A stretch of DNA of 10,967 nucleotides from a virus (lineage: Duplodnaviria; Heunggongvirae; Uroviricota; Caudoviricetes), in the IMG/VR virus record IMGVR_UViG_2541047881_000003; one strand, given 5' to 3'. This document shows positions 1-10,967 of this stretch, in pieces. The position numbers and the translations under genes are program-made. How positions within the stretch are numbered: position 1 is the stretch's first letter; each line of letters opens with the position of its first letter. The notes beneath the pieces are model-generated. The model had not been told where the DNA came from, ran no database searches, and saw only the letters and a list, made by a program, of their open reading frames with translations.

Positions 1-1284
1 TTACAGACTTCTGGAAGGTTGCGCAGCTCTTACAACACGCGGTTGATCTTCCGCAGCGTCTTCCAGCGCACTTAAATCACGGTCTTTCACCTCTGGCATT
101 TTCAGCGCAGAGATTAAACCAATCACTGAATATGCCATGATCATAATGGCGATCGGATACCAGGATTCCGTCATGGTGCAGAAAATACCCGCCAGGATAG
201 GACCAAAACCGGAAGCGATAAGACCACCAATTTCTTTAGAAATAGCCATCCGGGTAAAGCGGTTTTTACAGCCGAACATTTCTGCCATGGTAATGTTTTC
301 CAGAGCAAATAATCCCAGCACCGCACAGTTATGAATCACAATCAGTGCAACCATAATGGTGCTCGGGGCATAGCTTTTATCTACAATGATAGAAAGCATT
401 GGCCATGCCAGCACAATCGCGGAGGTATTCATAATAATATACGGGATCCGGCGACCAATTTTATCGGATAACCAACCAAGGAACGGAATGGTCATAAAGC
501 CGAGAATCGAACTGATCATCAATGCATCTGTTGGAATTGCTTTGTTAAACAATAACGTCTGCACTAAATAGCCTGCAAGGAAAGTCTGAATTAACCCGGA
601 GTTACCCGCCTGACCAAAACGCAGCCCTGTTGCCAGCCAGAAGGATTTGCTCTGGAACATGCTACCAGCAGGTGCAGGTTTTGCTGTCGGTTGGTTACTG
701 TCGTTAACCTTCTCAAAGACCGGGCTTTCTTTCAGATTCATACGCAACCAGATAGCAAAGACCATCACGACAACGCTCGCCAGGAACGGTATACGCCATC
801 CCCACGCCAGCAGTTCCTCTTTACTGAGAATGAAGAACATAAAGGCCCAGATTGCCGTTGCGCTCAAGGTTCCGCAGTTAGTTCCCATAGCCACAAATGA
901 GGAGATAATTCCGCGCTTACCTTTTGGCGCATATTCCGCCAGCATCGTACCGGCACCGGAAATTTCCGCACCTGCACCCAACCCCTGAATAATACGCAAC
1001 GTCACCAGCAAGATGGGTGCAAAAACACCAATCTGTGCATAGGTCGGTAACACACCAATTAAGGTGGTACAGATCCCCATCATGGTGATGGTAATAAAGA
1101 GCACTTTTTTACGCCCTATTCTGTCGCCCATTTTGCCGAAAATAAATGCTCCGACAATACGCGCCACATAACCTGCACCGTAGGTTCCCATTGCCAGAAT
1201 TAACGCCATTGCCGTTGATGATTCAGGAAAAAATATTTCATGAAACACTAACGCTGCGCCGAGCGAATATAACTGGAAATCCAT
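1..1284 (-). CDS. ydfJ: MFS transporter of the metabolite:H+ symporter (MHS) family, YdfJ-like; appears N-terminally truncated relative to paralogs such as KgtP/ProP, consistent with a prophage insertion boundary near 1285
   Basis: 427-aa ORF with multiple hydrophobic helices and MHS-like motifs (GKMGDRIGRKK loop, WGWRIPF, LSDKIGRR); stop codon at 1..3; the protein begins directly in the region that aligns to the first TM helix of MHS transporters. Confidence 0.85.
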   Translation of the reverse strand: MDFQLYSLGAALVFHEIFFPESSTAMALILAMGTYGAGYVARIVGAFIFGKMGDRIGRKKVLFITITMMGICTTLIGVLPTYAQIGVFAPILLVTLRIIQGLGAGAEISGAGTMLAEYAPKGKRGIISSFVAMGTNCGTLSATAIWAFMFFILSKEELLAWGWRIPFLASVVVMVFAIWLRMNLKESPVFEKVNDSNQPTAKPAPAGSMFQSKSFWLATGLRFGQAGNSGLIQTFLAGYLVQTLLFNKAIPTDALMISSILGFMTIPFLGWLSDKIGRRIPYIIMNTSAIVLAWPMLSIIVDKSYAPSTIMVALIVIHNCAVLGLFALENITMAEMFGCKNRFTRMAISKEIGGLIASGFGPILAGIFCTMTESWYPIAIMIMAYSVIGLISALKMPEVKDRDLSALEDAAEDQPRVVRAAQPSRSL

Positions 1285-1886
1285 AATTCACAGGTGTTTT
1301 TTCCCATCCTGTGGTTTCCTTGGCGTTTTCTAGGTTTTTTCAGATAGTTGCATTTTTTTAAAAGCATCCTAAGTTCGATCTCAGTGTCTATCTGGGGCCT
1401 ATTTCTGTCCCATATATGCCCCAAAAAACTCCCCAACAGATAAGTAGTTTTTTCATGGATTTACGCGTAAAATCAATAACGGCTGGAAATCATTCAATAC
1501 TCGCACTATCGAAAAATTTACCAGCCAACCGCAGCACTTTCTTGCATAAGGCGTGTCTGCGGTTTTTCAACTATTCAGATACATCACTCCCATCACATTC
1601 ATTCCTCCGCATCAAAGGCATATAGGCTATATCACCTTGATATTTTTCTTCTTCAGATAAAAATTGTTATCTATGTATACTTTTAAACCCAATCCGTGTA
1701 GAGTCTCTGCATAAGATAGTTTGCAGTTGCCACTTCAGATTGCGCCATAAACCGCCTGATTTTTGCCGCCACCTGTTAGCATTCCTGTATACCTGAAACG
1801 ACAATGTTTATCTACGAACTTTAAGAACACCCAAGATAAAAATTGTCAACTATATCATATATAACACATTACTAATTCGAGGCTAT

Positions 1887-2000
1887 ATGAACAGCATACT
1901 GATAATCACTTCTCTCCTTATCATATTCAGCATTTTTAGTCATGCCCTAATAAAATTAGGGATTGGCATATCCAATAACCCAGACAAAACCGATGTATAA
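1887..2000 (+). CDS. hypothetical small hydrophobic peptide (37 aa, [37 protein letters not shown]), single predicted TM helix
   Basis: ATG preceded by GAGG (1879-1882); uninterrupted hydrophobic stretch then polar tail; lies 69 nt upstream of the ydfK start; not in the supplied ORF track (too short); rare ATA codons reduce confidence. Confidence 0.25.
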
Positions 2001-2068
2001 GTCAACATATCCTGAATCAGACATACAATATCGCAATGAAAATCAATAATATTTTAAGGAATATCTTC

Positions 2069-2302
2069 ATGAAATCAAAAGACACCCTAAAGTGGTTCCC
2101 TGCGCAGCTTCCTGAAGTAAGAATTATCCTAGGGGATGCTGTAGTGGAAGTAGCAAAACAGGGAAGACCTATCAATACCAGAACATTGCTTGATTACATT
2201 GAAGGAAACATAAAGAAAAAATCATGGCTGGATAACAAAGAATTATTACAAACAGCGATATCAGTTCTTAAAGACAACCAAAATTTAAATGGTAAAATGT
2301 AA
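2069..2302 (+). CDS. ydfK: YdfK/YnaE-family cold-shock-induced prophage protein (77 aa)
   Basis: ORF track frame 2036..2302; internal ATG at 2069 has SD AAGGA (2056-2060) at 8 nt spacing whereas ATG 2036 has none; position between ydfJ and the pin gene matches Qin gene order. Confidence 0.7.
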   Translation: MKSKDTLKWFPAQLPEVRIILGDAVVEVAKQGRPINTRTLLDYIEGNIKKKSWLDNKELLQTAISVLKDNQNLNGKM

Positions 2303-2618
2303 TATAACAAACTTACTTTTTTATCATTTTTCCACTTTAACAACATTTTGCTCCACTTTTCCACGACCAAACAAATTGAAATCTGGTTAAAATAACACGC
2401 AACACTATTCTTCTTCCTTGAGTCTGCCCGGAACTCGAAAAACAAACCGAGTTAAAGCCATTTTTCACAAAATCGATTTTGGGTCTCACCAAAATTACGG
2501 GGTTGCATACGCATTCGTTTATTTTCGAACGTGTACATACAAATATGCACAAAAATAATCAAAATTATTTTCTGAGATGCATTATGATATGAACACCAAT
2601 TTCGTATAGAGTCTCACT

Positions 2619-2785
2619 ATGTCTCGAATTTTTGCTTACTGTCGGATATCAACGCTGGATCAGACCACCGAAAATCAACGCCGGGAAATCGAAAGTGCAG
2701 GTTTTAAAATCAAACCTCAGCAAATAATCGAAGAACACATTAGCGGCTCAGCAGCAACCAGTGAGCGTCCTGGTTTTAACCGGTT
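2619..2785 (+). pseudogene. pinQ: Pin-type serine recombinase (DNA invertase) 5' fragment, about 55 codons, truncated by IS3
   Basis: N-terminus [29 protein letters not shown] carries the serine-recombinase catalytic motif (Y-x-R-[IV]-S-T-x-x-Q); the reading frame runs into the IS3 left inverted repeat at 2786 and stops inside it. Confidence 0.8.
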
Positions 2786-2841
2786 TGATCTTACCCAGCA
2801 ATAGTGGACACGCGGCTAAGTGAGTAAACTCTCAGTCAGAG

Positions 2842-3150
2842 GTGACTCACATGACAAAAACAGTATCAACCAGTAAAAAACCCCGTAAACAGCATTCGCC
2901 TGAATTTCGCAGTGAAGCCCTGAAGCTTGCTGAACGCATCGGTGTTACTGCCGCAGCCCGTGAACTCAGCCTGTATGAATCACAACTCTACAACTGGCGC
3001 AGTAAACAGCAAAATCAGCAGACGTCTTCTGAACGTGAACTGGAGATGTCTACCGAGATTGCACGTCTCAAACGCCAGCTGGCAGAACGGGATGAAGAGC
3101 TGGCTATCCTCCAAAAGGCCGCGACATACTTCGCGAAGCGCCTGAAATGA
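2842..3150 (+). CDS. insE: IS3 transposase OrfA (helix-turn-helix / leucine zipper)
   Basis: 102-aa [35 protein letters not shown]...; ends 4 nt after the orfB start; slippery A-AAA-G at 3113-3117. Confidence 0.9.
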
Positions 3151-4013
3151 AGTATGTCTTTATTGAAAAACATCAGGCTGAGTTCAGCATCAAAGCAATG
3201 TGCCGCGTGCTCCGGGTGGCCCGCAGCGGCTGGTATACGTGGTGTCAGCGGCGGACAAGGATAAGCACGCGTCAGCAGTTCCGCCAACACTGCGACAGCG
3301 TTGTCCTCGCGGCTTTTACCCGGTCAAAACAGCGTTACGGTGCCCCACGCCTGACGGATGAACTGCGTGCTCAGGGTTACCCCTTTAACGTAAAAACCGT
3401 GGCGGCAAGCCTGCGCCGTCAGGGACTGAGGGCAAAGGCCTCCCGGAAGTTCAGCCCGGTCAGCTACCGCGCACACGGCCTGCCTGTGTCAGAAAATCTG
3501 TTGGAGCAGGATTTTTACGCCAGTGGCCCGAACCAGAAGTGGGCAGGAGACATCACGTACTTACGTACAGATGAAGGCTGGCTGTATCTGGCAGTGGTCA
3601 TTGACCTGTGGTCACGTGCCGTTATTGGCTGGTCAATGTCGCCACGCATGACGGCGCAACTGGCCTGCGATGCCCTGCAGATGGCGCTGTGGCGGCGTAA
3701 GAGGCCCCGGAACGTTATCGTTCACACGGACCGTGGAGGCCAGTACTGTTCAGCAGATTATCAGGCGCAACTGAAGCGGCATAATCTGCGTGGAAGTATG
3801 AGCGCAAAAGGTTGCTGCTACGATAATGCCTGCGTGGAAAGCTTCTTTCATTCGCTGAAAGTGGAATGTATCCATGGAGAACACTTTATCAGCCGGGAAA
3901 TAATGCGGGCAACGGTGTTTAATTATATCGAATGTGATTACAATCGGTGGCGGCGGCACAGTTGGTGTGGCGGCCTCAGTCCGGAACAATTTGAAAACAA
4001 GAACCTCGCTTAG
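3147..4013 (+). CDS. insF: IS3 transposase OrfB (DDE catalytic domain); normally expressed as an OrfAB fusion by -1 frameshift
   Basis: 288-aa ORF in the -1 frame relative to orfA; IS3-family transposase sequence (…[33 protein letters not shown]…[10 protein letters not shown]…). Confidence 0.9.
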
Positions 4014-4174
4014 GCCTGTGTCCATATTACGTGGGTAGGATCAATTGTAAATTCACCTAATTACGAGGACATTGCAGTAGTTGAATTGCAGCTCTGTATT
4101 AGCCTGACAGTGACAGAATGCGATATTGACTCTGTCACAGGTGAAATAGTTTGAATGATTAGCAGTTATGGTGC

Positions 4175-4381
4175 TCAGTCAACCACCAGGGAATAATCCT
4201 TCGAATTCTTATCGTGCTTCACCAACGCTGCCTCAATTGCCCTGAATGCTTCCAGAGACACCTGATGTTCTATACATGCAATTACAACATCCGGGTAACT
4301 CATAGAAATGGTGCTATTAAGCATATTTTTTACACGAATCAGATCCAACGAGAGTTCATCAGCAGATTGTTCTTTATTCAT
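4175..4381 (-). CDS. ynfO: hypothetical small acidic prophage protein (68 aa), YnfO-like by position
   Basis: ORF with GGAG 7 nt upstream of ATG at 4381; sits upstream of and divergent from the ydfO-like gene as in Qin; symbol assigned by synteny, not by sequence recall. Confidence 0.55.
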
Positions 4382-4681
4382 TTTGTCGCTCCATGCGTTT
4401 GCTCGTCATCTAGCGGTTAAAATATTACTTCAAATCTTACTGCATAAAAGAGGAAAAGTATGAAAGTTTGAGTACATCGACCTTACATACATCTGTCGGT
4501 TGCATATCCCTCCTGGATGCCAGCAAGGCTCAATTTTGTTACGCAATCAACACTATTCATCAAAAACAGGCTTAATATTTGACATAAATCATCAACAAAA
4601 CACAAAGAGGTCAGACCAGATTGAAACAATAAACACGATAATGCTAACTACGCGCCATCGTATCACATGGAAGGTTTACCA

Positions 4682-5092
4682 ATGGCTCAGGCTGCCATTT
4701 TTAAAGAAATATTCGATCAAGTGCGTAAAGATTTAAACTGTGAATTATTTTATTCTGAGCTAAAACGTCACAATGTCTCACTTTATATTTACTATTTAGC
4801 CACAGATAATATTCACATTGTGTTAGAAAACGACAACATAGTGTTAGTAAAAGGACTCAAAAAGGTTGTAAATGTTAAATTCTCCAGAAACAAACATCTT
4901 ATAGAGACCTCCTATAATAAGTTGAAATCAAAAGAAATCACATTTCAACAATACAGGGAAAATCTTGCTAAAGCAGGAGTTTTCCGATGGGTTACAAATA
5001 TCCAGGAACACCAAAGATATTACTATGCCTTTGATAACTCATTACTATTTACTGAAAGCATCCAGAAAACTACACAGATCTTACCACGCTAA
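4682..5092 (+). CDS. ydfO: hypothetical prophage protein, YdfO/YbcV-like (136 aa)
   Basis: ORF track frame 4667..5092; ATG at 4682 is preferred because GGAAGG (4669-4674) sits 7 nt upstream; followed by gnsB on the opposite strand as in Qin. Confidence 0.6.
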
Positions 5093-5243
5093 ACCATAAC
5101 GTCCGGCTTCTCTCACTCCTGAGCCGGACTGCATTGGTTTAATAAAAACCATCAACAATTGTGATTTAGATATTCGGAACCATTCAAATATAACAAAACC
5201 CCGTAAAAACGAGGTTTATGGATAAATTTTATTATTGAATACA

Positions 5244-5417
5244 TCAGATTAAATTAATCTTGACATCATAGCTTTCAAGACCCGTCATTTTTTCCCGTGC
5301 GGTAAACTGAATACTGGTAACTTCTTTCCCGGTCTTTTTCTTAAGTTCAATAATTTTTTTTGTTATATATTCAGAAATATCTGCTTCTGCTTTTGTTTTT
5401 AAGTTTTCAATATTCAT
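5244..5417 (-). CDS. gnsB: GnsA/GnsB-family small protein (57 aa)
   Basis: Manual translation of the minus strand gives MNIENLKTKAEADISEYITKKIIELKKKTGKEVTSIQFTAREKMTGLESYDVKINLI, closely resembling GnsA/GnsB (…TGKEV…FTAREKMTGLESYDVKI…); SD AGAGGAA upstream; absent from the ORF track because of length. Confidence 0.8.
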   Translation of the reverse strand: MNIENLKTKAEADISEYITKKIIELKKKTGKEVTSIQFTAREKMTGLESYDVKINLI

Positions 5418-5588
5418 CATTTCCTCTTTTAGTCTGTTATGACTTTCCAGTTACACAGTAAGTCGATTATATGGTGCAAACGTGTAAAAGATAAGATGAA
5501 ACATCGCAATAATCAACATACGATAGTCTAAATTTTACACAAACAGACAAAGAGAATTTTCCTGAATTATCAATACAATAGCATCAAA

Positions 5589-5819
5589 TCAACTCAAGAG
5601 CCTTATTGCTGCTTCCAGAATTTCTTCTGAAGTAACATGTCGATCCGCGGCTACATAAATGACTTTATGATCTCCGGTCAGAGATGGAAACCCTGCGGCC
5701 ATTACAGTAAGGTGTGTTTTTTCGCCATTTGGATATTCACGCATGATGGTGTTAACTCCAGTCATCGCTGGCACTACCACTGCTGGTTCAGAGTTAAAAA
5801 AAACTATGATTTTTTTCAT
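5589..5819 (-). CDS. ynfN: hypothetical prophage protein (76 aa), YnfN-like by position
   Basis: ORF track frame 5589..5861 starts on a TTG; first ATG at 5819 (MKKIIVFFNSEP…) taken as start; lies between gnsB and cspI as in Qin. Confidence 0.55.
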   Translation of the reverse strand: MKKIIVFFNSEPAVVVPAMTGVNTIMREYPNGEKTHLTVMAAGFPSLTGDHKVIYVAADRHVTSEEILEAAIRLLS

Positions 5820-5861
5820 GATGTTACCGTAGTATGTGAGTATCCATCGAATAGATACCAA

Positions 5862-5886
5862 GCAAAAAAGCTCCCGAAGGAGCCTT
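5862..5886 (-). terminator. intrinsic terminator on the minus strand (GGCUCC-UUCG-GGAGCU hairpin followed by UUUUUU), downstream of cspI
   Basis: GC stem with UUCG tetraloop and U-tract read directly on the minus strand; the plus-strand reading also has a downstream T-rich run. Confidence 0.6.
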
Positions 5887-6090
5887 CATTTTCACTTTTT
5901 TAAATCCAACGACAGACGGCTGGCATTTAAGTATTGTGAAATATTATCAAATGTAATCATCATTGATTTACAAAAGATACATTTTGCCCCGAAAGGATTC
6001 ATGTCAGAAACATCAAAAGATGATGTTCTATACTGGGAACCATGACAACACGGGCATCTAAAGTGAATATGGTTTGTAATATTGTCTACC

Positions 6091-6303
6091 TCAAAGCGCC
6101 ACTACATGAACAGCGGCAGGACCTTTAGGTCCGTTCTCAATACCAAATTCAACTTCCTGATTCTCAGTTAATGTTTTGAAATCGTTGCTCTGAATTGCTG
6201 AGAAATGGACAAACACATCTTTGCTGCCATCTTTCGGCGTGATGAAACCAAAACCTTTTTCAGGGTTAAACCATTTCACTAAACCAGTCATTTTGTTAGA
6301 CAT
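6091..6303 (-). CDS. cspI: cold shock protein, CspA family (70 aa)
   Basis: [38 protein letters not shown]… with RNP1 (KGFGFI) and RNP2 (VFVHF) motifs; C-terminal half matches CspI rather than CspA/CspB; long AT-rich leader upstream (6304-6665). Confidence 0.9.
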
Positions 6304-6665
6304 AATTATTACCTTTTGAAGAAATTAGCCCTTGGGCAGAATGGTCCGAAAAAAAATATCAGAGAGAAAAACCAACAAGGAAATCTCAAGAGGTACAAAT
6401 AATAAAATTATAACAATGACTGCTTCAGATAAATTTGTAACAAACCAGAACACCATTAACGCATGATTAACCACCCATAGCAAGGATTACTTTTGTAAAG
6501 AAAAACACAGCAATGAAAGAATAGCTTTATTTATTAATAAAACGTGTCATTCTGATTAAGACCTTTTATCTTACCCTTAAGATTTCAGGAATTTTGGCTC
6601 ATGGAAGAGTCCTTTTTATTTAAATTTTACATTCCGCGATGTAAATGTTCCGATTTAATATTACC

Positions 6666-7689
<1,024 letters not shown>

Positions 7690-7693
<4 letters not shown>

Positions 7694-8001
7694 ATATATT
7701 TATGATGAGGACGCTCGTGCTTATTGGCAGGATTTTCAATCTTAAAGGAGTACTGATGCTGCAGATAAGACTCAACTTTTTCTGACAATTTTTCTGCTAC
7801 TTCCAGGAAGACTTGCCGGACGCTCCTTCTGGCTGCTGCCTCATAAAACTCCAGCGCAGCTCCTTCAACACGGTCCATGGCGACATCCAGGTCAAAAATT
7901 TCACCGTCAAAGCGTTCCTTGTCCTGTAAGGCTACAGTTACCGTAACTTTATTCTCAAAATTACGGACTCCTTTCACAACCAGTTCATAGTCTTGAGTCA
8001 T
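7690..8001 (-). CDS. ydfR: YdfR-like prophage protein of unknown function (103 aa), between holin and endolysin
   Basis: ORF with strong SD (GAGGAGAG) upstream of ATG 8001; translationally coupled to the endolysin; position matches Qin order rrrQ-ydfR-essQ. Confidence 0.7.
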
Positions 8002-8005
8002 TGGA

Positions 8006-8221
8006 TTACTCTCCTCTCGCAGCCTTACGCCTGTCTTCTTTAATCTTGAAATAAAGATTTGTCAGATACGTCAGCAGGCCAAAAACCAGGCTACCCAGCA
8101 CACCGATTGCAGCCCACTGTGACGGAGTTACTTTATCGAGTAACTGTAATGCCCAGAAACCAGCATTACCCGCCGATGTGCCATAGGCAACACCTGTTGT
8201 TAACTTATCCATTGATTTCAT
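8006..8221 (-). CDS. essQ: class II holin, phage 21 S-like pinholin with dual-start motif (71 aa)
   Basis: [71 protein letters not shown]: two TM segments, Met1-Lys2-x-Met4 dual start, charged C-terminus; the ORF-track extension to 8299 is not used. Confidence 0.85.
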
Positions 8222-8441
8222 ATCCTCACCCCGATGTACACGGATGGTGCAATATGTTTGAAAAAGATCGGAGTCTACGGGGTAGTTTTGACAGCACACG
8301 TTGTTCTCAACGGCGCTAAAGAAACATACACATTAAAAATGTGAGTAATTATTTTGAAAGAAAGTCATATATAAAATAATAATACGAGAAATGTTTTCAT
8401 ATTTAGTGTACTGTATACGGCCATTTATACAGGAAAAGCCT

Positions 8442-8612
8442 ATGTCAGAACGTAAAGACTCAAAATCACGCCGTAATTATCTCGTTAAATGTTCCTGCCC
8501 AAACTGCACCCAAGAGTCAGAACACAGTTTTTCAAGAGTACAAAAAGGTGCCCTTTTGATCTGCCCTCATTGCAACAAAGTATTCCAGACAAATCTTAAA
8601 GCTGTAGCCTGA
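8442..8612 (+). CDS. ynfU: small zinc-ribbon protein (56 aa) with CxCPNC…CPHC motif; possibly YnfU-like
   Basis: ORF track frame 8391..8612; ATG 8442 has AGGA 7 nt upstream; four-cysteine Cys-x2-Cys…Cys-x2-Cys arrangement; symbol is a tentative recollection. Confidence 0.45.
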   Translation: MSERKDSKSRRNYLVKCSCPNCTQESEHSFSRVQKGALLICPHCNKVFQTNLKAVA

Positions 8613-8670
8613 TTGATTTTATTAGTAACAAGTATTTTTTATATTTTAATAATATATTTAAAGCAGATAA

Positions 8671-8694
8671 TAAAAAACCCGCCTGTGCGGGTTT
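8671..8694 (-). terminator. intrinsic terminator (ACCCGC-CUGU-GCGGGU hairpin with U6 on the minus strand); weaker on the plus strand downstream of the zinc-ribbon ORF
   Basis: Inverted repeat cccgc/gcggg with 4-nt loop, flanked by an A-run on the plus strand (T-run on minus). Confidence 0.55.
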
Positions 8695-9035
8695 GAGATT
8701 GTGGTGCTTTTTGTGGGAGTCATCCACTTACGCACTTTGTTTTGCGATGCCAGCAGTTAGCTTCTGCTGTGAAACTATTCATGCAGCAAACCTGCACTTC
8801 ACCACAATGGTTAGCATACTTTTCCTGATTAAGATTTTGCCAAATATGCTAGCCATTGTTTCATGTATTGGACCTCCTTACTTTTTATTAAAGAGATCCA
8901 ATATTCACTACTCTGTCCGTATCTCTACTCAGGCATCAGCCTTCTTCGTTATCGTATACAGACGAGCGATGAATTTTAATCAGTAATGATGACATTTGCT
9001 GCTGCAGGACCTTTAGCACCACTCTCTATAGAGAA

Positions 9036-9044
9036 GGTAACCTT
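9036..9044. repeat. IS1 target-site duplication, left copy (GGTAACCTT)
   Basis: Identical 9-mer immediately flanks both IS1 ends. Confidence 0.85.
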
Positions 9045-9099
9045 GGTGATGCTGCCAACTTACTGATTTAGTGTATGATGGTGTTTTTGAGGTGCTCCA

Positions 9100-9375
9100 G
9101 TGGCTTCTGTTTCTATCAGCTGTCCCTCCTGTTCAGCTACTGACGGGGTGGTGCGTAACGGCAAAAGCACCGCCGGACATCAGCGCTATCTCTGCTCTCA
9201 CTGCCGTAAAACATGGCAACTGCAGTTCACTTACACCGCTTCTCAACCCGGTACGCACCAGAAAATCATTGATATGGCCATGAATGGCGTTGGATGCCGG
9301 GCAACTGCCCGCATTATGGGCGTTGGCCTCAACACGATTTTACGTCACTTAAAAAACTCAGGCCGCAGTCGGTAA
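9100..9375 (+). CDS. insA: IS1 InsA (transposition regulator, zinc finger/HTH)
   Basis: 91-aa [43 protein letters not shown]…. Confidence 0.9.
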
Positions 9376-9797
9376 CCTCGCGCATACAGCCGGGCAGTGA
9401 CGTCATCGTCTGCGCGGAAATGGACGAACAGTGGGGCTATGTCGGGGCTAAATCGCGCCAGCGCTGGCTGTTTTACGCGTATGACAGGCTCCGGAAGACG
9501 GTTGTTGCGCACGTATTCGGTGAACGCACGATGGCGACGCTGGGGCGTCTTATGAGCCTGCTGTCACCCTTTGACGTGGTGATATGGATGACGGATGGCT
9601 GGCCGCTGTATGAATCCCGCCTGAAGGGAAAGCTGCACGTAATCAGCAAGCGATATACGCAGCGAATTGAGCGGCATAACCTGAATCTGAGGCAGCACCT
9701 GGCACGGCTGGGACGGAAGTCGCTGTCGTTCTCAAAATCGGTGGAGCTGCATGACAAAGTCATCGGGCATTATCTGAACATAAAACACTATCAATAA
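9294..9797 (+). CDS. insB: IS1 InsB (transposase catalytic part; expressed as InsAB' by -1 frameshift)
   Basis: 167-aa ORF in the -1 frame relative to insA; A6C slippery run at 9351-9357. Confidence 0.9.
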
Positions 9798-9812
9798 GTT
9801 GGAGTCATTACC

Positions 9813-9821
9813 GGTAACCTT
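9813..9821. repeat. IS1 target-site duplication, right copy (GGTAACCTT)
   Basis: Identical 9-mer immediately flanks both IS1 ends. Confidence 0.85.
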
Positions 9822-10266
9822 TTGACCTTCAAATAAGGTTCGATAATTATCATTCTGAATCGCAGAAAAATGCACAAACACATCTTTACTACCATCAACA
9901 GGAGAAATAAAGCCGAAACCTTTATCAGCGTTAAACCATTTTACTAAACCAGTCATTTTATTTGACATTCTACATTCCTTAACTTGAGCCTTTCGGCATA
10001 AATGGTTTGCATAACAGAAACGACTTCGTACTTAATTGGAGAGACTCAAAGAAGGAATAAGTGAATAACACCTGAAATGAGAACTGCTTTAGTAAACTAC
10101 TTCGTATATCGTCTGTTCTTCAAACCGACGCAGTCATTAACTCATAGTTGAACATATGAAGCAATGTTTATTTTAGACATCCAGCCACCTTCAATCCTAT
10201 CAAAAAAGTAGTTTTCTCCAGGAACGTGTGTATGGTGCACCAGGTTATCAGTATTAAGGAGTTTTT

Positions 10267-10480
10267 CTGTCCCCTAAAATGACAGGAATTGTCAAAAACT
10301 TTGACTACAAAAGCAGCAAAGGTCTTATATTCCCATCCGATGGCGTATCGATGCCCAGCTTCACGTTTCAGCTCTCAATCTTCGAGATGCAGAAGAAATT
10401 ACCACAGGATTACGCGTGGAATTTTGCTGGATAAATGGTTCGCGTGGACCTTCAACTGCCAATGTTTATCCCGGGATGAG
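10267..10480 (+). pseudogene. cspF: CspF/CspH-like cold shock gene, apparently inactivated (start codon position reads CTG; frameshift near 10343-10345); 3' limit approximate
   Basis: One frame gives [22 protein letters not shown], then homology continues in another frame ([10 protein letters not shown]…[21 protein letters not shown]); AAGGAG (10256-10261) is spaced for the codon at 10267, which is CTG here; relies on recalled CspF/CspH sequences. Confidence 0.55.
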
Positions 10481-10512
10481 ATTCAATATCTCTATTGCCC
10501 CATTTAAAGCAC

Positions 10513-10537
10513 AAAAACCCGCTTATAAGCGGGTTTT
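10513..10537. terminator. bidirectional intrinsic terminator (perfect palindrome AAAACCCGCTTATAAGCGGGTTTT with T-tracts on both strands); candidate tR' for the late promoter and terminator for cspF
   Basis: Perfect inverted repeat read directly; A-run upstream and T-run downstream make it functional in either direction. Confidence 0.6.
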
Positions 10538-10583
10538 CTACTTTTTTCTAAACGTCGGATACACAAAGCCCATCGTTGAGAAA

Positions 10584-10612
10584 ATCTTATCCATGTTTTT
10601 TGAAAAATGCAA
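10584..10612 (-). promoter_or_regulatory. candidate sigma70 late promoter (pR'-like) just downstream of the Q gene: -35 TTGCAT (10612-10607), 17-bp spacer, -10 TAAGAT (10589-10584)
   Basis: Hexamers found by eye on the minus strand about 50 nt upstream of the palindromic terminator; placement matches lambdoid Q-pR'-tR' architecture; hexamer matches are moderate only. Confidence 0.25.
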
Positions 10613-10643
10613 ACATCATGTCGCCATCTTCAGCAAAAATCAT

Positions 10644-10967
10644 TTATCTCGTCACCTTCCTCAATTGCGCTTCCGCGTATGCTTCTTCCTGCCAGCACTT
10701 TGTTACCAGTTTACCAATGACGTCCGCATACCCCTTATACCACTGATAATCGGTCAGGTCTGGTACCAGCTTCTGGACATGACGTCGTGCCAGCGTGGTC
10801 GGTAAACGACTAAACCGGTTTCCATTACAACGCCCACAAATCTTATATACCGGTACGCCATGAAACCGGGTTCTTTTTTCATCCAGAACAATCCCTTTAC
10901 CCTTACACCCTCTGCACGCTGTGCTGACTTCGCCCTTACCATGGCAATGCTGACATAGTTCCTTCAC
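10644..10967 (-). CDS. quuQ: late-gene antiterminator Q, C-terminal part (5' end lies beyond the window)
   Basis: Translation …[51 protein letters not shown]… has the Cys-x2-Cys…Cys-x2-Cys zinc-binding region typical of Q proteins; reading frame is open to the window edge. Confidence 0.8.

Follow-up and report, generated by a model that had tools for sequence, protein, structure and literature searches.

Why does a complete copy of IS3 in this prophage lack a target duplication, and what once stood between the two sequences that it now joins? The window, by which we mean the whole stretch of 10,967 nucleotides that was analysed, covers the end nearest attR of a lambdoid prophage of the Qin/Tritos type, integrated in ydfJ of Escherichia coli. 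The prophage boundary lies at about position 1276: the base matching window 1276 is the first of the Qin feature in K-12, and the alignment to phage Tritos also begins there. In the alignment to reference loci, the left flank of IS3 (1-2785) is collinear with K-12 ydfJ'-ynfT-ydfK-pinQ at 99.25% identity. K-12 Qin and Tritos, the latter a siphovirus of E. coli LF82 that forms plaques and of which virions have been imaged (PMC9928086), share with the window the integration in ydfJ, the ynfT-ydfK-pinQ end and the arm ydfO-gnsB-ynfN-cspI-rzpQ-rrrQ-ydfR-essQ-cspB. However, K-12 Qin has a nohA'-stfQ'-tfaQ remnant and ynfO where the window has a 55-codon ORF (orf55) and a ybcW-like gene. Tritos is complete, whereas the window is without the whole block and has IS3 plus an IS1 in cspB. 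The features around IS3 are given in Table 1.

Table 1. Features of the window at and around the IS3 copy, with positions counted from the first base of the window.
Feature	Position	Strand	Remarks
Host gene ydfJ, cut by prophage integration	1-1284	-	99.25% identity to K-12
pinQ 5' fragment, 167 nt (55 codons + 2 nt)	2619-2785	+	From alignment to K-12; the frame runs on into IS3 as a 61-aa ORF and stops at 2804
Left flanking triplet GTT	2783-2785		Native pinQ sequence
Complete IS3, 1258 bp	2786-4043	+	IRL from 2786; IRR ends at 4043
IS3 orfA	2851-3150		HTH_Tnp_1 domain
Slippery site A-AAA-G (AAAAG), -1 frameshift	3113-3117		orfA/orfB ATGA overlap at 3147-3150
IS3 orfB	3147-4013		rve (DDE) integrase core; also rve_2/HTH_21
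Right flanking triplet ATT	4044-4046		Native cos-proximal sequence; presumed target of the primary IS3 insertion, recurrent IS3 target
3' remnant of 55-codon phage ORF (codons 20-55 + stop)	4044-4154	+	phrog_4035; broken by IS3
68-aa YbcW / lambda-p79-like gene	4175-4381	-	phrog_657 over full length, E 5e-47; annotated YbcW in Tritos
ydfO/ybcV-like DUF1398 gene	4667-5092	+	K-12 Qin homology from 4604

Further along the right arm, the IS1 (768 bp, window 9045-9812, with the 9-bp duplication GGTAACCTT) splits cspB near codons 50-52. Considered as a lineage marker, the IS1-in-cspB junction is shared by no complete E. coli genome in the collection. Thermoregulator leaders of the cspA type (RF01766), at 6064-6449 and 9801-10129, both on the minus strand and scoring 113 and 117 bits, precede cspI and the cspB that IS1 disrupts. 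Compared with K-12, 258 bp are missing at window 10468/10469, between cspF and ydfT, and ynfS with them. Strain 41, ATCC 25922 and 99COLEC have this gap too, and their cspF carries the annotation of a frameshifted pseudogene.

The earlier note on this DNA had described the IS3 copy as complete, and its length, domains, repeats and slippery site bear this out. The terminal inverted repeats are imperfect (28/40 matches, TGATC...GATCA), and the element is 100% identical to the copy in strain 160-11H1, with 1 mismatch to that of REL606 and 2 to that of A30. It thus resembles the IS3 of E. coli in its length, its 0-2 mismatches to chromosomal copies, its inverted repeats, its orfA/orfB arrangement, its frameshift site and its rve domain. 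The difference is that the window copy is without a 3-bp duplication, while other copies have CCA (160-11H1), ATT (N51, EC931) or GTC (EC21Z-063). The flanking triplets do differ, as had been read from the sequence: GTT precedes IS3 and ATT follows it. Two unlike triplets are the default expectation (63/64), so the mismatch alone is not evidence, and the case for a deletion rests on comparative mapping. Our method detects duplications where they are present, since it recovered those of two positive controls for simple insertion, the window IS1 and the 160-11H1 IS3 in the 3' end of pinQ. The missing duplication is a trait of the insertion event and not of the element, and it is accounted for by a deletion.

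On the left side, IS3 abuts nucleotide 167 of pinQ, which agrees with the earlier statement that this flank ends at about codon 55 of a Pin-type invertase. Uninterrupted pinQ reads ..CCGGTT/GCTTGC at the position of the left junction (marked by the slash). The 61-codon pin' ORF covers only positions 1-54 of 145 of the Pfam Resolvase profile and has no DNA-binding domain, and its proper annotation is that of a pseudogene. Of pinQ, the 3'-terminal 424 nt are among the DNA missing from the window. In the alignment to reference loci, the 3' part of pinQ, tfa, stf and terminase sequence were absent throughout the window; past IS3 there is nothing that resembles pin or a tail-fibre gene.

On the right side, the uninterrupted cos-proximal region reads ..GGACGAT/ATTGTAAA at the position of the junction. 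The 55-codon ORF broken here is intact in ATCC 25922 (locus L006, 893-726), where it comes with a Shine-Dalgarno sequence and aligns to phrog_4035 at 55/55 positions (E 4e-41). The right junction lies 440 bp from the small-terminase gene of ATCC 25922 and matches a lambda position 427 bp from the right cohesive end. At least 40 complete E. coli genomes match sequence 4044-4603 at 100% identity, and 402 genomes do so at 99% or above; it has 99.8% identity to Tritos and 87% to lambda 47532-48075, the extreme right of the lambda map. No lambda cosN motif with up to 2 mismatches was found in the deleted intergenic region, and the exact cos position of this phage type was not located. The inverted repeat CCTGACAGTGACAGA...TCTGTCACAGG, at window 4103-4141 in the 3' end of the 55-codon ORF, is conserved, also in lambda, and could terminate transcription between orf55 and the ybcW-like gene, which converge there.

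The right flank had been said to run into a ynfO-like gene, which our results do not support. The 68-aa product gives no BLASTP alignment to K-12 YnfO at E<=100 and no Pfam match, to DUF3950 or otherwise, and the DNA around its gene is homologous to lambda 47532-48075. The ynfO-like label was therefore dropped, and the gene should be annotated as ybcW-like in line with its phrog_657 and YbcW assignments. Sequence 4044-4603 is not present in K-12 Qin at all; K-12 homology picks up at 4604 with the last 20 nt of ynfO and continues from ydfO onward. K-12 was discarded as a template for the right flank for this reason. K-12 Qin has itself undergone deletion and differs in its right arm, which makes it a poor comparator and misleading as a template for the IS3 region. 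The comparison with the K-12 Qin interval that the earlier note had recommended held on the left, up to pinQ nucleotide 167, and failed on the right.

The relatives examined show what lies between the two flanks. ATCC 25922, 99COLEC, Tritos and strain 41 all have the two flanks in collinear order, pointing the same way and 3.5-24 kb apart: they are separated by 24,020 bp in ATCC 25922, 24,000 bp in 99COLEC, 23,575 bp in Tritos (245 bp at the right end of the record plus positions 1-23,330) and 3,509 bp in strain 41. An inversion instead of a deletion was considered and excluded, because both flanks keep the relative orientation of intact prophages. The ATCC 25922 interval holds the cos-side intergenic region and the genes for the DUF1441 small terminase, the large terminase, the portal and a protease-capsid fusion, together with tail genes, J, lom, a tail-fibre gene of 3.4 kb, tfaQ and the 3' part of pinQ. 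The full structural module is kept in 99COLEC, whose phage-side left flank is 100% identical, and in genomes with a right flank of 99.94-100% identity, including ATCC 25922. Compared with intact relatives, the window is thus missing the cos region, both terminases, portal, capsid, tail, J, lom, the tail-fibre and tail-fibre assembly genes and most of pinQ. The expectation that a K-12-type tfaQ-stfQ-nohA-ynfO remnant had stood here must be revised, as the nearest relatives carry the whole morphogenesis module and cos. Strain 41, SI-NP020, SW071614 and K-12 are relatives that were degraded independently, each differently. Given such partly eroded relatives, or a partly eroded ancestor, the step that made the junction may have removed less than 24 kb.

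Because the triplets are native to their own flanks, and the flanks are collinear but apart in relatives, the sequence comparison supports an event other than a simple insertion, as the earlier note had proposed. The junction has the features of an IS-mediated deletion, i.e., an intact IS, co-oriented flanks that are separated in relatives and a native triplet on each side. We assign a probability of roughly 0.85 to the reading that IS3 inserted and that an IS3-dependent loss of ~24 kb between pinQ nucleotide 167 and orf55 followed.

The two arms of the window do not have a common closest genome. 99COLEC is 100% identical on 1285-2785 and 99.4% on 4044-9044, while strain 41 and ATCC 25922 reach 99.94-99.96% on the right arm and 98.5-98.8% on the left. 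Judged by these identities, the prophage is a mosaic. That no genome is best on both arms (99COLEC on the left; strain 41 and ATCC 25922 on the right) could also mean that recombination within IS3 between two Qin-like prophage alleles, e.g., after horizontal transfer, joined the arms. However, E. coli prophages are commonly mosaic, and this calls for no crossover within IS3. In addition, the element has no hybrid polymorphism pattern and is identical throughout to the 160-11H1 copy, although such a pattern would be uninformative here, with 0-2 differences between copies. An intermolecular origin of the junction is therefore improbable.

The IS3-dependent deletion would most likely have taken two steps. 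IS3 would have inserted into the ATT triplet of a cos-proximal hot spot, making a 3-bp duplication, and a second IS3-dependent event would then have deleted the DNA leftward up to pinQ. For this second event there are two routes: IS3 could have hopped locally into pinQ, after which the resident and the new copy, in direct orientation, recombined homologously, or the transposase could have made an adjacent deletion starting at the left end of the IS. In either case the whole IS3 would be retained with one native triplet per side, hence no duplication, and the product fits copy-copy recombination and one-copy adjacent deletion alike.

IS copies lacking duplications have been explained in these same terms, by recombination between copies or by adjacent deletions (PMC11708052). 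In the long-term evolution experiment, 14/14 deletions involving IS150 (IS3-family) arose beside a pre-existing copy, and they often grew with time (PMC11708052). Most IS-associated deletions in mutation-accumulation lines join an existing copy to a new one nearby, so that the recombination route predominates there (PMC5009759). However, IS3 itself transposed rarely in those lines and gave 0 recombination deletions, which counts against the deletion reading (PMC5009759). The window resembles the IS150, IS1 and IS5 deletions of the evolution and mutation-accumulation experiments in that an intact IS lies at the junction, there is no duplication and the collinear flanks are separated in relatives. 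It differs in that the event was reconstructed from natural variation and not watched, and in that IS3 was rarely active in those experiments.

The window junctions were searched for with 291-bp queries in 5,426 complete E. coli genomes and with 30-mers in species-representative genomes and metagenome contigs; their complementary half-sites are ..GGACGATATT-IS3 and IS3-GTTGCTTGC. Neither the window junctions nor the postulated intermediate were found in these three collections, and we therefore infer both which step came first and how long the ancestral interval was. A simple insertion at the exact window site, GAT[ATT]-IS3-[ATT]GTA, was not found either; the sister site 7 bp off has one (N51, EC931). 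The flanks joined without IS3, i.e., pinQ nucleotide 167 followed by GTAAATTCACC, were absent from the three collections, and no searched genome had the flanks contiguous.

These searches bear on the idea that IS3 entered the junction of an earlier, IS-independent deletion and that its 3-bp duplication later decayed. GTT and ATT differ at one position only, and an IS-independent deletion of the module is seen in strain 41. However, both triplets are exactly native in intact relatives, so decay would need a substitution that restored the native base. It would also need a prior deletion ending precisely at a triplet used independently by other IS3 copies, and the IS-free joined junction was not found. 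We consider this history extremely improbable. An assembly artefact, in which two real IS3 copies in pinQ and near cos were collapsed and the 24 kb between them dropped, would give a sequence of identical appearance. Yet the contig spans both the 1258-bp IS3 and the 768-bp IS1 cleanly, the latter with a correct 9-bp duplication, as is typical of long-read or finished assemblies, and analogous structures exist in the real genomes REL606 and A30. This makes an artefact very unlikely.

The right end of the proposed deletion coincides with a site that IS3 has used repeatedly. At window 4044-4053, at least three independent IS3 events (the window, A30 and a group of 16 genomes) fall on two ATT triplets that lie 7 bp from each other, and both orientations of the element are represented. 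In strain A30, an inverted IS3 abuts the same nucleotide as in the window (..AAGATCA/ATTGTAAATT; locus L013, 1539/1540), and 1,146 bp are missing to its left, reaching the large-terminase gene. Descent of A30 and the window from one ancestral insertion was considered and dropped, because opposite IS3 ends abut the same flank. The 16 genomes, which include REL606 and ATCC 8739, have an IS3 in the window orientation 7 bp further right, in a flank that is only ~83% identical.

Both simple insertions and deletions are found at this second triplet. N51 (L018) and EC931 (L019) carry the simple insertion GTAA[ATT]-IS3-[ATT]CACC, with junctions at 1386/1387 and 2644/2645, and this left junction is common to six genomes. 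The terminase genes lie immediately left of IS3 in both strains; DUF1441 is complete, and the large-terminase gene, a pseudogene in EC931, extends beyond both fetched loci. REL606 (L001, 7144/7145) has the same right junction as N51 and EC931, but on its left IS3 borders a J remnant; ~17.6 kb are missing and there is no duplication. In F11, a 5'-truncated IS3 adjoins a tail-fibre remnant. N51/EC931, REL606 and F11 form an extant series that leads from insertion to leftward deletions. The leftward deletions at the site measure 1.1 kb, about 17.6 kb and, in the window, about 24 kb.

The Qin remnant of the REL606/BL21 type, with IS3 beside its ybcW-like gene, is a close parallel to the window in the orientation of IS3, in its place 7 bp off in the same 55-codon ORF, and in the loss of the structural genes to the left. 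It is nevertheless an independent event, with a flank of ~83% identity, a left end in a J remnant and not in pinQ, and ydfO missing. In REL606 (L001), direct IS3 copies at 5887-7144 and 13440-14283 bracket the ybcW-like-to-essD part of the Qin remnant, and this segment could itself be deleted by recombination. Two further IS3 copies, in Qin-like prophages, lie to the right of the site. In EC21Z-063 (L020, 2477-3734), IS3 is a simple insertion 134 bp further right, at the stop codon of the ybcW-like gene, with a GTC duplication. In DAX4 (L021, 2823-4080), it lies ~460 bp further right, an estimate from an alignment of 73% identity, and has no duplication; here a rightward deletion has placed the right flank in ynfN.

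Targeting to a sequence that resembles an IS end, in the style of IS911, was also considered for the recurrent site and rejected, since the best match of the region to the IS3 ends, 15/30, was reached by 63% of background stretches. On balance, we lean towards reading the 8-bp stretch GAT[ATT]GTAA[ATT]CACC, in a conserved 55-codon ORF beside cos of lambda/Qin/Tritos-type phages, as a genuine IS3 hot spot, at which IS3 would repeatedly initiate the loss of the packaging and morphogenesis genes.

The two steps might also have occurred in the reverse order, with the primary IS3 in pinQ, GTT duplicated, and a deletion running rightward to the cos-proximal hot spot through the right end of the IS or a hopped copy. 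The symmetrical product would fit equally well, and a hot spot would draw the second transposition too. Moreover, 160-11H1 has its IS3 in the 3' end of pinQ, and three further genomes have an IS3 placed only to within a few hundred bp of pinQ. However, the hot-spot junction is constant in A30, REL606 and F11 while the other end varies, duplicated simple insertions at the hot spot exist (N51, EC931), and IS3 is found at pinQ nucleotide 167 in 0 of the 5,426 genomes. The reverse order is thus a possible but rather doubtful account, and we favour an initial insertion beside cos followed by leftward deletion.

The earlier note had further proposed that the event removed an invertible tail-fibre segment together with its recombination sites. 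PinQ belongs to the resolvase/invertase family and lies beside tail-fibre genes in intact relatives, as in the Din-family switches (e14 Pin, Mu Gin, P1 Cin). Regions between stf and pin were scanned with the Din-family crossover consensus, using the e14 P segment as control, where both sites were recovered at 18/24 matches. In K-12 Qin, ATCC 25922 and Tritos, the scan of the stf-pin region gave no crossover site with at least 16/24 matches, and the stf-pin regions of these three had no strong inverted repeats. Each of them has one set of tail-fibre and tail-fibre assembly genes, in one orientation. In contrast to the known switches, these relatives are without a pair of inverted 26-bp crossover sites or an alternative cassette. 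A Din-type system also needs a full-length serine invertase, and the Pin of the window is left with 55 codons. With no crossover sites or inverted repeats in the relatives, there is therefore no evidence of an invertible switch to lose. The lost invertible segment was dropped as an explanation, the intact relatives having neither crossover sites nor inverted cassettes while the e14 control was positive.

This copy of the prophage is defective, because it is without cos, terminase, head and tail genes and Pin. It is unable to package DNA or build virions, and Pin is inactive. Collectively, our results describe ordinary IS-mediated prophage decay, a process that is well understood, and their significance is mostly at the level of annotation. 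The one point of broader interest is that IS3 has repeatedly chosen the same few bases beside cos in separate E. coli lineages, in each case with subsequent loss of virion genes. If the cos-proximal hot spot is genuine, it would be a repeatable route by which Qin/Tritos-type prophages become grounded, and, once confirmed, it would provide a small, concrete case of site-biased, IS-driven prophage domestication.

Follow-up and report, generated by a model that had tools for sequence, protein, structure and literature searches.

The closest described relatives of the locus analysed here are the lysis cassettes of phage 21 and of 933W, in which the gene of a dual-start holin (S) is followed directly by that of the endolysin (R). 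In the phage-21-type cassettes of SfI and ev099, S and R abut as TAATG, and in Min27, a phage of the 933W type, R starts exactly 4 nt past the holin stop codon (ggggagagTAAgctgATG). The locus under study, contained in a window of 10,967 nucleotides (the whole stretch of DNA that was analysed), shares with these cassettes the holin family, the gene order and the strand, and its endolysin belongs to the family found in the 933W-type phages, including Min27. However, the slot in which R starts in Min27 is here taken by the ATG of a further open reading frame (ORF), ydfR, and R is pushed downstream. The sequence-only reading of this DNA had regarded adjacent holin and endolysin genes as the reference arrangement and the intervening ORF as an extra, and the related cassettes bear this out.

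The whole cassette lies on the minus strand. The holin gene, essQ (8006-8221), encodes a 71-aa S21-type (pin)holin with a dual start at M1 and M4 (MKSM), recognised by Pfam Phage_holin_2_1 (E = 1e-33) and by a holin PHROG, and annotated as essD/essQ. The endolysin gene, rrrQ (7160-7693), encodes a 177-aa protein of the lysozyme family (Pfam Phage_lysozyme, E = 1e-23; PHROG endolysin; annotated as rrrQ) with a Gly/Ala-rich, SAR-like N terminus, and has no Shine-Dalgarno sequence upstream. It is followed by rzpQ (6666-7163), the gene of the Rz i-spanin (Pfam DUF2514; PHROG Rz-like spanin), in which an Rz1-like lipoprotein ORF with the lipobox LTSC is embedded in another frame (6716-6988; PHROG Rz-like spanin, E = 2e-8). 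Two cold-shock genes on the same strand flank the cassette. One of them, a cspI-like gene (6091-6303, minus strand), lies just downstream of Rz and has a full cspA thermoregulator leader (region 6064-6449; Rfam RF01766, 112.8 bits); on the other side, a terminator-like hairpin (8694-8675) is present on the late (minus) strand between cspB and the holin gene. Just upstream of the latter, on the opposite strand, is ynfU (8391-8612, plus strand), a zinc-ribbon ORF (Pfam YnfU, E = 5e-31).

The ORF between holin and endolysin comprises 103 codons plus the stop (7690-8001, minus strand), with its ATG at 8001-7999 and its TGA at 7692-7690. A gap of 4 nt, TCCA (8005-8002), separates the holin stop codon TAA (8008-8006) from this ATG, the joint reading GCGAGAGGAGAG-TAA-TCCA-ATG. 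Its Shine-Dalgarno sequence, GGAGAG (8009-8014), lies within the final holin codons (R-G-E), in the context GCGAGAGGAGAGTAATCCAATG; the same holin-internal arrangement was kept in 8 phage loci, and in Min27 it is R itself that uses GGAGAG. At the other end, the stop codon overlaps the endolysin start codon (7693-7691) in an ATGA (7690-7693), the sequence running ...AAATATAT-ATGA-ACACA. The coordinates thus agree with the wedged position, 4 nt past the holin stop and overlapping the endolysin start, that had been proposed earlier, to which only the strand has to be added. Since, in a simple consensus scan, no promoter-like site was detected from the holin start up to ydfR and no terminator-like site after ydfR, and since the Shine-Dalgarno sequence lies within the holin gene, the co-expression with the late or lysis genes that had also been proposed is a fair inference. 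An Rfam scan gave no RNA family overlapping ydfR. The base composition of the gene is not deviant, with a GC content of 0.436 compared with 0.458 for the holin gene, 0.506 for the endolysin gene and 0.428 for the window. For its part, the description of the product as acidic applies in a mild form (pI 5.56 and net charge -4 for the whole protein), residues 1 to 72 having a pI of 4.6 and the tail, residues 73 to 103, a pI of 8.1.

The ORF matched Pfam DUF1327 (PF07041) over the full length of the model (positions 1-93 of 93), with 179.9 bits (gathering cut-off, 25; E = 1.1e-53). It also matched five PHROGs of unknown function (34145, 2735, 2091, 406 and 1085), and gave no match in NCBIfam or PADLOC. 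A 2.1-kb stretch around it matched numerous RefSeq chromosomes of E. coli at 100% identity; in these the genes carry the names essD/essQ, ydfR ("YdfR family protein"), rrrQ, rzpQ and ynfU, the locus being that of the Qin prophage. Comparison with K-12 ydfR (UniProt P76160) gave an identical sequence in the same genomic position (essQ-ydfR-rrrQ-rzpQ in Qin), with no difference. By these matches the ORF can be identified as ydfR, the Qin-prophage copy and name-giver of the DUF1327/YdfR family. The earlier label "uncharacterised" must consequently be withdrawn for the ORF, a named gene recovered at 100% identity, although the family is still without an assigned function and ydfR was still in the E. 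coli y-ome list of uncharacterised genes in 2024 (PMC11551758). The literature retrieved on "DUF1327" consisted of one incidental paper, and that on essQ/rrrQ offered nothing useful.

The distribution of the gene was wide in number and narrow in host range. The 312-nt ydfR was found at 99 to 100% identity in at least 1411 records, and, of 5426 complete E. coli genomes, 3647 contained ydfR-like DNA, a single genome having at most 6 copies. A further 100 phage records contained it, all of them from Escherichia lambdoid or Stx phages; phage Tritos shows an identical arrangement, with ydfR (TRITO_47) at 100% identity. When 1.8 billion cluster representatives were searched exhaustively with phmmer, 57 matches only were returned, and a scan with one genome per species placed YdfR in E. 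coli, E. ruysiae, E. albertii and Shigella alone, together with two apparently mis-binned MAGs. Distant members of the family were few and lay on unassigned metagenome and IMG/VR contigs, while scanning IMG/VR with the family alignment yielded near-identical Qin-type loci only, so that counts were gained and diversity was not. The gene itself is already known and, on these searches, its family is small, centred on Escherichia and Shigella and their phages. Its members are carried by roughly two in three complete E. coli genomes, as well as by phages such as H-19B and BP-4795, which are classic Stx phages.

Three kinds of candidate match were rejected. The MAG matches labelled "Veillonella" and "Bacillota" were 84 to 100% identical to E. 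coli sequence and were taken as binning contamination. A 3128-aa metagenomic repeat protein (P0188) reached E = 2.7e-11 against YdfR through six near-identical repeats of 7.6 to 9.5 bits each and was judged a repeat-inflated chance match, and a sub-threshold match to HamA (E = 0.005) on the tail of a 174-aa variant was disregarded. With regard to the Stx phages, the 399-nt S-R gap of H-19B (AF034975.3), the classic Stx1 phage, is unannotated in GenBank and holds an intact 114-aa DUF1327 ORF (2221-2565 of the fetched locus, L025) of the same type as ORF47 of BP-4795.

The remainder of the window has the appearance of a decayed prophage. A pinQ-like recombinase ORF (2619-2804) is cut short and is followed by an IS3-family element (insE-like ORF, 2842-3150; transposase, 3147-4013); the Qin remnant is disrupted by IS3. 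A cspB-like cold-shock gene (9732-9968, minus strand), the frame of which enters IS sequence, seems interrupted by IS1-type insA and insB ORFs (9100-9375 and 9294-9797), and its 5' leader still matches the Rfam cspA thermoregulator (9801-10129, 116.6 bits). At the window edge, a 107-aa ORF with CxxC zinc-finger motifs (10644-10967, minus strand) probably represents the C-terminal portion of antiterminator Q of Qin (ydfT/quuQ), judging by its position and by how related genomes are annotated. None of the complete E. coli genomes in the collection was colinear with the whole window, the best coverage being 88%.

The window was compared by blastn with 16 related loci. A left block, consisting of the holin gene and ydfR codons 1 to 68, stopped at 7796, and a right block, the endolysin module, started at 7703, 10 nt before the endolysin ATG. 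Between the two mosaic blocks lies an allele-specific middle/tail segment of 92 nt (7704-7795, minus strand; approximately codons 69 to 99), and matches to E. coli genomes likewise break at nt 206 of ydfR. One locus (L012), which carries a 174-aa form of the protein (P0023), matched the window through codon 99 and then contained approximately 360 extra nt before the endolysin module. Because this locus amounts to the Qin arrangement plus approximately 360 nt, the 103-aa form of Qin and Tritos is a deletion derivative of the 174-aa form, with some 360 bp lost. The stop codon TGA of ydfR is part of the start of the endolysin gene itself (ATGAAC), and the last residues of YdfR together with its stop codon derive from the endolysin leader and the endolysin's own ATGA.

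Among 100 fetched loci, the gap after the holin was 3 to 4 nt wherever a holin was detected. The distance from ydfR to R, for its part, ranged from -4 to +511 nt, with protein lengths of 72 to 279 aa, and the ATGA overlap was found only in the Qin/Tritos allele (69 of the 100 loci, all near-identical). The tight joint between holin and ydfR is a feature of the family in Escherichia phages, and the ATGA coupling is not. The translational coupling to the endolysin claimed by the sequence-only reading was right in that an ATGA is present here, but it does not extend to the family and is a by-product of the deletion. Past approximately codon 68 the gene is a recombination hot spot, with varied tails, spacers and reverse-strand ORFs. 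An unrelated reverse-strand ORF was seen right after the DUF1327 gene in five loci (L005, L006 and L017-L019). In 5 of the 100 fetched DUF1327 loci (cluster P0038), a frameshifted ydfR allele of 129 aa runs 83 nt into rrrQ in an alternative frame, the same frame that in the window forms a spurious 54-aa ORF (7611-7775); these frameshifted alleles suggest decay in dead prophages.

The endolysin gene had no Shine-Dalgarno sequence in any DUF1327-bearing locus examined, its leader reading CCTGATAAATATCC-ATG elsewhere and CATCATAAATATAT-ATG here. In these AT-rich leaders (7694-7703 in the window, and the homologues in L002-L008), in-frame TGA TAA stops are found 9 to 12 nt upstream. Because the endolysin gene lacks a Shine-Dalgarno sequence of its own, termination and reinitiation at the ATGA is a plausible route to endolysin translation in the Qin allele. 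As a consequence, a simple deletion of ydfR in Qin or Tritos takes out the sole evident translational entry to the endolysin, and its phenotype would be ambiguous.

This arrangement raises the question of whether the protein matters at all, as the insert could act in cis, shifting the endolysin away from the strong Shine-Dalgarno sequence of the holin and altering endolysin dosage, with a product that has no role. The use of the GGAGAG at the holin 3' end by R in the 933W-type phages is in line with such an effect, as are the displacement of R behind an AT-rich leader without a Shine-Dalgarno sequence in all DUF1327-bearing loci (CCTGATAAATATCC-ATG, or CATCATAAATATAT-ATG here) and the hypervariable, often truncated tail region. 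However, purifying selection acts on the N-terminal part of the protein, dN/dS for codons 1 to 68 being 0.14 to 0.41 across alleles that are 45 to 85% identical in protein sequence. Moreover, this part was kept down to 30% identity at unrelated genomic positions, each time with its own Shine-Dalgarno sequence, it has a confident predicted fold, and specific protein partners were obtained for it in a published screen (PMC13232886). A mere cis effect or remnant is thus very unlikely. ydfR is a real gene and not a chance reading frame, as concluded from the full-length DUF1327 match and the dN/dS values of the N-domain.

An alignment of eight phage versions, with proteins of 72 to 268 aa, delimited a conserved core from residue 1 to approximately 72, followed by unrelated tails. 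Invariant positions of the core include Y5, E6, L7, V9, K10, G11, K18, R44, E46, G47, A48, L50, Y53, E54 and A57, and some members of the family (72 to 76 aa) consist of this domain alone. The N-domain (codons 1-72; 7786-8001, minus strand), on which the alignments, the dN/dS values and the structure prediction concur, holds three beta strands and the start of a long helix. Thus, AlphaFold2, run on a 28-sequence alignment, packed antiparallel strands 5-14, 18-27 and 34-43 on a long helix formed by residues 50-84, with pLDDT values of approximately 85 to 95 in the core and below 50 for residues 86-103 (disordered); the prediction for a 176-aa long variant was uninformative (pLDDT of 40). Remote-homology search and structure prediction had been proposed in the sequence-only reading, and the second gave the confident beta-beta-beta-helix core. 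The YdfR profile gave nothing below E = 0.18 against PDB sequences, and no sequence or fold match to anything characterised, hence no homologue of characterised function, was found. YdfR has neither a transmembrane segment (maximum Kyte-Doolittle 19-residue window, 0.67; GRAVY, -0.61) nor a signal sequence, and it accumulates when expressed in E. coli (PMC13232886). The product of ydfR, a genuine gene under selection, is a soluble cytoplasmic protein whose functional unit is the acidic beta-beta-beta-helix N-domain of approximately 70 residues.

The position of ydfR had also led to the proposal that it could modulate lysis timing. In such a role, the acidic N-domain would bind the basic cytoplasmic C-terminal tail of the pinholin or the unreleased SAR endolysin and so delay or sharpen triggering, which is consistent with the location of ydfR 3 to 4 nt past the stop codon of an S21-type holin, in the same homology block, in every Escherichia locus with a detected holin, and with the complementary charges of the two proteins (pI 4.6 for the YdfR N-domain versus 9.7 for the holin, which also has a basic tail). 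PMC13232886 in addition cites an envelope-integrity screen whose list includes a ydfR mutant; however, the main text of the screen paper does not include ydfR, and a Keio cassette polar on rrrQ could account for the result. The comparison of cassettes argues the other way. The S21-type holin was present in 438 phage records and DUF1327 in 100, approximately 23% of the holin-type records having ydfR and 77% lacking it, among the latter those of the 933W type with the same R family. Lysis evidently works without ydfR with the same partners, to judge from these gene contents. Furthermore, overexpression of ydfR produced neither a growth or lysis phenotype nor rRNA damage (PMC13232886).

Known lysis regulators offer no closer parallel. 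The antiholins T4 RI and P1 LydB and the Mu releasin gp25 (PMC9239132) resemble ydfR in lying inside lysis cassettes, beside a holin or a SAR endolysin, but they are membrane or periplasmic proteins, whereas YdfR lacks both a transmembrane segment and a signal sequence, showed no similarity to them and belongs to a family that also occurs outside lysis cassettes. YdfR is probably not an antiholin or a releasin. Neither is it an N-terminally extended isoform of the holin, since it is a separate ORF and the holin has its own M1/M4 dual start.

The occurrences outside lysis cassettes were found in tail modules, far from any holin. Two junctions of lambda-like tail modules, M (Phage_min_tail)/L and L/K, are occupied by YdfR homologues of 76 aa, and the gpI/gpJ junction by one of 72 aa; no holin was detected near the tail-cluster homologues, which were assigned by precomputed PF07041 matches and by PHROG matches with E values of 1e-16 to 1e-17. 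In phage Evi, a 72-aa DUF1327 gene and a convergent 98-aa ORF (phrog_25324, of unknown function) together lie between S and R (L007, 2501-3079), and the same DUF1327 plus phrog_25324 unit, with a partner of 98 to 99 aa, lies between gpI and gpJ in two IMG/VR siphophage contigs (L106 and L107, 4001-4587). The partner ORF of Evi is 60% identical to that of the two contigs (E = 5e-45), and the similarity is limited to approximately 580 bp. Because this two-gene unit is common to S-R and gpI-gpJ junctions, the DUF1327 domain travels as a cassette among different late-operon junctions.

With the frequent absence of the gene from holin-type records, the tail-cluster homologues, the shared cassette and the lack of a growth defect on overexpression (PMC13232886), the proposal of a role in lysis timing was given up as improbable. 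Instead, and jointly with its identification as ydfR, the gene is very probably an optional late-operon passenger of Escherichia lambdoid phages, accessory and not part of core lysis. New in the present analysis are the breakpoints at codon 68 and at -10 nt, the deletion origin of the ATGA, the occupation of the R start slot, the homologues in tail modules and the shared two-gene cassette.

A passenger could serve the lysogen and not the phage, and ydfR, expressed from a resident or defective prophage, for instance by read-through from cspB, might help the host under cold or envelope stress. In agreement with this, 3647 of 5426 E. coli genomes have retained ydfR, also within decayed remnants of Qin like the IS-ridden window, and cspB, with a thermoregulator of the cspA type, is located upstream on the same strand in both Qin and Tritos; evidence for cold induction of the cluster in expression databases is cited in PMC13232886. 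However, the gene yielded almost no RNA-seq reads under standard growth (PMC13232886), no promoter-like site was detected between holin and ydfR and no terminator after it, and the terminator-like hairpin at 8694-8675 stands between cspB and the holin gene. The holin and the endolysin would, in addition, be expressed along with ydfR, and the frameshifted prophage alleles (5 of 100 loci; P0038) suggest relaxed selection after the death of the phage. A benefit to the lysogen is therefore regarded as unlikely.

The sole functional data on YdfR point in another direction. Gopel et al. (RNA Biol 2026; PMC13232886) recovered residues 1 to 72 of YdfR in a bacterial two-hybrid screen with RNase G as the bait, and the same fragment and, to a lesser degree, the full-length protein scored with RNase E's N-terminal half. 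The full-length protein did so with one RNase E construct only, Rne1-597 (PMC13232886). In addition, Rne1-598-FLAG co-eluted with Strep-YdfR, and the eluate held DNase-resistant nucleic acid, namely RNA (PMC13232886). The region mapped in that study, residues 1 to 72, is the conserved mobile N-domain that was defined here independently by comparison, a coincidence that renders the RNase E lead more credible.

Other observations limit what the contact can mean. The co-purification was performed without nuclease treatment and RNA was present in the eluate, so the contact between YdfR and RNase E may be RNA-bridged. The acidity of the N-domain (pI 4.6), unusual in a direct RNA binder, counts against an RNase E/RNA mechanism, and the evidence on RNase E was obtained by overexpression and in two-hybrid tests. 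Because overexpression hardly altered the transcriptome and did not slow growth (PMC13232886), YdfR does not strongly inhibit or activate an essential enzyme. All considered, docking of the N-domain on RNase E, either alone or complexed with RNA, with a modulation of late RNA decay, is put forward tentatively, as a possibility that falls short of an even chance.

The course of events envisaged for the late passenger would be as follows. YdfR would be produced late in infection off a pR'-type late transcript, its translation being coupled to, or reinitiated after, that of the holin, and in the Qin allele the ribosomes terminating on ydfR would probably assist the endolysin start. The N-domain would then bind host RNase E at its catalytic N-terminal half, possibly with RNA, as extrapolated from the literature to the phage. 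RNA decay would thereby be tuned late in infection, for example by making long late transcripts or host RNAs more or less stable, and lysis would not be timed; the variable C-terminal tails would supply allele-specific properties. Taken as a whole, this best explanation has about an even chance of being correct. A broader version, in which the DUF1327 N-domain of approximately 70 residues is a portable module of temperate siphophage late operons directed at RNase E's catalytic half, located where holin and endolysin genes or tail genes meet, in some cases accompanied by a convergent partner ORF, and fitted with interchangeable C-terminal tails, is speculative and rather unlikely. If true, it would represent an unrecognised class of late-acting modulators of RNA decay in lambdoid and Stx phages. 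In any case, the placement of ydfR outside the lysis machinery redirects experiments to RNA metabolism in late infection.

T4 Srd and T7 gp0.7 are small phage proteins that reportedly contact host RNase E, and Srd, like YdfR, reportedly acts on the N-terminal half of the enzyme. Dip (gp37) of phiKZ is also a small phage-encoded RNase E effector (PMC4980113). The likeness of YdfR to these three proteins concerns the reported target only, with no sequence or fold similarity detected. Furthermore, they come from virulent phages, are encoded by early genes and clearly affect RNA decay, whereas ydfR is a late-operon gene of temperate phages whose overexpression hardly altered the transcriptome (PMC13232886).

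The other option of the sequence-only reading, an unrelated moron, came nearer the truth than lysis timing, in that ydfR is inserted between otherwise adjacent genes, but it fails with respect to transcription signals. A classic moron comes with a promoter and a terminator of its own and is expressed in the prophage state. In contrast to a moron in this strict sense, ydfR has neither, is translationally embedded in the late operon and does not deviate in base composition. Like the lambdoid morons lom and bor and the inserts of Stx phages, however, ydfR is an extra gene of patchy occurrence, portable and lodged between late genes that otherwise adjoin.

Follow-up and report, generated by a model that had tools for sequence, protein, structure and literature searches.

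A degenerate, widely shared cspF allele beside an IS1-interrupted cspB in a Qin-like cryptic prophage of Escherichia coli

Gene content of the prophage segment

The window, by which we mean the whole stretch of 10,967 nucleotides that was analysed, covers that part of a Qin-like E. coli cryptic prophage which lies nearest to ydfJ. Its genes are arranged in the order ydfJ, ydfK, pinQ′, IS3, a gene encoding a DUF1398 protein, gnsB, ynfN, ynfR, ynfQ, and cspI, followed by rzpQ, rrrQ, ydfR, essD, ynfU, cspB::IS1, cspF′, and ydfT′ (Table 1). The synteny essD-ynfU-cspB(−)-cspF(+)-ynfS-ydfT(−) is that of the Qin-type locus in K-12 and ATCC 25922, with the difference that ynfS is missing here. The genes cspI, ydfK, and ynfN are intact in the window, as an earlier note on this DNA, made from the sequence alone, had stated. 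No complete E. coli genome was found to be collinear with the whole window, which, with the IS load, had raised the suspicion of a Shigella origin; the ORF that fuses CspB′ to IS1 has its exact match instead in NCBI assembly GCA_000460355.1, scaffold KE701684.1. Relative to K-12, the remnant lacks the tail-fibre and nohA region. pinQ is interrupted by an IS3 copy (window 2786-4044), and a second, inverted IS3 just beyond the right end of the window (L009 3635-4960) truncates both ydfT, which keeps 366 of its 753 nt, and rspA. With IS3 copies at both sides, the prophage remnant is bracketed by this element. The interior of the outer copy is unaligned, possibly because of a scaffold gap.

Table 1. 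Features of the cspB-cspF region, together with the leader of cspI, in window coordinates
Feature	Position	Strand	Basis and remarks
cspA-type thermoregulator leader of cspI	6064..6449	−	Rfam RF01766, 112.8 bits
cspB 3′ fragment (KVT from the target duplication, last 19 codons, stop)	8976..9044	−	Translation
IS1 in cspB (768 bp)	9045..9812	+	9-bp duplication GGTAACCTT at 9036-9044 and 9813-9821
cspA-type thermoregulator leader of cspB	9801..10129	−	Rfam RF01766, 116.6 bits
cspB 5′ fragment (codons 1-52)	9813..9968	−	Translation, ORF list
Shine-Dalgarno AAGGAG of cspF	10256..10261	+	5 nt before the start position; family consensus TAAGGA; direct sequence reading
cspF pseudogene body	10267..10468	+	Codons 1-26 in the 10267 frame, codons 27-68 one base earlier
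CTG at the family's TTG start site (T to C transition)	10267..10269	+	Alignment with cspF of K-12 and of other species
1-bp deletion site (T of GGT CGT gone, frame shifted)	10343..10344	+	Alignments; surrounding 71 bp uniform in 209 genomes
258-bp deletion junction	10468..10469	+	K-12 alignment; junction found in 216 complete genomes
Terminator-like hairpin and T-run	10514..10547	+	Terminator scan, K-12 alignment; moved beside the cspF remnant by the deletion
ydfT 3′ part (antiterminator Q homologue)	10644..10967	−	Convergent with cspF; truncated by IS3 just past the window end

The element in cspB, whose termini were located through the known IS1 ends GGTGATGCTGCCAACTTA... and, on the opposite strand, GGTAATGACTCCAACTTA, has the full set of IS1 hallmarks: the expected length, terminal inverted repeats, InsA (91 aa), InsB (167 aa), and a 9-bp target duplication. 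It breaks cspB after codon 52. Excising IS1 together with one copy of the duplication yields the ATCC 25922 sequence exactly, and the IS1/cspB junction occurs in 0 of 5426 complete E. coli genomes; the insertion is therefore recent and private to the window strain.

Both cspA-type leaders score above the RF01766 gathering threshold of 78 bits. The leader of cspB fills most of the cspB-cspF intergenic spacer, and its RF01766 match stops approximately 10 nt before the site where IS1 inserted. These two leaders were the only RNA families that the Rfam scan returned, with none on cspF, and a promoter scan of positions 9960-10660 returned no sigma-70-like site, a negative of little informative value. 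In K-12, ynfS lies on one side of the hairpin and T-run that now adjoin cspF, and the 3′ end of ydfT on the other.

Lesions and coding potential of cspF

Sequence comparisons indicate, with a probability that we put at about 90%, that window positions 10267-10468 hold a non-functional remnant of cspF, a cold-shock-domain gene of the CspF/CspH type, within the Qin-like cryptic prophage. Pairwise alignment to intact cspF, as the earlier note had suggested, placed the lesions base by base, with K-12 cspF (NC_000913.3 1641855-1642067) as the reference. K-12 cspF (b1558, NP_416076.1), which resides in Qin, is likewise divergent from cspB, with the same spacer between the two genes, and convergent with ydfT; the gene and its upstream spacer align to the window at 94.5% identity, the Shine-Dalgarno spacing is equal, and 59 of 68 residues are identical between K-12 CspF and the repaired window protein. 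Unlike the window allele, K-12 cspF starts with TTG, runs through 70 codons in an intact frame to ...ANVYLS and a stop codon, and is followed by ynfS. The K-12 paralogue cspH (b0989) belongs to the same family, is also divergently paired with a cold-inducible csp gene (cspG), and has the TTG start and MSRKMTG N-terminus in common with K-12 cspF; in contrast to the window cspF, it is a chromosomal gene, present in nearly all E. coli, intact in K-12, and located outside the window.

The first of three differences from intact cspF concerns the start codon. The earlier note had read the Shine-Dalgarno motif as spaced for the codon at 10267 and had pointed out that this codon is CTG, and both the sequence itself (CTG followed by TCC CCT AAA ATG ACA GGA) and its alignment with K-12 cspF at the start annotated there bear this out. 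The same note had taken ATG to be the usual start of the family, and here it was mistaken: intact cspF and cspH genes start with TTG in K-12, E. albertii, C. freundii, E. fergusonii, and Salmonella. These five species share the start context TAAGGAATTT(T/G)T-TTG-TCN-CNT-AAA-ATG-ACA-GG and keep the Shine-Dalgarno motif and its spacing. An in-frame ATG four codons 3′ of the TTG is a further feature of the CspF/CspH family (seen in the window; in L002 at 11856; in L010 at 1676, minus strand; and in L012-L018).

Nor is loss of function through the CTG borne out. Mosaic cspF genes with CTG (WP_024172454.1 in S43 and WP_072731525.1 in ET151) match the window in the upstream region, the Shine-Dalgarno motif, and codons 1-13; from approximately codon 14 onwards they are K-12-like and in frame, with a normal stop and with ynfS present, and PGAP annotates them as intact 70-aa proteins starting at CTG. 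Their existence in approximately 38 complete genomes partly contradicts the earlier note, for this lesion only. The mosaic genes lie at 1535-1747 in both L007 (S43) and L008 (ET151), and the recombination breakpoint falls between window positions 10299 and 10306. In reporter assays, UUG initiates at 10-100% and CUG at 1-2% of the AUG level (bioRxiv 10.1101/063800). Since CUG retains this residual activity and CTG is found on otherwise intact cspF, the substitution weakens initiation and need not abolish it. The TTG to CTG change is therefore a weakening polymorphism and not an established knock-out.

The second lesion is a frameshift. CspF homology runs in the 10267 frame through ...PSDG (GGC at 10342-10344) and then continues one base earlier, as the earlier note had recognised when it estimated that about one base was missing at 10343-10345. 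Where K-12 has GAT GGT CGT ATC, the window has GAT GG- CGT ATC, which places the loss of a single T between positions 10343 and 10344. This site contains no homopolymer run.

The third lesion removes the 3′ end of the gene. CspF homology stops at ...ANVY (10468), and past ...AAT GTT TA the window continues as TCCCGGGATGAG, which K-12 has 258 bp farther along. The deleted segment corresponds to NC_000913.3 1642058-1642315 and comprises the last two cspF codons (Leu-Ser), the stop codon, and the entire ynfS, a small-protein gene of 29 codons (Pfam PF23697). The abnormal C-terminus described in the earlier note is thus genuine, its cause being this deletion into the neighbouring gene and not a small indel.

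We then compared the coding potential of the locus with that of the repaired gene. Restoring the missing T gives a conceptual protein of 68 residues that scores 131.1 bits against the NCBIfam model NF012007 (cold shock-like protein CspF; PRK15463) over model positions 1-68 of 70, above the curated cutoff of 111 bits, and 60.7 bits on the Pfam cold-shock domain (CSD, PF00313). The ORFs actually present at the locus reach only 35.1 bits (positions 5-27) and 22.7 bits (positions 52-68) on NF012007, below the cutoff, and have no Pfam hit, including to PF00313. The score of the repaired gene shows ancestry and not present function; together with the PGAP annotation, these scores uphold the earlier designation of cspF as a pseudogene.

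A functional CspF would be encoded by an uninterrupted ORF of approximately 70 codons with a complete cold-shock domain, start at a TTG 5-6 nt past a TAAGGA Shine-Dalgarno motif, and end in ...ANVYLS followed by a stop codon. The window contains no such ORF and has CTG at the start position, and the Leu-Ser-stop lies within the deleted 258 bp. As the window stands, the ORF from the ATG at 10279 terminates at TAA 10432-10434 (51 aa) and contains approximately 22 residues of the cold-shock domain, while the second frame, which carries the C-terminal homology, extends to 10805, antisense to ydfT. The frameshift alone would limit any product to 51-55 residues, of which only the first ~22-26 would belong to the cold-shock domain. 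A functional CspF protein is presumably not made from this allele; a short aberrant peptide could be, through weak initiation at CTG or through the ATG at 10279.

Substitutions in the gene say less about its fate. The dN/dS ratio was 0.35 for the repaired window cspF against K-12 and 0.14 for cspF against cspH, with only 19 differing codons, and the modestly raised value of 0.35 is not in itself proof of relaxed constraint. Residues Y14, S17, and W55 of the window allele also occur in E. albertii CspF, which marks them as old polymorphisms and not as products of decay. Codon 55 (10429-10431) is TGG (Trp) in the window and in ATCC 25922 and CGG in carriers L003-L006, which shows that even the dead allele varies between genomes; the corresponding residue of E. 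albertii CspF is Trp.

Distribution of the allele among complete E. coli genomes

Population counts were obtained by searching short diagnostic queries against 5426 complete E. coli genomes. The 71-bp frameshift region was present in 216 of them, 209 at 100% identity, and the 258-bp deletion junction was likewise present in 216. The CTG-type 5′ region is slightly more common (255 genomes, among them the ~38 with an otherwise intact cspF), and the K-12-type TTG 5′ region was found in 1372 genomes. Positions 10100-10620 of the window have matches at 100% identity in many complete genomes, including ATCC 25922, and in 215 genomes the match extends over at least 80% of this segment; LF82 is identical to the window at the 5′ end of cspF and around the frameshift. 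All three lesions are present in every carrier allele that we inspected by sequence (L001 and L003-L006), and a search for intermediate alleles, in which only one lesion or two would be present, found none. Because the lesions are common to 216 genomes, the pseudogene must long predate the window strain. The triple-lesion allele is carried by approximately 4% of complete E. coli genomes and is old or mobile enough to be shared.

The allele is already known as a dead gene, in that PGAP flags the cspF pseudogene in more than 200 RefSeq genomes. In ATCC 25922, the pseudogene DR76_RS17085 is 100% identical to the window over positions 10100-10620 with the same three lesions, and PGAP describes it as 'frameshifted; incomplete; partial in the middle of a contig; missing C-terminus'. 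FCI56, whose cspF differs by extra SNPs only, and 2014C-4587 have similar pseudogene annotations.

The window comes from a draft scaffold, which raised the question of whether the gene is truly intact and the frameshift arose in sequencing or assembly. The earlier note had asked that a homopolymer error at the GGC run be excluded, and such an error can be dismissed, as 209 complete genomes, each sequenced independently, match the 71 bp that span the deletion at 100% identity and the missing base lies outside any homopolymer run. The CTG and the 258-bp deletion would in any case persist. One record could be cited in favour of an error: CP123276.1 encodes an 'intact' 70-aa protein of exactly the window allele (P0001), and this was the only 100% match to the repaired allele in a protein search. 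On inspection (L011, 1638755-1644967), its sequence is window-type at every SNP and K-12-type at every indel; the 258-bp segment is 100% identical to K-12 within flanks of ~93% identity; its total length of 4,641,690 bp compares with 4,641,652 bp for MG1655; and its cspF lies less than approximately 100 bp from the K-12 coordinate. We infer that this record is a reference-guided consensus on MG1655 and rejected it as a true intact copy. The probability that the window frameshift is an artefact is, in our assessment, negligible.

A different possibility is that the locus is damaged and still functional, through a short N-terminal peptide started at the ATG at 10279 or at the CTG, or through a full-length product made by +1 ribosomal frameshifting. 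The Shine-Dalgarno motif and the promoter-proximal region are conserved, CUG supports initiation at the low level given above, and the allele has persisted almost unchanged in the 216 genomes that carry it, a degree of identity that recent common descent predicts equally well. In TUM18781 and MSI001 (L003 and L006), which have the identical 1-bp deletion, an extra C (GGT CCT) 18 nt upstream, at approximately 10325, restores the reading frame, and PGAP accordingly omits 'frameshifted' from its description of these two genes. Their 3′ end is still missing, however, and the frame-restored gene has no stop codon and enters sequence antisense to ydfT. In the window allele, a frameshift-stimulating motif is not apparent, and the 51-aa ORF has its ~22 cold-shock-domain residues and no Pfam hit. 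We consider retained function very improbable.

Probable erosion of the prophage and the fate of the cspB/cspF pair

The disruption of cspF can be compared with that of its divergent neighbour. An 801-bp block containing cspB and the 5′ part of the dead cspF matched 216 records at 99% identity or above, although full-length coverage in all of them is not strictly proven, and cspB is annotated as intact in all five carrier loci inspected (ATCC 25922 and four others), whereas the window cspB carries IS1. Judging from these sequences, cspB appears to be uninterrupted in genomes with the dead cspF. With the cspF lesions shared by 216 genomes and the IS1 junction found in 0 of 5426, the two disruptions are independent, as the earlier note had held, and of very different ages. 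The private IS1 insertion, together with the IS3 cuts in pinQ, ydfT, and rspA, points to general IS-driven decay of the prophage.

The earlier note had also suggested relaxed or negative selection on the cspB/cspF pair, and an adaptive, selected loss of cspF, or of both genes, would indeed account for three lesions within one 200-bp gene and for both divergent genes being hit in the window strain. Other damaged cspF products in the protein database (P0027, P0012, and P0025) hint at repeated damage. The three lesions are nonetheless linked on one allele and could represent a single inactivation followed by drift. The proposed selection on the pair is not sustained by the comparison of carriers, in that cspB appears uninterrupted in the others (annotated intact at the five loci inspected) and the IS1 hit is unique to a strain that is IS-rich, with IS3 cutting neighbouring genes. 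The K-12-type TTG 5′ end is retained in ~84% of cspF-bearing complete genomes, and in the one fitness assay that we found, a long-term stationary-phase competition, the cspF knock-out had no effect, while the cspB and cspI knock-outs did (PMC7406224). Our survey of population counts, strain IS content, and literature gave no indication of selection against the two genes as a pair, and we regard adaptive loss as unlikely.

Neutral decay of a dispensable prophage cspF, followed by unrelated IS activity, is very probably the best explanation of these sequences. An ancestral cspF allele would have gained three changes: TTG to CTG, the 1-bp deletion at codon 26/27, and the 258-bp deletion. Much later, and in the window strain only, IS1 would have transposed into cspB, and the IS3 copies of this strain would have cut pinQ, ydfT, and rspA. 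Overall, insertion sequences would be driving the neutral erosion of a cryptic prophage whose cspF is dispensable.

The significance of these results lies mainly in correct annotation, as cspF is here an ordinary pseudogene of a decaying cryptic prophage. For gene callers and readers alike, ATG is not to be expected as the start of CspF/CspH genes, whose TTG is conserved across genera. CspF and CspH have no known function and do not have the aromatic residues on which RNA binding depends (PMC6719143). Widespread loss of cspF beside a retained cspB fits the knock-out results, with cspF dispensable and cspB aiding long-term survival. More speculatively, and with low probability in our view, TTG may serve to limit CspF expression, in which case CTG could be a selected down-tuning with pseudogenisation as its end point, and CspF may be mildly deleterious in some lineages. 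If this were true, the population of cspF alleles would offer a handle on the function of CspF/CspH.

Follow-up and report, generated by a model that had tools for sequence, protein, structure and literature searches.

The window, a stretch of 10,967 nucleotides of viral DNA that was analysed at its full length, is late-region DNA from a Qin-type lambdoid prophage of E. coli or Shigella and is read here on the minus strand. Directly downstream of the Q antiterminator gene it carries a cassette of promoter, pause element and terminator (10612-10506), which is very probably the late regulatory unit of this prophage and a homologue of the Q-pR'-tR' unit of phage lambda. The first-pass annotation had proposed a pR'-short RNA-tR' layout at this place, and that reading is borne out by homology to lambda pR' that includes the pause element, by conservation of the module, and by an RNA 3' end at the orthologous site of K-12. 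The features of the Q gene and the cassette are:

10644-10967, minus strand: Q antiterminator gene, 3' part (C-terminal 107 amino acids; the rest lies beyond the window); Pfam PF03589 Antiterm, E = 5e-32
10646-10644, minus strand: Q stop codon, TAA
10612-10506, minus strand: late regulatory cassette (-35, spacer, -10, pause element, terminator)
10607-10612, minus strand: pR' -35 hexamer TTGCAT (lambda TTGACT); cTTGCA(a/t) is kept in divergent cassettes
10590-10606, minus strand: 17-nt spacer with putative Q-binding element, TTCAAAAA...TGG
10584-10589, minus strand: pR' -10 hexamer TAAGAT (TAAAAT in K-12), aligned with lambda TAAATT; TAnnAT in 37/37 distinct cassettes
10569-10577, minus strand: predicted +1 (10577) and sigma-dependent pause element AACGAT (+1 to +6), followed by GGG
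10551-10568, minus strand: conserved initial transcribed region, +10 to +27, CTTTGTGTATCCGACGTT
10506-10537, minus strand: terminator tR', with stem 10537-10528 / 10523-10514, loop TATA 10527-10524 and T tract 10513-10506 (from folding, shuffles and comparison of cassettes)
10514-10547, plus strand: tR' hairpin in the plus-strand reading, followed by CTACTTTTTT; top plus-strand terminator-like site and possible terminator for transcripts of the cspF remnant

Promoter, pause element and terminator

The -35 hexamer begins 31 nt past the Q stop codon. Measured against the sigma-70 consensus the two hexamers match at only 7/12 positions, which is weak and not significant; a generic promoter scan of the window did not call the cassette promoter, and its 23 sites in the whole window, against 24.2 expected by chance, make it uninformative. 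Because a consensus match alone is no better than chance, the promoter call rests on homology. When the lambda 44-mer from the -35 hexamer to +9 of pR' was compared ungapped, anchored on the -10 hexamer (a MAFFT alignment was also made), it matched at 32/44 positions at 10612, and the next best placement in the window reached 25/44. Identity amounts to 4/6 in the -35 hexamer, 11/17 in the spacer, 4/6 in the -10 hexamer, 4/6 from -6 to -1, 9/9 from +1 to +9, and 4/18 from +10 to +27. The 12-mer CTCAACGATGGG is identical in lambda and the window, with AACGAT at equal distance from the -10 hexamer, and the +1 of lambda (genome position 44,587 in the alignment) has 10577 as its homologous window position. 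The window holds one copy of the composite pattern TTGCA-N18-TANNAT-N6-AACGAT, where 0.04 are expected, and one of AACGATGGG. Thus, the sigma70-like promoter suggested earlier is supported at the sequence level by homology to lambda pR', but could not have been established from its consensus match. A reading of the -35 hexamer as TTTGCA with an 18-nt spacer was dropped, since divergent cassettes keep TTGCAT and a 17-nt spacer.

In lambda the Q-binding element (QBE) has a length of 13 bp, and its contacts fall on positions 1-4 and 11-13 (PMC9388147). The spacer in the window contains TTCAAAA and TGG, spaced like TTGAA...TGG of lambda and invariant in 13 divergent cassettes of this Q clade, and is a putative Q-binding site; in more distant Q clades the spacers differ from the TTCAAAA...TGG form.

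The sigma-dependent pause element of lambda occupies +1 to +6 with a pause at +16/+17, and the DNA 3' of the element tunes the pause (bioRxiv 2022.01.24.477500). On the lambda model transcription would start at 10577 and a sigma-dependent pause would probably be sited in the +10 to +27 region; its position is not transferable from lambda, given that only 4 of those 18 nucleotides are identical. Conservation of the same region within the Q clade would be expected if the DNA past the element tunes the pause here too. Lambda also has a -35-like TTGACT that assists in placing sigma region 4 in its paused complex; this is not kept in the window, where the corresponding sequence is TTTCTC. There is no entry in Cappable-seq supplements at either genome-version coordinate of the orthologous K-12 start, nor for the K-12 locus in the RNET-seq sigma-pause supplements and text.

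The perfect palindromic terminator that had been reported after Q was confirmed. It is a 24-nt palindrome, AAAACCCGCTTATAAGCGGGTTTT, at 10514-10537 with T-rich tails on both strands, and forms a hairpin whose 4-nt loop is closed by a stem of 10 pairs (11 with G.T). A terminator scan ranked it first among the terminator-like sites of the window, and its RNA folds at -24.2 kcal/mol (z = -3.9). Hairpins with at least 10 pairs, at least 5 of them G-C, and a T tract number 3 in the window, versus a mean of 0.02 in 200 shuffles. Relative to the predicted +1 at 10577, the hairpin starts at +40/+41 and ends at +64/+65, so that the earlier estimate of 45-65 nt past the promoter was about right. The predicted RNA 3' end is near 10509, which would make an RNA started at 10577 about 65-69 nt long.

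Term-seq of K-12 MG1655 recorded a minus-strand 3' end at 1642356, listed in three tables with the class 'orphan' and scores of 103,591, 55,368 and 123,305 (Adams et al. 2021, PMC7815308). Its context, ...GAAAACCCGCTGATGAGCGGGTTTTGTGC, lies inside the orthologous T tract, and the end falls at ...GCGGGUUUUGUGC (PMC7815308). The site is the orthologue of tR', and with a predicted +1 at 1642422 the RNA would be 67 nt long. The short minus-strand RNA that was expected to end near 10513 is thus supported in respect of its 3' end, which is compatible with a pR'-initiated RNA and with read-through of the Q mRNA alike. A further 3' end at 1644572 on the minus strand lies upstream of ydfU-ydfT (PMC7815308), so that little transcription is expected to enter from upstream. 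No plus-strand 3' end at the K-12 orthologue of tR' was present in the Term-seq tables.

Conservation of the cassette with its Q gene

The full-length Q orthologue of phage Tritos belongs to PF03589 (E = 5e-54) and is 34% identical to lambda Q (E = 5e-42), with a C-terminal ...VTR common to both; DNA identical to the Q gene of the window is labelled ydfT, antitermination protein, in RefSeq. The Q families of lambda, 21 and 82 are unrelated in sequence and structure (PMC9388147). Since the Q of the window is of the PF03589 lambda family, lambda is the proper comparison, and phages 82 and 21, which had been suggested for this purpose, are the wrong reference.

The cassette was compared in 17 genome loci (Q 40-98% identical) of Escherichia, Shigella, Mangrovibacter, Kosakonia, Phytobacter, Atlantibacter, Scandinavium, Buttiauxella and Entomohabitans, together with 80 viral contigs and five phage records. 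There were 37 distinct -60 to +95 sequences out of 97 loci and phages, spanning a Q range of 40-99% identity, and they have in common cTTGCA(a/t), a 17-nt spacer with TTCAAAAA...TGG, TAnnAT, 6 nt, and AACGATGGG or a near variant. Among 13 divergent representatives, the majority fraction is 0.98 in the pause element and GGG, 0.95 in the -35 region, 0.82 from +10 to +27 (Q 63-99% identical), 0.76 between the Q stop codon and the -35 hexamer, and 0.55 in the A-rich linker before the hairpin. A hairpin and T tract end at +50 to +68 in 36 of the 37 distinct cassettes, with stem variants that keep pairing (CCCGC/GCGGG, CCTCGC/GCGGGG, GCCTCGC/GCGGGGC, ACCGC/GCGGT, and CGCC/GGCG versus CGCT/AGCG). Hairpins were judged sequence by sequence, because their loops are of unequal length and a MAFFT alignment lost the register of the 3' arm.

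The DNA 3' of the T tract varies: it consists of csp genes, of unknown ORFs and a methylase gene in SfV and Ayreon, of Stx2c-phage sequence, or of tRNA genes in the Q clade at 40% identity. Since similarity stops just past the T tract, whatever genes come next, the comparison assigns the terminator to the Q module and not to cspF.

Cassette-matching DNA is found in 2,457 of 5,426 complete E. coli genomes (about 45%), K-12 included. The Qin prophage of K-12 (ydfT-cspF-cspB-essQ) has the same cassette at the orthologous locus, with a -10 hexamer of TAAAAT and the Term-seq 3' end; it differs in having intact cspF and cspB genes and an extra 254 bp, with ynfS, between cspF and tR'. The module with this type of Q is also kept in functional phages: SfV, Ayreon, mEp460, Stx2c phages and Tritos. 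Within the group of SfV, Ayreon, mEp460, 2H10, Stx2c-converting phages and Tritos, DNA identity to the window is 86-99% over Q and the next 130 nt, and the layout of promoter, pause element and terminator is alike, the terminator being already annotated in the SfV and Ayreon records. The differences lie in the genes past tR', the hairpin loop and the linker, and in these phages being intact versus the decayed window. Tritos, a spontaneously induced, plaque-forming prophage of strain LF82 (PMC9928086), shares 99% identity with the window across Q and cassette and also its arrangement of cspF remnant and cspB; because it forms plaques, this layout is consistent with a late operon that works.

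The likeness to lambda extends to the Q family, a promoter about 30-45 nt past the Q stop codon, a 17-nt spacer with TT(C/G)AA...TGG at equal spacing, a -10 hexamer of the form TAnnAT, the 12-nt identity that includes the pause element, and an intrinsic terminator before the lysis genes. In contrast, the terminated RNA of lambda is 194 nt long versus about 67 nt here, the -35 hexamer is TTGACT versus TTGCAT, the extra -35-like TTGACT before the pause element is absent here, the +10 to +27 regions are unrelated, Q has a 48-amino-acid insertion with two extra CxxCxGxG motifs relative to lambda Q, and tR' is set apart from the holin gene by a second terminator and some 2.3 kb of DNA made up of morons and IS. 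The Q21, Q82 and Stx pR'-tR' systems work on the same plan, with a constitutive pR' and a sigma-dependent pause next to a Q gene, followed by a terminator and by morons (stx) in the late transcript; they differ in their unrelated Q protein families (PMC9388147) and in another QBE architecture.

The prophage of the window is a decayed remnant: a Pfam and ORF survey of the window detected no structural genes, and there are an IS3-family element, an IS1 inserted in cspB, and a dead cspF. Such decay would fit a fossil cassette in which the promoter or Q is inactive and the terminator alone works, on transcription from upstream, as would the -10 hexamer TAAGAT (4/6), where K-12 has TAAAAT, and the fact that Q is known here from its C-terminal 107 amino acids. 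This is nevertheless unlikely, as the -60 to +95 sequence is identical to that of 13 other loci (14 loci with the exact fragment), a single loop base distinguishes it from the cassette of the plaque-forming Tritos, and TAAGAT is also the form found in SfV, Ayreon and Stx2c phages.

Compatible with the reading as a late regulatory unit, and quite improbable in itself, is the idea that the terminated RNA, about 67 nt long, serves the prophage as a small RNA acting in trans. A precedent exists in StxS, a processed pR' transcript of Stx phages with a precursor of 258 nt that is processed to 74 nt (PMC7547250). In K-12 the 3' end is abundant during ordinary growth, and the RNA would have a conserved 5' part (+10 to +27 is kept in enterobacterial Qin-type cassettes), then an A-rich linker and a U-tailed terminator; however, the linker is poorly conserved, and the pause element and pause-tuning DNA account for the conserved 5' part. 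The intergenic region cspF.ydfT.IGR is a node in a table derived from Hfq RIL-seq, but the same table gives it an sRNA probability of 0.0024 and only 2 partners. No Rfam family matched at threshold, a permissive search of 10400-10700 returned sub-threshold, terminator-driven matches, and a duplex scan of the first 39 nt of the RNA against the window found complementarity to its own antisense strand only. If the idea holds, about 45% of complete E. coli genomes would carry a small RNA gene that has escaped annotation.

The region between tR' and the lysis genes

Past tR', the window contains a cold-shock locus interrupted by an insertion sequence, a zinc-ribbon ORF and the lysis genes:

10267-10468, plus strand: cspF pseudogene (1-nt deletion causing a frameshift; from translations and alignment with K-12)
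9969-10129, minus strand: cspB 5' UTR, a cspA-type thermoregulator (Rfam RF01766, 116.6 bits versus a gathering threshold of 78, match 10129-9801)
8976-9968, minus strand: cspB coding sequence, split by IS1 (codons 1-52 at 9968-9813; last 20 codons, 19 amino acids and the stop, at 9035-8976)
9045-9812, plus strand: IS1, 768 bp, insA/insB, with a 9-bp target duplication, AAGGTTACC, at 9821-9813 and 9044-9036
8675-8694, minus strand: second intrinsic terminator, AAACCCGCACAGGCGGGTTT then TTTATTATCT, between cspB and the holin gene (terminator scan)
8442-8612, plus strand: ynfU, zinc-ribbon ORF opposite to the late operon (Pfam PF23499 YnfU, E = 2.5e-31; K-12 annotation)
6666-8221, minus strand: lysis cassette on the late strand (Pfam PF04971, PF07041 and PF00959; ORFs; RefSeq annotation of the ATCC 25922 orthologue)
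8221-8006, minus strand: S21-type holin gene
8001-7690, minus strand: ydfR
7693-7160, minus strand: lysozyme gene
7163-6666, minus strand: Rz-like gene

The minus-strand lysis region is followed by cspI, ydfO, the IS3-family element, a pinQ remnant, ydfK and an intact ydfJ transporter gene. The csp genes and the zinc-ribbon ORF therefore have the position between tR' and the holin gene that had been ascribed to them, but cspF is a pseudogene, cspB is split, and ynfU is on the opposite strand. The notion of cold-shock morons is not new, as cspB and cspI of Tritos, transcribed at 59 and 93 times the background of the prophage, have already been described as morons (PMC9928086).

Relative to K-12, a 254-bp deletion (junction 10469/10468) has taken the last codons of cspF together with ynfS and brought the cspF remnant up against tR'. 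PGAP annotates cspF in the identical DNA of ATCC 25922 as 'frameshifted; incomplete; missing C-terminus'. A 72-amino-acid ORF at 10289-10507 was rejected as cspF, because its frame is not that of CspF and the true gene is frameshifted and truncated. The palindrome had also been regarded as the terminator of cspF; the plus-strand site is present, but this role is vestigial, since cspF here is frameshifted and 3'-truncated. In K-12 the hairpin is about 290 nt from an intact cspF, and it is also found in phages without cspF.

These relations bear on the view that the palindrome is a plain bidirectional terminator of cspF and the Q operon, with promoter hexamers that arose by chance. It would account for the cspF remnant adjoining the hairpin, for hexamers that match at 7/12 positions in a window where promoter-like sites are no commoner than chance, and for the Term-seq 3' end, which could stem from transcripts started upstream. 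It is very unlikely, however, given that the hairpin travels with Q in SfV, Ayreon and Stx2c phages that have no cspF, that K-12 keeps hairpin and cspF apart and the neighbouring cspF here is a pseudogene, and that promoter, spacer and pause element are homologous to lambda pR' (32/44) and are kept across Q proteins 40-99% identical; transcripts from upstream are, moreover, already ended in K-12 at 1644572, before ydfU-ydfT.

The cspB gene has its own promoter, upstream of about 10129, and its thermoregulator is one of two cspA thermoregulators that are the only Rfam matches at gathering thresholds in the window. A search for the IS1-cspB junction in 5,426 complete E. coli genomes gave no match. 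Between cspB and the holin gene, the second minus-strand terminator (8694-8675) is predicted to be a further site that a late transcript would need to read through. In K-12 the orthologous hairpin ends the plus-strand ynfU RNA at 1641060, and the cspB mRNA ends upstream of it, at 1641224-6 on the minus strand (PMC7815308).

A true late promoter immediately upstream of the holin gene, which would make the lysis genes independent of 10612-10506, is hardly credible: the sole promoter-like site there, which matches sigma-70 promoters at 9/12 positions and lies at 8375-8348 (minus strand), about 130 nt before the holin ATG at 8221, is of a kind found at chance frequency (23 found, 24.2 expected), shares its AT-rich region with a better, divergent plus-strand match (8354-8383) facing ynfU, and has no pause element or QBE-like motif (AACGATGGG being elsewhere), and in the SfV and Ayreon records, with the same Q cassette, a terminator annotated about 40 nt before the holin gene leaves no room for a promoter.

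Proposed operation and significance

The mechanism described for the lambda cassette (PMC9388147; bioRxiv 2022.01.24.477500) is the source of a homology-based model for the late regulatory unit of the window. Without Q, sigma-70 polymerase would start at about 10577 on the minus strand, and sigma region 2 would re-bind the -10-like AACGAT (+1 to +6, non-template strand), causing a pause within approximately the first 13-17 nt. The polymerase would then escape and terminate at the hairpin and U tract (10537-10506), producing an RNA of about 65-69 nt and leaving the lysis genes silent. With Q, the protein made from the gene just upstream would bind TTCA...TGG between the -35 and -10 hexamers and load onto the paused complex, yielding a termination-resistant polymerase. 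Such a polymerase would read in turn through tR', the antisense cspF remnant, cspB with its IS1, the terminator at 8694-8675 and the antisense ynfU before entering the holin, ydfR, endolysin and Rz genes and cspI. In the decayed prophage of the window, the cassette probably now serves to produce the short RNA and to hold the lysis genes silent, and nothing more.

No description of the cassette was found in the literature on quuQ/ydfT and the Qin late promoter. It is an unannotated example of a textbook kind, which leaves knowledge of Q antitermination unchanged; its significance is chiefly a matter of annotation, in that a promoter, a pause element and a terminator that had been unannotated are placed in the Qin-type prophage family and the 'orphan' Term-seq 3' end at 1642356 of K-12 is accounted for. 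As a natural variant that keeps the lambda pause element exactly but has a changed -35 hexamer, QBE, post-pause region and Q zinc-binding arm, the cassette could serve comparative work on the loading of Q. For the morons, the arrangement means that cspB and cspI would lie inside the Q-dependent late transcript and yet have promoters of their own. They may also be insulated, as the short pR' RNA would stop at tR' and the cspB mRNA would end upstream of the 8694-8675 hairpin, which would form a further barrier between cspB and the holin gene.

Q protein and the initial transcribed region

10644-10967, minus strand: 3' part of the Q antiterminator gene (full length at 2572-3324 of L002, a sequence of the comparison set)
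10551-10568, minus strand: initial transcribed region, +10 to +27 from the predicted start of the pR' RNA, conserved across related cassettes

Compared with lambda Q, which has two CxxCxGxG motifs, Qin-type Q carries an insertion of 48 aa that contributes two of its four such motifs, a number also found in the zinc domain of DnaJ. The zinc 'arm' of lambda Q contacts the Q-binding element and sigma region 4 (PMC9388147); because the insertion adds two motifs, the corresponding arm of Qin-type Q should be larger. The segment from +10 to +27 is kept among cassettes whose Q proteins are 63-99% identical, and largely kept in a clade with 40%-identical Q as well, but in lambda it is dissimilar, sharing only 4 of 18 positions with the window cassette. 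This segment is tentatively read as probable pause-tuning DNA.

Sequences downstream of the tR' terminator

10267-10468, plus strand: cspF pseudogene carrying two deletions, of 1 nt and of 254 bp
About 8866-8905, minus strand: region of the cspB mRNA 3' end (K-12 counterpart 1641224-1641226, minus strand)

The 254-bp deletion, relative to K-12, removed ynfS as well as cspF sequence, and the same cspF allele is present in E. coli ATCC 25922, phage Tritos and E. ruysiae. In two viral contigs (L086 and L090), at about +62 counted from the start of the cassette, an IS1 end lies immediately 3' of the T tract of tR'. tRNA genes come after this cassette in the 40%-identity Q clade (L021-L023), an arrangement shared with Stx phages.

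Between cspB and the holin gene, K-12 Term-seq data (supplement of PMC7815308) place a very abundant cspB mRNA 3' end just past a hairpin of 11 pairs, two of them G.U, that has no U tract; such an end may reflect processing or protection of the RNA and not intrinsic termination. For the hairpin at 8675-8694 it is the minus (late) strand that carries the good T tract, and the K-12 Term-seq tables give it a plus-strand 3' end only (ynfU, 1641060), presumably because cspB transcripts end upstream of it.

Cold-shock morons and insertion sequences

6064-6449, minus strand: second cspA-type thermoregulator (RF01766, 112.8 bits)
6091-6303, minus strand: intact cspI-like gene that follows the Rz genes
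1-1284, minus strand: intact ydfJ (MFS transporter)
2842-4013: IS3-family element
9045-9812: IS1 in cspB, with target duplications at 9813-9821 and 9036-9044

The second thermoregulator sits ahead of the cspI-like gene, which adds a further cold-shock moron to the late strand. Only a remnant of the prophage is left, with ydfJ, ydfK, a pinQ fragment and the IS3-family element occupying positions 1-4700 in place of structural and tail genes. IS1 interrupts the cspB reading frame behind codon 52 and is flanked by a 9-bp duplication of its target (AAGGTTACC); the IS1-cspB junction was found in none of the 5,426 complete E. coli genomes searched. Together with the IS3-family element, this unmatched insertion suggests a source rich in insertion sequences, Shigella for example.
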